Source of the DNA: an uncultured Clostridium sp.
Lineage (GTDB): Bacteria > Bacillota > Clostridia > TANB77 > CAG-508
Assembly: GCA_947388675.1 (NCBI GenBank)
Contig: CANDRW010000004.1
Span: 1,671 to 65,670, forward strand
Direction of reading: 5' to 3'
Length of the DNA stretch: 64,000 nucleotides
The notes beneath the pieces were generated by a model. The model was not told the DNA's origin and did not search any database. It saw nothing but the letters and a program-made list of their open reading frames with translations. The translations under genes were made by a program, and so were the position numbers. Of this stretch, positions 1-64,000 are shown piece after piece. Position 1 is the first letter of the stretch. Each line of letters starts with the position of its first letter.

Positions 1-54
1 AAATATTTATTTTTAGAGGATAGAAAAAAATAGTTAAAATTTAAGCTAGAATAC

Positions 55-83
55 TTGAAAAATGCACATCGTTGATATAAAAT
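55..83 (+). promoter_or_regulatory. sigmaA-type promoter of gap operon
   Basis: TTGAAA 55-60, 17-nt spacer, TAAAAT 78-83, about 75 nt upstream of the gap ATG. Confidence 0.45.
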
Positions 84-88
84 TACAT

Positions 89-108
89 TGTTTAGGATAT
101 ACTAAACA
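89..108. promoter_or_regulatory. operator-like perfect palindrome in gap leader
   Basis: TGTTTAG-GATATA-CTAAACA (7-6-7) immediately downstream of the -10. Confidence 0.3.
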
Positions 109-116
109 AATAGTAA

Positions 117-1160
<1,044 letters not shown>

Positions 1161-1174
1161 TCTTAATGTTTAAT

Positions 1175-1315
1175 GTTTTATATAAACTATAATTCTGTTT
1201 GACCTTGTTGTCCGTTGCTTTCAAATGCTGACGCGGATAGAAGAAAGCAACGGAAGGCGCTCGGCTAAAGCCTCGCCTTACGCGGTCTACACTTTCATTA
1301 TAGTTTATATAAAAC
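1175..1315. repeat. long-hairpin intergenic element, family 2, copy A
   Basis: Perfect 19-bp terminal inverted repeat GTTTTATATAAACTATAAT / ATTATAGTTTATATAAAAC around a GC-richer core; the core shares GACCTTGT...CGCCTTACGCGGTCT.CACTTT with copies at 39251 and 50497. Confidence 0.75.
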
Positions 1316-1342
1316 AAAAATAAAAATTAAAGGAGAAAATTT

Positions 1343-2698
1343 ATGGAAAAAAAGACAGTAAGAGATATGAATGTAAAAGGGAAAACTATTCTAGTTCGTT
1401 GTGATTTCAATGTGCCAATGAAAGATGGAAAAATCCAAGATGATACAAGAATTAAAGCAGCTATTCCTACAATTCAATACCTAATGGACCAAGGAGCAAA
1501 AGTAGTTCTTTGTTCACATTTAGGTAAACCAAAGCCAAAAGAGATGACTCAAGAAGAAATGAAAGCAAAATATTCTTTAAATCCTGTAGCTGAAAGATTG
1601 TCAGAAGAATTAGGAAAAGAAGTGAAATTTGCTGGTGACACAACAGGAGACAGTGCTAAAGGAATGATTAGTGAACTAAAAGAGGGAGAAGCAGGATTAG
1701 TAGAAAATACACGTTTTGATGCTAGAGAAACGAAGAATGATGAAACTTTATCAGCAGAATTTGCAGACTTAGCAGATGGGTATGTAAATGATGCTTTCGG
1801 AAGTGCCCATAGAGCTCATAGTTCAACAGAAGGTGTAGCTAAAAAGATGGAAGAGCAAGGAAAAGAAACAGCTTTAGGATTTTTAATGGAAAAGGAAGTT
1901 GAAGAATTAGGAGCAGTATTAGAAAGTCCAGATAAGCCATTTGTGGCTATCTTAGGAGGAGCAAAAGTTTCAGATAAGATTGGAGTTATTACTAATTTAA
2001 TTGAAAATGTAGGTGCTGATAAAATCTTAATTGGTGGAAAAATGGCAAATACTTTCTTGAAAGCTAGAGGATATAATATTGGAGATTCTAGTTATGAAGA
2101 AGATAAATTAAAAACAGCAGAAGAGATTATGAAACTAGCTGTTGAAAAAGGAAAAGAATTAATTCTTCCAACAGATTTAAAAGTTGCTCAAATTCCACAA
2201 GATGTAGAATTAACACCAGAAGTTGTAGAGCAAGCTCCAAGTATGGTAGTGAATGTAGAAGAAGGAATTCCAGAAGGATATCAACCATTTGACATTGGAG
2301 AGCAAACTTTAGACAGTTATGCAAATGCCTTAGATGGAGCTAAAAAAGTAGTATGGAATGGTCCTTTAGGTTATACAGAAGCTCCTAAATATACAGTAGG
2401 TACAGAAACAGTAGCTAGATATATTGCAAAACAAACAAGAGCAAAATGTGTGATTGGTGGTGGAGATTCCGTAGCAGCTGTTAATAAATTCTTAGATGAA
2501 GCAAGAAACAATGGGGAAGATATGAGTGAGTTTAATGAGAGATTTCATCTTTCAACAGGTGGTGGAGCATCTTTAGAGTTCTTAGAAGGAAAAGAACTAC
2601 CAGGAATTGCTGTTATTCAAAATAGACCAGTAAAAAGTAAAAATGAAGAAGTTTCCCAAGGACCAGTTACAACTAAAAGTGCTGAAAAAGAATATTAA
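1343..2698 (+). CDS. pgk: phosphoglycerate kinase (unusually long, 451 aa)
   Basis: VRCDFNVP, SHLGKPK, NDAFGSAHRAHSS and STGGGASLEFLEGKELPG motifs; several insertions and a C-terminal tail. Confidence 0.93.
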   Translation: MEKKTVRDMNVKGKTILVRCDFNVPMKDGKIQDDTRIKAAIPTIQYLMDQGAKVVLCSHLGKPKPKEMTQEEMKAKYSLNPVAERLSEELGKEVKFAGDTTGDSAKGMISELKEGEAGLVENTRFDARETKNDETLSAEFADLADGYVNDAFGSAHRAHSSTEGVAKKMEEQGKETALGFLMEKEVEELGAVLESPDKPFVAILGGAKVSDKIGVITNLIENVGADKILIGGKMANTFLKARGYNIGDSSYEEDKLKTAEEIMKLAVEKGKELILPTDLKVAQIPQDVELTPEVVEQAPSMVVNVEEGIPEGYQPFDIGEQTLDSYANALDGAKKVVWNGPLGYTEAPKYTVGTETVARYIAKQTRAKCVIGGGDSVAAVNKFLDEARNNGEDMSEFNERFHLSTGGGASLEFLEGKELPGIAVIQNRPVKSKNEEVSQGPVTTKSAEKEY

Positions 2699-2775
2699 TA
2701 AGCCGTAAATTATAAATAAGAGAAAGGGATTAATCAATTAAATAGATTTCATATAATTGATTATACAAGAAAAGA

Positions 2776-3522
2776 ATGAGAAGAAAAGTAATTGCAGGAA
2801 ATTGGAAAATGAATATGCTTCCTAATGAAGCAATTAGTTTTATTGAACAAATTACACCGTTAGTGAAAGACACAAAAAATGAAGTGATTCTTTGTGTTCC
2901 ATATACTGATTTATTCTATAGCTTACTAACTGCTCAAAATACAAATATCAAAATAGGTGCGCAAAATATGCATTGGGAAGAAAAAGGAGCATATACAGGA
3001 GAAATTTCAGGACAAATGCTAAAATCTATTGGAGTGGAATATGTTATTATAGGGCACTCTGAAAGAAGACAATATTTTGCAGAAACAGATGAAACTGTGA
3101 ACAAAAAAGTAAAAGCAGCTTTAGCAAATGACTTAAAACCAATCATCTGTGTAGGTGAAACCTTAGAGCAAAGAGAAAATGGAACAGCCCAAGAAGTTAT
3201 CACAAAACAAACGATGCTTGCATTAGAAGGATTAAGTAAAGAGCAAATAGCAAATGTTATTCTTGCTTATGAGCCAATTTGGGCAATAGGAACAGGAAAA
3301 ACAGCGACATCAGAAGATGCTAATAATAGTATTAAATGGGTTCGTAATAAAGTAGAAGAACTTTATGGAAGAGAAGTTGCAAATGAAATGATTATTCTTT
3401 ATGGTGGTAGTGTCAAAGCAGAAAATGCCAAAGAACTATTTTCCACTACAGATATTGATGGTGGATTAGTAGGTGGAGCAAGCTTAAAGGTAGACGAATT
3501 TAGCAAAATAGTGTTGGTTTAG
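2776..3522 (+). CDS. tpiA: triosephosphate isomerase
   Basis: AGNWKMN, IIGHSERR and AYEPIWAIGTG motifs; last 5 codons and the stop lie inside the REP element 3507-3613. Confidence 0.93.
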   Translation: MRRKVIAGNWKMNMLPNEAISFIEQITPLVKDTKNEVILCVPYTDLFYSLLTAQNTNIKIGAQNMHWEEKGAYTGEISGQMLKSIGVEYVIIGHSERRQYFAETDETVNKKVKAALANDLKPIICVGETLEQRENGTAQEVITKQTMLALEGLSKEQIANVILAYEPIWAIGTGKTATSEDANNSIKWVRNKVEELYGREVANEMIILYGGSVKAENAKELFSTTDIDGGLVGGASLKVDEFSKIVLV

Positions 3523-3613
3523 GGACGTATCTTAAACTGACATAAATAGAAGAAAGCATAATAATATAAATAAAATAAATTTATGTTGGTTTAAGGTACG
3601 TCCTTAAACTGAC
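3507..3613. repeat. REP-doublet (REPIN-like) element, alpha subfamily, copy 1
   Basis: Two palindromic units GTTGGTTTAGGGACGTATCTTAAACTGAC and GTTGGTTTAAGGTACGTCCTTAAACTGAC separated by an AT-rich spacer; 105/107 identical to 4321-4427. Confidence 0.85.
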
Positions 3614-3642
3614 ACTAATAAAAAAGGGGGCGAAAATTAAAT

Positions 3643-4293
3643 ATGGATAAGGAGAACAAAAAGATGGAAGAAAACACAGCAAATAAATTAGAAAAAGAAG
3701 AGAAAAAATATACTTATGCAGACTTACTAGAAATGGATGACGATAAACGTTATGAAATTATTGATGGAAAGTTATATTTAATGAGTAGTCCAAGAGTAAA
3801 ACATCAAGTAATTGCTGGAGAAATTTATGTACAGCTATCTTTGTTTTTAAGAGGAAAAAAATGCAAGCCTTTTATAGCGCCATTAGATGTAACTTTATCT
3901 AAAGAAAAACAGGATAACAAAATATATAATGTAGTACAACCAGATATATCAGTAGTTTGCAACAGAGAACAACTAAAAGATGAAAGAAAGATAACTGGAG
4001 CACCAAGCTTTGTAATTGAAATTTTATCACCTTCAACTAGTAGAAAAGATAAGTTAGAGAAGATGAATTTATATCAAAAATATGGAGTGAGAGAATATTG
4101 GATTCTTGAACCAGTAGATATGATAGTAACACCATATATTTTAGATGAAAAAGGCTTTTATAAAGCAGAAAAAAATTATGACTTAACAACAGAAGAAATA
4201 CCAGTCAATATTTTACAGGACTGCAAAATAGATTTAAGAGAATTTTTAAAAGAAAATAGTGAATGGATAAATAGTACAGCAGATGTTGAATGA
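3643..4293 (+). CDS. Uma2 (DUF820)-family putative endonuclease
   Basis: 216 aa; resembles Uma2 proteins from memory (YEIIDGKLYLMSSP...HQ...; PDISVV; FVIEILSPST; KMNLYQKYGVREYWIL). Alternative start at 3664. Confidence 0.7.
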   Translation: MDKENKKMEENTANKLEKEEKKYTYADLLEMDDDKRYEIIDGKLYLMSSPRVKHQVIAGEIYVQLSLFLRGKKCKPFIAPLDVTLSKEKQDNKIYNVVQPDISVVCNREQLKDERKITGAPSFVIEILSPSTSRKDKLEKMNLYQKYGVREYWILEPVDMIVTPYILDEKGFYKAEKNYDLTTEEIPVNILQDCKIDLREFLKENSEWINSTADVE

Positions 4294-4320
4294 AAAGAAA
4301 AGCAATAAGACAATCAGTAG

Positions 4321-4427
4321 AATAGTGTTAGTTTAGGGACGTATCTTAAACTGACATAAATAGAAGAAAGCATAATAATATAAATAAAATAAATTTATGT
4401 TGGTTTAAGGTACGTCCCTAAACTGAC
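4321..4427. repeat. REP-doublet (REPIN-like) element, alpha subfamily, copy 2
   Basis: Direct repeat of 3507-3613 with mismatches only at 4330 and 4418. Confidence 0.85.
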
Positions 4428-4443
4428 GCAAGGAGTAAAAATA

Positions 4444-5976
4444 ATGAGAAGAAAACCGATGATGCTAATGATTTTAGATGGATTTGGAATAAACGACAAT
4501 GAAAAAGCAAATGCGGTAAAATTAGCCAATACACCTAATATAGACAATCTAATGAAAACATGGCCAACTACTGAAATTCATACAAGTGGATTAGAAGTTG
4601 GGCTTCCAGATGGACAAATGGGCAATTCAGAAGTAGGGCACACCAATATTGGGGCAGGAAGAATTGTTTATCAAGACTTAACTAGAATTACAAAATCGAT
4701 TGAAGATGGTGACTTCTTTAGTATCAAAGAAATTACAGAAGCAATAGAAAATTGCCAAAAGAATCATTCTAAATTGCACATTATAGGGTTATTATCAGAT
4801 GGTGGTGTACACAGTCATATTCGTCATTTAGTAGCTTTATTAGAGGCTGCCAAAAGAAAAGATTTTGAAGATGTATATGTACATTGCTTCTTAGATGGAA
4901 GAGATACTCCACCAGCTTCAGGTGAAGGATATATTGCTCAACTAGAAGAAAAAATGAGGGAAAAAGAAGTTGGAAAAATAGCAAGTATTTCTGGAAGATT
5001 CTATAGCATGGATAGAGACAAGAGATGGGACAGAGTAGAAAAAGCATATAATGTTTTAGTAAAAGGCGAGGGAGAAAAGGCAACCTCAGCTATTAGTGCA
5101 ATTGAAAGTTCTTATCAACAAGAAGTATTTGATGAGTTTGTTCTTCCAACTGTTATTTGTAATAGTAATAATGAGCCATTAGCGACTATTCAAGATAATG
5201 ATTCTGTTGTTTTCTTTAATTATAGACCAGATAGAGCAAGAGAAATTACAAGAAGTTTAGTAGATCCTGAGTTTGATGGATTTGAGGCAAAACCTTTAAA
5301 TTTATACTATGTATGTTTTACGCAATATGATGAAACCATTCCAAATGTTCATATTGCCTTTAAACCAGAAAGTTTGAAAAACACTTTTGGAGAATATGTT
5401 TCAAACCAAGGTTTAACACAATTAAGAATTGCTGAAACAGAAAAATATGCACATGTTACTTTCTTCTTTAATGGAGGAGAAGAAAAGCAATATCCAGGAG
5501 AAGATAGAATTTTGGTGCCATCTCCAAAGGTTCAAACCTATGATATGCAACCAGAAATGAGTGCCATTGAGGTGACTGACAAAGTAGTTGAAGCAATTAA
5601 GAGTGATAAGTATGATTGCATTATTCTGAATTATGCAAATCCAGATATGGTGGGGCATACAGGAAATTTAGAAGCAGCTATTAAAGCAATTGAAACCATA
5701 GATGAATGTGTAGCAAGAGTAGTTTCAACTATTGAAGAAAAAAATGGTATGATTATTATGACAGCAGATCATGGAAATGCAGAACAAATGATAGATTATA
5801 AAACAGGAGAGCCACATACTGCTCATACGACTAATGTGGTACCACTTGTATTAATCGGAGTGGAAGGTGTACAATTAAAATCAGGTAAATTAGCAGATTT
5901 GGCACCAACTATGTTAGAATTAATGGGATTGCAAAAGCCAGATGAAATGACAGGAGAGAGCATTATAGACAATTAA
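4444..5976 (+). CDS. gpmI: 2,3-bisphosphoglycerate-independent phosphoglycerate mutase
   Basis: 510 aa; ILDGFG, GNSEVGH and ADHGNAE motifs; AAGGAG RBS. Confidence 0.93.
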
Positions 5977-6044
5977 ATAATGTTTAAAATTCGAATATGT
6001 AATATAGCAATATTATATATTTAGAAAGTTTAAAATAAATATAA

Positions 6045-7367
<1,323 letters not shown>

Positions 7368-7383
7368 AAGATATATATATATA

Positions 7384-7415
7384 GCCCCATTCCATAATAG
7401 CGGAATGGGGCTTTT
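7384..7415 (+). terminator. rho-independent terminator after eno
   Basis: GCCCCATTCC / GGAATGGGGC 10-bp stem followed by TTTT. Confidence 0.8.
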
Positions 7416-7435
7416 AGAACAAAGGCTATGGATAC

Positions 7436-7804
7436 TTATGCTTCCATAGAAATGAAGATAGAGTTGGAAAAATCATCTTCAAAGACATTAACGGGCGAGA
7501 TGTGATAAGGGCAGTTCTCGCTTGAACAATCGATGAAGGCAATCGTATACCAACCAGTGGTGAGATTTCGCATCAAGGTGATACTGGCAACTGCCAAACC
7601 ATTAGTTTCACGCAAAATGGGAAAAGTGATTTGGGTTCCATTGATACTAGGTGTGGGTTCTCCTAACTGCCGATAAAGAACATTAAGTACTTCCACTGAT
7701 AAAAAGGTCCACTGCTTTTTTAGCTGCTGACTGTCATTATCCATTTCTTGTAGAAATTCAAGAATGGACTTATCACTGGGGACCAAAACTATGGGAGTTG
7801 ACAT
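7436..7804 (-). CDS. hypothetical protein, 122 aa, GC-rich orphan (cassette 1)
   Basis: Clean ORF with GGAGG RBS; visibly higher G+C than neighbours; promoter and leader shared with the gene at 32823-33191. Confidence 0.6.
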   Translation of the reverse strand: MSTPIVLVPSDKSILEFLQEMDNDSQQLKKQWTFLSVEVLNVLYRQLGEPTPSINGTQITFPILRETNGLAVASITLMRNLTTGWYTIAFIDCSSENCPYHISPVNVFEDDFSNSIFISMEA

Positions 7805-7850
7805 GATAGAGCCTCCTTATAAATAGTATAAGACCTTTGCTCTGGATTAC

Positions 7851-7904
7851 ATAGGATATTGCCTATAATGCAAATATTATACCATAATTTACATAAAATA
7901 ACAA
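7851..7904 (-). promoter_or_regulatory. promoter plus operator-like palindrome of cassette 1
   Basis: Minus strand TTGTTA (7899-7904), 17-nt spacer TTTTATGTAAATTATGG, TATAAT (7876-7881), then ATAGG-N6-CCTAT (7851-7866). Confidence 0.5.
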
Positions 7905-7974
7905 TAAAATTTTACAAAATAGTGGAAATCTAGAATGGTTTATGATATGATAATAAAGTACTTATTATATACTT

Positions 7975-8050
7975 TGGGGTATCGCCAAGCGGTAAGGCAT
8001 CGGACTCTGACTCCGACATTTCCTAGGTTCGAATCCTAGTACCCCAACCA
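7975..8050 (+). tRNA. tRNA-Gln (anticodon CUG)
   Basis: Hand-folded cloverleaf: acceptor TGGGGTA/TACCCCA (U1-A72), anticodon arm TCGGA-CTCTGAC-TCCGA, T arm CTAGG-TTCGAAT-CCTAG, encoded CCA. Confidence 0.9.
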
Positions 8051-8108
8051 ACCATGCATTATACGAACAATAAGTATTCTAATGTGGGGAATAATGCCAA
8101 CCAAAATA

Positions 8109-8134
8109 GAAAGCACCAGTTATGGTGCTTTTTA
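8109..8134. terminator. bidirectional terminator (tRNA-Gln / VWA gene)
   Basis: AGCACC / GGTGCT stem flanked by an A-run and a T-run. Confidence 0.5.
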
Positions 8135-8146
8135 TTTTGGATATTC

Positions 8147-9646
8147 TTATTTTAATTTCTTAAAGAAGTATACTCTTGAAATAGCAAACACTGCAATTAC
8201 AATAGTTGAAACTAAAACAATGATAGTAACATAATTTCCTGTTTGAGGGAGTGGATCTTTTTTGATAGTTTCATCTTTATCAGATTCAACATATCTTACA
8301 CGAATTTTTGAAAATTCAGTAGCTGTTTCTTGTTTCTTTTGATTTTCATAATTGTATTCTAAATCTACTTTAGAGTTAGTAGGTAATATTTTATCAACAA
8401 TTTCTTTATTATAATCCTCTTTTAATGTTAGCTTGTAACTTAAAGTAGCAACTTCACCAGCATTTAAAAGTTCAATATTCCAGGTAATGCTGTTGTCTGA
8501 ATAATCTACTTTTTCTGATACTTTTCCAATATTAGGAGATTTTACATATTCAAAATTAAAGTTTTCAACAATCTCTTTTGGGAAGTAATCTTTAATTACT
8601 AAGTCTTTAATAAAAGTATCTTTTTGATTTGCAATATCTTCATAAATGCTTTCATTCATAGTATCATATAGGTTTTCATAATCAATATGGAAGAACTTAC
8701 CAACACTTGGAACGATAGGACTTTCAGGTGTTCCAAAAATCTCTTCTGCTAATTGACCATAAGTTGTGTTAGGGTCTGCACCATTTGGAAGAGAAGCGCC
8801 AGGAACTTTGTTGTTAGTTTCATTTAATCCCATTAAAATAGAATACATATGAATTCCTTTAGCACTTAAATCTTGTAACTTTTTAGTAGTAGCCGTTGCA
8901 ATGGCACCTGAGTAATGAAGAGTATCTTCTGTGTTTAAGCATAAGTTTGGTACACCATCAGATAACACAATAATATATCTTGCAACATTTTCTTCTTGAG
9001 AGAAATTCTTTTCTGCAACGCTAAGTCCTGCTTCAATATTAGTATAGGTTCCTTGGTCTTTTTTATAATCTTCAATTTTAGCTTTTAAATCAGCTTCTGA
9101 ATTAGTTAAACCAGATAATAATTTAGCATCATTTTCAGTACCATAAACTGCACCTTCAGCTACTTTTACACTAGAGAAAGATACAAGACCAATTTTAGCA
9201 TTTTCAAATTTTTCAAGTAAGCTATCTGTAAAGTCATTAGCAGCTTCTGCTACATAGTCTGTTTTTACTTTATTATTATATGTTTTGGTCATACTATAGG
9301 AATTATCTAATACAAAGAAAACCTCAAGATTTTTTTTAGTTAAATCTTCATTTTCCATTAAATTTTTAACAGTTAAAGTTAAAATAGCTTCTTTTTTCTC
9401 TGCATCAAAACTTGTTAACTCTTTTGTGAACTCTCCAATTTTATCTCCGTTAGATGGATCTGTAATTGGAATTTCACAAAGCTTTTTTTCTACTAATTCT
9501 AAAGTAGTTACGCCAGGAATTACTTTGTTAGAATTTTCTTCATTGTTTCCATTATTTCCAGTATTAATTGTTACAGCAAATACAGGAGAAGTACAAAGTA
9601 ACATCATAACTAAAAATGCTATAACACGAATTAGACTTTTTTTCAT
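8147..9646 (-). CDS. sortase-anchored (LPXTG) von Willebrand factor A domain surface protein
   Basis: Signal peptide MKKSLIRVIAFLVMMLLC..VFA starting at 9646 with AGGAG RBS; VWA MIDAS-like DNSYSM; C-terminal LPQTG plus TM helix plus KKLK. Confidence 0.8.
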   Translation of the reverse strand: MKKSLIRVIAFLVMMLLCTSPVFAVTINTGNNGNNEENSNKVIPGVTTLELVEKKLCEIPITDPSNGDKIGEFTKELTSFDAEKKEAILTLTVKNLMENEDLTKKNLEVFFVLDNSYSMTKTYNNKVKTDYVAEAANDFTDSLLEKFENAKIGLVSFSSVKVAEGAVYGTENDAKLLSGLTNSEADLKAKIEDYKKDQGTYTNIEAGLSVAEKNFSQEENVARYIIVLSDGVPNLCLNTEDTLHYSGAIATATTKKLQDLSAKGIHMYSILMGLNETNNKVPGASLPNGADPNTTYGQLAEEIFGTPESPIVPSVGKFFHIDYENLYDTMNESIYEDIANQKDTFIKDLVIKDYFPKEIVENFNFEYVKSPNIGKVSEKVDYSDNSITWNIELLNAGEVATLSYKLTLKEDYNKEIVDKILPTNSKVDLEYNYENQKKQETATEFSKIRVRYVESDKDETIKKDPLPQTGNYVTIIVLVSTIVIAVFAISRVYFFKKLK

Positions 9647-9793
9647 AATTAATCGCTCCTTATTATTCAATTTATTCCACTTTATTATAACGTATGAATA
9701 ATTCTTTTTCAAGGGTTTTATCAATTTTTGCAGAATTTAACAAATTATGCTACAATAAAGTCGAAAAATATGGATAACGGAGTAAAAAATAGG

Positions 9794-10615
9794 ATGAATA
9801 AACAAGAAATATTAAAACAATATAGTAAAGAGGAAGATAAAATCTTAGTTGCAAAACTGTTAGATAAAGTGCAGTTTGTAAGTCAAAAAAATCAAATTCA
9901 AACAACTGACTTTTTAGATGGTTATGAACAAAAAATAGCACAAAAGGTGTTGCAACAAGTAAAGTATAAAACAGCCATATTTTATGGGGGATATGAAGAG
10001 GCGGAAAGAAAAATGCTATATTTTTTTCCAGAAAAGCTAATGGATTTAATAGCAGAAAATTTGCAAAATAATAAAATGATACAAAAAGAAATGAAAGCTA
10101 TCACTATTGAACTTCCAAATGATTTAAAAGGGCAGTACCAACATAGAGATTATCTAAGTGGGTTAATGAAATTAGGAATTAAAAGGGAAAAAATAGGAGA
10201 TATTTTGGTAAGAGAAAATGGAGCAGATATTTTAGTTCAAGAGGACATCTTAAATTACCTTTTAAGTAATTTGCCAGAACTAACTAGATTTCAAAAAGCA
10301 GAAATTTTTGCAAAAGAAATTTCTAAGTTAGAAATAGTACTAATTAAATTGGAAAAAATGGTAATCTTAGTACCACAATTAAGACTAGATGTTGTGATTT
10401 CAGAATTATTACATACTTCTAGAACAAAAGTTAATGAAGTAATTTCACAAGAAAGAGTGCTAGTCAATTATGAAATTAAAACTAAAAATGCGGCTATGTT
10501 GCAAAGAGGAGATTTGCTGACCATACGAGGAAAAGGAAAATTTAAAATAGGGGAAGTTATTAGTCAAACAGCAAAAGGAAAGTTAAGAGTGGAAGTAGAA
10601 AAGTATGTGTCTTGA
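9794..10615 (+). CDS. YlmH-like RNA-binding S4 domain protein
   Basis: C-terminal S4 motif LRLDVVISELLHTSRTKVNEVI...GDLLTIRGKGKF; start codon uncertain (9728, 9770 or 9794). Confidence 0.65.
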   Translation: MNKQEILKQYSKEEDKILVAKLLDKVQFVSQKNQIQTTDFLDGYEQKIAQKVLQQVKYKTAIFYGGYEEAERKMLYFFPEKLMDLIAENLQNNKMIQKEMKAITIELPNDLKGQYQHRDYLSGLMKLGIKREKIGDILVRENGADILVQEDILNYLLSNLPELTRFQKAEIFAKEISKLEIVLIKLEKMVILVPQLRLDVVISELLHTSRTKVNEVISQERVLVNYEIKTKNAAMLQRGDLLTIRGKGKFKIGEVISQTAKGKLRVEVEKYVS

Positions 10616-10616
10616 A

Positions 10617-10645
10617 TTGACATCTGAAAACGCTTGTTTTATAAT
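10617..10645 (+). promoter_or_regulatory. consensus sigmaA-type promoter upstream of dinB
   Basis: TTGACA, 17 nt, TATAAT; ends only 8 nt before the first possible start codon. Confidence 0.45.
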
Positions 10646-10653
10646 ATCTATAG

Positions 10654-11871
10654 GTGAGAAATTTGGAACGCAAAATTTTACATGTAGATGTTAATAGTGC
10701 TTTCCTATCATGGACAGCAGTTGATATGATAAAACATGGAGCAGAGATAGACATTAGAACTATCCCTGCTATTATTGGTGGAGATGAAGAAAAAAGAAAA
10801 GGAATTGTTCTTGCCAAAAGTATTCCAGCAAAAAAGTATGGAATACAAACAGCAGAGCCAATTTACTTTGCGAAACAGAAATGTCCAAACTTACAGATTT
10901 ATCAAAGTAATTTTAGAATATATAAGGAGTACTCGAATGCATTATATGACTTACTCCATGAATATACGGATAAAATTGAGAGATTTTCTATTGATGAATG
11001 CTTTTTAGATATTACAGATTTTATTCCAAAGGGAAAAACAGACTTACAAATTGCTTATGAAATTCATACAAGAGTAAAACTAGAACTTGGTTTTACAGTA
11101 AATATTGGGGTGGCGCAAAATAAAGTATTAGCCAAAATGGCATCTGATTTTGAAAAGCCAGATAAGGTTCATACTTTGTATGCAAATGAAATTTCAAGTA
11201 AGATATGGAAGTTACCAGTTTCAGAGTTATTAATGGTGGGAAAGAGGAGTTTGCCAAAATTAGAATTATTAGGGATCAAAACGATAGGAGAATTAGCACA
11301 TACGCCAAAGGAATTATTAGAAAATCAATTTGGAAAGTTTGGTAAAATGATTTGGGAATATGCCAATGGTATTGACCATTCGGAAGTCATTTCTATGCCA
11401 GAAGAACCAAAAAGTATCGGCAATTCTTCTACTTTACCACAAGATATGAAAGAATTAGAAAAGATAGAAGAAATTTTATTGGCTTTAACAGAGCAAACTT
11501 GCTATCGATTAAGAAAACATCAGTTATTAACTCATACAGTAGGGGTACAAATCAAAAACAAAGACTTTAAAATGTATTCACATCAAAAGAGTTTGTCGAC
11601 TGACACAGATAGCACGAAAATTATTTATGAAACAGCAAAACAGATTTTAAAAGAGATGTTTCAAGGAGAGCCTATTAGACTAATTGGAATAAAAGTAGAT
11701 AAATTAACTACAAAAGAAAGACAACAAATTTCTTTATTCGATACTCCTAGAAATGAGAAACAACAAAAATTAGATCAGACTTTAGACAAATTAAAGGAAA
11801 AATATGGTTATGATGCAGTGACTAGAGCTGGTAAAATGAACATTGATGAAATAATGGATTTTAAAGATTAA
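10654..11871 (+). CDS. dinB: Y-family DNA polymerase IV
   Basis: KILHVDVNSAFLS and SIDECFLD motifs plus little-finger region; start is GTG 10654 or TTG 10663. Confidence 0.85.
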   Translation: MRNLERKILHVDVNSAFLSWTAVDMIKHGAEIDIRTIPAIIGGDEEKRKGIVLAKSIPAKKYGIQTAEPIYFAKQKCPNLQIYQSNFRIYKEYSNALYDLLHEYTDKIERFSIDECFLDITDFIPKGKTDLQIAYEIHTRVKLELGFTVNIGVAQNKVLAKMASDFEKPDKVHTLYANEISSKIWKLPVSELLMVGKRSLPKLELLGIKTIGELAHTPKELLENQFGKFGKMIWEYANGIDHSEVISMPEEPKSIGNSSTLPQDMKELEKIEEILLALTEQTCYRLRKHQLLTHTVGVQIKNKDFKMYSHQKSLSTDTDSTKIIYETAKQILKEMFQGEPIRLIGIKVDKLTTKERQQISLFDTPRNEKQQKLDQTLDKLKEKYGYDAVTRAGKMNIDEIMDFKD

Positions 11872-11993
11872 AAAATAAACTAACAATTAAAATATTTTAA
11901 GAAAATAAAAATGTCGAAAAATGGAAAGTTTTGTACAAGTTTTGCATAATATATATTAGTGCTAGTTAATGCACTAATAGGAGGTGTAGGAAC

Positions 11994-12266
11994 ATGTACG
12001 AAGAAGATAAATGTAACAACAATTGCTATTATACTGGCTGTAAACAAAGAAAAAATAGATGTTGTATTGACATCATTATCTATATTTTATCTATTTTAAT
12101 CGCACTAACACTTGGATTAATTATTGCATCTATTCCAGTTATTGGAGCAGTGTTATTTGCAGCAATTGCCACACTAATTGTTTTAGCTGTCATACTTGCT
12201 ATACTTATCATCATTAGAATTATTCAATTAGTATGTGAACGTAATAAAAATAAGGCAAATTACTAA
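11994..12266 (+). CDS. small Cys-rich membrane protein (hypothetical)
   Basis: GGAGG RBS; Cys-rich N-terminus then a long hydrophobic segment; TGTCGAA (Spo0A-box-like) at 11912-11918. Confidence 0.45.
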   Translation: MYEEDKCNNNCYYTGCKQRKNRCCIDIIIYILSILIALTLGLIIASIPVIGAVLFAAIATLIVLAVILAILIIIRIIQLVCERNKNKANY

Positions 12267-12498
12267 TTTGCATAACTATCTTCTAAGTCAATTACACGCT
12301 TACGCGAGTAATTTCCTAAGAATATAGAAATGTTGCTAACCAAAAATAAGCGAATTCCTTGTAGCCATTAGGTTGCAAGGAATTTGCATTTTTATTGCAT
12401 TTATGATATAACTTAGGAAGATTTTAGGCTTACATATAAGAGGAATACTTGCATACAATATAAAAAAAGAAGCTGTAAAGAGAAATGGAGTTTAGATA

Positions 12499-13758
12499 AT
12501 GAAAGAAGAAAACATAAAAACTTTAAAGAAATACTCTCAAAATCATTTAGTAGAGTATTTACCATATCTAACAGAAGAAGAACAAAAAAGATTAGAACAG
12601 CAAATAGAAGCAATAGACTTTGCAGAACTACAGCAATTGTATGAATTAACAAAGCAAGAACAAAATGTGGAAGAAAAAAATATTTCCCATATTCCATATG
12701 TGGATAAAGAGAGAATAGAAGAAAAAAGAAAAATAGAATTAGAGAAAATAGGAAGAAATGTAATTAGCAGTGGGAAATATGCTGTTATTACTATGGCAGG
12801 TGGACAAGGAACAAGACTTGGACACCAAGGACCAAAAGGAACTTATTGTTTAGAAACAGTAAATGGACCCAAATATTTATTTGAAATAACAGTAGATACT
12901 TTGAAAAAAGCACAAAAAGAATATGAAGTAACAATTCCTTGGTATATTATGACTAGTAGAGAAAATCATCAAGATACAATTAGCTTTTTTGAAGAAAAAG
13001 AATATTTTGGTTATGACAAAAGCAAAGTAAAGTTCTTTATGCAAGGAGAATTACCATTATTAAATACACAAGGAAAGGTAATTTTGGGGGAAGATAAGAA
13101 AATTAAAGAAGCAGCAAATGGCAATGGTGGAATTTATGAGGCAATAGCAGTTAATGGAATTTTGGAAGAATTGCAAATGCAAAAGATTGAATGGATTTTT
13201 ATTAATAGCATGGATAATATATTGTGCAATTTTGTAGATCCACTATTGCTTGGACTTACCATAGAGCAAAATCATAAAATAGCTAGTAAATCAGTAGCAA
13301 AAGCCACACCAAAAGAAAGAGCAGGCGTATTTTGCAAAATGAATGAAAAACCAAAGGTAATAGAGTATACAGAGCTTCCAGATGAAATGGCAGAAGAAAG
13401 AGATGAAAATGGTGAGCTAGTATATGGAGAATTACATGTTATGCTAAATTTATTTCATCGTAGTATTTTAGAGGACTTAGCAAATGTGAAACTTCCATAT
13501 CATATTGCATTAAAAAAATCTGGTTATCTTAATGAAAAATACGAATATATTGAGCCAGAAGAACCGAATGTTTATAAATTTGAAGCCTTTATTTTTGATG
13601 CGTTTACTCGTTATGATGATATGACGATTTTACGAGTAAAAAGAGAAGAAGAATTTGCACCAGTCAAAAATAGGACTGGAGTGGATAGCCCTGAAACAGC
13701 AGTTGCTTTATACAATGAAAAAGTGATAAAGATACGAAGGAGTTTAAAACATGATTAG
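12499..13758 (+). CDS. UDPGP-family (eukaryotic UAP-like) UDP-sugar / UDP-N-acetylhexosamine pyrophosphorylase
   Basis: MAGGQGTRLGHQGPKG signature plus NGNGGIY; 419 aa. Confidence 0.8.
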   Translation: MKEENIKTLKKYSQNHLVEYLPYLTEEEQKRLEQQIEAIDFAELQQLYELTKQEQNVEEKNISHIPYVDKERIEEKRKIELEKIGRNVISSGKYAVITMAGGQGTRLGHQGPKGTYCLETVNGPKYLFEITVDTLKKAQKEYEVTIPWYIMTSRENHQDTISFFEEKEYFGYDKSKVKFFMQGELPLLNTQGKVILGEDKKIKEAANGNGGIYEAIAVNGILEELQMQKIEWIFINSMDNILCNFVDPLLLGLTIEQNHKIASKSVAKATPKERAGVFCKMNEKPKVIEYTELPDEMAEERDENGELVYGELHVMLNLFHRSILEDLANVKLPYHIALKKSGYLNEKYEYIEPEEPNVYKFEAFIFDAFTRYDDMTILRVKREEEFAPVKNRTGVDSPETAVALYNEKVIKIRRSLKHD

Positions 13759-14821
13759 TTTAAGTTCTATATATGAAGGGGTAAAAAATCCTATAGAAAA
13801 TGAAGAAGTAATGAGCAAATTGCTTACAGCATATGCTGAGAGTGCAAGACGTACCCGAATAGACCAAGGTTTATACTCGCAATTAGTACATATGGGAGAA
13901 AATCAAGATAATAGTGAAATAAATATAGAGGATAAAGAACGATTTTACATAAAAACATATAATAGATGGATTTCAGCAATATTGGATATGGAAATTAGCC
14001 AAGAAATGGCACAAAAACAGGAAGAATTTGGAAGAATAAAAAAATTTCAACAGTATTTAAAAAGTTTTGGATTAATAGAAAAAGCACAAGACGTTAAAAG
14101 GCTAACTGCTAGTTCGTGGTTTGAACATGAACTTTTATGGGAACAAAAAGGTATAGAATCTGTGAAGTGGGACTATATTAAGTCGTCTAGTATCCATATA
14201 GCAAAAGAAAAAGCTATGCATGTAAGTCACAGATTATATATAGGATGTCAAAATCAAGATATTTGGAATTTTATAGAAGGATTTGTAGAAAAATGTGAAA
14301 GTCTAAATATTCCATACTATCTCAAAACAGTTACAGGAAAAACAAAAAGAGATGAAAAAGTTGTTATTTATACAGATACAGAGCATTTAGCTCATTATAT
14401 ACAAATCCTTAGTGAAATCCAAAAAGAAGCTCCGCAATTAATAGCAAGATGTGCAACTCCGCCAATACTTACGGGCAAGGTTAGTAAATGGATAGGAATA
14501 GGAGATGAACCTTCTGAAAAATATAGAGGTGAACATTCATATAATTCTATGCGAGCGATGATTATTGAAGATGGAATAGAGCAAGCATTGCTACAAAGGT
14601 TACTTTTTTATCAAGATAAAGAAATTAGATACCAAGGCAAATTGGTAAATTTTAATATAGTATTTGCTAGTCAGGTTACAAAATGGATTTCAACAATGTT
14701 AGGAGGTTTAAGTGATAGTAAAAAAATGCAACTAGAAGGTCAATTACAAGAAAGACTTCGGAATAGGTGTAGAAAGACTATGGCAAGTGAGAGACATGAA
14801 AGATGCAAGAAATATGGATAA
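13751..14821 (+). CDS. hypothetical protein (possibly the 5' part of a frameshifted gene)
   Basis: ATG overlaps the upstream stop (ATGATTAG); no motif I can assign; overlaps the next ORF by 35 nt. Confidence 0.55.
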   Translation: MISLSSIYEGVKNPIENEEVMSKLLTAYAESARRTRIDQGLYSQLVHMGENQDNSEINIEDKERFYIKTYNRWISAILDMEISQEMAQKQEEFGRIKKFQQYLKSFGLIEKAQDVKRLTASSWFEHELLWEQKGIESVKWDYIKSSSIHIAKEKAMHVSHRLYIGCQNQDIWNFIEGFVEKCESLNIPYYLKTVTGKTKRDEKVVIYTDTEHLAHYIQILSEIQKEAPQLIARCATPPILTGKVSKWIGIGDEPSEKYRGEHSYNSMRAMIIEDGIEQALLQRLLFYQDKEIRYQGKLVNFNIVFASQVTKWISTMLGGLSDSKKMQLEGQLQERLRNRCRKTMASERHERCKKYG

Positions 14822-15077
14822 TGAAGAAGGAATATTTTCACTTCAAATGAGTGATAGTTTTATAACTGTTGATAATTATATTATGGATAGTTTTGTAAAG
14901 TCAATGCTTCCAACAATGCAAGACATAGATTTAGAATTTATGCAAGAAGTGAGAAGAAGAATAGCAGAACAGTGCCAAAAATATGGAGTGGATAAGAAAT
15001 TTTGCTTTCAAGAAGATACAAAACGAAAGTTTGAAATAATGGATAAACAAAATAGAAGACCAGAAGTAGAAAAATAA
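14787..15077 (+). CDS. hypothetical protein (possibly the 3' part of the preceding gene)
   Basis: This frame is open from 14736; no RBS of its own; GTG start. Confidence 0.35.
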   Translation: MRDMKDARNMDNEEGIFSLQMSDSFITVDNYIMDSFVKSMLPTMQDIDLEFMQEVRRRIAEQCQKYGVDKKFCFQEDTKRKFEIMDKQNRRPEVEK

Positions 15078-15107
15078 TAAAAAGTTTAGAAGAAGGAGAG
15101 TGTGAAA

Positions 15108-16364
15108 ATGGAAAAAGTAATTGGTTTAGTTATGGCAGCAGGAGTAGATGACAGAATGAAATCTAAAAAGTCAAAATTAGCACAAGAGCTATATGGAAAG
15201 GCTGTTATTAAAAGAGTAGTGGATTCTTTCAAAAAAGCAGGAATTGAAGATATAGCAGTTATTGTAGGAGAAAATAAACAAGAGATCGAAGATATCCTAA
15301 AAGACGAAGTAACATATCTTTATCAAGAAAGTTGTCTAGGAACAGGTCATGCTATTATGCAAGCAGTTAGTTACTTAGAAGGAAAAAAAGGAAGAGTAGT
15401 AATTGCAAATGGTAATATTCCACTTATTACATCCAAAACAATTCAAACAGTAGTAGAAAAGTCAGAAAATGAGGAAGAAGCTGCTACTATTTTAACAGGT
15501 ATTATTAGTGAACCAACAGGATATGGAAGAGTTATTAGAAAAGATAATAAAATTGAAGAAATCGTGGAAGAAAAAGAAACAACAGAAGCTGAGAAGAAAA
15601 TTTTAGAAGTAAATGCAGGACTATATTGTTTTGAAATTTCAAAGTTATTGGAAATTATCGGAAAATTACAACAAAGTAGTATAGGATTATATTATCTAAC
15701 AGATGTCATCAAAATGTTCCATGCTAAAGATTTTAAAGTTGGTGGAGTATTAGTGGAAGATAATACTGAAATTTTAAGTTTAAATACAAAAGCACAATTA
15801 GAGATGCTTACTAGAATTTTAAGAATTCGTATTAATACCATGCATATGAATAATGGAGTTACCATTGAAGATGTGAATTCAACTTACATATATGAAGATG
15901 TAGAAATCGGAATAGATACAGTTATTCATCCAAATACTACTATTAAATCAGGAGTTATTATTGGAGAAGATTGCAATATTGGACCAAATGCATATATCAG
16001 AGAAGGATGTAAATTAGCTAACAAAGTGAAAGTAGGAAGTTTCGTAGAAATTAAAAAAGCAATTATAGCAGAAGGTTCAAAAGTACCACATTTATCATAT
16101 ATGGGTGATTGTGAAATTGGAACAAAATGTAATATTGGTTGTGGAACGATTACTTGTAATTATGATGGAAAAAATAAACATAAAACAAAAATTGGAGATA
16201 ATTGCTTTATTGGCTCAAATGTCAACTTAGTAGCGCCAGTAAATATTGGAGAACATACATTAATTGCAGCAGGGTCAACTATTACAGAAGATGTGCCAGC
16301 AGAAAGTTTAGGAATAGCAAGACAAAGACAAACCAACAAAGAAGGTTGGAACGAAGGAAAATAA
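15108..16364 (+). CDS. GlmU-like bifunctional protein with divergent N-terminal domain
   Basis: C-terminal left-handed beta-helix matches GlmU strongly (HLSYMGDCEIG..NIGCGTITCNYDGKNKHKTKIGD..VAPV..KEGW). N-terminal signature is AAGVDDRM instead of AAGKGTRM; GGAGAG RBS before ATG 15108. Confidence 0.8.
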   Translation: MEKVIGLVMAAGVDDRMKSKKSKLAQELYGKAVIKRVVDSFKKAGIEDIAVIVGENKQEIEDILKDEVTYLYQESCLGTGHAIMQAVSYLEGKKGRVVIANGNIPLITSKTIQTVVEKSENEEEAATILTGIISEPTGYGRVIRKDNKIEEIVEEKETTEAEKKILEVNAGLYCFEISKLLEIIGKLQQSSIGLYYLTDVIKMFHAKDFKVGGVLVEDNTEILSLNTKAQLEMLTRILRIRINTMHMNNGVTIEDVNSTYIYEDVEIGIDTVIHPNTTIKSGVIIGEDCNIGPNAYIREGCKLANKVKVGSFVEIKKAIIAEGSKVPHLSYMGDCEIGTKCNIGCGTITCNYDGKNKHKTKIGDNCFIGSNVNLVAPVNIGEHTLIAAGSTITEDVPAESLGIARQRQTNKEGWNEGK

Positions 16365-16439
16365 GTGTTAGTTAAGGGACGTATGTTTTTCTGACGAAAG
16401 CGAAGCTTTTGTTGGAAAAACGTATGTCCCTTAACTGAC
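16365..16439. repeat. REP-doublet (REPIN-like) element, alpha subfamily, copy 3
   Basis: GTGTTAGTTAAGGGACGTATGTTTTTCTGAC, spacer GAAAGCGAAGCTTTT, then inverted GTTGGAAAAACGTATGTCCCTTAACTGAC; starts at the base after the TAA stop. Confidence 0.8.
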
Positions 16440-16460
16440 GCGAACGAAATAGTGTATTAA

Positions 16461-16838
16461 CTATTGTTGTTCGCCAGGTAGAAAATAATCTACAACACCG
16501 TATACTAATGCACCAACGATAGCAGCCATCCAAGAAACTGTATAACCTGCTACGAAGTATTGAGTAACATATAGTACAACTGCAGAAAGAACAAATCCTA
16601 CAAATCCTTTACCAAAAGAACTTGCATGTAAACCAGTAAATTTTGTAATTAAATAATCAATAGCAGTAAGGACAACAGCTGCGGCAGCTAATGACCATAT
16701 ATTATTAATTTGAAATCCTGGTGTAAAAAATGCAGTAATAGCAAGAACAACGGCAGCCGTTACTAATCTACCAATGATTTGCCATACCATTCCTTTAGAA
16801 TTAGAACTTGTTTGTGCGTTTGTATTATTATCTGACAT
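16461..16838 (-). CDS. YvlD / phage-holin-4-like small membrane protein
   Basis: Four hydrophobic helices; FFTPGFQI motif resembles YvlD-type proteins (from memory); AAGGAGG RBS before ATG 16838. Confidence 0.55.
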   Translation of the reverse strand: MSDNNTNAQTSSNSKGMVWQIIGRLVTAAVVLAITAFFTPGFQINNIWSLAAAAVVLTAIDYLITKFTGLHASSFGKGFVGFVLSAVVLYVTQYFVAGYTVSWMAAIVGALVYGVVDYFLPGEQQ

Positions 16839-17022
16839 AATTAAAACCTCCTTAAAAAGCGAATTGTCCATGATGTTTGTGTTTCTAATTGTAGTATGAA
16901 CAAAAAATAAAAATTTATTCAAAATGAATTGAATAGATTTTATTTTTTTTGGTTAAAATCAGTAGTGAAGAGTTTTAATATATATAAATTTATTTTATAA
17001 AAAATAATTTTAGGAGAAAAAA

Positions 17023-17691
17023 ATGTTAATTACATTAATTAGAAGTATTATTTTATACATAATTGTTTTAATTGTTATGAGATTAATGGGAAAACGAGAA
17101 ATAGGGCAATTGCAACCATTTGAGCTTGCCATTTCTATTATGATAGCAGATCTAGCAGCGATTCCAATGTCAGATACAGGAATTCCCATTACTAATGGTA
17201 TTATTCCTATTTTAGGTCTACTCATTATGCATTTGCTAATTTCTTTAATTAATATGAAGAGTGTTAAGATGAGAGAGTTAATGTGTGGAAGACCAACTAT
17301 TTTAATATATCGAGGAAGAATTGATGAAAAAGCATTAAAAAAAGAAAGATTTACGATTAATGAATTGGAAGAAAGATTGAGAGATAATAGTGTTTTTAAT
17401 TTAGGGGATGTAGAATATGCTATCTTAGAAACCAGTGGACAAGTAACAGTCATTCAAAAACCCAATAAGAGAACTACGATTCCAGAGGATTTTGATATTA
17501 TGCCAGAATATGAAGGAATTGCTTATGATTTAGTGGTAGATGGAAAAATTATGCAAGAAAATTTAAGAAAAATAGAAAAGGATGAAGTTTGGCTTAGAAA
17601 AGAAGTAAGCAAGTTTCATATTAGTCCAGAAAAGGCACTGATTGTCACTTTTGATGGAAAAGGGCAAATTTTTTGTCAAGCAAAAGATTAA
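17023..17691 (+). CDS. DUF421 (YetF-like) membrane protein
   Basis: N-terminal ...RLMGKREIGQLQPFELAISIMIADLAA typical of the YetF family. Confidence 0.8.
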   Translation: MLITLIRSIILYIIVLIVMRLMGKREIGQLQPFELAISIMIADLAAIPMSDTGIPITNGIIPILGLLIMHLLISLINMKSVKMRELMCGRPTILIYRGRIDEKALKKERFTINELEERLRDNSVFNLGDVEYAILETSGQVTVIQKPNKRTTIPEDFDIMPEYEGIAYDLVVDGKIMQENLRKIEKDEVWLRKEVSKFHISPEKALIVTFDGKGQIFCQAKD

Positions 17692-17722
17692 AAAATATAG
17701 GGAAGTGAAAAGGTGAAAAAAT

Positions 17723-18112
17723 ATGTATAAAGAATTAATAATAAGCTTTATTGTAATAGCTTTAGTAGTAATAGGGAACATTATTACACAAAATAATACG
17801 ATTGAAGCGGTTAGTCAAATAAGCGGTGAATTAACTTTATTACGTGAAGAAATGGAGAAAGAAAATGTAGACCAAGAAAAATCTCAAAAGCAAATGAAGA
17901 ACGTAGAGGAGATTTGGAAGAAAAGATATAAATTGATGGCCTTTTATACAGAACATAATGAACTTGAGAAAGTTCAAACAGAACTTACAAAGTTAAAAGC
18001 TGATATTCATATGGAGGAATATGCTCAAGGAGTAGAAAATTTAGAAAGCTGTATCTTTATTCTTGAGCATATTAAGGATAAGAGTGCGCTAAAGATTGTT
18101 AATATATTTTGA
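17723..18112 (+). CDS. DUF4363-like protein
   Basis: N-terminal TM helix plus helical domain; usual partner downstream of DUF421 genes (from memory). Confidence 0.55.
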   Translation: MYKELIISFIVIALVVIGNIITQNNTIEAVSQISGELTLLREEMEKENVDQEKSQKQMKNVEEIWKKRYKLMAFYTEHNELEKVQTELTKLKADIHMEEYAQGVENLESCIFILEHIKDKSALKIVNIF

Positions 18113-18117
18113 TTGTG

Positions 18118-18238
18118 TATAACATAAATATGATAAATTTTCTTGTTTTTCAAATGCCCGAGGTAGTCAGCAAGTTCAAAGAAGAAAGTCAACTCGGTAC
18201 CTTTCAAAACTGCGAAAACATATCATATTTACGTTATA
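18118..18238. repeat. long-hairpin intergenic element, family 3, copy a
   Basis: Outer stem TATAACATAAATATGATA / TATCATATTTACGTTATA; core ATTTTCTTGTTTTTCAAATGCCC.AGGTAGTC...GGTACCTTTCAAAACTGC shared with 56364-56478. Confidence 0.75.
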
Positions 18239-18263
18239 TATTAATTCACTGCAAATTAATAAA

Positions 18264-19004
18264 TTACATTAAATCTTTCATAGTATAATAACCAATCTTC
18301 TGCTTTACTAAGAATTTTGTGGCTTTGATAGCGCCTTCTGCGAAAATAGTTCTAGAATGAGCAGTATGTTTAATTTCTAGGGTTTCATTAGGATTAAAAA
18401 AGAATACCGAATGCTCTCCGACAATATTTCCACCACGAATGCTAGAAAATCCAATTTCTTTTGGATTTCTTTTTTCTCGTTTTTGCATACGATTAAACTC
18501 ATAAATATAGGAACCTTCCGCATTGATACTATTTGCTAATAGGAGGGCAGTACCACTTGGACTATCCTTTTTTTGATTATGATGTGTTTCTACAATTTCA
18601 ATATCTGCTTCTGGTAATTTTTGAGAAAGTTTAGCAATGATTTGACTGACAAGAGTAATTTCATAAGACATATTACTAGATTGGAAAATAGGAATTTGCA
18701 CAGAGGTATCTAAGATTTCATTTTGCTGTTCTTTGGTAAACCCTGTAGTGGCTATAACCATAGGAATATGGTGAGACATACAATAAGGCAAAAGAGAAAT
18801 GGTAGCTTCAGGGGTAGAAAAGTCAATAATAACATCAGGAGATTCTAAAAGAGAGTCTATATTAGGAAAGATAGGGTAGTATGAATTAGAATTGTTATGT
18901 CTGTCGAGTCCTCCTAGTAAGTTCATATCTTTTTCTTGTAAAATTAGCTTAGCAACTTCATTTCCCATTTTTCCACCAATACCATTGATTAAAAGTTTTA
19001 TCAT
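18264..19004 (-). CDS. dapB: 4-hydroxy-tetrahydrodipicolinate reductase
   Basis: MIKLLINGIGGKMG N-terminus and E.HH..K.D.PSGTA motif; start set at 19004 behind an RBS. Confidence 0.88.
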   Translation of the reverse strand: MIKLLINGIGGKMGNEVAKLILQEKDMNLLGGLDRHNNSNSYYPIFPNIDSLLESPDVIIDFSTPEATISLLPYCMSHHIPMVIATTGFTKEQQNEILDTSVQIPIFQSSNMSYEITLVSQIIAKLSQKLPEADIEIVETHHNQKKDSPSGTALLLANSINAEGSYIYEFNRMQKREKRNPKEIGFSSIRGGNIVGEHSVFFFNPNETLEIKHTAHSRTIFAEGAIKATKFLVKQKIGYYTMKDLM

Positions 19005-19114
19005 TTTTACACCTTCTTTATGATAAATGTATGTTGCAGTATGAAAAGATATGCAAGAAGGTAAAGAAATCAAAAGACTGTGTGAGATTCACACAGTCTT
19101 TTGAAAAAATATAA

Positions 19115-19696
19115 CTAAACAATTCTAAAGATTATCAAACTTAAAAATACATAAGCATATTTGTATAACTTCTTAGTATGTAAAGATTTTCTAAAATAAC
19201 AAAATGTTTCTCGACAAGCACTATATTTATCTGCAAAGGTTACAAGCATAGTTTCCTTAAAATGTGGAAATTGAATTGTAACAGGCCACATATGGTTGAC
19301 GATAACATCTTGCTCAATAGCATTCAGATCAAAAAGTTCTTTAGCATTTTTCAATGCAATTTTAGGATGTAGGAAAGCATGTTGACTAGTCCATTTTTTA
19401 TCAGGTTTTTCATGAGTATGCCAATCATATAAGAATAAGTCATGTAGCATAGCACCACGAGTAGCAGAAACGTAATCCAGATGAAAGAATTTACACATTA
19501 AGTAAGTATAATAAGCAACTTGCATACAGTGTTGATAACAAGAAGTATTTGCATGTTGATTGAAGTTTCTCATTTGTTTTACAGTTGGATGTTCTACTAA
19601 ATCCTGAATAATGTTCATAAACTCATTATAACGGCATATATTATTTTTAGTTATGTTACTTTCTAATTTTTTTTCCAATGTATGGTTTAACATCAA
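19115..19696 (-). CDS. HD-domain phosphohydrolase
   Basis: H..(27)..LHDLFLYDW HD signature; 193 aa. Confidence 0.7.
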   Translation of the reverse strand: MMLNHTLEKKLESNITKNNICRYNEFMNIIQDLVEHPTVKQMRNFNQHANTSCYQHCMQVAYYTYLMCKFFHLDYVSATRGAMLHDLFLYDWHTHEKPDKKWTSQHAFLHPKIALKNAKELFDLNAIEQDVIVNHMWPVTIQFPHFKETMLVTFADKYSACRETFCYFRKSLHTKKLYKYAYVFLSLIIFRIV

Positions 19697-19796
19697 TTTA
19701 AACTCCTTTTTTCATAATAGGAACAATATTTTAAACTCTTACTTAATTATATCATATTATCTCGAAAATAGAAATAATTTAAGGAAATTTTAAGGT

Positions 19797-20684
19797 TTAT
19801 GGAAGAAGTTTAAATTTTTTCATTTCTTCTTCCAACCTAGAGCTATTAGCAATTGACATAGGTACAAGTGGTAATCTAGGCAAGCCCACTTGATATCCCA
19901 TTTTAGCCAGTGCAGCTTTTACAGGAATAGGATTTACTTCACTAAATAAAGAAGAAATAAGGGGAATGGATTTTATTTGAGAGTCTTTTGCTAAAGTAAA
20001 ATTACCACTTAAGTAGTCAAAGATCATATTGTGTACAAATTTAGGAGCAAGATTAGAAAGTACTGAAATAACGCCAATACCACCTAAAGATAAAATAGGG
20101 AGAGCTTGGTCATCATTACCAGAGTAAATCCATAAGTTATCACCACATAAGTTAGCAATTTTAGCCACTTGTGAAATATCGCCACTAGCTTCTTTGATAC
20201 CAACAATATTGGAAATTTTAGAAAGTTCCAAACAAGTTTCAGGCAAAATGTTTACACCAGTTCGACTTGGCACATTGTATAGAATAATAGGAAGAGTGAC
20301 ATTTTTAGCGATTTCAGAGTAATGGGCAACTAGACCTGCTTGTGTTGTTTTATTGTAATAAGGAGTGACTAATAATAAGCCATCTACACCAACACTTTCT
20401 GCATATTGAGAAAGTGAGATGGCTTCTTGTGTGTTGTTGCCACCTGTACCAGCGATAACAGGAATTCTTTTATGTACGGTTTGAACAGTAAATTCAATTA
20501 CCTTTTTCTTTTCCTCTAGGGACATTGTAGAGGACTCGCCAGTAGTGCCACAGATAATAACGCTATCAGCACCTTGCTCCACTTGAAATTCTAACAGTTT
20601 TTTTAATTCCTCAAAATTAACACCATCTTTTGTAAAAGGGGTAACCAAAGCAGTACCACAACCAATAAACAGACTTTTCTTCAA
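19797..20684 (-). CDS. dapA: 4-hydroxy-tetrahydrodipicolinate synthase
   Basis: GTTGES, YNVPSRTG and IVGIKEASGD (Schiff-base Lys) motifs. Confidence 0.92.
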   Translation of the reverse strand: MKKSLFIGCGTALVTPFTKDGVNFEELKKLLEFQVEQGADSVIICGTTGESSTMSLEEKKKVIEFTVQTVHKRIPVIAGTGGNNTQEAISLSQYAESVGVDGLLLVTPYYNKTTQAGLVAHYSEIAKNVTLPIILYNVPSRTGVNILPETCLELSKISNIVGIKEASGDISQVAKIANLCGDNLWIYSGNDDQALPILSLGGIGVISVLSNLAPKFVHNMIFDYLSGNFTLAKDSQIKSIPLISSLFSEVNPIPVKAALAKMGYQVGLPRLPLVPMSIANSSRLEEEMKKFKLLP

Positions 20685-20784
20685 AATAAAACCTCCTTGG
20701 ATACAGATAAACTAATGTATAATATGAAATAAAGTGTTTTTATGCCAACAAATTTGAAAAAAATGTGGATAGGTAGAATAAACC

Positions 20785-20813
20785 TTGAAAAAGTAAACTA
20801 ATTATGTTATAAT
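20785..20813 (+). promoter_or_regulatory. sigmaA-type promoter
   Basis: TTGAAA, 17 nt, TATAAT. Confidence 0.45.
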
Positions 20814-20898
20814 ACAAGAAGCGTTCTATAGAAAAATCTACTAGCAAATGTGCAAAAGTAGAAACTTTGTTACTAAAAAGAATAAAAGAGGTGATAAG

Positions 20899-21216
20899 AT
20901 GGCAACTTATACAGAAAAGGGGCGGACAGTAGAAGTAGAACAAGTAGCCAACTTAAGCAAAGCAGAAGTCAGAATGTTCTTCTATTTTTTGACTAAAAAG
21001 GCAGGTTGCTTTCCGGAGAAAAAACAAAGAAAATTTAATGCATACTTTGGATTGGGAATGATGCCAGAAGAGATGGGGTTTATTACCAAAAAAGGAGATC
21101 AGGCATTTTGTATTAGAGAAACACATCCTGGTTACTATACCCTCTACATGTCAAAAAACGAAGAATGTGCCTTATGCTGTTGGATTAAAAAGATAGTGGC
21201 AGAAGTAAAGAAGTAA
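20899..21216 (+). CDS. hypothetical protein (105 aa)
   Basis: ATG 20899 preceded by AAGAGGTG RBS; no recognisable motif. Confidence 0.5.
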   Translation: MATYTEKGRTVEVEQVANLSKAEVRMFFYFLTKKAGCFPEKKQRKFNAYFGLGMMPEEMGFITKKGDQAFCIRETHPGYYTLYMSKNEECALCCWIKKIVAEVKK

Positions 21217-21228
21217 CAAGGAAAAGCA

Positions 21229-21269
21229 AAAAGAGAACATCAACTAATATGGTGGGTGTTCTCTTTTTG
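21229..21269. terminator. possible bidirectional terminator
   Basis: AGAGAACA / TGTTCTCT stem flanked by an A-run and a T-run; the loop is long. Confidence 0.35.
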
Positions 21270-21292
21270 TTACACAAGTTCCAAGTGTAATG

Positions 21293-22234
21293 CTATTTCA
21301 AAAATCCATTAATAATTTGTTCTTCAGCTTCAGCTTCAGTTAAACCAAGTGACATTAATTTAATAATTTGTTCTCCTGCAATTTTTCCAATAGCAGCTTC
21401 ATGAACTAAACTAGCATCAATATCATTAGCAATGATTTGAGGAGTAGAGATTACTTTTGCCTTATCCATAATGATAGCATCGCATTCTACATGACCAAAA
21501 CACTTTGTATTACCATCTACATTAGAAATAAATTCCTGCACAGAATGGTCACGAGCAATAGAACGAGAAGCAACATGTACACTAGAGTTTTCTCCATTTA
21601 AGTTTACATCAAAAATAGTTTTAGCTGTTTGATTACCTGCTGTCATAATACGTTCGGTAATGACTAAATTACTATTAGGTCCAAGTTCACCTTTTGTTTC
21701 ACGAACAGTTGAAGTAACTCCTTTAATCTGTACAGTTTCCATTTCTAAGTTACTACCATCTTCTAAATGCACAATGGTTTGAGGATTTAAGATTTTATCT
21801 CCAGTACCTTCGCCTTCACCATAATGCTTTTCAATATATTTTACTTTGCTATTCTTTGCTAGGTGGAAAGTATGAATCCCATCATGCTCTGCTGTTTCAC
21901 AAGAGGTGTTGTGGATACCACAACCTGCAATAATAACAACATCAGCATTTTCACCAATATAGAAATCGTTATACACCACATCGTTAAAACCACCTTGCGT
22001 TAGAATAACAGGGATGTGTACACTTTCATTTTTTGTATTTGGCTTAATGATAATATCAATTCCAGGTTTGTCCTCTTTGGTTATAATGTCAATATTAGCT
22101 GTTGTTTTTCTGGCAACACCTTTTCCATTTTCACGAATATTATATGCACCCATAGGAGTTTTCTCAATGTCAGCAATGGATTTTAATAAATTCATTTCAA
22201 TAGCATCTAATTTATTTTTAATTTCATTACTCAT
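21293..22234 (-). CDS. SufB/SufD-family Fe-S assembly protein
   Basis: 313 aa beta-helix-type sequence directly downstream of a SufC-like ATPase (4-nt gap). Confidence 0.65.
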   Translation of the reverse strand: MSNEIKNKLDAIEMNLLKSIADIEKTPMGAYNIRENGKGVARKTTANIDIITKEDKPGIDIIIKPNTKNESVHIPVILTQGGFNDVVYNDFYIGENADVVIIAGCGIHNTSCETAEHDGIHTFHLAKNSKVKYIEKHYGEGEGTGDKILNPQTIVHLEDGSNLEMETVQIKGVTSTVRETKGELGPNSNLVITERIMTAGNQTAKTIFDVNLNGENSSVHVASRSIARDHSVQEFISNVDGNTKCFGHVECDAIIMDKAKVISTPQIIANDIDASLVHEAAIGKIAGEQIIKLMSLGLTEAEAEEQIINGFLK

Positions 22235-22237
22235 AAA

Positions 22238-22963
22238 TTAATTACCTCCTTTATTTAGCATTACCTTGCAAGGTTTAGTAGTTTGGTTTAAGAGAAGAGG
22301 GAGGATATCTTCTTTTTGACCAACAGCTGTAATTTCGCCATTAGCTAATAAAATAATTTCATCAGAAATGTTTAAGATTTTCTCTTGATGTGAAATGATA
22401 ACAATGGAAGAGTTTTGAATTTCAGTGTGCATTTTTTCAAATACACTAATCAGACTATTAAAACTCCATAAATCAATTCCAGCTTCTGGTTCATCAAATA
22501 CAGTAAGTTTTGATTTCTTCGCAGCTAGCATTGCAATTTCAATGCGCTTTAATTCTCCACCAGATAGTGAACCACTAATTTCACGATTTAAGTAATCTTT
22601 AGCACATAAGCCAACATCAGATAGATAATCGCAAGCTTCAGAAAGTTTTAAGCTGTTTCCAGCAGAAATCTCAATTAAGTCTTTTACTGTTAAACCTTTA
22701 AATCTAACAGGTTGTTGAAAAGCAAAGCCAATTCCAAGTTTGGCTCTATCTGTAATATTTTTGTGAGTAATATCTTGTCCATCTAATAAAATGGTACCTT
22801 CATCAGGTGGCAAGATACCCATAATAATTTTAGCAAGTGTTGATTTACCAGAACCATTAGGACCAGTAATGCAAACTAACTTGCTATTGTCTATTTTTAA
22901 ATCAATATGATTTAAAATTTGTTTGTTATCTCTTGCAAAAGAGATGTTTTTTAACTCTAACAT
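22238..22963 (-). CDS. sufC: SufC-like ABC ATPase
   Basis: Walker A GPNGSGKST, LSGGELKR signature, Walker B FDEPEAGID. Confidence 0.8.
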   Translation of the reverse strand: MLELKNISFARDNKQILNHIDLKIDNSKLVCITGPNGSGKSTLAKIIMGILPPDEGTILLDGQDITHKNITDRAKLGIGFAFQQPVRFKGLTVKDLIEISAGNSLKLSEACDYLSDVGLCAKDYLNREISGSLSGGELKRIEIAMLAAKKSKLTVFDEPEAGIDLWSFNSLISVFEKMHTEIQNSSIVIISHQEKILNISDEIILLANGEITAVGQKEDILPLLLNQTTKPCKVMLNKGGN

Positions 22964-23181
22964 AATGCCTCCAATTTCTAGTTTTAAGAATATATATCAT
23001 ACGTAAATTAGCCACTTGGTGAATTATATATTTTTTAAAACATCATCATTTTAGCACAAAATGCAAGAAAATACAACAAAAAGTGAAAAATGGAGAGATT
23101 GACATTTCTTTGTTTCTTTGATACAATGAAACAAAGAATATAAAATTAGAAAATGAATATAATACAAGGAGAACATGAAAA

Positions 23182-23553
23182 ATGGAAGTTTTAGAAATGG
23201 AGAAAAGAGTAATGAAACCAAAAAGAATATCAGTTTCTGGCAAAAGGCAAATTACAATTCCTTTAGAATTTTGCAAGGCATTAAATATAGAAAATGAAGT
23301 TGAGTGTATGATGAAAGATAATTCAATTATTATTAGACCAATTGTTGACACAAGCCAAGATAATTTTGCTGACTTAATATTAGAAGACTTGATAAAGGAA
23401 GGATATAAAGGGCAAAAGTTATTAGAAGAATTTAAAAAAAGGAAAACAGAAATAAGAGAGGCTATAAAAGAAGTAAAAAATGAGGCAAGTAAAGTAGCAG
23501 AAGATGAAGCACCGTATGCAACAATTGAAGAAGTATTTAAAGAGGAGGAATAA
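23182..23553 (+). CDS. AbrB/MazE/SpoVT-family antitoxin
   Basis: SVSGKRQITIPLEFCKALNIENEVECMMKDNSIIIRPI swapped-hairpin motif with an acidic C-terminus. Confidence 0.7.
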   Translation: MEVLEMEKRVMKPKRISVSGKRQITIPLEFCKALNIENEVECMMKDNSIIIRPIVDTSQDNFADLILEDLIKEGYKGQKLLEEFKKRKTEIREAIKEVKNEASKVAEDEAPYATIEEVFKEEE

Positions 23554-23555
23554 AG

Positions 23556-23849
23556 GTGTATCAAATTAGATTCATGCCAAGAGCAGAAAAATATATAAAG
23601 AAACTAAAAGAAAAAAATTTGAAAGAGAAAATAAAAAATGCTATTTATGAGATACAGAGGAATCCATATATAGGTGAAATGAAAAAAGGGGACTTAAGTG
23701 ACATATATGGATTCGACGTATTTTATCACAAAACTAATTATGAAATTTCGTATCAAATATATTCTGAAAAAGAAGTAATAATTATTATCTTAATTGGAAC
23801 AAGAAAAAATTTTTATCAAGAACTAAAAAAGTATATTTCTAACAGCTAA
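23556..23849 (+). CDS. RelE/ParE-family toxin
   Basis: 97 aa; GTG start 2 nt after the antitoxin stop; RelE/ParE-like layout (KIKNAIYEIQRNPYIG...). Confidence 0.7.
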   Translation: MYQIRFMPRAEKYIKKLKEKNLKEKIKNAIYEIQRNPYIGEMKKGDLSDIYGFDVFYHKTNYEISYQIYSEKEVIIIILIGTRKNFYQELKKYISNS

Positions 23850-24843
23850 TTAACTTCTCTAAAATTTGTACTGCGTTACTTGCAGCACCTTTTCTTAAAT
23901 TATCAGCAACTACCCATAAATTTACGCCAGACTTTACACTGAAATCTCTACGAATTCTACCAACAAAAACTTCATCTTTGCCATTAGTATCCAAAGTAGT
24001 AGGGTAAGTCTCAAAATTAGTATCATCTTTTATAATTATTCCAGGGGCCTTTTGCAATACTTCTTTTAATTCAGACAGTTCAAAATCTTTTTTAAATTCT
24101 ACATTAATAGCTTCACTATGACTATTCAAAACAGGAACTCTAACTGTTGTTGCAGTAATTGCTAAGTCTAGTTTTTTAAAGATTTTTCTTGTTTCATTTA
24201 TCATTTTTTCTTCTTCTTTGGTATAACCATTTTCCAAAAAAACATCAATATGTGGTAAGCAGTTATTAAAAATGGGAATAGGGAATTTTTGTAATTCATA
24301 TCCACAAGTGCCATTATGCTTAATGCCATTTTCTAAATCTACAATACCTTTATGACCAGCTCCTGAAACAGACTGATAAGTGCTATAGACCACTCTTTTA
24401 ATATGATAGGTGTCATCCAAAGGTTTTAAAGCAACAACTGCTTGAATAGTAGAACAGTTTGGATTGGCAATAATACCTTGATGATGGCTAATTTCTTCAG
24501 GATTAACTTCAGGAACTACTAAAGGTACTTTACTGTCCATTCTAAAGGCACTGCTATTATCAATCACAATGCAACCTTTAGAAACTGCAATAGGAGCGTA
24601 CTTTTTAGCAACTTCGCCACCAGCTGAAAAAATAGCATAAGAAAAACCAGCGTCAAAAGAACTAGGTGTCAATTCTTGAACAATATATTCATTTTCTAAA
24701 AAGTGGATTTTCTTTCCAGCAGATTTGCTAGAAGCAAAGAAAGTATATTCTTCAATAGGTAATTTTTTTTCTTCTAAAACTTTTAAAATAGTTTGACCTA
24801 CAAGACCAGTAGCGCCAATAATGGCTAATTTGTTTGTTCTCAT
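23839..24843 (-). CDS. asd: aspartate-semialdehyde dehydrogenase
   Basis: IIGATGLVGQ and IANPNCSTIQ (catalytic Cys) motifs; 334 aa. Confidence 0.92.
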   Translation of the reverse strand: MRTNKLAIIGATGLVGQTILKVLEEKKLPIEEYTFFASSKSAGKKIHFLENEYIVQELTPSSFDAGFSYAIFSAGGEVAKKYAPIAVSKGCIVIDNSSAFRMDSKVPLVVPEVNPEEISHHQGIIANPNCSTIQAVVALKPLDDTYHIKRVVYSTYQSVSGAGHKGIVDLENGIKHNGTCGYELQKFPIPIFNNCLPHIDVFLENGYTKEEEKMINETRKIFKKLDLAITATTVRVPVLNSHSEAINVEFKKDFELSELKEVLQKAPGIIIKDDTNFETYPTTLDTNGKDEVFVGRIRRDFSVKSGVNLWVVADNLRKGAASNAVQILEKLISC

Positions 24844-24978
24844 ATTCTTTCATCCTTTCAGTTTTATTATATGAGAAAAAAACTTGTCTATATTACTAAG
24901 GATTTTATAAAAATGCTTGCGTCTTTTTCAAAAATTGCTATATAATAGAAAAAAATGTTTTGGTAAAAGGAAAAAAGT

Positions 24979-27048
24979 ATGATAGATTTAAAACAAAGTG
25001 TACAATATATAAAAGGGGTAGGACCTAATCGAGCAGCCTTATTAAATAATTTAGGAATTTATACTTTGGGTGATTTAATCACCTATTTTCCTCGTGAGTA
25101 TGAAGATAGAAGCAAAATAAGAAAAATAGAAGAACTAACCGATGGAGAGGAAGCTACTATTGAAGCAAAAGTAGTTTCAGAAGTAACTGCAAATCGTATT
25201 CGTAAAAATATGACAGTATTAAAAACTATGGTAGAAGACGAAACAGGAAAGTGCATGATTACTTGGTTTAATCAGACTTATGTGAAACAACAAATCAAAA
25301 GAGGAGAGACTTATCGCTTTTTTGGAAAAGTAGAAAAGAACTTTACTAAAACGGAAATGAGAAGTCCTGTCTATGATGAAGTTGGTAAAAACAAAAATAC
25401 AGGAAAAATTATGCCCATATATCCTTCCACATATAAACTATCGCAAACAGCAATTAGACAAGCAGTGGAGAATAGCTTAAAAATGGTGGCAAACAAATTA
25501 GAAGAAACTTTGCCTGAGTATTTACTTTCAGAATATAACCTACAAGGATTAGAAGAAAGTTTACAAAAAATTCATTTTCCAGCTTCAAAAGCAGAACGTT
25601 TGCAAGCACGTAAAAGATTAGTTTTTGAAGAACTATTAAGTTTGCAATTAGCTTTACTAGAATTAAAAGGTCAGGCAGAAATACAAGAGGGAATTTGCTA
25701 TAGCAAAGATGTAAAAATGTCTGATGTAATTAATAATTTACCTTTTAAATTGACAAAAGCACAGCTAAGAGTATTAGAAGAAATTGATAAAGATATGGAA
25801 TCTCCAAAAGTAATGAACCGTTTGTTACAAGGAGATGTTGGCTCTGGTAAAACTGTTGTAGCAATGATTGCTGCCTATAAAGCAGTGAAGTCAGGTTACC
25901 AAGTAGCTGTTATGGCACCAACTGCAATTTTAGCCACACAGCATTTGGAAGAATTTCAAAAGATTTTAGAACCAATGGGAATTCGATGTAGCTTATTACT
26001 TGGGGCAACGAAAAAGAAAGAAAGAGAAGAAATTTTAGAACAGTTATCAGATGGTACAATTCAGATATTAATTGGTACACATGCTTTGATTACAGACAAA
26101 GTCATTTTCCATAAATTGGGTTTGGTAGTAACAGATGAGCAGCACCGTTTTGGTGTACGCCAAAGAGCAGCTATTTCTAATAAAGGAGCCAACCCAGATG
26201 TGTTAGTTATGACAGCAACACCAATTCCAAGAACACTTGCCTTAATTTTATACGGTGATTTGGATATTTCTATTATTGATGAATTACCACCCAACAGGAA
26301 AAAGATAGAAACTTTTGCAGTAACCAAAAGAATGGAAGAAAGAGTGAATAATTTTATTTGTAAAAATATTGACGAAGGAAGACAAATTTATGTTGTATGT
26401 CCTTTAGTAGAAGAAAAAGAAGAAGTAGACATTGATGAGCAAAAGGCAGATTTAAAAGCAGTCAAAGAATGGACGCAGAAATATCAAGAAGAAATTTTTC
26501 CAAAGTATCGAGTAGACTGTGTTTATGGAAAAATGAAACCAAAAGAAAAAGATGAAGTAATGGAGAAATTTAAAAATGGAGAGATTGATATTTTAGTATC
26601 TACCACAGTGATTGAAGTTGGAGTAAATGTTCCAAATGCGAGTGTTATGGTGGTAGAAAATTCAGAAAGATTTGGTTTGGCGCAACTTCATCAATTGAGA
26701 GGAAGAGTAGGCAGAGGAGAATATCAATCTTATTGCATTTTGAAATATGATAGTCATTGCTCGCAAGTAGGAAGAGAAAGAATGAAAACTATGCAAGAAA
26801 CTAATGATGGATTTGTAATTGCAGAAAAGGATTTAGAACTTCGTGGAACAGGAGAGTTCTTTGGAACAAAACAACATGGTATTCCAGAATTTAAGATTGC
26901 TAACTTATTTGTAGATATGCCAATGCTAAAATCTGTCCAAAGTGTAGCATTAAAGATAGAGGCAGAAGATAAAGGGCTACGAGAAGAAAAAAATATGAGA
27001 CTACGTAAATTAGTAGATAATAGATTAAATCAAAGCATAGCTTTATAA
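24979..27048 (+). CDS. recG: ATP-dependent DNA helicase RecG
   Basis: GVGPNRAALL wedge N-terminus, GDVGSGKT, DEQHRFGV, QLHQLRGRVGRG. Confidence 0.93.
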   Translation: MIDLKQSVQYIKGVGPNRAALLNNLGIYTLGDLITYFPREYEDRSKIRKIEELTDGEEATIEAKVVSEVTANRIRKNMTVLKTMVEDETGKCMITWFNQTYVKQQIKRGETYRFFGKVEKNFTKTEMRSPVYDEVGKNKNTGKIMPIYPSTYKLSQTAIRQAVENSLKMVANKLEETLPEYLLSEYNLQGLEESLQKIHFPASKAERLQARKRLVFEELLSLQLALLELKGQAEIQEGICYSKDVKMSDVINNLPFKLTKAQLRVLEEIDKDMESPKVMNRLLQGDVGSGKTVVAMIAAYKAVKSGYQVAVMAPTAILATQHLEEFQKILEPMGIRCSLLLGATKKKEREEILEQLSDGTIQILIGTHALITDKVIFHKLGLVVTDEQHRFGVRQRAAISNKGANPDVLVMTATPIPRTLALILYGDLDISIIDELPPNRKKIETFAVTKRMEERVNNFICKNIDEGRQIYVVCPLVEEKEEVDIDEQKADLKAVKEWTQKYQEEIFPKYRVDCVYGKMKPKEKDEVMEKFKNGEIDILVSTTVIEVGVNVPNASVMVVENSERFGLAQLHQLRGRVGRGEYQSYCILKYDSHCSQVGRERMKTMQETNDGFVIAEKDLELRGTGEFFGTKQHGIPEFKIANLFVDMPMLKSVQSVALKIEAEDKGLREEKNMRLRKLVDNRLNQSIAL

Positions 27049-27153
27049 TGAATAAGCTTGATAGGTAGATAAACGGAAATAGTAAAAATGCCTTGACATT
27101 TACATAAAAACACAATATGTTATAGGGGAAGTAAAACGAAAGGAGAAAAGCCT

Positions 27154-28206
27154 ATGGACACACAAATGCTTACAACTAATAAAGGTGGAGAATTAATTAG
27201 TTTTAAAATAAATGGCGAAGAGAAGATTCATCAAGGAGAAAGTTGCATAGATGAAAATGGCAAAGTTTATTGGAAAAGACATTCACCAGTATTATTTCCA
27301 ATTGTAGGAAAATTAAAGAAAAACAAAACTTTAATTGGCGGAAGAACTTATGAATTGCCACAACATGGATTTGCCAGAGATTTAGAGTTTGAGCCAATCA
27401 CAAAATTAGATAATTTTCATTCCTATGTTTTAAGAAGCAATAAATATACATTGGCAAAGTATCCTTATGAATTTGAATTATATAACACATATCGTACAGA
27501 AGGAAATAAATTAACTACGATTTATAAAGTGGTTAATACTGGATTAATCAATTTACCATTTGGAATAGGAGGACATCCTGCTTTTAAGATTGACCAAGAA
27601 GAGTTAAAAAAGGGACATTACTATTTAGAATTTGACCAAGAAGAAGACAAAATTCACTTTCTTTATTTAATAGATGGCTTAATTGGTACAGAATATGCTA
27701 AAAATCCAATGGAGAATAAAAAGATTATTCCAATTGGTCCACATACATTTGATAATGATGCACTAATCATGAAAGGAATTACTTCTAACAAAATTAGTTT
27801 AAAAAAGAGAATAACAGAAGACACTGTTTTAACAATGGACTTTACAGATTTTCCATATTTAGCAATTTGGTCAAAACCAAATGCGCCATTTATCTGTATT
27901 GAACCATGGTTTTCAACAGCAGATACAGTAAAAGGTTCAGGAGTATTTACACAAAAGCGAGATCTTATTTCATTAAAGCCGAATGACTCGTTTGAATGCA
28001 AGTATACAGTGACATTTCAGCTAGCCGTAGGGAGTGGAACGACTGTACGGATAGTTGATGCAATCGAGCAAAGCGAGGTTGTAAACCTTATATTAGTGTC
28101 AGTTTTGGGGACGTTCTTTAAAAGTGACAAAAATGTCAGTTTAACCTACGTCCCTAAAGTGACAAAAGTGTCAGTTTTTGGGACACACTTTGATAGAATA
28201 GATTGA
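27154..28206 (+). CDS. aldose 1-epimerase family protein with REP-derived C-terminal extension
   Basis: WKRHSPVLFPIVG..LPQHGFAR..GGHPAF..EPW motifs; roughly the last 60 codons are read through REP-like repeats. Confidence 0.75.
   Translation: MDTQMLTTNKGGELISFKINGEEKIHQGESCIDENGKVYWKRHSPVLFPIVGKLKKNKTLIGGRTYELPQHGFARDLEFEPITKLDNFHSYVLRSNKYTLAKYPYEFELYNTYRTEGNKLTTIYKVVNTGLINLPFGIGGHPAFKIDQEELKKGHYYLEFDQEEDKIHFLYLIDGLIGTEYAKNPMENKKIIPIGPHTFDNDALIMKGITSNKISLKKRITEDTVLTMDFTDFPYLAIWSKPNAPFICIEPWFSTADTVKGSGVFTQKRDLISLKPNDSFECKYTVTFQLAVGSGTTVRIVDAIEQSEVVNLILVSVLGTFFKSDKNVSLTYVPKVTKVSVFGTHFDRID
28022..28186. repeat. composite REP cluster (alpha subfamily, copy 4)
   Basis: Three units: GTGTCAGTTTTGGGGACGTTC..AAGTGAC (28096-28128), TGTCAGTTTAACCTACGTCCCTAAAGTGAC (28134-28163), GTGTCAGTTTTTGGGACAC (28168-28186). 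Also a GAGCAAAGCGAGG core shared with the 45751 and 16365 elements. Confidence 0.75.
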
Positions 28207-28225
28207 GAAATAGAGGGAGCAAAAA

Positions 28226-28417
28226 ATGGGACAAATTATCTTAAGAATAGTAGCAATGATTTTAGTAGCTATTGGAGTAGTTTGCATTTTTGATGCAAGA
28301 GTGATCACAAAAAAGGCTTTTAGTTTTGGAGACCAAAATGAAGGTAGTTTAGGATTAAAAATATTAGGATTTATTATTGCAATAGTGGGGGCTTTGATAT
28401 TTTATTTTACGATGTAA
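28226..28417 (+). CDS. small two-TM membrane protein (hypothetical)
   Basis: GGGAG RBS and two hydrophobic helices. Confidence 0.4.
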   Translation: MGQIILRIVAMILVAIGVVCIFDARVITKKAFSFGDQNEGSLGLKILGFIIAIVGALIFYFTM

Positions 28418-28459
28418 TTCTGTATTACAAGGCAATATTGGAGGTTAGGAGGCTAAATA

Positions 28460-29293
28460 ATGAAAAGCGAAGAAAATTATATCATAGAAAATGAAATAAC
28501 TGATAAAGTAAAAAAACAAGAATATTGGAATACGGGTATTGGACTAAATAAGGTTGACAACCTAGAACCTTCTAAGTACTTGTTAGAATTATCTCAAAAA
28601 AATATTAATGGAGAATTAAAATATTACGAAGTAGAAAATTCCCTAAAGACATATTACGAAATGCAGGATTTGAATGATGTTCAAAAGCAAAATGAAAAAG
28701 AATGTGATTTAGTTTCTTTAAGAATAGCACAACTCTTAGAAGATAAAAGTTTTGGCTTTAGTCCCATTACATTAAAAAATATTCACAAATACTTATTTGA
28801 AGATATTTATGACTTTGCAGGAAAATATAGAAATTATAACATTACAAAAAAAGAAGAAATATTAAATGGAGATACAGTTAAATATGTCAATTATCAAGAT
28901 TTAGAAAGTTACTTGGAATATGACTTTAAAGAGGAAAAAGAATTTGACTATTCAAAATTAAATCAAAATGAATTTATTGAGCATATTGCAAAATTCACTT
29001 CGACTATTTGGCAAGTTCATCCTTTTGGAGAAGGAAATACTAGAACTACGGCAGTATTTATAGAGAAATATTTAAATAATATGGGATTTCAAGTAAATAG
29101 CGATATGTTTAAAGAATATAGTTTGTATTTTCGCAATGCTTTAGTAAGAAGCAATTATGGAAATATTCCAAAAGGAATTTATCCGACATTGGATTATTTA
29201 CTTTTGTTTCTTGAAAATTTATTGCAAAATAAAAGTAATGAATTAAGAAATAGAGAATTATATATAAAAGAATTATTTAAAAATGACAATTAA
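28460..29293 (+). CDS. Fic/DOC family protein
   Basis: Fic motif HPFGEGNTRTT (HxFx[DE]GNxR). Confidence 0.85.
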   Translation: MKSEENYIIENEITDKVKKQEYWNTGIGLNKVDNLEPSKYLLELSQKNINGELKYYEVENSLKTYYEMQDLNDVQKQNEKECDLVSLRIAQLLEDKSFGFSPITLKNIHKYLFEDIYDFAGKYRNYNITKKEEILNGDTVKYVNYQDLESYLEYDFKEEKEFDYSKLNQNEFIEHIAKFTSTIWQVHPFGEGNTRTTAVFIEKYLNNMGFQVNSDMFKEYSLYFRNALVRSNYGNIPKGIYPTLDYLLLFLENLLQNKSNELRNRELYIKELFKNDN

Positions 29294-29297
29294 ATTC

Positions 29298-29326
29298 TTG
29301 CTATTTAAAAAATAGTATGTTACAAT
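29298..29326 (+). promoter_or_regulatory. promoter of the T-box leader
   Basis: TTGCTA, 17 nt, TACAAT. Confidence 0.45.
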
Positions 29327-29339
29327 ATTTAAAGAATTT

Positions 29340-29586
29340 CGAAAAACGAAGAAAAAGAGGAGTAAGTTCAAACTAGCTAGAAAGAGAAAAGAAGTGGATA
29401 CGTTGAGAGCTTCTTATAGAAAAGAGAACTGAAGGTAGCTTTGGAGTTGATAAGGTGAAATAAGAGTAAGCTTATCCGTGTAACTTGCGTTAAAAGGAAT
29501 TGAAGATTTGGCTAACTTATTAGCTAAAATTAAGGTGGTACCGTGAGAAATAATTACCTCGCCCTTATATAGGAGCGAGGTTTTTT
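29340..29586 (+). promoter_or_regulatory. T-box leader (tRNA-sensing riboswitch) with terminator
   Basis: AGTA and GAA S-turn halves around the specifier loop (29431-29437), AGAGA box, T-box AATTAAGGTGGTACCGTG (29528-29545), terminator CCTCGC..GCGAGG plus T6 (29557-29586). Confidence 0.85.
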
Positions 29587-29657
29587 GTGTATTTATGTAG
29601 TTAAACTAAAGTAAACTTTAGTTTAACTAATAAAATATGAAAAGGAGGAATTAAGTA

Positions 29658-29912
29658 ATGAAAGAAGTAAAAGAAGGGGAAATTTACAGACATTTTAAAG
29701 GTCCATTTTATTATGTCATTTGTGTAGGATTAGATTCAGAAACAAGAGAAAGAATGGTTGTGTATAGACATTTAGATGGTTCAAATATCATTTGTGTTAG
29801 ACCTGAGAAGATGTTTTTAGAGGAAATTCCAGAAAGGCCAGATAATGTTACAGGACAAAAGGTAAGATTTGAATTAATAGAAAATTTAAAAGATTATAAC
29901 TTGTCAGAGTAG
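29658..29912 (+). CDS. DUF1653-like protein
   Basis: GEIYRHFKGPFYYVI...SETRERMVVYRHL pattern; AGGAGG RBS. Confidence 0.7.
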   Translation: MKEVKEGEIYRHFKGPFYYVICVGLDSETRERMVVYRHLDGSNIICVRPEKMFLEEIPERPDNVTGQKVRFELIENLKDYNLSE

Positions 29913-29918
29913 GGATAA

Positions 29919-30044
29919 ATGTTGCACATGGGGACAGATGTCGCACAAACTATACATCTCACTATGTTCGATTGCATAAGTTATCTGTAACTCACTATGT
30001 TCGAACAGCTAACTTAACGTCCCCATCTGCGACATCTATGTGAC
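29919..30044. repeat. REPIN-like element, beta subfamily (GTCGCAC type), copy 1
   Basis: ATGTTGCACATGGGGACAGATGTCGCAC ... core ... AACGTCCCCATCTGCGAC; reverse complement of 45751-45866 with 23- and 27-nt identical blocks. Confidence 0.8.
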
Positions 30045-30062
30045 AAATTAAAGGAGGAAAAT

Positions 30063-32741
30063 ATGAGTAATCGTAAGCCATTAGAAGGAAAGTTTGAACC
30101 TAAAAGCTTTGAAGAGAAAATTTATCAAGAGTGGAATGAGAAAGGTTACTTCAAACCATCTGAAGATAAAAGTAAAGAGCCATATACTATTGTAATTCCA
30201 CCACCAAACATTACTGGAAAATTGCATATGGGACATGCTTTAGATGAAACACTACAAGATATTTTAATTAGGTATAAAAGAATGAGAGGGTATAACACAT
30301 TGTGGATACCTGGTACAGACCATGCCTCAATTGCTACGGAAGCCAAGATTGTAGAGAACTTGAAAAAGCAAGGAATTACAAAGGAAGATTTAGGAAGAGA
30401 AGGCTTCTTAGAGAAAGCATGGGAATGGAAAGAAGAATATGGAGGAACTATTTTAAACCAATTAAAAAAATTGGGATGTTCTTGTGATTGGTCAAGGGAA
30501 CGTTTTACCATGGATGAAGGATTATCAAATGCAGTAAAGCATGTTTTTGTAGAGTTGTATAAAAAAGGATTAATCTATAGAGGTAAAAGACTAATTAACT
30601 GGTGTCCTTATTGTGATACTTCTATTTCAGATATAGAGGTAGAGTATGAAGAAGAACCAACACATTTATGGCATATTAAATATCCTATTAAAGGAGAGGA
30701 AGGAAAATATGTTATAGTTGCAACAACAAGACCAGAAACTATGCTTGGCGATACTGGTGTTGCAGTTCATCCAAGTGATGAAAGATACAAAGACTTAGTT
30801 GGTAAAATGGTAGTTTTACCAATCATGAATAAAGAAATTCCAATTATAGCAGATGAATTTGTAGAAACAGAATTTGGAACAGGTGCTGTAAAGCTAACGC
30901 CTGCTCATGACCCTAACGACTATGCAGCAGCTGTTAAACACAATTTGGAAATATTAGAAGTATTTGATGCTAATTTCAAAATGGGAAATTTAGTACCAGA
31001 GTATCAAGGAATGGAATTATTAGAGGCAAGACAAAAAATTGTAGAAAGACTAGAAAAAGAAGGATATTTAATTAAAACAGAAGACTATACACATAATGTA
31101 GGAAAATGCTATCGTTGCCATCATACCATTGAACCACACATTTCAGAGCAATGGTTTGTTAAAATGGAGCCTTTAGCAAAGCCTGCTATTGAAGCGGTAA
31201 AAAACAAAGAAATTAGATTCATACCAGAAAGATATGAAAAAACTTATTTTAACTGGATGGAGAATATTCAAGACTGGTGTATTTCAAGACAAATATGGTG
31301 GGGACATAGAATTCCAGCCTATTACTGTGAAGACTGTGGTGAAGTGATAGTAGCTGAACAAGAACCACAAAAATGTTCAAAATGTGGTAGCATGCATCTA
31401 AAACAAGATGAAGATACGTTAGATACTTGGTTTAGTTCTGCGTTATGGCCATTTTCTACTTTAGGTTGGCCAGACAAAACAGAAGATTTTGAATATTTCT
31501 ATCCAACAAGTACTTTAGTTACTGGTTATGACATCATTTTCTTCTGGGTAGCAAGGATGATTTTTTCAGCCTTAGAGCATACGGGAAAGCCACCATTTAA
31601 AGATGTGTTTATTCATGGAATTGTGAGAGATAGTCAAGGAAGAAAAATGTCTAAGAGCTTAGGAAACGGAATTGATCCATTAGAGATTATTGATCAATAT
31701 GGAACAGATGCCCTACGTTTTTCATTAGTATTAGGTATTTCAGCAGGGAATGATATCCGTTATATGCCAGAAAAATTAGAGCAAGCTTCTAACTTTGCTA
31801 ACAAAGTATGGAATGCAGCAAAGTTCGTAAGTAGCAATTTAGCAGATGAGCAAAAGGTAAGAGATTTTTGTTATGAAGCTTTTGAAAAAAATATGACATA
31901 TGACCCAACATATTTTAGACTAGAAGATAAATGGATTTTGAACAAGTTTGATAAATTAGTAGTAGATGTAACGAAAAACATAGATAATTACGACTTAGGA
32001 ATTGCACTGGATAAGATTTATAGCTTTATTTGGAATGAATATTGTGATTGGTATATTGAAATGGTTAAGCCTAGAATTTATAGTGATGATGATAACATCA
32101 AGGTTCCAGTTAGTGATGTATTAAGTCATATTTTAGCATCCTCTTTAAAGCTATTACATCCATTTATGCCATTTATTACAGAAAAGATTTATTCTCATTT
32201 AATTGTATTTGGAACAGAAGATTTAATTGTAGCAAAATGGCCAGATATGAGAGAAAAGTTTGTCTTTGATAAGGAAGAAGAATTTATAGAAAAATTAAAG
32301 AAACTAATTGTGGAGATTAGAAATGTAAGGGCTACTAGAAATATTCATCCATCTAAGAAGTCAGAGTTGATTTTTGTTACTGACCAATATGAAAGAGAAA
32401 TCAAAGAGGCAGAAGAAATTTTATTAAAATTAGGATTTGGAACAAAGGTAACTATTCAAAAAGATAGAATAGGACTTCCTGAAAATGCAATTACTATTAT
32501 GCAAGATGATATGGAATTATACATGCCATTAGAAGATTTGGTAGATTTAGAAGAAGAGAAAAAGAGATTACAAGAGGAGAAAGCAAAACTAGAAGCAGAA
32601 GTAGCAAGAGGACAAAAAATGCTTTCTAATCCAGGATTTGTAAATAAAGCACCAGAAGCAAAAATTAATGAGGAAAAAGCCAAGCTTGCAAAATATGAGG
32701 AAATGCTTGCAAAAGTGGAAGAGAGATTAGGAAGCTTATAG
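30063..32741 (+). CDS. valS: valine--tRNA ligase
   Basis: 892 aa; HIGH (GKLHMGHA), KMSKS, C-terminal coiled coil. Confidence 0.95.
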   Translation: MSNRKPLEGKFEPKSFEEKIYQEWNEKGYFKPSEDKSKEPYTIVIPPPNITGKLHMGHALDETLQDILIRYKRMRGYNTLWIPGTDHASIATEAKIVENLKKQGITKEDLGREGFLEKAWEWKEEYGGTILNQLKKLGCSCDWSRERFTMDEGLSNAVKHVFVELYKKGLIYRGKRLINWCPYCDTSISDIEVEYEEEPTHLWHIKYPIKGEEGKYVIVATTRPETMLGDTGVAVHPSDERYKDLVGKMVVLPIMNKEIPIIADEFVETEFGTGAVKLTPAHDPNDYAAAVKHNLEILEVFDANFKMGNLVPEYQGMELLEARQKIVERLEKEGYLIKTEDYTHNVGKCYRCHHTIEPHISEQWFVKMEPLAKPAIEAVKNKEIRFIPERYEKTYFNWMENIQDWCISRQIWWGHRIPAYYCEDCGEVIVAEQEPQKCSKCGSMHLKQDEDTLDTWFSSALWPFSTLGWPDKTEDFEYFYPTSTLVTGYDIIFFWVARMIFSALEHTGKPPFKDVFIHGIVRDSQGRKMSKSLGNGIDPLEIIDQYGTDALRFSLVLGISAGNDIRYMPEKLEQASNFANKVWNAAKFVSSNLADEQKVRDFCYEAFEKNMTYDPTYFRLEDKWILNKFDKLVVDVTKNIDNYDLGIALDKIYSFIWNEYCDWYIEMVKPRIYSDDDNIKVPVSDVLSHILASSLKLLHPFMPFITEKIYSHLIVFGTEDLIVAKWPDMREKFVFDKEEEFIEKLKKLIVEIRNVRATRNIHPSKKSELIFVTDQYEREIKEAEEILLKLGFGTKVTIQKDRIGLPENAITIMQDDMELYMPLEDLVDLEEEKKRLQEEKAKLEAEVARGQKMLSNPGFVNKAPEAKINEEKAKLAKYEEMLAKVEERLGSL

Positions 32742-32822
32742 TAAATTAATAATATACATTATTTAAAGGTCACAAAAAAAGCCAACCTCCTACAAAAGCA
32801 CATAGGAGATTGACAAAGAGCT

Positions 32823-33191
32823 TTAATCGAACCAAATTCTGCAAGAGAATTCGTCGCCGTCCCAACTCAGCCCAGCGGCTTCCATGGAATTGCAAGTTTC
32901 GATAAGAATGTAGCCGGAATTGTCGGCTGTTCCCCGAATAAAAACATTAGTCTTGCCACGCTCGAGAGCTTGGCATACTGTTGTCAAATCGGAGATGGTA
33001 AGCAGCAAATTCTCTTTATCGGTGTGGAGCTTGTCCAAATCGATATAGGGAACCGCTGCTTTAGGAATGTAGTTCCCGTTCGAAAGCAGGATATCGGCTT
33101 CTAACAGCAGAAGCTGTTGCAGTGCACTGAGGTGCTTTTGAATCTCCTGATTCAGTTTGGCGATTGCTACTTTCCGTTTCTCGTTCTTCAT
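32823..33191 (-). CDS. hypothetical protein, 122 aa, GC-rich orphan (cassette 2)
   Basis: AAGGAG RBS; markedly higher G+C than flanks; same length, promoter and leader box as 7436-7804. Confidence 0.6.
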   Translation of the reverse strand: MKNEKRKVAIAKLNQEIQKHLSALQQLLLLEADILLSNGNYIPKAAVPYIDLDKLHTDKENLLLTISDLTTVCQALERGKTNVFIRGTADNSGYILIETCNSMEAAGLSWDGDEFSCRIWFD

Positions 33192-33215
33192 GATAGATAG
33201 CTCCTTTTTATGATT

Positions 33216-33268
33216 TAGGGTATTACCTATATAACGTTTATTATAACATAATTTACATAAAAAGTCAA
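33216..33268 (-). promoter_or_regulatory. promoter plus operator-like palindrome of cassette 2
   Basis: Minus strand TTGACT (33263-33268), spacer TTTTATGTAAATTATGT, TATAAT (33240-33245), then TAGG-N6-CCTA (33216-33229). Confidence 0.5.
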
Positions 33269-33309
33269 AAAATATACTTTTAATAACATACTAGAAAAAG
33301 AGGTTAAAA

Positions 33310-33702
33310 ATGAAAATTTCAACAAAAGGTAGATATGCCTTAAGAGTTATGATAGACATAGCTACACAAAAACAAGAAGGATATATATCGCTAACTGATA
33401 TTGCTAAAAGGCAGGAAATTTCTAATAAATATTTGGAGCAGATTATTGGGAAACTGTTGAAAGCTGGATATTTAAAATCTGCTAGAGGAAATAGTGGTGG
33501 ATATATGCTAAGTAAAAAGCCAAAAGAATACAAAGTTGGTGATATTTTAAGAGTGATGGAAGAAAAATTATCTCCCACAGATTGTGTTACAGAAGGATGC
33601 AGTAGACAAGAGAACTGCAAAACATTTTCTTTTTGGAAAGGGCTAGATGATGTCATTAGTGAATATGTAGATAGTAAGACGCTTGAAGATTTAATTAAAT
33701 AG
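33310..33702 (+). CDS. Rrf2-family (IscR/CymR-like) transcriptional regulator
   Basis: MKISTKGRYALRVMIDIA wHTH N-terminus; three Cys (C-x4-C-x5-C) in PTDCVTEGCSRQENC. Confidence 0.85.
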   Translation: MKISTKGRYALRVMIDIATQKQEGYISLTDIAKRQEISNKYLEQIIGKLLKAGYLKSARGNSGGYMLSKKPKEYKVGDILRVMEEKLSPTDCVTEGCSRQENCKTFSFWKGLDDVISEYVDSKTLEDLIK

Positions 33703-33720
33703 AAAATAGTATTTTAATAG

Positions 33721-33902
33721 AATTAGGCTTATGATAGTATGATTATGCAGTAGCGAGTGGAGTAGCGTTAGTTACGACCCCGAATACAACTGAGTTATAG
33801 AATGCTATAATTCAGCTAAAAAATGACCTGTTTTTTAGCTGAATTATTGCATTCTATTAGGAAGTTGTACAACGTAATAATCATACTATCATAAGCCTAA
33901 TT
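33721..33902. repeat. 182-bp nested palindrome (singleton long-hairpin element)
   Basis: Perfect 26-bp outer stem AATTAGGCTTATGATAGTATGATTAT / ATAATCATACTATCATAAGCCTAATT; inner 15-bp stem AATTCAGCTAAAAAA / TTTTTTAGCTGAATT. Confidence 0.8.
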
Positions 33903-33931
33903 CATTTTAGAAGAATACTTTATATATCCTA

Positions 33932-33960
33932 TTGACATAGTAGGAATTAAGAAGTATAAT
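33932..33960 (+). promoter_or_regulatory. consensus sigmaA-type promoter for nifS
   Basis: TTGACA, 17 nt, TATAAT. Confidence 0.5.
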
Positions 33961-33994
33961 AATAGCCAGAAAAAATAAGGAAGGAAAATGAACA

Positions 33995-35185
33995 ATGAAC
34001 CAAATATATTTTGACAATTCAGCTACAACAAAGCTAGATGAAGAAGTATTAAAAGAAATGATGCCATATTTAACAGAAGACTATGGCAATGCTTCTTCTA
34101 TTTATAAATTAGGAAGAGAGAGCAGAAAAGCTATTGAAGAAGCAAGAGAAAGAATTGCAAAAGCTATTCATGCAGAACCAAATGAAATTTACTTTACTTC
34201 AGGTGGAAGTGAAGCAGATAATACCATTATTAGAGGAGTAGCCTATCAGTATAAAAATAAAGGAAACCATATTATTACCTCTAAAATTGAACACCCAGCA
34301 GTATTAGAAACTTGCAAACAACTTGAAAAAGAAGGTTTTGAAGTTTCTTATATTGGTGTAGATGAAAAGGGAAGAATAAATTTAGAAGAATTAAAAAATG
34401 TAATTAAACCAGAAACCATTTTGATTAGCATTATGTTTGCTAACAATGAGATTGGAACAATTCAGCCAGTAGATGAGATAGGAAAAATAGCTAAAGAACA
34501 TCAAATTATATTCCATACAGATGCTGTTCAAGCAGTAGGAACCTTAGATATTGATGTAAAAGACATGAATATTGATAGCTTATCTATGTCATCACATAAA
34601 TTTTATGGACCAAAAGGAATTGGGGCATTATATGTTAGAAAGGGCATTGTATTCCAAAAGTTTATGAATGGGGGACATCAGGAAAGAGGAAAAAGAGCAG
34701 GCACCGAAAATACAGCAGCTATTGTAGGAATGGGAAAAGCAATTGAACTTGCATATGAACATGTAGAAGAACATAGAAATCACTTAAAAGAACTAAGAGA
34801 TTACTATATCAGCCAAATTCAAGAGAGAATACCATATATTAAAATTAATGGTGAACCTGAGAATGGGCTTCCAGGATTGAGTAATATTTCTTTTCGTTTT
34901 ATTGAAGGTGAGGGAATACTATTAAATCTTGATTTAAAAGGAATTTCAGCATCTAGTGGTAGTGCCTGTACAAGTGGTTCACTTGACCCTTCGCATGTTC
35001 TATTGGCTATTGGATTACCTCATGAGATAGCGCATGGAAGTATTAGAATTTCAATGGGGAAGTATAACACAAAAGAAGAAGTAGACTATTTAATTGAACA
35101 GATGGTAGAGATTATAGGTAGACTAAGAGCGATGTCGCCTTTATATGAGAAATTTTTAGAGGAGGAAAAGAATGGAACCATATAA
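33995..35185 (+). CDS. nifS: cysteine desulfurase (NifS/IscS type)
   Basis: SSHKFYGPKGIG (PLP Lys) and SSGSACTSG (catalytic Cys). Confidence 0.9.
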   Translation: MNQIYFDNSATTKLDEEVLKEMMPYLTEDYGNASSIYKLGRESRKAIEEARERIAKAIHAEPNEIYFTSGGSEADNTIIRGVAYQYKNKGNHIITSKIEHPAVLETCKQLEKEGFEVSYIGVDEKGRINLEELKNVIKPETILISIMFANNEIGTIQPVDEIGKIAKEHQIIFHTDAVQAVGTLDIDVKDMNIDSLSMSSHKFYGPKGIGALYVRKGIVFQKFMNGGHQERGKRAGTENTAAIVGMGKAIELAYEHVEEHRNHLKELRDYYISQIQERIPYIKINGEPENGLPGLSNISFRFIEGEGILLNLDLKGISASSGSACTSGSLDPSHVLLAIGLPHEIAHGSIRISMGKYNTKEEVDYLIEQMVEIIGRLRAMSPLYEKFLEEEKNGTI

Positions 35186-35561
35186 TGAAAAGGTAATTGA
35201 AAATTATGCAAATCCTAAAAATGTAGGAAAGATAGAAAATGCAGATGGAGTGGGAGAAGTAGGAAACCCTGTCTGTGGAGATATTATGAGAATGTACTTA
35301 AAGGTAGAAAACAACAAGATTGTAGATGCGAAATTTCAGACTTTTGGCTGTGGAGCAGCAATTGCATCTAGTAGTGTATCAACAGAAATGATTAAGAATA
35401 AAACATTAGAAGAAGCCTTACAAATAACTAACAAAGATGTTGTTAATGAATTAGGCGGACTTCCACCAGTGAAATTGCATTGTTCCGTTTTAGCAGAAGA
35501 GGCAATTAGAAAGGCAATTGCAGACTATTATTCTAAACAAGGAATAATGAGCAGGGAATAG
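35172..35561 (+). CDS. nifU: Fe-S cluster scaffold NifU/IscU
   Basis: NPVCGD, FGCGAAIASS and LHCSVLAEEA motifs. Confidence 0.9.
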   Translation: MEPYNEKVIENYANPKNVGKIENADGVGEVGNPVCGDIMRMYLKVENNKIVDAKFQTFGCGAAIASSSVSTEMIKNKTLEEALQITNKDVVNELGGLPPVKLHCSVLAEEAIRKAIADYYSKQGIMSRE

Positions 35562-35636
35562 ATACAAGGGCTTGAGTTTTGTACTTTTCTATGGTAGAAT
35601 GCAAGAAAACACAAACATAAAATTCGGAGGAATAAA

Positions 35637-36707
35637 ATGAAAACAGGAAAAAAAGTTCTATTAGGTATGAGTGGAGGTGTGGATAGTTCTGTTGCAGCTA
35701 TTTTGCTACAAAAGGAAGGTTATGAAGTTTACGGAGTTACCTTGAAATTGTGGGAAAGTGAAGAACAAGAAAGCACTTGTTGTAATCTGGAGGCTACTTT
35801 AGATGCTAAAAGAGTGTGTGACCAATTAGGAATTCCACACTATACAATGAATGTGAAAGAACAATTTAATGAGCATGTTATTCAAGATTTTATTTGCCAA
35901 TATAAAAATTGTAGAACACCCAATCCATGTATTGAATGTAATAAATATTTAAAATTCGGTTATATGTATCAAAAAGCAAAAGAGCTAGAAATAGACTATT
36001 TGGCAACAGGACATTATGCTAAAATGGAATATAGTGAAGAATATGGAAGATATGTATTGAAAAAAGCAAATAATATTGAAAAAGATCAAAGCTATGTATT
36101 ATATAGTATGCCAAAAGAATTACTAGGGAAGGTAGTATTTCCACTAGCAAATATGGAAAGTAAAGAGGAAATTAGAAAAGTTGCAAGAGAGCACAACTTA
36201 CAAGTAGCTAACAAACCTGATAGCGAAGATATTTGTTTTATTCCAGACGGAAATTATAAAGGATTTTTAGAAAACAATTCGGATTTACAGCCCAAAGAGG
36301 GAAATATTGTAAATAGACAAGGAGAAATTCTAGGAAAGCATCAAGGCTTGTATCGATATACAATAGGTCAAAGAAAAGGATTAGGAATTGCATATTCAGA
36401 ACCACTATTTGTGATAGGATTTAAACCTGAAAAAAATGAATTAATTGTTGGTACAGAAAAAGAAATTTATCAGAAAGAAATGCTAGTAAATCAGATTAAC
36501 TTTTTATTAATTGACCAATTAGAAAGTCCAATGAAAGTAATGGTAAAAACAAGATATTCTAGTAAGGAATATCCAGCTATTATTGAAATGGTACAAGAAG
36601 ATACCATTAAAGTAACTTTTGATGAGGAAGTTTCGAGAATTACACCAGGGCAGTCAGCTGTATTTTATGTAGATGATATGGTGCTTGGTGGTGGGAAAAT
36701 AGTATAA
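35637..36707 (+). CDS. mnmA: tRNA 2-thiouridine(34) synthase
   Basis: GMSGGVDSSVAA PP-loop, catalytic Cys context, 356 aa. Confidence 0.92.
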   Translation: MKTGKKVLLGMSGGVDSSVAAILLQKEGYEVYGVTLKLWESEEQESTCCNLEATLDAKRVCDQLGIPHYTMNVKEQFNEHVIQDFICQYKNCRTPNPCIECNKYLKFGYMYQKAKELEIDYLATGHYAKMEYSEEYGRYVLKKANNIEKDQSYVLYSMPKELLGKVVFPLANMESKEEIRKVAREHNLQVANKPDSEDICFIPDGNYKGFLENNSDLQPKEGNIVNRQGEILGKHQGLYRYTIGQRKGLGIAYSEPLFVIGFKPEKNELIVGTEKEIYQKEMLVNQINFLLIDQLESPMKVMVKTRYSSKEYPAIIEMVQEDTIKVTFDEEVSRITPGQSAVFYVDDMVLGGGKIV

Positions 36708-36756
36708 TAAATGATTTATTATTGCTTTAGCAATTAGAAATCATTATATGCTTTAG

Positions 36757-36822
36757 TACAAAATGGAGTTTAATCGTGTAATCTTTTTAAGAACTACATC
36801 ATTAAACTCCATTTTGTATTTT
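36757..36822 (+). terminator. terminator after mnmA (long-loop hairpin)
   Basis: 18-bp stem TACAAAATGGAGTTTAAT / ATTAAACTCCATTTTGTA followed by TTTT. Confidence 0.55.
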
Positions 36823-36825
36823 GAC

Positions 36826-37416
36826 TTATTTAGAAGATAAGTGTTCTAATTGTTTTGTATGTTTCTTTGAATTAATTTCTAGTGAAATAAGTCTATTAGA
36901 ATGGTCTTTTGTTGTTTCTTGTAAATCTTCAATATGTTTGTCATTTTTTTCGAAATGTTCTTGATGCATGGTATGTCCGTCAAATAGTACTGTTGATTTG
37001 TCAGAAAAATTAACTTCGAGAAGAATAAGAGTTTGATGCATACTATCAACTTTTTCTTCTAAAGCACAAAGTTTTTTCGTAAGCTTATCAATTCTCTCAG
37101 AATGGTCAAGTAATATATAAGTATGTTCAGTTACCATTTCTGATAGTTGATTTACTTTTTCTGATAGTTGAGTTACCGTTTCTGATAGTTGAGTTACCGT
37201 TTCTGATAGTTGAGTTACCGTTTCTGATAGTTGAGTTACCGTTTCTGATAGTTCAGCTATTTTTTTGGAATGTTCATTAAGTATTTGGGAGTGCTCATCT
37301 AAAGTCCTAGTATGTTCATCTAAAGTTTTTGTGTGTCCATCTAAGGTATGAACACAAACATTTAATAGTTTAGTGTGTTCATGTAGTATTTCTAGAATTT
37401 GGTCCTCTTTTGTCAT
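36826..37416 (-). CDS. His-rich heptad-repeat coiled-coil protein (hypothetical)
   Basis: HTKTLDE/HTRTLDE/HSQILNE heptads, then LSETVTQ x4 encoded by a perfect 21-bp tandem repeat. Confidence 0.6.
   Translation of the reverse strand: MTKEDQILEILHEHTKLLNVCVHTLDGHTKTLDEHTRTLDEHSQILNEHSKKIAELSETVTQLSETVTQLSETVTQLSETVTQLSEKVNQLSEMVTEHTYILLDHSERIDKLTKKLCALEEKVDSMHQTLILLEVNFSDKSTVLFDGHTMHQEHFEKNDKHIEDLQETTKDHSNRLISLEINSKKHTKQLEHLSSK
37140..37260. repeat. 21-bp tandem repeat (about 5.7 units, 4 perfect) inside a CDS
   Basis: CTGATAGTTGAGTTACCGTTT at 37161, 37182, 37203 and 37224, flanked by diverged units. Confidence 0.9.
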
Positions 37417-37518
37417 AGAATTTCACCTCCTTTGCAAATAGTAAAATAATTCTACCACACCCTAAAATAAAACACAATGTTTTTGCGGAGAAAAGATAAA
37501 ATATTTACTAAAAAGTAA

Positions 37519-37536
37519 AGTCGAAAAAAGTCGAAA
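37519..37536 (+). promoter_or_regulatory. two tandem Spo0A-box-like motifs upstream of spoIIAA
   Basis: AGTCGAAA at 37519 and 37529, 10 bp apart (0A box consensus TGTCGAA). Confidence 0.35.
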
Positions 37537-37635
37537 AGTTCCAAAAAAACGACAAAACCTCTTATATTTTACTCTGTTCAAGACTTAAAAAAAAATGTAT
37601 AATGTGGACAAGCAAAAGATAAGGAGGAATACAAG

Positions 37636-37959
37636 ATGAATATAGAATTTGATGAATTGGACAAGCTGTTATATATTCAAATAACAGAAGAAATTGACCA
37701 TCATACTACAGAAAAACTAAGGAGGAAAATGGATTATGAAATTACAAGATTTATGCCTAGAGAAGTTGTGTTTGATTTTAGTAAAGTTTCTTTTATGGAC
37801 AGTGCAGGAATAGGTCTATTGATAGGAAGATATAAGCTAGCAAAGCTATTAGGAGGAAGTACTAAAATTATTAATAGTAGTAAGGCAGTGAAGAAAATGT
37901 TAGAGATGAGTGGAGTAGTGAGAATTATTCCAGTAGAAGAAAGTGAGAAGGTAGGATAG
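37636..37959 (+). CDS. spoIIAA: anti-sigma-F factor antagonist
   Basis: STAS domain with FMDSAGIG phospho-Ser motif; first gene of the spoIIA operon. Confidence 0.9.
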
Positions 37960-38000
37960 ACAAAGATTTTAGATATAGTGAAAGAAAAGAGGAGAGAAAA

Positions 38001-38480
38001 ATGAAAAGTATGTATGATAACGAAATGGAACTTAGCTTTATTAGCAAGTCCAACAATGAAGCGTTTGCACGTATTACAGTGGCTGCGTTTGCTAGCCAAT
38101 TAGATCCAACAATCGAAGAATTGGCAGATATTAAAACAGCTATATCAGAAGCTGTAACTAATTGTATTATTCATGGATATGAAGATACGGAAGGGAATGT
38201 AAAGATAAAAGCAAAATTGCTAGAAGACACACTTGAGGTAGAAATATCGGACAATGGAAAAGGAATTGAAGACATAGAATTAGCAAGGAAACCACTGTAC
38301 ACAACAAAAGGAAATTTAGAAAGATCTGGAATGGGATTTACCATAATGGAAAGTTTTATGGATGAAGTGGAAATACAATCTGTTGTTGGAATTGGAACAA
38401 AAATAGTAATGAAGAAAACAATAAAAAAGGAAGAAAAACAAGAAGAAATAGAAGAAGAAAAAAATGCTCTAATCAATTAA
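38001..38480 (+). CDS. spoIIAB: anti-sigma-F factor (Ser kinase)
   Basis: [12 protein letters not shown]-box, DNGKGI G1 box, GMGFTIME G2 box. Confidence 0.9.
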
Positions 38481-38501
38481 TATGAAGGAGGCATTTTTTT
38501 T

Positions 38502-39233
38502 ATGCAGGAAGACTATGCAAATAATAATTTAGATGTGATAGAGGCACAATCAGGAAATCAAGAGGCAATGCAGAAATTAATTGATAGAAACAAAGGGCTT
38601 ATTTGGAGCATTGTCAAAAGGTTTCAAGACAGAGGATATGAACTAGAAGATTTATACCAAGTGGCAGTTATGGGATTTATTAAATGTATTAAAAGATTTG
38701 ACGCAAGCTTTGAAGTTCAATTAACTACTTATGCAGTTCCATATATTTTAGGAGAAGTTAAAAGATATCTTCGTGATGATGGACCAGTAAAAATTAGTAG
38801 GAGCATTAAGGAATTAGCCATGAAAGCACTAGAAGAACAAAAAGAATACTATAGGAGAACAGGAAAAGAGATAAAAATAGAAGAACTAGCAGAAATATTA
38901 AACACTTCTAAAGAAGAGTTGACTTTAGCAATGGATGCATTTAGACCAATGGAGTCTATTTATCAACCTGCTTATGAAGGTGATGAAGAAGGAATTTGTT
39001 TGTTAGATAAAATAGAAAGTGGGACAAATCAAGAAGAAATGATTAGTAATCGACTTTGTATACAAGAGGCACTAAAAAATTTACAAGACCAAGAAAAGCA
39101 AATTATTGTTTTGAGGTATTATAAAGGAAAAACACAGACAGAAGTTGCCAAGATTTTAGGAATTACACAAGTGCAAGTTTCGCGAATAGAGAAGAAGACT
39201 TTGGAAAGAATGAGGACGAAGTTGGCTGTTTAA
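38502..39233 (+). CDS. sigF: sporulation sigma factor F
   Basis: Sigma-70 regions 2-4 (DLYQVAVMGFIKCIKRFD; TQTEVAKILGITQVQVSRIEKK); position directly after spoIIAB. Confidence 0.88.
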   Translation: MQEDYANNNLDVIEAQSGNQEAMQKLIDRNKGLIWSIVKRFQDRGYELEDLYQVAVMGFIKCIKRFDASFEVQLTTYAVPYILGEVKRYLRDDGPVKISRSIKELAMKALEEQKEYYRRTGKEIKIEELAEILNTSKEELTLAMDAFRPMESIYQPAYEGDEEGICLLDKIESGTNQEEMISNRLCIQEALKNLQDQEKQIIVLRYYKGKTQTEVAKILGITQVQVSRIEKKTLERMRTKLAV

Positions 39234-39250
39234 ATATCTATAGTTAATAC

Positions 39251-39422
39251 AATTTGAATATATCTATGATAGCGTTTGACCTTGTAGGTCGCAAACCACC
39301 AAATGTATAAGGAAATCAAAGATTTCCTGTACAAATTATATGATGGTTGCTCCAATCGCCCTACGCTTTGCTTCGGTTGGTCGCTACGCGGTCTTCACTT
39401 TTATCATAGATATATTCAAATT
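39251..39422. repeat. long-hairpin intergenic element, family 2, copy B
   Basis: Perfect 21-bp outer stem AATTTGAATATATCTATGATA / TATCATAGATATATTCAAATT; core shared with 50497-50637. Confidence 0.8.
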
Positions 39423-39442
39423 ATTAAAACAAGGAGATTTTA

Positions 39443-40438
39443 ATGAAAAAGTATATTATATATTTTTTGATATTTCTAGCATTGTGTTTTTTGATTCCTA
39501 TACTATTTACTAAATCTTTCAAAAAGGCACAAGAAACCAATATACCTCAAAATGAAGAGGTTATTCCAAAAGTAACTTATGATTACAAAAAATATAAAAC
39601 AGTGAAGTTATATCATAAAAAGACCAAAAAGGTGGAAGAACTTTCTTTAGATGAGTATTTATATGGAGTGGTAAGTAGTGAAATGCCAGCAAGTTTTGCA
39701 GAAGAAGCTTTAAAAGCACAAGCAGTAGTGGCAAGGACGTTTACTTTATATAAAATTGTGCATAATAGTAAAAAACATGAAAATGCAGATATTTGCGATG
39801 ATTCTACTTGTTGCCAGGCATGGATTAGTAAAGAAGATAGATTAGCTAGATGGGATGATAGCAAAAAAACAGAGTATTGGAACAAAATTGTGAAAGCTGT
39901 GAATAGTACGCAGGGAAAAATGATAACTTATAATAATGAACCAATTAATGCTTTTTTTCATTCTAATAGTGGAGGAACAACAGAAGCGCCTATCAATGTA
40001 TGGGGAGGAAGCGGATACCCCTATTTGAAGGCAGTTACAACTTCAGGAGAGGATGCATATAGTCAATATGCTTCTAATGTAACTGTTACCCAAAAGCAAT
40101 TTACAGAAACAATCCAAAAAGTACATAAAGATTTTAAGATTGATTTTAGTAAAAAAGATTGCATTAAAGTAAAAGAATATACAGAGGGAAATAGGGTAAA
40201 GACAATACAAGTAGGAAATCTTTCTTTGTCTGGTGTTGAAATGAGAACTCTATTTGGACTTCGTTCTGCAAATTTTAAAATTACCATGGAAAAGCAGAAT
40301 ATTAAATTTGAAGTAACAGGATATGGGCATGGCGTAGGGATGAGCCAAACAGGTGCAGATAGTCTAGCAAAGCAGGGGAAAACATATGAAGAAATTATCC
40401 ATCATTTCTATACAGGAGTAGAAGTAAAGGATATTTAA
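39443..40438 (+). CDS. spoIID: stage II sporulation protein D (SpoIID/LytB domain)
   Basis: N-terminal TM helix; LDEYLYGVVSSEMPASFAEEALKAQAVVARTF; HSNSGGTTE; GHGVGMSQTGA. Confidence 0.85.
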   Translation: MKKYIIYFLIFLALCFLIPILFTKSFKKAQETNIPQNEEVIPKVTYDYKKYKTVKLYHKKTKKVEELSLDEYLYGVVSSEMPASFAEEALKAQAVVARTFTLYKIVHNSKKHENADICDDSTCCQAWISKEDRLARWDDSKKTEYWNKIVKAVNSTQGKMITYNNEPINAFFHSNSGGTTEAPINVWGGSGYPYLKAVTTSGEDAYSQYASNVTVTQKQFTETIQKVHKDFKIDFSKKDCIKVKEYTEGNRVKTIQVGNLSLSGVEMRTLFGLRSANFKITMEKQNIKFEVTGYGHGVGMSQTGADSLAKQGKTYEEIIHHFYTGVEVKDI

Positions 40439-40516
40439 AATTTGTTTATTTGTTTTTGTATAATTTTCTCAAAAATGTCAATAATGCTACTAAATAGAAT
40501 TTAAGGAGGAAATTTT

Positions 40517-41323
40517 ATGAGAAGAGAAAATAGAAGAAGACCAATGGAGGATGGATTAGATGGAAAGAAAATGCTATATATTACAGGAAGTGTGTTAGCA
40601 TTAGCGGTTATTATTTTTGTTATTGCTTTCCTAATTTATGGAAATAAGTTAAATAATAGTACTGAGTTAGCTAAGAAAAATAACAATAATACAATTGGAA
40701 ATTTAGTAGCAGAAGAGACAAGTACCTCTATGGGAAAAAATGTAAATGAAATGCAAGAAGCAAAAGAAAATAACCAAAATACAGAGAAGATAGCAGTAAA
40801 TACTAGCCAAGAAGCACAAAACAATACAACAACCAATAAAGAAAATACAACTAAAACTAATACAAACCAAGAAAATAATACAAAACCAAATAAGACAACT
40901 GAGCCTGTAAAAGATCCAGAGTTTAAAATGCCAGTGTCTGGTGAAATTGTAAAAGAATTTGCAAATAATAAGTTAGTATATTCTAGTACTTTAGATGTGT
41001 GGGCAACACATAATGGTGTGGATATTAAAGCAGACAAGACAACAGTAGTAAAAGCATCAGCAGATGGAACAGTAGCTTCTATTAAAAATGACCCACGTTA
41101 TGGTCTTACAGTAATTGTAGAACATGTTAATGGTTATAAAACAGTATATGCAAATTTATTAAGCACAGAGTTTGTAGTAGAAGGTGAAACAATTAAGCAA
41201 GGGCAAAGTTTAGGAACAGTTGGTAATACAGCATCTTTTGAAATTTCAGATGAACCACATCTTCATTTTGAACTATTAAAAAATAATGAACAACAAGACC
41301 CAGAATTGTATTTAAAGAAATAA
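40517..41323 (+). CDS. membrane-anchored M23/LytM peptidase, SpoIIQ-like by context
   Basis: TM helix, N/T-rich linker, intact HNGVD and HLHFE metal motifs; adjacent to spoIID as in C. difficile (from memory). Confidence 0.6.
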   Translation: MRRENRRRPMEDGLDGKKMLYITGSVLALAVIIFVIAFLIYGNKLNNSTELAKKNNNNTIGNLVAEETSTSMGKNVNEMQEAKENNQNTEKIAVNTSQEAQNNTTTNKENTTKTNTNQENNTKPNKTTEPVKDPEFKMPVSGEIVKEFANNKLVYSSTLDVWATHNGVDIKADKTTVVKASADGTVASIKNDPRYGLTVIVEHVNGYKTVYANLLSTEFVVEGETIKQGQSLGTVGNTASFEISDEPHLHFELLKNNEQQDPELYLKK

Positions 41324-41366
41324 GAAATAAAGAGCATTAGAAGAAAGTTCTAATGCTCTTTAAAAC

Positions 41367-41801
41367 TTATAAATACGTTTTCATTTTCTCAATGTTGTTA
41401 TTTTGCAAAGTAATAAAATCATTCAAAATATCTTTAATGACAGGTTCCATTTTAGGGCTATGATTTAATAATTTTTGACTTTCAATCACACCCATTAAAT
41501 TCCCTTGTATCATTAATTCAGCAATATGAGAGTTACTACTATCTTTTAAAGTATTCATCTGAACTCCAGTCCAACTCATCATTTTATCCATAAGTGGTTC
41601 CTCATCAGGTATTTCTCCATACTTTTCAAATTGTGTATTAACCTTATCTAAGATTTTTCCATATTCTGCATATTGCGTACTTAAATCTTGCTTCATTGTT
41701 TCATCTTCTACTTTTTCAGAAACAAATGTAATACTAGAAAGTCCCATTCTAGTAGCTTTTCCAATTTCGTTTAAAATAGTTAAATTGATATTTTCATCCA
41801 T
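41367..41801 (-). CDS. hypothetical helical protein (144 aa)
   Basis: Clean ORF with GGAGG RBS; no confident motif. Confidence 0.5.
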   Translation of the reverse strand: MDENINLTILNEIGKATRMGLSSITFVSEKVEDETMKQDLSTQYAEYGKILDKVNTQFEKYGEIPDEEPLMDKMMSWTGVQMNTLKDSSNSHIAELMIQGNLMGVIESQKLLNHSPKMEPVIKDILNDFITLQNNNIEKMKTYL

Positions 41802-41921
41802 AATTTTAGCCTCCTTAAAAATAGTATGACCAAAAAAAGAAAAATTATTTTAATCAATTATAATTTAAATCAATTTACATTCATTTCTTAAAAATAAAGC
41901 AAATGAAAACTCAAAAAAACA

Positions 41922-41950
41922 TTGAAAATAAGCTTGCTATAAGATATAAT
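41922..41950 (+). promoter_or_regulatory. sigmaA-type promoter for addA
   Basis: TTGAAA, 17 nt, TATAAT. Confidence 0.45.
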
Positions 41951-41979
41951 AAACCAAAAACGAAAAAGGAAGTTTGTTT

Positions 41980-44900
41980 ATGGGTGAGGTAAAATGGACG
42001 ACAGAACAATTGCAAGCAATTGAAAGTAAAGGTTCTAATATTTTAGTAGCTGCTGCCGCTGGTAGTGGTAAAACTGCTGTGCTTGTAGAAAGAATTATCC
42101 ATAAAATCATTGATGATAAAATGGATATTGACAAATTATTAGTAGTGACATTTACCAATGCAGCAGCAGCAGAAATGAGAGAAAGAATATTAGAAGCTAT
42201 TTACAAAGAATTAGAGCAAGACCCAGCAAATGAACACTTACAAAAACAAATTACACTATTAAATAAAGCCAGTATTTGCACCATACACTCTTTTTGTTTA
42301 GATGTGATTCGTAACCATTTTTACGAAATTGACTTGCCAAGCAATTTTAGAATTGCAGAGCCAACTGAAATTGATTTATTAAAACAAGAAGTATTAGAAG
42401 ATTTATTAGAACAAAAATATATAGACCAAGATAGTGATTTTCTAGAACTATTGGAAACCTATACAGGATATCGTGGAGACGAACCTTTGCAAGAACTTAT
42501 TTTATCCATCTACCGTTTTATTCAAAGTAGTCCATTTCCAGAAAAGTGGTTACAAGAAAAAGTGGAACAATTTCATGTGGATGCTTCTTTAGACTTTGGA
42601 AAAACTGTTTTAGGAAAAGTAATTTTAGAAGAAGTTCAAGAAGAACTAGATGGAAGTCTTTTAAAACTAAAAAAGGTACAAGAAGAGTTAGAAAAATTTC
42701 TAGAGTGCAGTAAATTTTATCAAGCCGTTAGCGAAGATATTTTGCAAATAGAAGAAGTCGTAGGACTAACCAATTCATGGAATGAAGTATATCAAAAAAT
42801 TCACCAAATTAGTTTTGGAAAATGGCCAGTAGATAAAAAGGTATCACTAGATATTAAAGAAGAAGCAAAAGAAATTAGGGATAGAGTCAAAAAAGATATC
42901 AAAGAAAAAGTAGCAGGGTTAATGAGCCATACATCAGAAGAAATTGCAAAAGACTTTGAAGTTCTTTATCCTATTTTGCAAAAACTAGCAAAAATCATTT
43001 TAGAATTTAGTGAAAGCTTTAAAGAAAAGAAAAGAGAAAAAAATTGTATTGATTTTAATGATATTGAGCACTTAGCATTAAAATTGTTATTAGATGAAAA
43101 TGGAAACAAAACACAAGTTAGTAAGAAATATGAAGAAAAATTTGAGGAAATAGCAATTGACGAGTATCAAGACAGTAACTTGGTACAAGAGGCTATTTTG
43201 ACTAGTATTTCTAAAGGAAATAACATCTTTATGGTAGGAGATGTTAAGCAAAGTATTTATAAATTTAGGCAAGCAAGACCAGAACTATTTTTACAAAAGT
43301 ATGCTAGATATCAAACAAAAGAAGAAAAGCAAGAAGCGGATGATTTGAAAATTCAGTTATTCCGTAATTTTAGAAGTAGAAATAATATTTTGGATATTAC
43401 AAACTTAGTATTTGAAGCAATTATGAGTGAAAAGCTAGGAGATATTATCTATAACGAAAATGAATATTTGAACTATGGAGCCAATTATCCAGAACCAGAG
43501 AAGAGCCAGTCTAATGTAAAAGAAAATGAGTGGACAGACTTAACAGTAAAACAAAATAAGTCTGAGCTAGAAGAGAATTACGCTGGAATAGCAGAATTAA
43601 ATGTAATTGACATGAAAGAAGACGATACCATCACAGCTGTAATTGGTGAAGAAGAGGAAGAAGAAAATAACGACCGTATAGAAGATGATGTACTAGAAGC
43701 GAGATTTGTAGCAAAACGTATTAAGGACCTGCTACAGAGTGAGTACCAAGTATATGACAGAAAAAAAGGATATAGACAGATTGAACCAAAAGATATTGTC
43801 ATTTTGCTAAGAGCAACAAGCACTTTAGCCCCAATTTATGAAAAAGAATTATCAGATTATGATTTGCCAGTATTTAGTGATAGCTCTACATCTTATTTAG
43901 AAAGTGTAGAAATTGAAACTATTCTATCTATTTTAAAATTAATCAATAATCCAATGCAAGATATTCCACTCGTGGTAGTGCTAAGGTCTAGTATTGCGCA
44001 AATGACAGATAATGAATTAATCACTATTCGATTAACAGATAGGAATTGTAATTTTTATGAAGCCCTTATCAAAACAAGAATATCTTGTGAAGAACCACTA
44101 AAAAGCAAGATAGAAGCAATTTTAGAAAAATTAGAAAAATGGAGAGCACAGTCAGAATATTTGCCTTTAGATGAACTAATTTGGCAAATCTACTTAGACA
44201 CAGGATATTACCAGTATGTAGGACTATTACCAAATGGAGAAATGCGACAAGCCAATTTAAAAACTTTGTTTGAGAAGGCAAAACAATATGAAACAGCAAG
44301 TTTTAAAGGACTATTTCATTTTATCCAATTTATTGAAAAGCTAAAAAAACAAAATGGAGACTTAAGTTCAGCGAAATTAATTGGAGAAAGTGCTAATGTT
44401 GTTCGTATTATGAGTATCCACAAAAGTAAAGGATTAGAATTTCCAGTGGTATTTCTAAGCCATACGCATAAGAAATTTAATTTAAGAGACTTAAATGAAG
44501 TCATTTTAATGCATCAAGATTTAGGACTAGGACCAACTTTGATTGATACTGCTAAAAAGCTAAAATATACAACTACTGCAAAAAAAGCAATTAGCCTAAA
44601 AATAAAACAAGAAACCCTTTCAGAAGAAGAAAGAATTTTGTATGTTGCTTTAACAAGAGCAAAAGAAAAACTAATTATCACAGGAAGAAGCAAGGATTTT
44701 CAAAAAGCTTTGCAAGAAAAAGAAAAAAACTTAGCCATTTATGCTGAAAGTGAAGATTGTAAAATAGACTATAAGCTAATGAAAAAATGTAGTTCTTATT
44801 TAGATTGGTTAACGTATGTTTATCTATTTCATCAAGGAAAAACCGTATCTTTAAAAGGAAAGCAATTAGAATTAAGAGATATCATAACTTTAAAAACCTT

Positions 44901-45792
44901 TGCTAAAAAAGATTTAATGAAAGAATTACAAGGAGTAGAAGAAAAAGAAGAAACAGAAATTACAAAATTAATTCAGGAAGAAGTGGAAAAACAAAAAGAT
45001 ACTAACCTTTCTGAATTAAGACAAACTTTAGAATGGAAATATGTTTATGAAGTAGATACAAAACTTCCAACCAAAACTTCTGTAACCAAGTTAAAACAAG
45101 AACAGGCAAACCAGCTTCCTTCTTTAGAAATCCAAGCAAATTGGGAGAAAGAAGAAACAAGCGATAATGAATTTGAGGCAAAAGAAATGCAGTATATACA
45201 AGTAAAACCGTTAGAAAGTGAAGAAAAAGCTAAACTAACCCCAGCACAAAAAGGAACTTTAGTCCACTTGTGTATTCAAAAATTAGATGAAAGAAAAGAA
45301 TATGAAATACAAGACATTCAAAATTTAGTTCAAGAATTAGTGCAAAAAGAAATCATTACAGAAATAGAGGCAAATGCAATAGACGTTAATTTAGTATATA
45401 GCTATACAAAATCAGAACTATTCCAAGAATTAAAAAAAGCAAAAGAAATCCACAAAGAGCAACCATTTTATATCAATATGCCAGCAAAAGAAATTTTTAG
45501 AGAAGCAAAGGAGGTAGGCTCTGAAAAAAATATTTTAGTACAAGGTATGATAGACTTATATTATATAGATGAGCAAGACCAATTACATTTAGTAGATTTC
45601 AAAACAGACTATGTGCCAAAAGGAAAAGAAAAACAAGTGGCTCAAAAATATCAAGTTCAAATGGATATATACCAAAAAGCATTGGAAGAAGCACTAGGCA
45701 AAGAAGTTACAAGTGCAAAGATTTGCTTAGCAAATTGTGAGTGGCAATGTGTCGCACTTGGGGACGTTAAGTTAGCTGTTCGAACGAAGTGA
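41980..45792 (+). CDS. addA: ATP-dependent helicase/nuclease subunit A
   Basis: UvrD-type AAAGSGKT, DEYQDSN, C-terminal RecB nuclease GMIDLYY..VDFKTD; last ~14 codons lie in a REP element. Confidence 0.9.
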   Translation: MGEVKWTTEQLQAIESKGSNILVAAAAGSGKTAVLVERIIHKIIDDKMDIDKLLVVTFTNAAAAEMRERILEAIYKELEQDPANEHLQKQITLLNKASICTIHSFCLDVIRNHFYEIDLPSNFRIAEPTEIDLLKQEVLEDLLEQKYIDQDSDFLELLETYTGYRGDEPLQELILSIYRFIQSSPFPEKWLQEKVEQFHVDASLDFGKTVLGKVILEEVQEELDGSLLKLKKVQEELEKFLECSKFYQAVSEDILQIEEVVGLTNSWNEVYQKIHQISFGKWPVDKKVSLDIKEEAKEIRDRVKKDIKEKVAGLMSHTSEEIAKDFEVLYPILQKLAKIILEFSESFKEKKREKNCIDFNDIEHLALKLLLDENGNKTQVSKKYEEKFEEIAIDEYQDSNLVQEAILTSISKGNNIFMVGDVKQSIYKFRQARPELFLQKYARYQTKEEKQEADDLKIQLFRNFRSRNNILDITNLVFEAIMSEKLGDIIYNENEYLNYGANYPEPEKSQSNVKENEWTDLTVKQNKSELEENYAGIAELNVIDMKEDDTITAVIGEEEEEENNDRIEDDVLEARFVAKRIKDLLQSEYQVYDRKKGYRQIEPKDIVILLRATSTLAPIYEKELSDYDLPVFSDSSTSYLESVEIETILSILKLINNPMQDIPLVVVLRSSIAQMTDNELITIRLTDRNCNFYEALIKTRISCEEPLKSKIEAILEKLEKWRAQSEYLPLDELIWQIYLDTGYYQYVGLLPNGEMRQANLKTLFEKAKQYETASFKGLFHFIQFIEKLKKQNGDLSSAKLIGESANVVRIMSIHKSKGLEFPVVFLSHTHKKFNLRDLNEVILMHQDLGLGPTLIDTAKKLKYTTTAKKAISLKIKQETLSEEERILYVALTRAKEKLIITGRSKDFQKALQEKEKNLAIYAESEDCKIDYKLMKKCSSYLDWLTYVYLFHQGKTVSLKGKQLELRDIITLKTFAKKDLMKELQGVEEKEETEITKLIQEEVEKQKDTNLSELRQTLEWKYVYEVDTKLPTKTSVTKLKQEQANQLPSLEIQANWEKEETSDNEFEAKEMQYIQVKPLESEEKAKLTPAQKGTLVHLCIQKLDERKEYEIQDIQNLVQELVQKEIITEIEANAIDVNLVYSYTKSELFQELKKAKEIHKEQPFYINMPAKEIFREAKEVGSEKNILVQGMIDLYYIDEQDQLHLVDFKTDYVPKGKEKQVAQKYQVQMDIYQKALEEALGKEVTSAKICLANCEWQCVALGDVKLAVRTK

Positions 45793-45866
45793 GTTACAGA
45801 TAACTTATGCGACGGAGCAAAGCGAAGTGTATAGTTAAGTGCGACATATGTCCCTCTGTACGACAT
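45751..45866. repeat. REPIN-like element, beta subfamily, copy 2
   Basis: GTCGCACTTGGGGACGTTAAG...AAGTGCGACATATGTCCCTCTGTACGACAT; inverted relative to 29919-30044. Confidence 0.8.
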
Positions 45867-46013
45867 TCAATTAAATGAATATTTGAAAATGAAATAACAG
45901 ATGTATTTATTTGATTAATGGGAATGTGTGAATTAATAGATATGGATATTGTAAAAGGACTAAAAGATAAAGAAAAAATCAATTTTAAAAGAGAATGGAA
46001 GTGAAAAGCTAAA

Positions 46014-46253
46014 ATGAGAATTGACAAATTTTTAAAAATGGCGACAGTCATTAAAAGAAGAACAGTTGCAAATGAAGCAGCAGATGGTGGCAGAATTTCC
46101 GCCAATGGAAAGGTTGTAAAACCAAGCTATGAAGTAAAAGTTGGTGATATGATAGAAATTAGATTTGGAGATAAGATTTCTAAATTTGAAGTTTTAAAAA
46201 TTCCGCAAAGACAAAGTGAACCGATAGAAACATTGATTAAAATGAAGGAATAA
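46014..46253 (+). CDS. S4-domain RNA-binding protein (Hsp15/YabO-like)
   Basis: MRIDKFLK...KRRTVANEAADGGRISANGKVVKPSYEVKVGD. Confidence 0.75.
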   Translation: MRIDKFLKMATVIKRRTVANEAADGGRISANGKVVKPSYEVKVGDMIEIRFGDKISKFEVLKIPQRQSEPIETLIKMKE

Positions 46254-46364
46254 GATGCTGTTAAAAGCAATGAAGTTAGTTTTTATCTAGAAATATAGTG
46301 GAAAAAATGATATAGTAGTAAAAATTAATAGGGGGCAAATATTCAAGTGAAAGGTAGGAGTATT

Positions 46365-46949
46365 ATGCCCCGAAATTGTAGAGAAAATCAAAAATCTTAT
46401 ACAGGAATTTATCATGTTATTCTTCGTAGTATCAATCAACAGGAGATATTCTATGACGATATAGATAGAAGAAAATTTTTAAAAGAAACAAAAGAGAAAT
46501 ATCATTATGATTTATATGCTTATGTTCTAATGCATAATCATGTTCATCTAGTGATAATGGATAAAGAAGATAAACTATCTAAAATTATTCAATCATTAGC
46601 AATTAGTTATGCACTGTATTTTAATAAAAAATATAATAGAATAGGTCATGTATTTTACAATCGATTTAAAAGTAAATATATAGAAAATTTACCATATTTA
46701 TTAAATGTTATTAGGTATATACATTTCAATCCAGAAAAAGCAGGGATATGTCAGGATTCAAAATCTTATTGGAGTAGTTATCATGAATATTTTCACTTTT
46801 CCAAATTAGTTGAAACTGATAATGTGCTAAAGATGGCTGGGATGAATAAAAAGGATTTTGAAATTTTTCACATAGAATATGAAAAAATAAAAGGCTATGA
46901 AAAATGTCGTACTAAGAGACAGATGTCGCACTTAACTAACGTCCCCTAG
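46365..46949 (+). CDS. HUH/Y1 transposase, IS200-like, REP-associated (RAYT-like)
   Basis: YHVILRS, HUH motif LMHNHVHLVI, GHVFYNRFKS, Tyr motif RYIHFNPEKAG; GGTAGGAG RBS; 3' end formed by a REP unit. Confidence 0.8.
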   Translation: MPRNCRENQKSYTGIYHVILRSINQQEIFYDDIDRRKFLKETKEKYHYDLYAYVLMHNHVHLVIMDKEDKLSKIIQSLAISYALYFNKKYNRIGHVFYNRFKSKYIENLPYLLNVIRYIHFNPEKAGICQDSKSYWSSYHEYFHFSKLVETDNVLKMAGMNKKDFEIFHIEYEKIKGYEKCRTKRQMSHLTNVP

Positions 46950-46955
46950 TGCGAC
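46904..46955. repeat. minimal REP unit, beta subfamily, copy 3
   Basis: ATGTCGTACTAAGAGACAGATGTCGCACTTAACTAACGTCCCCTAGTGCGAC: left and right ends of the 116-bp element joined without the core. Confidence 0.75.
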
Positions 46956-46971
46956 AAAAGGAGAGAAGAAA

Positions 46972-49900
46972 ATGTCAAATTTTGTACACTTGCACATCCA
47001 TAGTGAGTTTAGCTTACTAGATGGAGCAAATAGAATAAAAGACTTACCAGTAAGAGCAAAAGAATTAGGAATGGATGCTATGGCAATTACAGACCATGGT
47101 GCTATGTTTGGTGCTATTGATTTTTATAAAGCATGTAAAGCCAATGGAGTAAAACCAATTATTGGTTGTGAGGTTTATGTGGCACCACGTTCTAGAACAG
47201 ATAAAGACCCTAATTTGGACGCTAGATACAGTCACTTAATTTTATTGGCTAAAAACAATGAAGGGTATAAAAACTTAGCGAAATTAGTATCTTTAGGTTA
47301 TACAGAAGGTTTTTATTATAAACCTCGTATTGACCATGAAGTTTTAGAACAATATCATGAAGGGCTTGTTTGTTGTAGTGCTTGTTTAGCAGGTGAAGTC
47401 AATCAAGCGATTTTGGCAAATGACATGGAAAAGGCAAAAGAGGTAGCTTTATGGCATAAGTCTATTTTTGGAGAGGACTACTATTTAGAAATTCAACATA
47501 ATGGAATTAATGAGCAAGTTTTAGCAAATCAGAAGTTAATTCAACTTTCTAGAGAATTAGACATTCCACTAGTTGCAACTAATGATGCTCACTACCTAAA
47601 GAGAGAAGATGCATATAACCATGAAGTGTTGCTTTGTATTCAAACTGGAAAGCGTATGACAGATGAAGATAGAATGAAGTTTGACACAGATGAACTCTAT
47701 GTGAAGTCACCAGAAGAGATGAGTGCATTTTTCAGTAATGTACCAGATGCCATAGAAAATACAGTAAAAATTGCAGAAAAGTGTAATGTGGAGTTTGAAT
47801 TTGGTCATACGATTTTACCAAATTATGATGTACCAGAGGAATTTAAAACTCACTATGATTACTTAGAAAAGTTAACATTGGATGGTATGCAAGAGCGTTA
47901 TGGTGATAACATTACAGAAGAAATGCAAGAGAGAATGAAGTTTGAACTAGGTGTTATTAACAAAATGGGATATGTGGATTACTTCTTAATTGTATGGGAT
48001 TATATCCATTATGCCAAAACACATGATATTCCAGTAGGGCCTGGTCGTGGTAGTGGTGCGGGTTCTATTGTTGCGTATGCGATTGGGATTACAGATATTG
48101 ACCCCATTGCCTATGGACTTCTTTTTGAGCGTTTCTTAAACCCTGAAAGAATTAGTATGCCTGATTTTGACGTTGACTTTTGTTATGAAAAAAGAGACAA
48201 GGTAATTGAATATGTAGAGCAAAAATATGGGAAAGACCATGTTTCTCAGATTATTACATTTGGAACCATGTCAGCTAGAATGGTAATTCGTGATGTGGCA
48301 AGAGTACTAGATTTGCCATATGCAGAAGCGGATAAATTAGCGAAAATGATACCAAACGAATTACATATTACGATTGATAAAGCATTAGAAAAGAATAGAG
48401 AACTAAAAGATTTATATGAATCAGATGAATCGATGAAGAAATTATTGGATATTGCAATGGCGTTAGAGGGAATGCCAAGACAGGCTTCTACTCATGCTTG
48501 TGGTGTAATTATTGCAAGAGAGCCAGTTGTGAACTATGTTCCATTGTATGCTAGAGATGGCATTGTTTCCACACAATATATTATGACTACATTAGAAGAA
48601 TTAGGACTTCTAAAGATGGACTTTTTGGGGTTACGTACGTTAACAGTTATTCAAGATACGATTGATTTAGTCAAGAAAAATCAAGGAATTGATGTGAAAT
48701 TTGACGAAAAAATGAATGACCCTAAAGTGTATAAGTTATGGCAAAATGGAGAGTCTGTAGGAATATTCCAGTTTGAAAGTCAAGGGATGACAAACTTTAT
48801 GAAGGAACTAAAGCCAGACTGTTTGGAAGATATTATCGCTGGTGTATCGTTGTATCGTCCAGGACCAATGGACCAAATTCCAAGATATATTGCCAACAAA
48901 AAGGATCCAGAACATGCAGTATATACTCACCCATCTTTAAAGCCGATTCTAGAAGTTACTTATGGTTGTATGGTTTATCAAGAGCAAGTTATGCAAATTG
49001 TAAGGGATTTGGCAGGATATTCACTTGGTAGAGCGGATTTAGTAAGAAGAGCCATGGGGAAGAAAAAGCTAGAGGTTATGGCAAAAGAAAGGGAAATCTT
49101 TATCCATGGACAAGTAGACGAAAATGGAAATGTTGTTGTTCCAGGGTGTGTTAGAAATGGTATTGATGAGCGATCAGCAGATAAAATCTTTGATGAGATG
49201 GCTGAGTTTGCAAAATATGCTTTCAACAAGTCACATGCAGCAGCTTATGCAGTAGTATCCTACAGAACAGCATACCTAAAAGCATATTACCCAGCAGAAT
49301 TTATGGCGGCAATGCTGAATAGCTTTTTAGGTAACCAAGATAAAATTCCAGGATATGTGGAAGAGTGCAAAAGATTAGCTATTGAAATATTAAAACCAGA
49401 TATTAATAAAAGTGATACCAAATTTACAGTAGATAAAAATCAAATTCGTTTTGGTATGGGAAGTATCAAGAATGTGGGAACTGATGCTGTAGATAATATT
49501 GTGTCAGAGCGAGAAAAAAATGGAGATTACAAGGATTTTAGTGATTTTTGTGAAAGAATTAAGGACTTAGGAGTTAATAAAAAGTGTGTGGAAAGTTTGA
49601 TAAAATCTGGAAGTTTTGATAATTTAGGACAGACTAGAAAAACACTGATTGCATCTTTTGAAAAAATTATAGATATGATTTCTGATAGTGGAAAGAAGAG
49701 TTTTGACGGGCAAGTTTCTATGTTTGATTTAGGTGGAAGCAAAGAAGTAGAAGAAATGAAATATACTTACACAACACTTCCAGAATATGAACCAAAAGAT
49801 TTACTATCTATGGAAAAAGAAATGCTAGGTTTATATATTTCAGGTCATCCACTTGAAAATATGAGAGAACAAATTGAAGCAAAGACCAATATTAATACCT

Positions 49901-50484
49901 TTCAATTAAGGCAAATTAGTAGCGAAAATGAAATGAGCTTAGAAGAACAAGGAGAATTCAAAAGAGAGCAAACCTATGAAGAACATCAAACAGAATTTAA
50001 AGATGGACAAAATGTTACTTATGCTGGGATCATAACAAGTGTAAAAAAGAAATATACAAAGAACAATAAACTAATGGCATTTGTTACCATTGAAGATTTA
50101 TATGGTCCAACAGAATTTATTGTATTTGATAGTTGCTATCAAGCATGTAGCAGTGTACTAATAGAAGAAAATATTGTTATTGTAGAAGGAAGATTAAGTA
50201 TACGTGAAGATGAAGAGCCTAAGATTGTAGCAAAAACCATTACTCCTTTTACAGAAAATAAAGCGAAAGTATTTGAAATAGATATTACAGAATTAAATGA
50301 AGAGATGAGAAACAAATTAAAGGGAGCAATTTACTTCTTCCAAGGAGATAAGAATAATATTCAGTTACAAATTGTAAATGGAGAAAAGGTAGATAAAGCT
50401 GGTGGCATTTATATGACACCAGAGATTTTGAAACAATTTGAAGAACTAGTGGGAGAAGAAAAGGCGCAAATCAAGGAAGTTTAA
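46972..50484 (+). CDS. dnaE: DNA polymerase III alpha subunit (DnaE type)
   Basis: PHP domain HLHIHSEFSLLDG, PDFDVDF, FNKSHAAAYA; 1170 aa. Confidence 0.95.
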   Translation: MSNFVHLHIHSEFSLLDGANRIKDLPVRAKELGMDAMAITDHGAMFGAIDFYKACKANGVKPIIGCEVYVAPRSRTDKDPNLDARYSHLILLAKNNEGYKNLAKLVSLGYTEGFYYKPRIDHEVLEQYHEGLVCCSACLAGEVNQAILANDMEKAKEVALWHKSIFGEDYYLEIQHNGINEQVLANQKLIQLSRELDIPLVATNDAHYLKREDAYNHEVLLCIQTGKRMTDEDRMKFDTDELYVKSPEEMSAFFSNVPDAIENTVKIAEKCNVEFEFGHTILPNYDVPEEFKTHYDYLEKLTLDGMQERYGDNITEEMQERMKFELGVINKMGYVDYFLIVWDYIHYAKTHDIPVGPGRGSGAGSIVAYAIGITDIDPIAYGLLFERFLNPERISMPDFDVDFCYEKRDKVIEYVEQKYGKDHVSQIITFGTMSARMVIRDVARVLDLPYAEADKLAKMIPNELHITIDKALEKNRELKDLYESDESMKKLLDIAMALEGMPRQASTHACGVIIAREPVVNYVPLYARDGIVSTQYIMTTLEELGLLKMDFLGLRTLTVIQDTIDLVKKNQGIDVKFDEKMNDPKVYKLWQNGESVGIFQFESQGMTNFMKELKPDCLEDIIAGVSLYRPGPMDQIPRYIANKKDPEHAVYTHPSLKPILEVTYGCMVYQEQVMQIVRDLAGYSLGRADLVRRAMGKKKLEVMAKEREIFIHGQVDENGNVVVPGCVRNGIDERSADKIFDEMAEFAKYAFNKSHAAAYAVVSYRTAYLKAYYPAEFMAAMLNSFLGNQDKIPGYVEECKRLAIEILKPDINKSDTKFTVDKNQIRFGMGSIKNVGTDAVDNIVSEREKNGDYKDFSDFCERIKDLGVNKKCVESLIKSGSFDNLGQTRKTLIASFEKIIDMISDSGKKSFDGQVSMFDLGGSKEVEEMKYTYTTLPEYEPKDLLSMEKEMLGLYISGHPLENMREQIEAKTNINTFQLRQISSENEMSLEEQGEFKREQTYEEHQTEFKDGQNVTYAGIITSVKKKYTKNNKLMAFVTIEDLYGPTEFIVFDSCYQACSSVLIEENIVIVEGRLSIREDEEPKIVAKTITPFTENKAKVFEIDITELNEEMRNKLKGAIYFFQGDKNNIQLQIVNGEKVDKAGGIYMTPEILKQFEELVGEEKAQIKEV

Positions 50485-50496
50485 TATTTTAAATAA

Positions 50497-50637
50497 TTTT
50501 AATATATCTATAATATCGTTCGAACTTGCTGGTCGCAACCTTCCTATTTCAAAAAGGATGGTTGCTCCAATCGTCCTACGCTTACGCTTCGGTTGGTCGC
50601 TGCGCGTTCTTCACTTTCTATTATAGATATATTAAAA
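50497..50637. repeat. long-hairpin intergenic element, family 2, copy C
   Basis: Perfect 19-bp outer stem TTTTAATATATCTATAATA / TATTATAGATATATTAAAA; core GGTCGCAACC..GGTTGCTCCAATCGTCCTACGCTT..CGGTTGGTCGCTGCGCG..TTCACTTT. Confidence 0.8.
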
Positions 50638-50676
50638 CTAAAAGCAAAAAATAAATAACAAAGGGAGGCGAAAAAT

Positions 50677-50889
50677 ATGGAAAATAAGATTGTGTATTTA
50701 AAAACATATATTATTACAATTTGCTTACTAGTATTGCTATTTTTAGTTGGGATAGGTGGTTGTGTATATTACTATGAAAATAGAATAGCAGAACTTGAAA
50801 ATGGCATTGATGCTAACCAGAGCCAAAACAGTGGGATTAGTATTGTTCCAGAGGGTGATACTGATGTTAATAATGTAACAGCTGAATAA
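50677..50889 (+). CDS. small membrane protein (hypothetical)
   Basis: GGGAGG RBS and one TM helix. Confidence 0.4.
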   Translation: MENKIVYLKTYIITICLLVLLFLVGIGGCVYYYENRIAELENGIDANQSQNSGISIVPEGDTDVNNVTAE

Positions 50890-50994
50890 ATTTTAAGATT
50901 AGTCCTAGCAACTTGGCAGTAGACATAAATCATGATAAAATCTAGGCGGAAAGGGGAGTTATTATGAGATATAAAAAAACAAATTGTATCAATT

Positions 50995-52482
50995 ATGACA
51001 TTAATAGTTTTACTAATACTAATGATGAGTACAGCAATTCAAGCAGTAAGCTTAGTAGGCAATATTAGTGATTTTAAGGCTAGCATGAATGGTAGTCAGA
51101 TGAAACTTACTTGGTCTTCTGTTTCAAATAGTGCTGGATATAATGTATATGTAAATGGAACAAAGATTGGTTCTGTTTATTCAAATGAAGCAAGTTTAAT
51201 TGGATTTTCAGAAAATACAACTTATCGTTTAAGAGTAACTGCATATGATAATGCTAAAGTGGAAATGGCGACTTCAAATGAAATTAATTTTACGACAACC
51301 ACAAATCAAACAAATTTAAGCCAAGTAAAAGATTTAACTGTAACACAAGCAAATGGATATGTTACATTAAATTGGTCAAAAGTGAACAATGCAGATAAAT
51401 ATCAAGTATTTGTAGATGTTCCAGGATTTGGCAATATGAACATTGGTGAAGTAACCACTACTAATGCAATGCTACAAGGTTTCTCAAATGGTATGAGATA
51501 TGGATTTAGCATAAGAGCATGCAAAACCTTGAATGTTGATAATGTGAGTTATGGTGAAAAATCAGTAGCTAAGTATATTACAATAGATGTTAATAAAGAT
51601 GATACCAATAATGATAATAACAATAACCTAACAAGACCAGACAGAGTAACTAATGTAACAACATACGATATAACAGAGACTACTGCAACTGTGACATGGA
51701 AAGAAGTAAGCAATATAGATGGCTATGAGGTATTAGTATCTAAAAATTATGGAAGCTATCAAACTGTTATTGACAAAACTGGAAATAGAACAGTTCTATC
51801 TAACTTAACTCCAAATAGTTATTATAGAGTAAAAGTTGTTGCTTATAAATGGGTAAACAACAAAAAAGTATATGGAGATGAATCTTCTTATTCTTCTTTT
51901 ACAACTAAAGAAGAAAAAATTACTGTTGGAAATGTTGGAACTATTTATATGGATAGTTTGACAAAAAATAGTGCAAAAATTAGTTGGACAGCAGTTAACG
52001 GCGCTACAGGATACAATATCTATTTTGCACAAGGAAATGGAAGATATCAATACAAAGGTTCTACTACAAATAGAAGTTATGCTTTTAGTAACTTACAAGC
52101 AAATACTTCTTACAAAGTAAAAATTGAGGCATATAAAATAGTGAATGGAAAAGAATATACTAGCCAAACAGCAACTGTGAAAAGTTTTACAACAGAAAAT
52201 AATACAGCTATTAGCAAAGTAACAGGACTAAAAGCTACTGTAAAAGGTACAACAGTATCTTTAAGTTGGAGTAAAATTAGTGGTGTAGCAGGATATGAAA
52301 TTGATTTTACAGTACCAGGTGTTGGCCATATATCATTATATGCTAATAGCAATGGTAGAAAGGTTTCTGGAATTACAGTTAAAGATTATGACTATACTGC
52401 AAGAGTTAGAGCATATAAATATGTTAATGGTGTGAAAACATATGGACCTTATTCAGATATAGTAAAATTTAGAGAAAAATAA
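50995..52482 (+). CDS. secreted protein with five fibronectin type III-like repeats
   Basis: Five repeats of the pattern ..L.WS.V..A.GY.V... Y..RV.AYK; the real start is probably ATG 50964 if the A7 tract is read as A6. Confidence 0.75.
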   Translation: MTLIVLLILMMSTAIQAVSLVGNISDFKASMNGSQMKLTWSSVSNSAGYNVYVNGTKIGSVYSNEASLIGFSENTTYRLRVTAYDNAKVEMATSNEINFTTTTNQTNLSQVKDLTVTQANGYVTLNWSKVNNADKYQVFVDVPGFGNMNIGEVTTTNAMLQGFSNGMRYGFSIRACKTLNVDNVSYGEKSVAKYITIDVNKDDTNNDNNNNLTRPDRVTNVTTYDITETTATVTWKEVSNIDGYEVLVSKNYGSYQTVIDKTGNRTVLSNLTPNSYYRVKVVAYKWVNNKKVYGDESSYSSFTTKEEKITVGNVGTIYMDSLTKNSAKISWTAVNGATGYNIYFAQGNGRYQYKGSTTNRSYAFSNLQANTSYKVKIEAYKIVNGKEYTSQTATVKSFTTENNTAISKVTGLKATVKGTTVSLSWSKISGVAGYEIDFTVPGVGHISLYANSNGRKVSGITVKDYDYTARVRAYKYVNGVKTYGPYSDIVKFREK

Positions 52483-52606
52483 TCAAAAAAGGGGAGAACT
52501 AAGCGTTCTCCTTTTTTTAAGCAAAATTTCACAATAATCTTTAGGAAAAGAATTGAAAAAAGGAAAAAAATGGAATATACTATTACATAAGAAAATGGAG
52601 GTAATA

Positions 52607-53305
52607 ATGGCATATATTGAATTTAAAAATGTAGTAAAAGCTTATCAAATGGGAGAAATTTTTATACAAGCATTAGATAATACTAATTTTGAAATAGAAA
52701 AAGGAGAACTAACGGTTATTGTTGGACCAAGTGGTGCAGGAAAAACAACAGCACTTAACATTTTGGGTGGAATGGATACTGCAACACGAGGTAAAGTTAT
52801 TATTGATGGCAAAGAAATCAGTTCCCTTAAAGAAAAAGAATTAATTAAATATCGTAGAGAAGATATAGGGTTTGTTTTTCAATTTTATAACTTAGTACAA
52901 AACTTAACAGCATTAGAAAATGTAGAACTTGCTACGCAAATTTGTAAAAATCCATTAGAACCCAAAGCTATTCTAAAAAAAGTAGGACTAGAAGAAAGAA
53001 TGAATAATTTTCCTTCGCAGTTGTCAGGAGGAGAACAACAAAGGGTAGCTATAGCGAGAGCCATTGCCAAAAATCCAAAGCTATTATTATGTGATGAGCC
53101 GACAGGAGCATTAGATTACAAAACAGGAAAACAAATTTTGCAGTTGTTACAAGATACTTGCCGAAAAGAAGGAATGACTGTTGTCGTTATTACCCATAAC
53201 CAAGCACTAACACCAATGGCAGATAGAGTGATTCATTTTAAAAATGGAACTGCTTATGATATTCAAAAAAATGGACATCCAACACCGATAGAAAATATAG
53301 AATAG
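52607..53305 (+). CDS. ABC transporter ATP-binding protein (MacB/FtsE-like)
   Basis: Walker [24 protein letters not shown], Walker [13 protein letters not shown]; GGAGG RBS before ATG 52607. Confidence 0.88.
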
Positions 53306-53308
53306 TAA

Positions 53309-56300
53309 ATGCATAGAAAAGAGAATAGAAAAATGAAAAAAGCTTTAATGAAAGATACTGTAAAAGAAATAATGAATACTTTTAAACGATTTATATCTTT
53401 GTTATTAATCGTTTTATTAGGTGTGGGATTTTTTGCAGGAATTCGAGTAACAAGCCCAGATATGAGGAATACGTTAGATAAAACTTTTGATGAATATGAG
53501 GCGATGGATATTCAAGTATTATCAACATTAGGAATTACTGGAAAAGATATAGAGGAATTACAGAAACTAGAAGGAATTGAAAAGGTAGAAGATAGTTACT
53601 CCGTAGATGCTGTTGTGAATATAGATGAAACAGAAGAAGTTGTAAAGCTAATAGCATTATCTGAAGATATTAATAAAGTGAAATTAGTAGAAGGAAGGTT
53701 ACCAGAAACCAACAAAGAATGTGTAGTAGAGCCTAGATTTCTTGCAGGTACTAAGCAACAAATAGGAGATAAGATTACTATTGAAGTAGAAGATGTTCAA
53801 AATGAAGATGGCAAAGAACAACCACTTCTTAAAGAAAAAGAAGTTACAATTGTAGGAATTGTGCATTCTCCATTATATATTTCAAGTGACAGAGGAACTA
53901 CAAAGTTAGGTTCTGGAAAAATTAGCTACTATATGTACACTCCACTTGAGAACTTTGATACAGAGATAAGAACAGTGGCATATATCAAGGTTGATGGAGC
54001 AAAAGAATTAAAAACATATTCTTCAAAATATGAAAATAAAGTAGAAGAAGTAAAGCAAAGAATAGAAGATATTTCAGAAGAAAGAAGGCAAGCAAGATAC
54101 AAGGAAATTTATGATGAAGCAAATAGCAAAATACAATCTACACAAAAAGAATTAGATACGCAAAAATCGAAAGCCGAAAAAGAAATTCAAAATGCTAGAC
54201 AAAAAATAGAAAATGCAAAACAGCAAGTAAGAAATGGAAAGGCAGAATTAGAAAGCAAAAAGACAACGACAAATGCACAATTGGCACAAGGAAAAGCAGA
54301 ATTAGACAAAGCAGAACAAGAACTACAGGAAAAAGAAACTCTATTTGAAACAGAAAAGAAAAAGCTATTAGCAACGCTAGAATTTGTAAGCCCAGAACAA
54401 AAGGAACAAATTGAAAAACAATTGGCAGAGCAAGAGCAATTATTAAAACAAGCAAGGACAACATTAAATAGTCAAAAGCAACAATATGAGGCAAATAAGA
54501 AGAACGCAGAGCAAGAGTTTGCGAAAGCACAAAGAGAATTAACAATAGCAGAAAGTGAAATTCAAACAAATGAAACGAAATTACAAACAGAGCAGAAAAA
54601 TGCTGATAAAAAAATAAAAGAAGCACAAGAAGAATTAGAAGATGCCAAAATGAAATTGGCAGATATTCAAAAGCCAGAATGGTATATTTTAGATAGAAAT
54701 CAAAATGTAGGATATGTTAGCTATTTACAAGATGCAGATAGAATTGATAATATTGCAAAAGTATTCCCAGTTGTATTCTTTGTGGTAGCAGCACTGATTA
54801 GTTTGACTTCTATGACTAGAATGGTAGAAGAACAAAGGGTACAAATTGGGACATTAAAAGGACTAGGTTATAGCAAGAGACAAATTGCTAGTAAATATTT
54901 GATTTATGCTAGTTTAGCAACTGTAATAGGATGTATTTTAGGAGTAAGTATTGGCTTTTATATGATACCAAAAATTATTTGCAACATGTATAGAATGATG
55001 TATACAATAGGAGAACCAGTGATAGAATTTGATGTAGGACTCACTCTAGCAGGACTTCTAGCAGCATCAGTTTGTACAGTAGGAGCAACTATTTATTCCT
55101 GTATGAAAGCATTAGCAACTACTCCAGCTACTTTAATGAGACCAAAAGCACCAAAACCAGGAAAACGAGTATTACTAGAAAAGATACCATTTATTTGGAA
55201 ACACTTAAATTTTACTCAAAAAGTAACTCTAAGAAATATATTCCGCTATAAGAAAAGATTTTTAATGACAATTATTGGTGTAGCAGGATGTACAGCACTC
55301 ATTGTGGCAGGTTTTGGATTAAGAGATGCAATTGGTAGTATGATACCTGTTCAATATGGTGATATTTTTAAACATCAAATAGAAATTACATTAAAAGATA
55401 ATTTGAAGCAAAAAGAGAGTAAAAAGGCTTATGAGAAAATAACTAAAAATCAAGAAATTCAAAATACAATCAGGCTAAATAAGCAATCAGTAGAGATTGT
55501 AAAAGATGATAATAACCAAAGCATTCAATTAATTGTACCAGAAAGGGTAGAGAACTTACAAGAATTTATTGAATTACGTAATCGAAAACAAAAAGAACAG
55601 ACATATACTTTAGATGAACAAGGTGTTATCATTACGGAGAAATTAGCAAAGTTATTGGAAATTAGTAAAGGTGATGAAATTACAATTAAGAATATGGATA
55701 AAGTAGAAGTAAAAGCCAAAGTAGTAGAGATTACTGAGAACTATCTGTTGCATTATATCTATATGTCACCAAAGCTATATCAAGAGTTGTATCAAGAAGA
55801 AGCAAAATTCAATACAATTTTTGCCGATACAGAGGAATTAACAGAGGAACAAGAAAATGCTTTAGGAAAAGCAATTTTAGAGGATAAAGATAGTATTTCC
55901 AGTGTGGAATTTAATTCTATAGCAACCAACATTTTTTCAGAGGTAATGGATAATATGGCTTTAGTGGTATGGGTTTTAATTATAGCAGCAGGGTTGCTTG
56001 CTTTAGTAGTATTATATAACTTATCCAACACGAATATTAGTGAAAGAATACGAGAACTTGCTACCATTAAAGTATTAGGTTTTTACGACCCAGAGGTATA
56101 TGAATACGTAGGAAAAGAAACTCTTTTATTAACGTTAATAGGAATTTTAGTAGGGCTATTAGGCGGAAATTTCTTGACTACTTTTATTATAAAAACCTGT
56201 GAATTAGATGCTTTTATGTTTAATCCGCAAATTAAAATAGCAAGCTATATCTACGGAATTGTAATTACTTTGCTTTTTGCAGCTGTTGTTAATATTATTA

Positions 56301-56356
56301 CTTATTTTGCACTCAAAAAGATTGATATGATAGAGTCGTTGAAAAGTGTAGAATAA
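53309..56356 (+). CDS. FtsX/MacB-family ABC permease with two FtsX modules and a long coiled-coil insert
   Basis: TM1, then an extracytoplasmic domain with about 200 aa of Q/K/E-rich coiled coil, then two 4-TM FtsX-type blocks; alternative start at 53333. Confidence 0.8.
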   Translation: MHRKENRKMKKALMKDTVKEIMNTFKRFISLLLIVLLGVGFFAGIRVTSPDMRNTLDKTFDEYEAMDIQVLSTLGITGKDIEELQKLEGIEKVEDSYSVDAVVNIDETEEVVKLIALSEDINKVKLVEGRLPETNKECVVEPRFLAGTKQQIGDKITIEVEDVQNEDGKEQPLLKEKEVTIVGIVHSPLYISSDRGTTKLGSGKISYYMYTPLENFDTEIRTVAYIKVDGAKELKTYSSKYENKVEEVKQRIEDISEERRQARYKEIYDEANSKIQSTQKELDTQKSKAEKEIQNARQKIENAKQQVRNGKAELESKKTTTNAQLAQGKAELDKAEQELQEKETLFETEKKKLLATLEFVSPEQKEQIEKQLAEQEQLLKQARTTLNSQKQQYEANKKNAEQEFAKAQRELTIAESEIQTNETKLQTEQKNADKKIKEAQEELEDAKMKLADIQKPEWYILDRNQNVGYVSYLQDADRIDNIAKVFPVVFFVVAALISLTSMTRMVEEQRVQIGTLKGLGYSKRQIASKYLIYASLATVIGCILGVSIGFYMIPKIICNMYRMMYTIGEPVIEFDVGLTLAGLLAASVCTVGATIYSCMKALATTPATLMRPKAPKPGKRVLLEKIPFIWKHLNFTQKVTLRNIFRYKKRFLMTIIGVAGCTALIVAGFGLRDAIGSMIPVQYGDIFKHQIEITLKDNLKQKESKKAYEKITKNQEIQNTIRLNKQSVEIVKDDNNQSIQLIVPERVENLQEFIELRNRKQKEQTYTLDEQGVIITEKLAKLLEISKGDEITIKNMDKVEVKAKVVEITENYLLHYIYMSPKLYQELYQEEAKFNTIFADTEELTEEQENALGKAILEDKDSISSVEFNSIATNIFSEVMDNMALVVWVLIIAAGLLALVVLYNLSNTNISERIRELATIKVLGFYDPEVYEYVGKETLLLTLIGILVGLLGGNFLTTFIIKTCELDAFMFNPQIKIASYIYGIVITLLFAAVVNIITYFALKKIDMIESLKSVE

Positions 56357-56363
56357 GGAGTGA

Positions 56364-56478
56364 AGCTATAATAGTGTTGATTTTCTTGTTTTTCAAATGC
56401 CCAAGGTAGTCGGCATGCGCAAAGAAGTAAGTCAACTTGGTACCTTTCAAAACTGCAAAAATGAATACTATTATAGCT
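56364..56478. repeat. long-hairpin intergenic element, family 3, copy b
   Basis: Outer stem AGCTATAATAGT / ACTATTATAGCT; core shared with 18118-18238. Confidence 0.75.
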
Positions 56479-56503
56479 AAAAAGAGAAAAAAACATAAAA
56501 TTC

Positions 56504-56533
56504 TTGACAACAACAATGAAAATGTAGTATAAT
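56504..56533 (+). promoter_or_regulatory. promoter of rplU-rpmA
   Basis: TTGACA, 18 nt, TATAAT; followed by a structured leader of about 100 nt. Confidence 0.5.
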
Positions 56534-56640
56534 AGCCGAGTGTAAGCCGCCTGAGTCGGGCAACTAAATATTACTTTAAATAAGTAATTGCCTTGTTATT
56601 TATGCTTAGCGAGTATACAAATATAGGAGGTGTACGGAAC

Positions 56641-57048
56641 ATGTACGCAATTATTGAAAGCTGTGGAAGACAATACAAAGTAACAGAAGGAGATGTAGTA
56701 TTCTTTGAAAAACTAGAAGTAGAAGAAGGGAAAAAAGTAACATTTGATAATGTTGTTTTAGTATCTGACGACAAAAAAGTAGAAGTTGGAGCTCCTTATG
56801 TAAAAGGTGTTAAAGTTGAAGGAAAAGTAGTTTCTCATGGTAAAGCTAAAAAAATTCTAGTGTACAAATATAAGGCTAAAAAGAATTATAGAAGAACACA
56901 AGGACATAGACAACCATATACAAAAGTAGAAATTACAAATATAAAAACAGCTAGTGCAAAAGCAGAAGATAAAGCAGCAACAGAAACAAAAACAGCATCT
57001 GCAAAGCCAGCTACTAAAAAAGCTGATACAGCTAAAAAAGAAGCATAG
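56641..57048 (+). CDS. rplU: 50S ribosomal protein L21 with A/K/T-rich C-terminal tail
   Basis: [14 protein letters not shown]..; AGGAGG RBS before ATG 56641. Confidence 0.9.
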
Positions 57049-57126
57049 TTATATAAAAGAAGTAAATAGTAAAATTTAGGTAGAGATACCCTTAAAATAA
57101 AGAAATCGAAGGGAGTGAGATAAAGC

Positions 57127-57402
57127 ATGGCGCATAAAAAAGGTCAAGGTAGTGTTAAGAACGGAAGAGATAGTGAATCAAAACGTTTAGGTCTTAAAAG
57201 AGCAGATGGGCAAGTGGTTCCAGCTGGAAATATCTTAGTAAGACAAAGAGGAACTAAAATTCATCCAGGTACTAATGTAGGTATTGGAAGTGATGATACT
57301 TTATTTGCTAAAGTAACTGGAAAGGTAAAATTTGAAAGACTTGGCAGAGACAAGAAAAAAGTTAGTGTTTATCCAGTAGAAGAGGGAAGCACAGCAAAAT
57401 AG
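57127..57402 (+). CDS. rpmA: 50S ribosomal protein L27 (no N-terminal propeptide)
   Basis: [22 protein letters not shown].. Confidence 0.93.
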
Positions 57403-57412
57403 TAAGTAAGAA

Positions 57413-57446
57413 TAAAAAAAGGCACCCCATTTGGGGATGCCTTTTT
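57413..57446. terminator. bidirectional terminator
   Basis: A-run, GGCACCCC / GGGGATGCC stem, T-run. Confidence 0.7.
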
Positions 57447-57462
57447 AGAATGGATAAAACGC

Positions 57463-58266
57463 TTAATTGCCATAAATATACTGATGCATAATAGAATATG
57501 CCCAATCAGCATCTTCAGATAAAAGCAGTTCATGGAAAACAGTGTAAAATCCTATAGAGATACTACTGTATCCAAAACCAGGTTTTTTAAACAAGGTCTG
57601 AGCAACAGAGCCATACTGCTTAAGGACATTGATAGCCAGCATACCTGCAAAAAGAATATACTCATCATAGGTAGTACAGTATTTCAACTTGTTAAACTTT
57701 TCGCCTTTGGTATAACACTTACGTACTTGGGGAGAAATGCGGTGCTCATAGGAAAGTCCTTTTTCGTCATTATCGTACTCACGTTTTAAGTAAGAAATAC
57801 AACTCATACCGTTTTCTAACTCATCAACAGTAGTTACTGCTTTAATGTAAGAGATACTTTCAGGCAAAAGAAGACCAATGTCAACATAGTCAAGTTTTCC
57901 ATGATAAAGCATCACATTTCGCAAAATAAGGACGTCTTTAGGAAAATTGGCAAAAGAAGTTCCATGAGCAATACAGAATTCGTCTAACATTTGGGCACCA
58001 GCGTCTTGATGAGAAAAATGATTATCATCAAGCTTTCCAGTTCTTTGATACTGAAACTTTCTGCCATCATCATGGTGCTCAGCGCAAATTAAGGTGAGCT
58101 CTGGATCCATTTCAGGAGAAATGAATAGATCTGGGAAATCCTTAAAGAGTTTGACAACTCTTTGAACATGTTCTGCCTTCCATTCTATTCCGGAAGCTTG
58201 AAACAGTTGAGTACATCGGTGAGCAAAATGGTAAGTAGAACAAACATGGCTCAACATAAGTTTCAT
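57463..58266 (-). CDS. hypothetical HD-like protein (267 aa), G+C above local background
   Basis: H...H then AEHHDDGRK, LYHG and VDELE resemble an HD metal-site arrangement; weak call. Confidence 0.5.
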   Translation of the reverse strand: MKLMLSHVCSTYHFAHRCTQLFQASGIEWKAEHVQRVVKLFKDFPDLFISPEMDPELTLICAEHHDDGRKFQYQRTGKLDDNHFSHQDAGAQMLDEFCIAHGTSFANFPKDVLILRNVMLYHGKLDYVDIGLLLPESISYIKAVTTVDELENGMSCISYLKREYDNDEKGLSYEHRISPQVRKCYTKGEKFNKLKYCTTYDEYILFAGMLAINVLKQYGSVAQTLFKKPGFGYSSISIGFYTVFHELLLSEDADWAYSIMHQYIYGN

Positions 58267-58604
58267 CCTTTCTTAATAATAGTATTACAGTAAGTAATTG
58301 CTCCAATTATATCATATAAAAATGAGAAAGTATAGAAAATTATGAATTAAAATAAAATAAAATCTAATCTAATTTATTTCAATCTCCTTATTGACATTGA
58401 ATTTTTTATTTTGATGATTATAAGCTTTTCTTTAAAACGGTGCCAATAAATGATGTGTTTGAAATGATTGAAACTCATTTTTAAACTGGGCAAGAAGATA
58501 GAATTGACATTATTACAATAGGTAGTTAGAAAAGATGAGAATGCGCATTATTTCACATTAACAGAAGAAAACTACAAATTTATTTAGGGATGAGGGCAAT
58601 GCGA

Positions 58605-58644
58605 TATAAGAGTAGGAAACTTTCTTAAGTTTCCTACTCTTATA
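58605..58644 (+). terminator. orphan 16-bp perfect hairpin upstream of the trpS promoter
   Basis: TATAAGAGTAGGAAAC, loop TTTCTTAA, GTTTCCTACTCTTATA; weak U-tract. Confidence 0.35.
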
Positions 58645-58646
58645 TC

Positions 58647-58675
58647 TTGTAAATTAAAGGAAAATCCAGTATAAT
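58647..58675 (+). promoter_or_regulatory. sigmaA-type promoter for trpS
   Basis: TTGTAA, 17 nt, TATAAT. Confidence 0.45.
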
Positions 58676-58716
58676 AGATGTGCAAGAAAAATAAACTAAG
58701 AATAAGGGATGATAAA

Positions 58717-59733
58717 ATGGAAGAAAAGAAAAAACGTATGTTATCAGGTGATAGACCAACAGGAAGATTACATATTGGTCATTATTTTGGCTCTCTTAAA
58801 ACAAGAGTAGAAATGCAAAATAGTGGGAAATATGATCCATATATATTAATTGCAGATGTGCAAGCATTAACTGACAATTTTAACAATCCAGAAAAAGTAA
58901 GGAAAAATGTAAAAGAAGTAATCTTAGATTATTTATCAATTGGAATTGACCCAGAAAAAACAACTATATATATTCAATCTATGATACCAGAAACAGCAGA
59001 ACTAACAGTTTTCTATTCTAATTTAGTGACAATTGCAAGATTAGAAAGAAATCCAACTGTTAAGACAGAAATTGCACAGAAAAAAGAAATTTTTGGTGAA
59101 AGTGTTACTTATGGATTTTTAGGGTATCCAGTTAGTCAAGCTGCTGACATTACAGTAGTGGATGGAGCAATAGTTCCAGTTGGTGAAGACCAATTGCCAT
59201 TAATTGAACAATGTAGGGAGATTGTACGAAAATTTAATAGTATTTATGGAGAAGTATTAACAGAGCCAGAAGCAGTTTTATCAAATGCAAAAAGAATTAA
59301 AGGGATAGATGGAAATGACAAAATGGGTAAATCATTAGGAAATGCTATCTATTTAGCAGATACAGAAGAAGAAGTTAACAAAAAAATTATGAGTGCTGTA
59401 ACAGACCCAGCAAGAATAAAAAAAGATGACCCAGGACATCCTGATGTATGTATGGTAGCATATTATCATAAGCTATTTAGCACAAACGAAGAAGTAAATT
59501 GCGTTTGTGAAGAATGTAAGGCTGGTACTAGAGGGTGTGTAGCTTGTAAAAAGCAATTGGCTCAAAATGTAAATCAATTCTTAGCACCAATAAGAGAAAA
59601 AAGAAAATATTATGAAGAACGTCCAGAATTAGTAGAGAAGATTTTAAAAGATGGAACTGAAAAGACAAGACAAACAGCAAAAGAAACTATAAAGAAAGTA
59701 AAACAAGCTATGAAGTTAAATTATTTTGAGTAA
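58717..59733 (+). CDS. trpS: tryptophan--tRNA ligase (with C-terminal Cys cluster)
   Basis: HIGH (GRLHIGHY), KMGKS, and a C-x21-C-x6-C-x2-C block at 59449-59547. Confidence 0.92.
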   Translation: MEEKKKRMLSGDRPTGRLHIGHYFGSLKTRVEMQNSGKYDPYILIADVQALTDNFNNPEKVRKNVKEVILDYLSIGIDPEKTTIYIQSMIPETAELTVFYSNLVTIARLERNPTVKTEIAQKKEIFGESVTYGFLGYPVSQAADITVVDGAIVPVGEDQLPLIEQCREIVRKFNSIYGEVLTEPEAVLSNAKRIKGIDGNDKMGKSLGNAIYLADTEEEVNKKIMSAVTDPARIKKDDPGHPDVCMVAYYHKLFSTNEEVNCVCEECKAGTRGCVACKKQLAQNVNQFLAPIREKRKYYEERPELVEKILKDGTEKTRQTAKETIKKVKQAMKLNYFE

Positions 59734-59771
59734 TTATGATTATAATTATTTCAAATATTTAATTAACATAA

Positions 59772-61046
<1,275 letters not shown>

Positions 61047-61067
61047 ATTAGAATGGGAAGATTAGAA

Positions 61068-61337
61068 TTAACTAATCTTCTTTCTTTGTCTAGGGTCTTC
61101 AAATAACTTTTCTATTGGTATTTCTAACGCTTTACTAATTTTCCATAAAGTAATAACACTAATGCCTTGTGGAATTTTTTCGCTTTCTAAATTACCAATT
61201 AAAGCAGTAGAAACATCTACTAATTCGGCTAAGTTTTCCTGCGTCATTTTGCCTTTGTCTAGATTATATAATTTTCTATAATATTTTACATTTGAACCAA
61301 TTATTTTAAATAATTCTTCCGAATTTAAATCTTTCAT
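61068..61337 (-). CDS. XRE-family helix-turn-helix regulator
   Basis: TQENLAELVDVSTALIGNLES HTH motif; 89 aa. Confidence 0.8.
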   Translation of the reverse strand: MKDLNSEELFKIIGSNVKYYRKLYNLDKGKMTQENLAELVDVSTALIGNLESEKIPQGISVITLWKISKALEIPIEKLFEDPRQRKKIS

Positions 61338-61478
61338 ATTTTCTCCTAAATATTTTTAAATTTTATGTATTAGTATACGATAAACTATCAAGTAAATACC
61401 GGCTTTGACAACTATTATACGATATATTTTCTAATTTTATAGAATAAAAAACAATATATTATAAATGATATTTTGTCA

Positions 61479-61507
61479 TTGACATTGATAAAACAAATTG
61501 GTATAAT
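61479..61507 (+). promoter_or_regulatory. consensus promoter with extended -10
   Basis: TTGACA, 17 nt ending in TGG, TATAAT. Confidence 0.5.
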
Positions 61508-61565
61508 AAATTAAAAATTGGAGAATAATATCAACAAATGAGAAAAAAATAGGAGGAAAGAACAT

Positions 61566-62633
61566 ATGAAAAGTAGTAAAACAACAACAGCTGGTATCAC
61601 ACTTGTAGCACTTGTTGTAACAATAGTGGTACTTTTAATTTTAGCAGGAATAACACTTACCTATGTATTGGGAGATAATAGTGTATTTAAACAAGCATCA
61701 CAAGCTAAAATAAAAACTGAGATAGGAAAAATAGAAGAAAGAGCGCAAATGATATATTCAGATAAGCTAATGGGAACTGCGAGTAGTACTTTAAGTACAA
61801 AAGTAGAAACAAGTGAAGTAATAGAGCAATTAAGAAATGAAGGATATACCATAGAACAAAGACCAGTAGCAGTAGGCGATATTACAGGAATTAGCTTAGA
61901 TAAAGAAAGCATGACAATAGGGAAAAATAAGACAGCAGAAATTAAAGTAACTTATGAAGGTGTAGATGAACCATTTGTATATTATGTAGAAGTACAAGGA
62001 AAATATTATCAAATGCATAGTAATAAAGGGTTTATTACGATAGATAGAGAAGCTTCCAATTTAACTAAGGCAGATTTTGAAAATAGCGGCGAAGGAACAA
62101 CAGCTACTTTAACAGTAACTAGTAGTGACGAAACAGTAGCAACAGCAAAAGTAAAAGAAGGAAGTAATAATACTATAGAAATTGAAGCGAAAGAAAAAGA
62201 TGAGGAAGCAATTATAACAGTAACATATGGCAACTATGAGAAGACATGCACAATAAAAGTAGTGGTACCAGTATTAGCAACAGATATTTCTTTAAATAGA
62301 ACTGCATATACAGTAACAGGTGGAGATTCATGGACAAATGATTTGCAGTTAGTAGCAACATTAAAACCAACGAATGTAATAGAAAAAGAAGTTACATGGA
62401 CAAGTAGTAATCCAGAAATAGCAACAGTAGATGATACAGGATTAGTAAAAGCAGGAACAAAAGGTGGGGATGTAACTATTACTGCAACTACAAAAGACGG
62501 AACAAATTTATCAGCAAAATGTAGTATAACAACTGAACTATTTTCAGAGATAAAAACAAGTACAACTTCATATACAGATAACGAAGGAAATACAGCAAAA
62601 ATACCACGGTGGTTTTGCTGTAGGAACAAGTGA
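61566..62633 (+). CDS. pilin-like N-terminus plus Big_2 (Ig-like) domain protein, 5' part of a frameshifted gene
   Basis: AGITLVALVVTIVVLLILAGI resembles a prepilin N-terminus but has Ala where Glu5 is expected; Big_2-like ITGISLDK.. and ATDISLN..VTWTSSNPEIATVDDTGLVKA. Confidence 0.65.
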   Translation: MKSSKTTTAGITLVALVVTIVVLLILAGITLTYVLGDNSVFKQASQAKIKTEIGKIEERAQMIYSDKLMGTASSTLSTKVETSEVIEQLRNEGYTIEQRPVAVGDITGISLDKESMTIGKNKTAEIKVTYEGVDEPFVYYVEVQGKYYQMHSNKGFITIDREASNLTKADFENSGEGTTATLTVTSSDETVATAKVKEGSNNTIEIEAKEKDEEAIITVTYGNYEKTCTIKVVVPVLATDISLNRTAYTVTGGDSWTNDLQLVATLKPTNVIEKEVTWTSSNPEIATVDDTGLVKAGTKGGDVTITATTKDGTNLSAKCSITTELFSEIKTSTTSYTDNEGNTAKIPRWFCCRNK

Positions 62634-62787
62634 GAATGTAAACAAAGTAACAGGTGGGGTAGTTATTCAAGACAATGAAGGGAATCAATTTGTATGGATA
62701 CCAGTAGGAAATATCAAGAAGGCAGATGGAACAACAGATACGATAACTTTAGGAAGATACACGTTTGCAAGTAATGGAACCCCAACT

Positions 62788-63411
62788 TTGCAACAAAATG
62801 CAACTAATTATGCAAGTACAGTGACTATAGAGAATTACTATCAAGAATTAACCAGTGGTTCTGGAAATACATCAGCTAAAAGTTTAAGTGCATTTGTAAG
62901 TAAAACGAATAGTAATGGTGGATATTATTTTGGAAGATATGAAGCGAGTCAAGGAACAGATAGAAAAGCAAAATCACAATATGATAAAACGGCCTGGGTT
63001 AGAATTACTCAACCTAGTGCAGCGACCAATGCTCAAAATATGTATAGTAGTAATTATGTAGAGAGTGACTTGATTAATAGCTATGCATGGGATACAGCAA
63101 TTGTATTTATTCAAAAGTATAGCGGAAATACGAACTATGCAAATCAAATCTCAATAAATTCTAGCTTATTAAATACAGGAATATCAAGAGATAAGGTGTG
63201 TAATATCTACGATATGGCTTCCAATTGCATGGAGTGGACAACAGAATATTCCACTGCCACAGGTAATAGTGCTAGTGGCGTTAGATACCCTTGTGTTTAT
63301 AGAGGCGGTCTTTGCAATAGTAGCCATTTCACTACGTCTTACCGTGACAATAGCCAGAAAGTTAGCGCTGTTAAGGATCTTTCTTTCCGCCTACTTTGCT
63401 ATTTAAAGTAA
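62788..63411 (+). CDS. FGE/SUMF1-like (C-type-lectin-fold) domain, 3' part of the same gene
   Basis: This frame is open from 62554; GGYYFGRYEAS, NSYAWDTA and IYDMASNCMEWTTEY motifs. Confidence 0.6.
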   Translation: MQQNATNYASTVTIENYYQELTSGSGNTSAKSLSAFVSKTNSNGGYYFGRYEASQGTDRKAKSQYDKTAWVRITQPSAATNAQNMYSSNYVESDLINSYAWDTAIVFIQKYSGNTNYANQISINSSLLNTGISRDKVCNIYDMASNCMEWTTEYSTATGNSASGVRYPCVYRGGLCNSSHFTTSYRDNSQKVSAVKDLSFRLLCYLK

Positions 63412-63560
63412 CACTATGCACTAGTTCACGTAATTGAAAAAGTGAGAGTATCATGAAATTTGTGTAAACTAAAAATATAGAAAGAAAAAAGGAAAAGACT
63501 AGAAAATTTTCGAGAGTAACGTGAAATTTCTGATGCACCTATAAATAAAACAGAATATCG

Positions 63561-63620
63561 AAAGATGTATGTTCTAAAGGGAAGTAAATTCTTATAAAAA
63601 CAAGAACATACATCTTTTTT
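63561..63620 (+). terminator. terminator (15-bp stem, long loop)
   Basis: AAAGATGTATGTTCT / AGAACATACATCTTT followed by a T-run. Confidence 0.5.
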
Positions 63621-63723
63621 GGTAATTAGGTAAAAAAAGTCAAACAAATATTTGACATTTTTTTGTTTGTATGCTATTATTGTATAGGATGAAAACAAAA
63701 ATGAAATTAAGGAGAGATGAAAC

Positions 63724-64000
63724 ATGCCAAGAAAAACAAAAGATCCAATGGCAATTAATAAGAGAGAAAAAGCAATTTTAAAATTTATTGAAAAAGAAAT
63801 GAATGAAAATGGATATGCTCCATCAGTAAGAGAAATTGGAAAAGCAGTAGGGCTAAAGTCAACTGCAACAGTACATAACTATTTAGCACAATTAGCTGAA
63901 AAAGGTTATATCAAAAAAGAAGAGCAAAAAGGAAGAACTTTAAGATTACTAAAAGGCGGTAATGGAGAAGATATAGCTAAAAAACAGGAAAACAAAAACT
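63724..64000 (+). CDS. lexA: LexA repressor (N-terminal part; runs off the window)
   Basis: REKAILKFIEKEMNENGYAPSVREIGKAVGLKSTATVHNYLAQLAEKGYI wHTH; GGAGAG RBS. Confidence 0.85.
   Translation, partial: MPRKTKDPMAINKREKAILKFIEKEMNENGYAPSVREIGKAVGLKSTATVHNYLAQLAEKGYIKKEEQKGRTLRLLKGGNGEDIAKKQENKN

Follow-up and report, generated by a model that had tools for sequence, protein, structure and literature searches.

Short palindromic repeats tend to be written off as junk, or else they are mistaken for structured RNAs. Judged by analogy, the described systems closest to the one reported here are REPINs and bcr1. REPIN hairpins often show compensatory changes, and singlet REPs are remnants of REPINs (PMC3116915). 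In the Bacillus cereus group, bcr1 is a mobile, non-autonomous repeat of ~155 bp whose genomic distribution differs among close strains; it is co-transcribed with the genes around it, and its double-stranded structure is preserved by compensatory changes (PMC3184786).

Here we describe a family of long hairpins, family 2, in a 64-kb stretch of DNA (the window) and in other genomes. Family 2 resembles REPINs in that it consists of intergenic hairpin repeats of ~100 bp or longer with compensatory changes, singlet remnants and lineage-specific sequence, in that a mechanism based on single-stranded DNA and an HUH enzyme is proposed, and in that the genome also carries a RAYT-type gene, whose position is conserved. 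Unlike REPINs, family 2 is not made of two inverted copies of one REP; it has an asymmetric core, different boxes and unlike hairpins, its conserved parts are subterminal and it varies over the outermost 20 bp, a different REP family lies on either side of the RAYT gene and the copy number of family 2 appears low (three in 64 kb). Family 2 resembles bcr1 and the group A bcr repeats as a non-autonomous Firmicute repeat with compensatory changes and a patchy presence in close strains. In contrast to bcr1, which has 5-bp direct repeats at its ends and is a cruciform of two independent stem-loops, family 2 lacks a clear duplication and has a single long outer stem that closes a three-way junction, and the two have no sequence similarity.

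MITEs such as Correia/nemis, ERIC, RUP and BOX are, like family 2, small and intergenic with terminal inverted repeats, and when co-transcribed they form long RNA hairpins with a possible effect on mRNA processing. The termini of MITEs are conserved, bound by a transposase and accompanied by target duplications; in contrast, the termini of family 2 drift and pairing alone is kept. IS200/IS605 ends and ORF-less PATEs are strand-specific single-stranded DNA elements that are read via subterminal hairpins and short guide/cleavage sequences rather than terminal repeats; IS200/IS605 elements have a replication-linked orientation bias, make no target duplication and have no long enclosing terminal inverted repeat. 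Set against these elements as they are generally described, family 2 may resemble them in being strand-specific, with subterminal hairpins and an orientation bias. It differs in being enclosed by a long repeat, and no TnpA, TnpB or omega-RNA features were found. Because family 2 departs from REPINs on two criteria and from MITEs in the conservation of termini, we placed it with palindromic non-autonomous repeats and in no named family. It looks like a repeat that has not been described before, akin to REPIN/MITE-type repeats rather than a new functional RNA.

Three copies of a long hairpin in the window

A first-pass annotation had reported three copies of a long-hairpin element in the window, and direct reading together with an inverted-repeat scan bore out their places. 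The fold consists of an outer stem (P1), an asymmetric internal loop, a helix (P2) and a junction with two hairpins (P3 and P4). The copies and their parts are as follows.

1174-1316, + strand: copy A, between gap (159-1160) and pgk (1343-2698)
1174-1193 and 1297-1316, + strand: arms of copy A, 20 nt, 100% in the inverted-repeat scan
1197-1207, + strand: left box of copy A, GTTTGACCTTG
1280-1295, + strand: right box of copy A, ACGCGGTCTACACTTT
39251-39422, + strand: copy B, the element under study, whole, between sigF (38502-39233) and spoIID (39443-40438)
39251-39271, + strand: left arm of P1 of copy B (AATTTGAATATATCTATGATA), 21 nt, perfectly complementary to 39402-39422
39274-39287, + strand: left conserved box and 5' strands of P2 of copy B (GTTTGACCTTGTAG)
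39291-39350, + strand: hairpin P3 of copy B, with basal stem GCAAACCA/UGGUUGC and distal hairpin GGAAAUC-AAA-GAUUUCC
39352-39380, + strand: hairpin P4 of copy B (CCAAUCG...CGGUUGG)
39384-39401, + strand: right conserved box and 3' strands of P2 of copy B (CTACGCGGTCTTCACTTT)
39402-39422, + strand: right arm of P1 of copy B (TATCATAGATATATTCAAATT), 21 nt, 100%
50497-50637, + strand: copy C, between dnaE (46972-50484) and a 70-aa ORF (50677-50889)
50497-50515 and 50619-50637, + strand: arms of copy C, 19 nt, perfect
50518-50528, + strand: left box of copy C, GTTCGAACTTG
50602-50617, + strand: right box of copy C, GCGCGTTCTTCACTTT

All three copies are on the + strand, and their outer stems are AT-rich and, as first described, perfect over 19–21 bp, with the arms of 20 nt (A), 21 nt (B) and 19 nt (C) paired without a mismatch. 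The inverted-repeat scan extended the arms of copy C to 22 nt at 95% (50494-50515/50619-50640). The differences between the arms of copies B and C had been quoted exactly and both are compensated, and copy A indeed has a stem of different sequence that is again perfect. The interior of copy A holds two inner hairpins. With an nhmmer profile and a covariance model we found exactly three family-2 copies in the window, and a box search found no solo boxes of the family there. Perfect inverted repeats of ≥19 bp with a spacer of ≤200 bp occur five times in the window as compared to 0 in 100 first-order Markov simulations. By sequence reading, no T-run lies downstream of copies A, B or C, in agreement with the lack of a U-tract noted earlier.

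Fold and conserved boxes

Family-2 elements are 143–177 bp long, the three window copies measuring some 140–170 bp, and the fold z-scores of copies A to C on the + strand are –7.3 to –8.4. The outer inverted repeat is Watson-Crick paired over 19–25 bp and its sequence is lineage-specific. The internal loop is conserved and asymmetric, with 5' CGUUU facing 3' CUNCACUUU. The subterminal boxes of the family, CGTTTGNCC on the left and CGCGGNC-NN-CACTT on the right, pair as the short helix P2, which is GACC/GGUC followed by U-G, G-C and N-N. Common to copies A, B and C are the left box GTT(T/C)GA(C/A)CTTG and the right box CGCG(G/T)TCT(A/T)CACTTT. The conserved core blocks that were originally listed hold for copies B and C, but copy A has only GTTTGACCTTG and ACGCGGTCTACACTTT in common with them. 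The left and right boxes are unlike each other (CGTTTGACC... as compared to ...CGCGGTCTNCACTTT), and the inner hairpins are also unlike each other. Across the family the boxes are the most conserved parts and the termini the least conserved; arm identity between species is 0.37–0.58, which is the background level, while the boxes are conserved.

The distal hairpin of P3 (GAAAUC-NNN-GAUUUC) is present in copy B and in the related loci L005 and L008, and has another sequence in L002. The interior hairpin of copy B (~39300-39340) had been called copy-specific; it is also in L005 and L008 and represents the distal part of P3 in its ancestral form.

No conserved promoter or terminator was found in the family-2 core among the window copies and relatives. 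We rejected a promoter reading, with the TTGACC box as –35 and TATAAT in the arms, because it is not kept across species, and we rejected a terminator reading, with GGTCGC..GCGGTC and a T-rich tail, because only copy B, L008 and one solo have such a layout.

Relatives in other genomes

A two-anchor pattern scan of one genome per species gave at least eight loci, of which six were real, and all six are from uncultured Clostridia MAGs of 27–33% GC. At least seven independent full-length family-2 sequences were recovered. Copy A has its orthologs in two of these loci, L001 and L004, and copy B has one in L007. The divergent copies L002 (after rpoB), L005 (upstream of rsmA) and L008 (between accD and accA) keep the boxes, and their outer stems are unrelated in sequence and again 17–24 bp long and essentially perfect.

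An Rfam search had been proposed as a check for a known RNA family; Rfam 15 gave no match at the gathering threshold, and at E up to 10 there were chance-level matches only. A pattern scan of IMG/VR gave no family-2 match, and among the matches listed for the JGI metagenomes there were only high-GC chance ones. BLAST against plasmid and phage collections gave no family-2 match. With covariance model R1, neither the window beyond its three copies nor ~0.5 Mb of related loci yielded another copy, and a parent insertion sequence with family-2 ends was not found in the window, in the ~0.5 Mb of loci or in the plasmid and phage collections. Within the collections covered, family 2 occurs solely in a narrow clade of low-GC, spore-forming gut Clostridia that are uncultured.

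Turnover at orthologous spacers

Orthologous spacers were retrieved via Gap, AddA and AccD homologs. The gap-pgk site is filled in the window, L001, L004, L032-37 and L047-49. In L012-L021 (Gap 98% identical) there is no element at this site and the 83-nt spacer has a different GC-rich hairpin sequence, which in L012 is probably a hairpin of family 1 (described below). In L022 there is no element and a plain AT hairpin. At the sigF-spoIID site, a B-type copy is present in the window, L007 and L050. In L023 (AddA 88%), the copy at this site has an A-type interior with P2 GTCC/GGAC, and its 20-bp stem is perfect and 70% identical to that of copy B, with all differences compensated. The sigF-spoIID site is empty in L028, L029 and L030 (88%) and in L025-27 (72%), where the spacers are 27–66 nt. 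At the dnaE site, the window is the only filled one; the L023 spacer is 3 nt long, and L028 has a family-1 REP hairpin instead (about 18925-18975).

Between close relatives, then, orthologous spacers are filled, empty, or occupied by another subtype or another repeat family, and the insertion polymorphism that the first-pass annotation had suggested looking for is seen as presence and absence at gap-pgk, sigF-spoIID and dnaE. For full-length copies, none of the empty sites was perfectly clean; in relatives at ~88% protein identity the spacers have diverged too far to give base-exact boundaries.

At the sigF site, the right arm is similar over its distal 7–12 nt to the spacer found in empty alleles; this similarity may reflect extension of the arm into the flank or, equally, deletion remnants. 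We rejected insertion of the core into the loop of a pre-existing hairpin, since empty sigF-spoIID alleles have no hairpin and since, in species X (next section), arms travel with the core and solos have the same arm. We also rejected arms that are purely target-derived, as copies B and C have common arms at different loci and arms move with the core.

Two further observations concern these spacers and operons. In L025 (7207-7272), G/T-rich GTTAGAAGTTAGAG-type short tandem repeats follow sigF, with no hairpin element. In the window, a gene for a Uma2-family putative endonuclease (3643-4293) lies between tpi and gpmI of the glycolytic operon; this gene is present in the window, L032-35 and L047 lineages and absent from L012-L021.

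Inversion, core loss and solo right ends in species X

Species X is represented by L008 and L038-L044, with AccD 97–100% identical. We found three alleles at its accD-accA spacer. In allele 1 (six contigs), a full copy is antisense to the operon. In allele 2 (L043), the core is sense between the same arms and P3 is deleted. In allele 3 (L044), the arms and a 16-nt remnant of the left box form a mini-hairpin. The flank and arm haplotype of L043, with its sense core, is identical to that of L039, in which the core is antisense, indicating that the core was inverted between the arms and not newly inserted. The evidence for inversion comes from two contigs, L043, which is cut at the element, and L044.

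Species X also has solo right ends, each a unit of ACGCGGTCTNCACTTT, the right arm and a ~25-nt tail. The accC-accD spacer contains one or two of them in tandem, and the fabG-fabF spacer contains a 78-nt solo right-end insertion as compared to clean 20-nt empty alleles. No solo left ends were seen in species X, and the outgroup L045 (82%) is without a full copy, inversion or solo units at these sites. The three polymorphisms of species X occur in nearly all combinations among strains, indicating fast turnover.

Other repeats were seen near these genes. In L038 (9874-9973; also in L008, L039 and L044), the second accC-accD solo is enclosed by a separate 20-bp inverted repeat (AATAAATTGTTACTAGATAA / TTATCTAGTAACAATAAATT), which makes a new long hairpin with half an element inside. 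In L045 (7316-7529), tandem units of ~45 nt lie between fabF and accB, with no hairpin element.

Orientation and operon context

All copies are intergenic and lie in short spacers, directly past the stop codon of one gene and 25–45 nt ahead of the next co-directional gene. Sense copies are 5–35 nt past the stop codon and 25–45 nt ahead of the next ribosome-binding site. Their orientation is that of the coding/leading strand at seven of the eight scorable sites (GC skew about +0.2), and the eighth (accD-accA) is polymorphic. Solo right ends are oriented as their flanking genes. The orientation bias has a binomial P of about 0.04, which is weaker if the two sigF copies are one event, and it is only suggestive. 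Together with the presence of a Y1 gene in the genome, it lends indirect support to a Y1 HUH transposase acting on one strand. With this orientation, the sense strand of the element is the one that the lagging-strand template exposes, which is expected for single-strand DNA transposons from the biology of IS200/IS605.

Sense copies in operons are almost certainly co-transcribed. Their transcripts would contain a double-stranded RNA stem of ~20 bp, and this stem could be an RNase III site or a barrier that affects mRNA stability. Effects of this kind on mRNA processing or stability would likely be side effects.

A candidate enzyme and other hairpin families

The window contains one transposase-like gene and several other hairpins and repeats.

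46347-46949, + strand: IS200-like / RAYT-type Y1 transposase gene (Y1_Tnp PF01797, 43.6 bits)
4327-4427 and 16367-16439: family-1 REPIN-like hairpins, GTTAGTTnAGGGACGTAT... in inverted pairs
18118-18238 and 56364-56478: family 3, with a conserved ~80-nt core ATTTTCTTGTTTTTCAAATGCCC...CCTTTCAAAACTGC
33720-33903: nested element with 27-nt perfect arms and a 130-nt interior
29940-30031 and 45751-45845, in opposite orientations: ~95-nt repeat with GTCGCAC/GTGCGAC-type ends
29340-29569: T-box leader (109 bits) upstream of the valyl-tRNA synthetase gene (30063-32741)
7975-8050: tRNA-Gln(CTG) gene
58603-58646: perfect 20-bp hairpin with a 4-nt loop (GATATAAGAGTAGGAAACTT / AAGTTTCCTACTCTTATATC), upstream of the tyrosyl/tryptophanyl-tRNA synthetase gene

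The Y1 protein matches the NCBIfam model for the REP-associated tyrosine transposase below the cut-off. Its HUH (HNHVH) and RYIHFNP motifs are intact, and it is C-terminally shorter by ~70 residues as compared to orthologs of 260–264 aa. In L023, L028 and L029 the orthologs occupy the corresponding position, upstream of dnaE. The window yielded no further transposase or recombinase. A link of the HUH enzyme to family 2 would be plausible by analogy; the Y1 gene is flanked by GTCGCAC/GTGCGAC REP hairpins (45751-45845 and 46925-46955) and not by family 2, which leaves the mobilising enzyme of family 2 unproven. It had been speculated that the GGTCGC motif of family 2 echoes the GTCGCAC of the beta REPs; neither alignment nor context lends this any support, and the flanks of the RAYT gene belong to a different family.

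Family 1, which fills the spacer between dnaE and the ORF in L028, also flanks the RAYT orthologs, where the flanks in L023, L028 and L029 carry its GTCAGTTTAGGGAC REPs. Family 3 has a layout like that of family 2, with outer arms that are unrelated between the two copies and complementary within each. A relation between the family-3 core and the family-2 left box was rejected, the similarity being at chance level. The interior of the nested element contains a palindrome (33785-33869) with 39-nt arms at 87% and has no sequence relation to family 2. Of the ~95-nt repeat, one copy is directly upstream of valS and the other directly 3' of addA.

Covariation, strand symmetry and competing explanations

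To quantify covariation we used 11 sequences, in which the 19 pairs of P1 amount to 209 cells. P1 is 98.6% paired; both sides have changed in 18 of the 19 pairs, no pair has changed on one side only, and the exceptions are one G-U and three mismatches among the 209 cells. Over the whole structure there are 73 doubly changed cells as compared to 22.9 ± 3.4 after shuffling, and none of 500 shuffles reached 73. When partners were slid as a control, we counted 4–12 doubly changed cells. P1 pairing is certainly maintained, and the earlier claim that pairing is kept while the sequence drifts now extends well beyond the two changes on which it was based. P2 is compensated in copy C (GACC/GGTC to GAAC/GTTC, C-G to A-U) and in L023 (GACC/GGTC to GTCC/GGAC, A-U to U-A), its third pair alternates between U-A and C-G among sequences, and its U-G pair is invariant. 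In MFE folds, G-U pairs make up 22 of 451 pairs in the sense strand and 19 of 455 in the antisense strand. Antisense energies are equal or slightly lower with RNA and DNA parameters, and the RNA strands are within a few kcal/mol of each other. The near-absence of wobble intermediates and the strand symmetry point to a DNA element and away from an RNA gene.

A functional structured RNA would be a cis-acting element for processing or stability, or a small RNA cut out in the 20-bp stem, that spread as a repeat and is kept by RNA selection. Several observations favour it: P1-P2 and two hairpins are conserved across species, P2 is compensated and P3 stems differ yet pair, the boxes and internal loop are conserved and non-palindromic, the P2 U-G is invariant, the copies inside operons are mostly sense and the fold z-scores are strongly negative. 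Conservation of the three-way-junction core and of the P2 U-G could equally reflect an RNA function, and the Bacillus repeat bcr1, which is transcribed and has compensatory changes, is a precedent (PMC3184786). However, there is one G-U in 209 outer-stem cells, and the antisense strand folds equally well or better with equal use of G-U. In six contigs the full copy runs antisense to the acc operon, in others it is flipped, core-deleted and right-end-only derivatives persist, and presence at essential operons differs among near-identical strains; there is also no Rfam match and no conserved promoter or terminator. We consider a functional RNA unlikely. The first-pass annotation had offered a structured RNA and a single-stranded DNA hairpin as two options. 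Of these, the single-stranded DNA element fits better with the gain and loss, inversion, decay, near-lack of G-U in P1 and strand symmetry, and the RNA is disfavoured. We regard it as quite unlikely that either families 2 and 3 form an undescribed class of structure-specific mobile elements, in which a folded single-strand core is recognised and the outer stem of ~20 bp is regenerated or extended at each site by copying of the opposite arm and part of the flank, or the core is a new three-way-junction RNA motif cut from operon transcripts.

Very unlikely, in our estimate, is a classical MITE, that is, a deleted derivative of an insertion sequence with terminal repeats bound by a DDE transposase and with target-site duplications. 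Its terminal inverted repeats, small size, intergenic multi-copy occurrence and insertion polymorphism are all found in family 2, and weak direct-repeat matches lie beside copies B and L005. These matches are imperfect, AT-rich and extend over 6/8 positions only (TTAATAC/TTAAAAC in B, ATTAGTTA/ATTAATTT in L005), no target-site duplication was found in A, C, L008 or L023, and there are no defined cleavage sites either; no target duplication is convincing. Conservation is lowest at the termini and highest in the subterminal boxes, and wherever one arm differs the other is changed to match, a pattern that transposase binding would not predict; the initial view that an ordinary transposase-bound terminal repeat fits poorly stands. 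Moreover, no cognate insertion sequence was found in ~0.5 Mb of related DNA, plasmids and phages, and solo right-end insertions do not fit two-ended cut-and-paste.

In an inverton, a recombinase would flip the core between the inverted repeats and alter expression of the downstream gene. A segment of 100–135 bp between perfect inverted repeats of 19–25 bp, directly upstream of genes, has the right form, and at accD-accA both orientations occur in contigs with the same flank haplotype, at one of eight sites and between samples, not within a single one. At every other site, all contigs seen have a single orientation. The flipped alleles show decay as well, the surroundings hold no recombinase gene and the core has no conserved promoter or terminator. 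A conserved multi-copy core and solo ends are also not features of invertons. We rate this explanation as highly improbable. The chance that the copies are unrelated intrinsic terminators or random palindromes is practically nil, even though they lie downstream of genes in an AT-rich genome with many simple hairpins, because the copies have core boxes in common, lack a T-run, exceed simulation in perfect inverted repeats of ≥19 bp (5 as compared to 0 in 100) and have homologs in other species.

Proposed mechanism and implications

We favour, with a probability of roughly 0.6, the explanation that family 2 represents a mobile DNA element, small, palindromic and non-autonomous, which belongs to a narrow clade of gut Clostridia and is handled as a folded single strand. 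Gain and loss, subtype swap, core inversion, core deletion and one-ended copies argue for a DNA element and not an RNA gene. With the element handled as a folded single strand of DNA, its arms may be homogenised at the DNA level, by template switching within the strand or by repair templated on the hairpin in the course of replication or transposition, and this would give perfect compensated arms and core inversion without RNA selection via G-U intermediates. At inverted repeats, template switching is known to homogenise arms, to introduce multibase compensatory changes all at once and to flip the spacer (PMC8794818, PMC8604942). Template-switch mutagenesis accounts for perfect arms, compensated differences without G-U intermediates, arm extension and spacer inversion; as a mutational process, it leaves dispersal to new loci and conservation of the core unexplained.

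The conserved asymmetric boxes and positionally conserved hairpins imply that a sequence- and structure-specific reader is needed, and by analogy the most economical candidate would be a single-strand-specific transposase. More tentatively, the element might be moved in trans by an HUH/Y1 enzyme specific for single strands, which is the mode suggested for REPINs and RAYTs, and the inner hairpins and boxes might be the features that such an enzyme recognises.

The very strong 'covariation' of family 2 is best explained at the DNA level, which calls for caution in RNA-motif discovery pipelines. With family 2, this genome has a second family of hairpin repeats besides the REPs that go with its RAYT, and such systems are unstudied in this lineage. 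Its insertions lie inside essential operons (gap-pgk, rpoB-rpoC, accD-accA and dnaE) and vary among near-identical strains. These insertions may serve as strain markers, and they may alter the processing of operon mRNAs.

Follow-up and report, generated by a model that had tools for sequence, protein, structure and literature searches.

RAYT proteins of Group 1 are already on record in Clostridia (Bertels 2017, PMC5581495). The group is the same as TnpAREP subclass 2.1, which is probably equivalent to the TIRYTs (Quentin 2018, PMC6006769), whose flanking inverted repeats share the motif GGGGWSAS (Di Nocera 2013, PMC3733652). The text of the latter paper contains "Firmicutes" and "Clostridi" 0 times and holds no Firmicute example. 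No REP-like secondary structure was reported near subclass 2.1 genes (Quentin et al. 2018, PMC6006769), and Group 1 is treated as not REPIN-associated by Bertels and Rainey.

The window, by which we mean the whole 64-kb stretch of DNA analysed and within which loci and hairpin heads were counted, encodes a protein that, judged by its sequence, fits RAYT Group 1 and thus an already described family. An earlier note on this DNA had regarded such systems as characterised almost only in Proteobacteria; Group 1 was already recorded in Clostridia, but a REPIN population in a Firmicute is new here, as is the covariation of its hairpins. With good confidence we read the locus as a chromosomally fixed, C-terminally truncated RAYT of the HTH-bearing branch (Group 1 = TnpAREP subclass 2.1, probably the TIRYTs) that is accompanied by non-autonomous hairpin repeats cognate to it. 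The features are listed in Table 1.

Table 1. RAYT gene, leader and hairpin repeats in the window
Feature	Position	Strand	Remarks
RAYT-like Y1/HUH transposase gene, C-terminally truncated	46365..46949	+	residues 1-180 homologous to ~260-aa family
Conserved RAYT-gene leader	46273..46364	+	promoter-like TGATATAGT and AGGGGGCAAA block; putative promoter
Short beta unit (mini-REPIN)	46904..46955		GGGGACGT head on minus strand; abuts dnaE ribosome-binding site
Long beta element	45749..45868		spans addA stop; equals short unit plus 64-nt insertion in hairpin loop
Second long beta element	29901..30047		reverse complement of 45749-45868; between 84-aa ORF and valS
Alpha REPIN, inverted doublet	3507..3618		contains tpiA stop codon
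Alpha REPIN	4321..4432		96% identical to 3507 copy
Alpha REPIN	16365..16444		directly after stop of GlmU-like gene
Alpha triple, three heads (+, -, +)	28096..28190		read as C-terminal tail of aldose-1-epimerase ORF

The 194-aa translation contains all four Y1/HUH hallmarks that the earlier note had read from it (YHVILRS, LMHNHVHLVI, GHVFYNRFKS and RYIHFNPEKAG), and the Pfam Y1_Tnp model matches it with 43.7 bits (cut-off 23). Within the catalytic core, the HUH motif is HNHVH and the tyrosine motif RYIHFNP; no aligned sequence deviates at H59, H61 or Y118. Y118-I-H-F-N122-P fits Y---NP, the class 2 tyrosine signature (Quentin 2018, PMC6006769). NPEKAG fits NPx(K)xG, with E standing where the Nunvar motif NP(L/V)(R/K)xG expects L/V. 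The suggestion that the protein is RAYT-like rather than IS200-like agrees with the NCBIfam scores of 53.5 bits for REP_Tyr_transpos and 19.2 bits for transpos_IS200, whose cut-off is 55 bits. The orthologues rank alike, as the IS200 model reaches 17-27 bits on these proteins, far under their REP_Tyr_transpos scores. The equivalog cut-off of NF047646 (80 bits) lies above both the window protein (53.5 bits) and its relatives (47-61 bits).

The AF2 model of the intact orthologue P0006 (pLDDT 87.4) has a helical C-terminal domain. Its top fold match in the PDB is 4ER8_A, the E. coli TnpAREP (E 1e-6, TM 0.69, rmsd 2.4, 138 columns), which outranks IS608, ISDra2 and IS200 and likewise supports the RAYT assignment. 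A PDB sequence search (phmmer of P0006; profile of A1) returned no transposase, and only the fold search linked the family to 4ER8. The leader in front of the window gene aligns at the DNA level with L109, L015, L009 and L101.

The identical protein is found on 8 contigs in one context only, S4 gene / RAYT / dnaE; a check for many identical copies with fixed flanks, as in an ordinary IS200/IS605 element, thus returned a single setting. A sister species encodes a 262-aa orthologue (85% identical) in matching synteny, which holds between species at ~90% dnaE identity. Among the matches listed, the 80 best genome loci all come from different genomes and belong to relatives with no more than 54% identity. 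On plasmids (20/72,556 records) and in phages (1/50,697) the family is rare. On this comparative evidence the RAYT locus is chromosomally fixed and of vertical descent. The transposase is single, as had been claimed, within the window, but the MAG of the sister species has a second paralogue (GH15 / RAYT / radA), and the still closer relative L153 has no RAYT at the S4-dnaE locus. The gene had also been described as bracketed by repeat units. The 46955(-) head does adjoin it, but the 45751(+) element lies beyond the host S4-domain gene; since that gene is present with or without the RAYT, the element is not clearly the RAYT's own left end. Tight inverted flanks occur at the paralogue loci L015-L020 and at L109.

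Homologues are ~260 aa long, and the window copy has lost 79 C-terminal residues including the HTH domain. The deletion stops at the edge of the downstream repeat, and the DNA of the 46904-46955 unit supplies the stop codon and the 14 residues before it, close to the ~15 codons estimated before. In orthologues, HTH_23 scores 20.1 bits (cut-off 24.6), further sub-threshold HTH matches fall at residues 220-258, and precomputed PF13384 matches exist for P0010 and P0069. The family is matched at E<=1e-30 by 5,447 representatives of 50%-identity clusters, almost all of which appear to keep the HTH, judged from the best 150 listed, which are mostly full-length (~250 aa).

Seven repeat loci with about 13-15 hairpin heads are found in the window; an nhmmer profile of the units detected no eighth, leaving the earlier count of seven as it was. 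Each head consists of a short stem (alpha GTCAGTT, beta GTCGCAC) and, behind it, a conserved loop of the GGGGACGT(T/A)TCT type, and heads mostly form inverted doublets that fold into long hairpins, the REPIN arrangement (Bertels and Rainey 2011). The motif GGGAC[AG]T occurs 17 times in the window versus ~4 expected. The beta palindrome GTCGCAC-N-GGGGACG, proposed from inspection, is present at 45751(+) and 46940-46955(-), with 0 expected (100 shuffles). Over-representation of the units, which had been suggested as a check, is strong in the window and in one related genome. Alpha and beta are stem variants of one hairpin class with a common GGGGACGT loop. The alpha doublets reported at 3507, 4321, 16365 and 28022 are real (3502-3618, 4316-4432, 16365-16444 and 28096-28190) but do not form a family separate from beta. 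The stretch ahead of the alpha triple (28022-28095) is a fragment resembling another MITE family. A core GAGCAAAGCGA[AG]G said to be shared is exact at 28066 and 45815, but 16395 reads CGAAAGCGAAG only.

As single strands the alpha doublets fold into long hairpins (z -4.3 to -12), with free energies of -26 to -27 kcal/mol at z -10 to -12; L108 reaches -47.7 kcal/mol (z -12). An Rfam scan of the window and seven relative loci returned only a T-box and tRNAs, and the hairpins are explained by no described RNA family. The short beta unit reads GTCGTAC-TAAGAGACAGAT-GTCGCAC-TTAACTAACGTCCCC-TAGTGCGAC, and its orthologous counterpart in L009-L013 has alpha stems. The end of the addA ORF, at 45792, falls within the long beta element, as the earlier note had it. 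The inverted third copy is also confirmed: over 87 nt, 29948-30034 matches 45750-45836 in reverse complement at 86%, with both quoted identical blocks, and the 29901-30047 element sits nested within remnants of an alpha unit. The REPINs at 3507 and 4321 flank a Uma2-family gene (3643-4293), and the 16365 site is also occupied in the relatives L125 and L117. Repeat DNA supplies the stop codons or C-terminal tails for tpiA, an aldose epimerase, addA and the RAYT itself. Window copies are few and diverged as a set of master sequence and mutant classes.

The link between gene and hairpin extends across the family. A variable stem with a GGGGACGGTTCT loop, in inverted arrangement, lies beside distant homologues in 61 of 78 genomes, each with a GGGAC[GA]-loop hairpin adjoining the gene. 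These hairpins are upstream on the plus strand in 45/78 distant loci, downstream on the minus strand in 49/78 and on both sides in 33/78; the upstream copy usually sits 30-100 nt ahead of the start codon. The loop motif GGGGACAG, an exact fit to GGGGWSAS, is carried by 15 of the 61 loci with flanking hairpins, and most others carry GGGGACGG or GGGGACGT, one position off. A profile of the window repeats detected nothing at the distant loci L021-L100. The connection came from a structure-aware covariance model built from the distant hairpins alone, for which window units are the top 4 matches and 8 of the top 9.

The stems of the distant hairpins covary with a score of 0.694 versus 0.245 for shuffles, a value that 0 of 500 shuffles reach. 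These hairpins were chosen by pairing score, a choice that is controlled for by a register test based on the motif GGGACGGTTC only. This motif occurs 179 times in 1.18 Mb versus 1.5 expected, and 76 of the 179 sites form 6 or more of the 7 stem pairs in a single fixed register, versus 0-26 in slid registers. A literature search for GGGACGGTTC and variants returned only unrelated primer sequences. The loop class appears to track protein relatedness: the nearest protein neighbour has the matching class in 46 of 61 loci (~20 expected by chance), which is the one strong measure, whereas mean protein identity within and between loop classes is 0.413 vs 0.400, reached by 91 of 2000 permutations.

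The related metagenomic assembly ERZ827512 harbors a population of these units: 46 are counted by strict criteria and 57 with a profile, at 33 sites in ~1.18 Mb of contigs. A master 31-mer is present in 14 copies and the variant next in frequency in 9, while the outer flanks are all unique. Units of this population flank the assembly's own RAYT, which is intact. Flanks of the 46 units are A/T-rich with frequent TAA and reverse-complemented ribosome-binding sites, and contain no fixed tetranucleotide as insertion target. Mean pairwise identity among its units is 0.93, versus 0.58 among the heterogeneous units of the window, and the low value makes current activity in this genome doubtful. The earlier note had proposed comparing relatives for presence or absence of single elements. 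Some orthologous sites are indeed empty, and others are flipped (one hairpin), nested or exchanged between subfamilies. Both RAYT-side sites switched from alpha to beta stems between relatives, and beta stands in place of alpha at three sites in the window lineage. Short contigs end inside these repeats.

It is conceivable, though we hold it to be the weaker account, that the RAYT is dead or dying after the loss of its HTH and that the repeats are immobile fossils kept as structural or regulatory DNA, any mobilisation being due to a paralogue elsewhere. The truncated gene, the divergence of the window units relative to those of the intact-RAYT assembly, the missing gene in L153 and the second paralogue in the sister species all fit such a relic. 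The 180 remaining codons, however, contain no stop or frameshift, and dN/dS between the window gene and intact orthologues (0.06-0.08) gives no sign of relaxed selection; the value against L101 (0.077) is as low as that of the intact pair L101 and L102 (0.066), and all orthologue comparisons fall at 0.04-0.12 (dS 0.6-1.5). The 4ER8 chain is 165 residues long, and its alignment with the model is confined to the model's catalytic core. E. coli TnpAREP is not known to have an HTH domain, which makes a core-only enzyme conceivable. The 96% identity of the two REPINs flanking the Uma2 gene suggests a recent event, and the replacement of alpha by beta at three sites also speaks against fossils. The HTH-less copy may still be active; present-day mobilisation of repeats in this genome is doubtful.

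Two further readings carry little weight. An ordinary, autonomous IS200/IS605 insertion sequence made of gene and flanking hairpins is close to refuted. Membership in the Y1_Tnp domain family, the adjoining hairpins and the presence or absence of the gene between close relatives would suit it, but the gene has one context with synteny across species, its hairpins are inverted instead of co-oriented, the IS200 score is far below the cut-off (19.2 vs 55 bits), each of the 80 best loci listed comes from a different genome and the repeats are far more numerous than the gene; we reject this reading on these grounds. The palindromes could instead be double-stranded operators through which the C-terminal HTH autoregulates its gene, or host terminators or mRNA stabilisers, so that the link would be regulatory and not transpositional. 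We consider this improbable. The position of upstream copies shortly before the start codon in many genomes, and of units at gene 3' ends and just ahead of ribosome-binding sites, is compatible with regulation. Free stems around a conserved asymmetric centre are nevertheless typical of single strands that fold, whereas a dimeric HTH operator would show the opposite pattern, and dozens of copies, each with unique flanks, are located far from the gene. No T-run follows the hairpins, and because the downstream copy is oppositely oriented, an RNA would show the motif's complement. On these grounds the operator-site reading was set aside. The hairpins may have secondary effects at the RNA level. 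The core RAYT/REPIN reading of the earlier note survived all of the outcomes that it had named as refuting.

The RAYT and its cognate repeats resemble the TIRYT/2.1/Group 1 systems in several features. These are a RAYT-like Y1 protein longer than E. coli TnpAREP, a probable HTH_23/HTH_28-like C-terminal domain in intact orthologues (with sub-threshold scores), low copy number, inverted repeats that flank the gene at a nearly constant distance and a G-rich repeat motif (GGGGWSAS as published; GGGGACGT, GGGGACGG or GGGGACAG here). In the TIRYT/TIRtron systems, too, some species have the repeats as moderately abundant families of dimers and clusters. The system described here differs in that the motif lies in a hairpin loop whose stems covary across at least 34 genomes, that a Clostridia lineage carries a REPIN-like population and that the window copy is without the HTH domain.

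With the proteobacterial RAYT/REPIN systems (E. coli TnpAREP and REP-BIME, 4ER8; Pseudomonas Group 2/3) the locus shares a single-copy, vertically inherited HUH/Tyr gene with inverted flanking repeats, inverted doublets folding into long hairpins, extragenic and gene-end sites, a population that, in the relative, comprises a master sequence and mutant classes, and 4ER8 as best structural match. In contrast, the repeats lack the 5' GTAG tag and their conserved bases, GGGGACGT, lie in the loop; the family protein carries an additional, probable HTH domain and scores under the NCBIfam equivalog cut-off; and the phylum is another one, with lower copy numbers of tens to low hundreds (extrapolated). 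IS200/IS605 elements such as IS608 and ISDra2 have the same Y1 HUH fold and single-stranded hairpin recognition, which is presumed here, whereas this system is not multi-copy, has inverted ends and has no TnpB gene. Rickettsia palindromic elements (RPEs) and intragenic REPs are similarly fused to coding sequence, but the units here sit at extreme 3' ends instead of being internal in-frame insertions, and they belong to an unrelated repeat family.

If it works like TnpAREP and IS608, the HUH/Tyr enzyme would bind the folded hairpin on single-stranded DNA, read the conserved loop, cut the hairpin foot next to TGTC and rejoin the DNA, so that units could be excised, inserted or exchanged in trans. 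We infer both the catalysis and the cleavage site from these enzymes. The data show the linkage of gene and hairpin across many genomes, the inverted flanking hairpins, dispersal with unique flanks and the site differences between relatives. Group 1 / subclass 2.1 RAYTs have been described as co-opted single genes that lack REP-like structures. We lean slightly towards a broader view, in which they may generally pair with a cognate hairpin of single-stranded DNA whose stem is free and whose GGGGACGGTTCT-type loop is conserved. Recognition would then be by the loop, unlike the GTAG-guide mode of E. coli TnpAREP, and some Firmicute lineages would have expanded the pair into REPIN populations whose subfamilies replace one another at sites.

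REPIN-RAYT systems are a model for long-lived, vertically inherited intragenomic replicators, and nearly all work on them has concerned Proteobacteria and Group 2/3 RAYTs. The locus and its relatives are a Firmicute case in the largest and least understood RAYT branch. As a recognition element that can be put to the test, the data suggest a hairpin whose conserved loop is of the GGGGACG(G/T)TTCT type. Relatives with an intact (L009, L101), truncated (window) or absent (L153) gene form a natural series for the role of the HTH and for repeat decay after RAYT loss. In gut Clostridia, the repeats rewrite gene ends and break metagenome assemblies.

The window encodes a Y1/HUH transposase that belongs with the REP-associated tyrosine transposases (RAYTs). 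Translation recovers the Y1-transposase motifs that the earlier note had read in this ORF, Pfam Y1_Tnp matches it at 43.7 bits (cut-off 23), and its tyrosine motif is the class 2 signature Y---NP. The NCBIfam model REP_Tyr_transpos scores 53.5 bits, below its equivalog cut-off of 80, versus 19.2 bits for IS200, and it also ranks above IS200 for the proteins of relatives. Sequence searches of the PDB found no match. An AF2 model of an intact orthologue (P0006, pLDDT 87.4) has as its best structural match E. coli TnpAREP in complex with a REP hairpin (PDB: 4ER8), which outranks the IS608, ISDra2 and IS200 transposases. On the bit scores and this fold match, an IS200 identity is rejected, and the initial reading of the protein as RAYT-like stands. 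The family comprises 5,447 representatives at E<=1e-30; plasmids seldom carry it, and phages almost never do.

The window RAYT gene is truncated. Almost all homologues are 255-270 aa long; the window protein is colinear with them over 180 residues and then ends in 14 residues and a stop codon from a repeat unit. The final 79 residues of the orthologue are absent from the alignment, a stretch that includes an HTH-like segment (QLARILG.NERTIYRA) with sub-threshold Pfam matches to HTH_23, HTH_8 and an Xre-like domain. The deletion endpoint is the exact left edge of the repeat, between GAAAAA and TGTCG, and the corresponding unit of intact relatives lies 0-15 nt beyond the RAYT stop codon. The truncated gene could be a relic that is no longer active, a reading we consider possible but less likely than not. 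The surviving 180 codons are intact, and their dN/dS against intact orthologues (0.06-0.08) is no higher than among intact copies. A promoter-like TGATATAGT and an AGGGGGCAAA block 5' of the gene are kept at the loci of orthologues, of a paralogue and of a distant relative (L009, L101, L015, L109).

Hairpin units with a GGGGACGT loop occupy seven loci in the 64-kb window, with about 13-15 heads in total; the number of loci matches the original count because a profile of the units gives no further locus in the window. Alpha units have a GTCAGTT stem and beta units a GTCGCAC stem, and the copies proposed earlier are recovered at or near their proposed places, including a third beta copy in reverse complement. 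The beta motif GTCGCAC-N-GGGGACG occurs twice, and shuffled sequence is expected to contain none. Folded as single DNA strands, the alpha doublets form long hairpins (z -10 to -12), and folding is weaker for the alpha triple (z -4.3) and the beta elements (z -3.2 to -4.7). Four ORFs (tpiA, an aldose epimerase, addA and the transposase) terminate within repeat DNA. Many units stop just where the ribosome-binding site (AAAGGAG) of the following gene starts. A Uma2-family gene, a putative restriction endonuclease, lies between tpiA and gpmI, flanked by two direct REPIN copies (inverted doublets of hairpin heads), and has the look of a cassette that either integrated at a REPIN or was duplicated together with one.

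Features of the window and their coordinates
Feature	Position	Strand	Detail
Alpha doublet	3502-3618
Alpha doublet	4316-4432
Alpha doublet	16365-16444
Alpha triple	28096-28190
Beta motif	45751	+
Beta motif	46955	-
Third beta copy	29948-30034		reverse complement of 45750-45836 (87 nt, 86%)
Y1/HUH transposase ORF	46365-46949	+	Y1-transposase motifs present
Promoter-like TGATATAGT and AGGGGGCAAA block	46273-46364		5' of RAYT
Repeat-derived stop or tail	3522		tpiA
Repeat-derived stop or tail	28206		aldose epimerase, ~60 extra residues
Repeat-derived stop or tail	45792		addA
Repeat-derived stop or tail	46949		RAYT
Uma2-family gene	3643-4293
Direct REPIN copies around Uma2 gene	3502-4432		96% identical over 112 nt
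T-box to REPIN region, 5' of valS	29340-30062
T-box leader	29340-29569
84-aa ORF	29658-29912
Second MITE-like family	39240-39430, 50484-50640
Third palindromic family	18118-18238, 56364-56478		two copies, 86% identical
Seven 21-nt tandem units	37104-37292		within ORF 36826-37416 (minus strand)
Nested inverted repeats	33720-33903		intergenic

Alpha and beta had been taken for distinct subfamilies, which does not hold: judging from aligned sites, they belong to a single hairpin class and vary in the stem. At both orthologous sites beside the RAYT, the addA and RAYT 3' ends, the stems are GTCAGTT/AACTGAC in a sister species versus GTCGCAC/GTGCGAC in the window, and the loops and outer boundaries are the same. 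The 116-nt element is a short unit with a 64-nt loop insertion that is absent in the sister species. Beta stems are also present in L101, the closest relative with an intact gene (88% identical), but there the hairpin is flipped, and in two other loci (L102, L103) the unit is fused with the RAYT C-terminus. A long beta element 5' of valS is nested in what is left of an alpha unit, which the relative L132 has in intact form. Several short contigs terminate within units, as expected because these are repeats. In the window, the T-box leader is parted from valS by an 84-aa ORF and the nested REPIN; L108 has T-box, REPIN and valS without this ORF, and in L132 the stop codon of this ORF comes from the repeat.

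The window RAYT occupies one fixed locus and is vertically inherited, yet dispensable. The exact window protein is found on eight metagenome contigs, always between an S4-domain gene and dnaE, and one of these (L001) matches the window at 100% identity across 8.8 kb. The sister species (dnaE 90% identical) has an intact orthologue of 262 aa with the same gene neighbours. Its MAG (GCA_948900285.1) also carries a paralogue that shares 72% identity with the window protein and lies between GH15 and radA with inverted units on both sides. In a closer relative (L153, dnaE 93% identical), the S4 gene is followed directly by dnaE, with neither RAYT nor repeat between them (399-720); its region 5' of S4 is also unlike the window, and a unit after dnaE (4217-4240) provides the dnaE stop codon. 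Within this clade the gene can therefore be intact, truncated or missing.

A metagenome scan with a strict alpha pattern returned 25 loci, all from one related assembly, ERZ827512 (contigs of ~9-10x coverage summing to ~1.18 Mb). Units lie at 33 sites in this assembly, 46 of them by the strict pattern and 57 by profile detection; most form inverted doublets of 100-140 nt, and the outer flanks are unique. The master 31-mer, TGTCAGTTTGGGGACGTTTCTTTAACTGACA, has 14 copies, and a variant differing from it at one base has nine. Mean unit identity is 0.93, versus 0.58 in the window. The RAYT homologue of the assembly (59% identity to P0006) has the same units on its flanks. A site after a GlmU-like gene is occupied in both ERZ827512 and the window, the region orthologous to the addA end has no unit in ERZ827512, and a further site, where ERZ827512 has a REPIN, carries another palindromic element in the window.

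Across the protein family as a whole, this hairpin is the cognate repeat. A scan of a genome collection found at least 80 distant relatives, one genome each, with 37-54% identity among the matches listed; the hosts among these are Clostridia, Bacilli, Negativicutes and Syntrophomonas, and also Prevotella, Collinsella and Acidobacteriota. In 61 of 78 loci, the gene is adjoined by a hairpin whose stem varies and whose loop carries GGGAC[GA] (upstream on the plus strand in 45, downstream on the minus strand in 49, on both sides in 33), and 60 gene-adjacent hairpins have 52 different 6-nt stems. Covariation across an ungapped alignment of 34 genomes scores 0.694 versus 0.245 when shuffled (none of 500 shuffles reaches 0.694), and slid partners score at most 0.279. 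In 1.18 Mb, GGGACGGTTC occurs 179 times versus 1.5 expected (no pairing filter), and 76 of these sites have at least six of seven stem pairs in one fixed register versus 0-26 in slid registers. In a search with a covariance model built from the distant hairpins alone, window units take the first four ranks and eight of the first nine. Loop variants (GGGGACGGTTCT, GGGACAGGTCC, GGGGACGTTTCT, GGGGACGGGGTT) track protein relatedness: for 46 of 61 loci the loop class agrees with that of the nearest protein neighbour, where about 20 are expected by chance by our own calculation. The free stems, the conserved asymmetric centre and the opposite orientations flanking the gene point to a DNA strand that folds, and speak against both an HTH operator and an RNA element.

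Other repeats accompany these units. In one Clostridiales bacterium (UBA3678, L024), the GGGGACGGTTCT hairpin is arrayed in tandem 21-nt units that flank the RAYT gene on either side and recur at further sites within 10 kb (9658-9754, 10899-11004, 14057-14151, 19858-19931), and three other loci (L089, L079, L090) have 8-15 motif copies per 20 kb. A second, MITE-like family in the window has terminal inverted repeats beginning AATATATCTATGATA, and one copy lies directly past the dnaE stop codon; its GTTCGAAC and CGCTTTGC blocks are shared with the 64-nt insert of the long beta loop and with 28022-28095. The relative L125 has a REPIN in place of the first copy of a third palindromic family. The intergenic nested repeats consist of perfect 27-nt arms enclosing a pair of 39-nt arms.

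The defining features of RAYTs are REPs in inverted orientation around the gene, together with motifs specific to these proteins (Nunvar 2010). Group 1 RAYTs have been recorded in Clostridia with weakly abundant flanking 16-mers (Bertels 2017, PMC5581495), and later work regarded them as single-copy and co-opted. The same group, as subclass 2.1, was described with a C-terminal Bac_DnaA_C/HTH_23/HTH_28 domain and no REP-like sequences near its genes, and was suggested to be probably the same as the TIRYTs, whose inverted repeats share GGGG[AT][CG]A[CG] (Quentin 2018, PMC6006769). TIRYT repeats were described along with moderately abundant repeat families in a few species, and the text of that study yielded no Firmicute example (Di Nocera 2013, PMC3733652). 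Judged by its features, the window system is a member of this Group 1/subclass 2.1/TIRYT branch, where its expected place in a tree would be subclass 2.1.2. The conserved-loop hairpin with its covariation support, its near-universal presence around the protein family and the REPIN-like population in gut Clostridia all appear undescribed in the papers searched. The RAYT/REPIN reading of the earlier note is largely right, its underlying observation confirmed, but incomplete. Most likely, the transposase would recognize the single-strand hairpin and, through its tyrosine, cut it, at a site predicted to adjoin 5'-TGTC, and rejoin it, so that units may be mobilized in trans.
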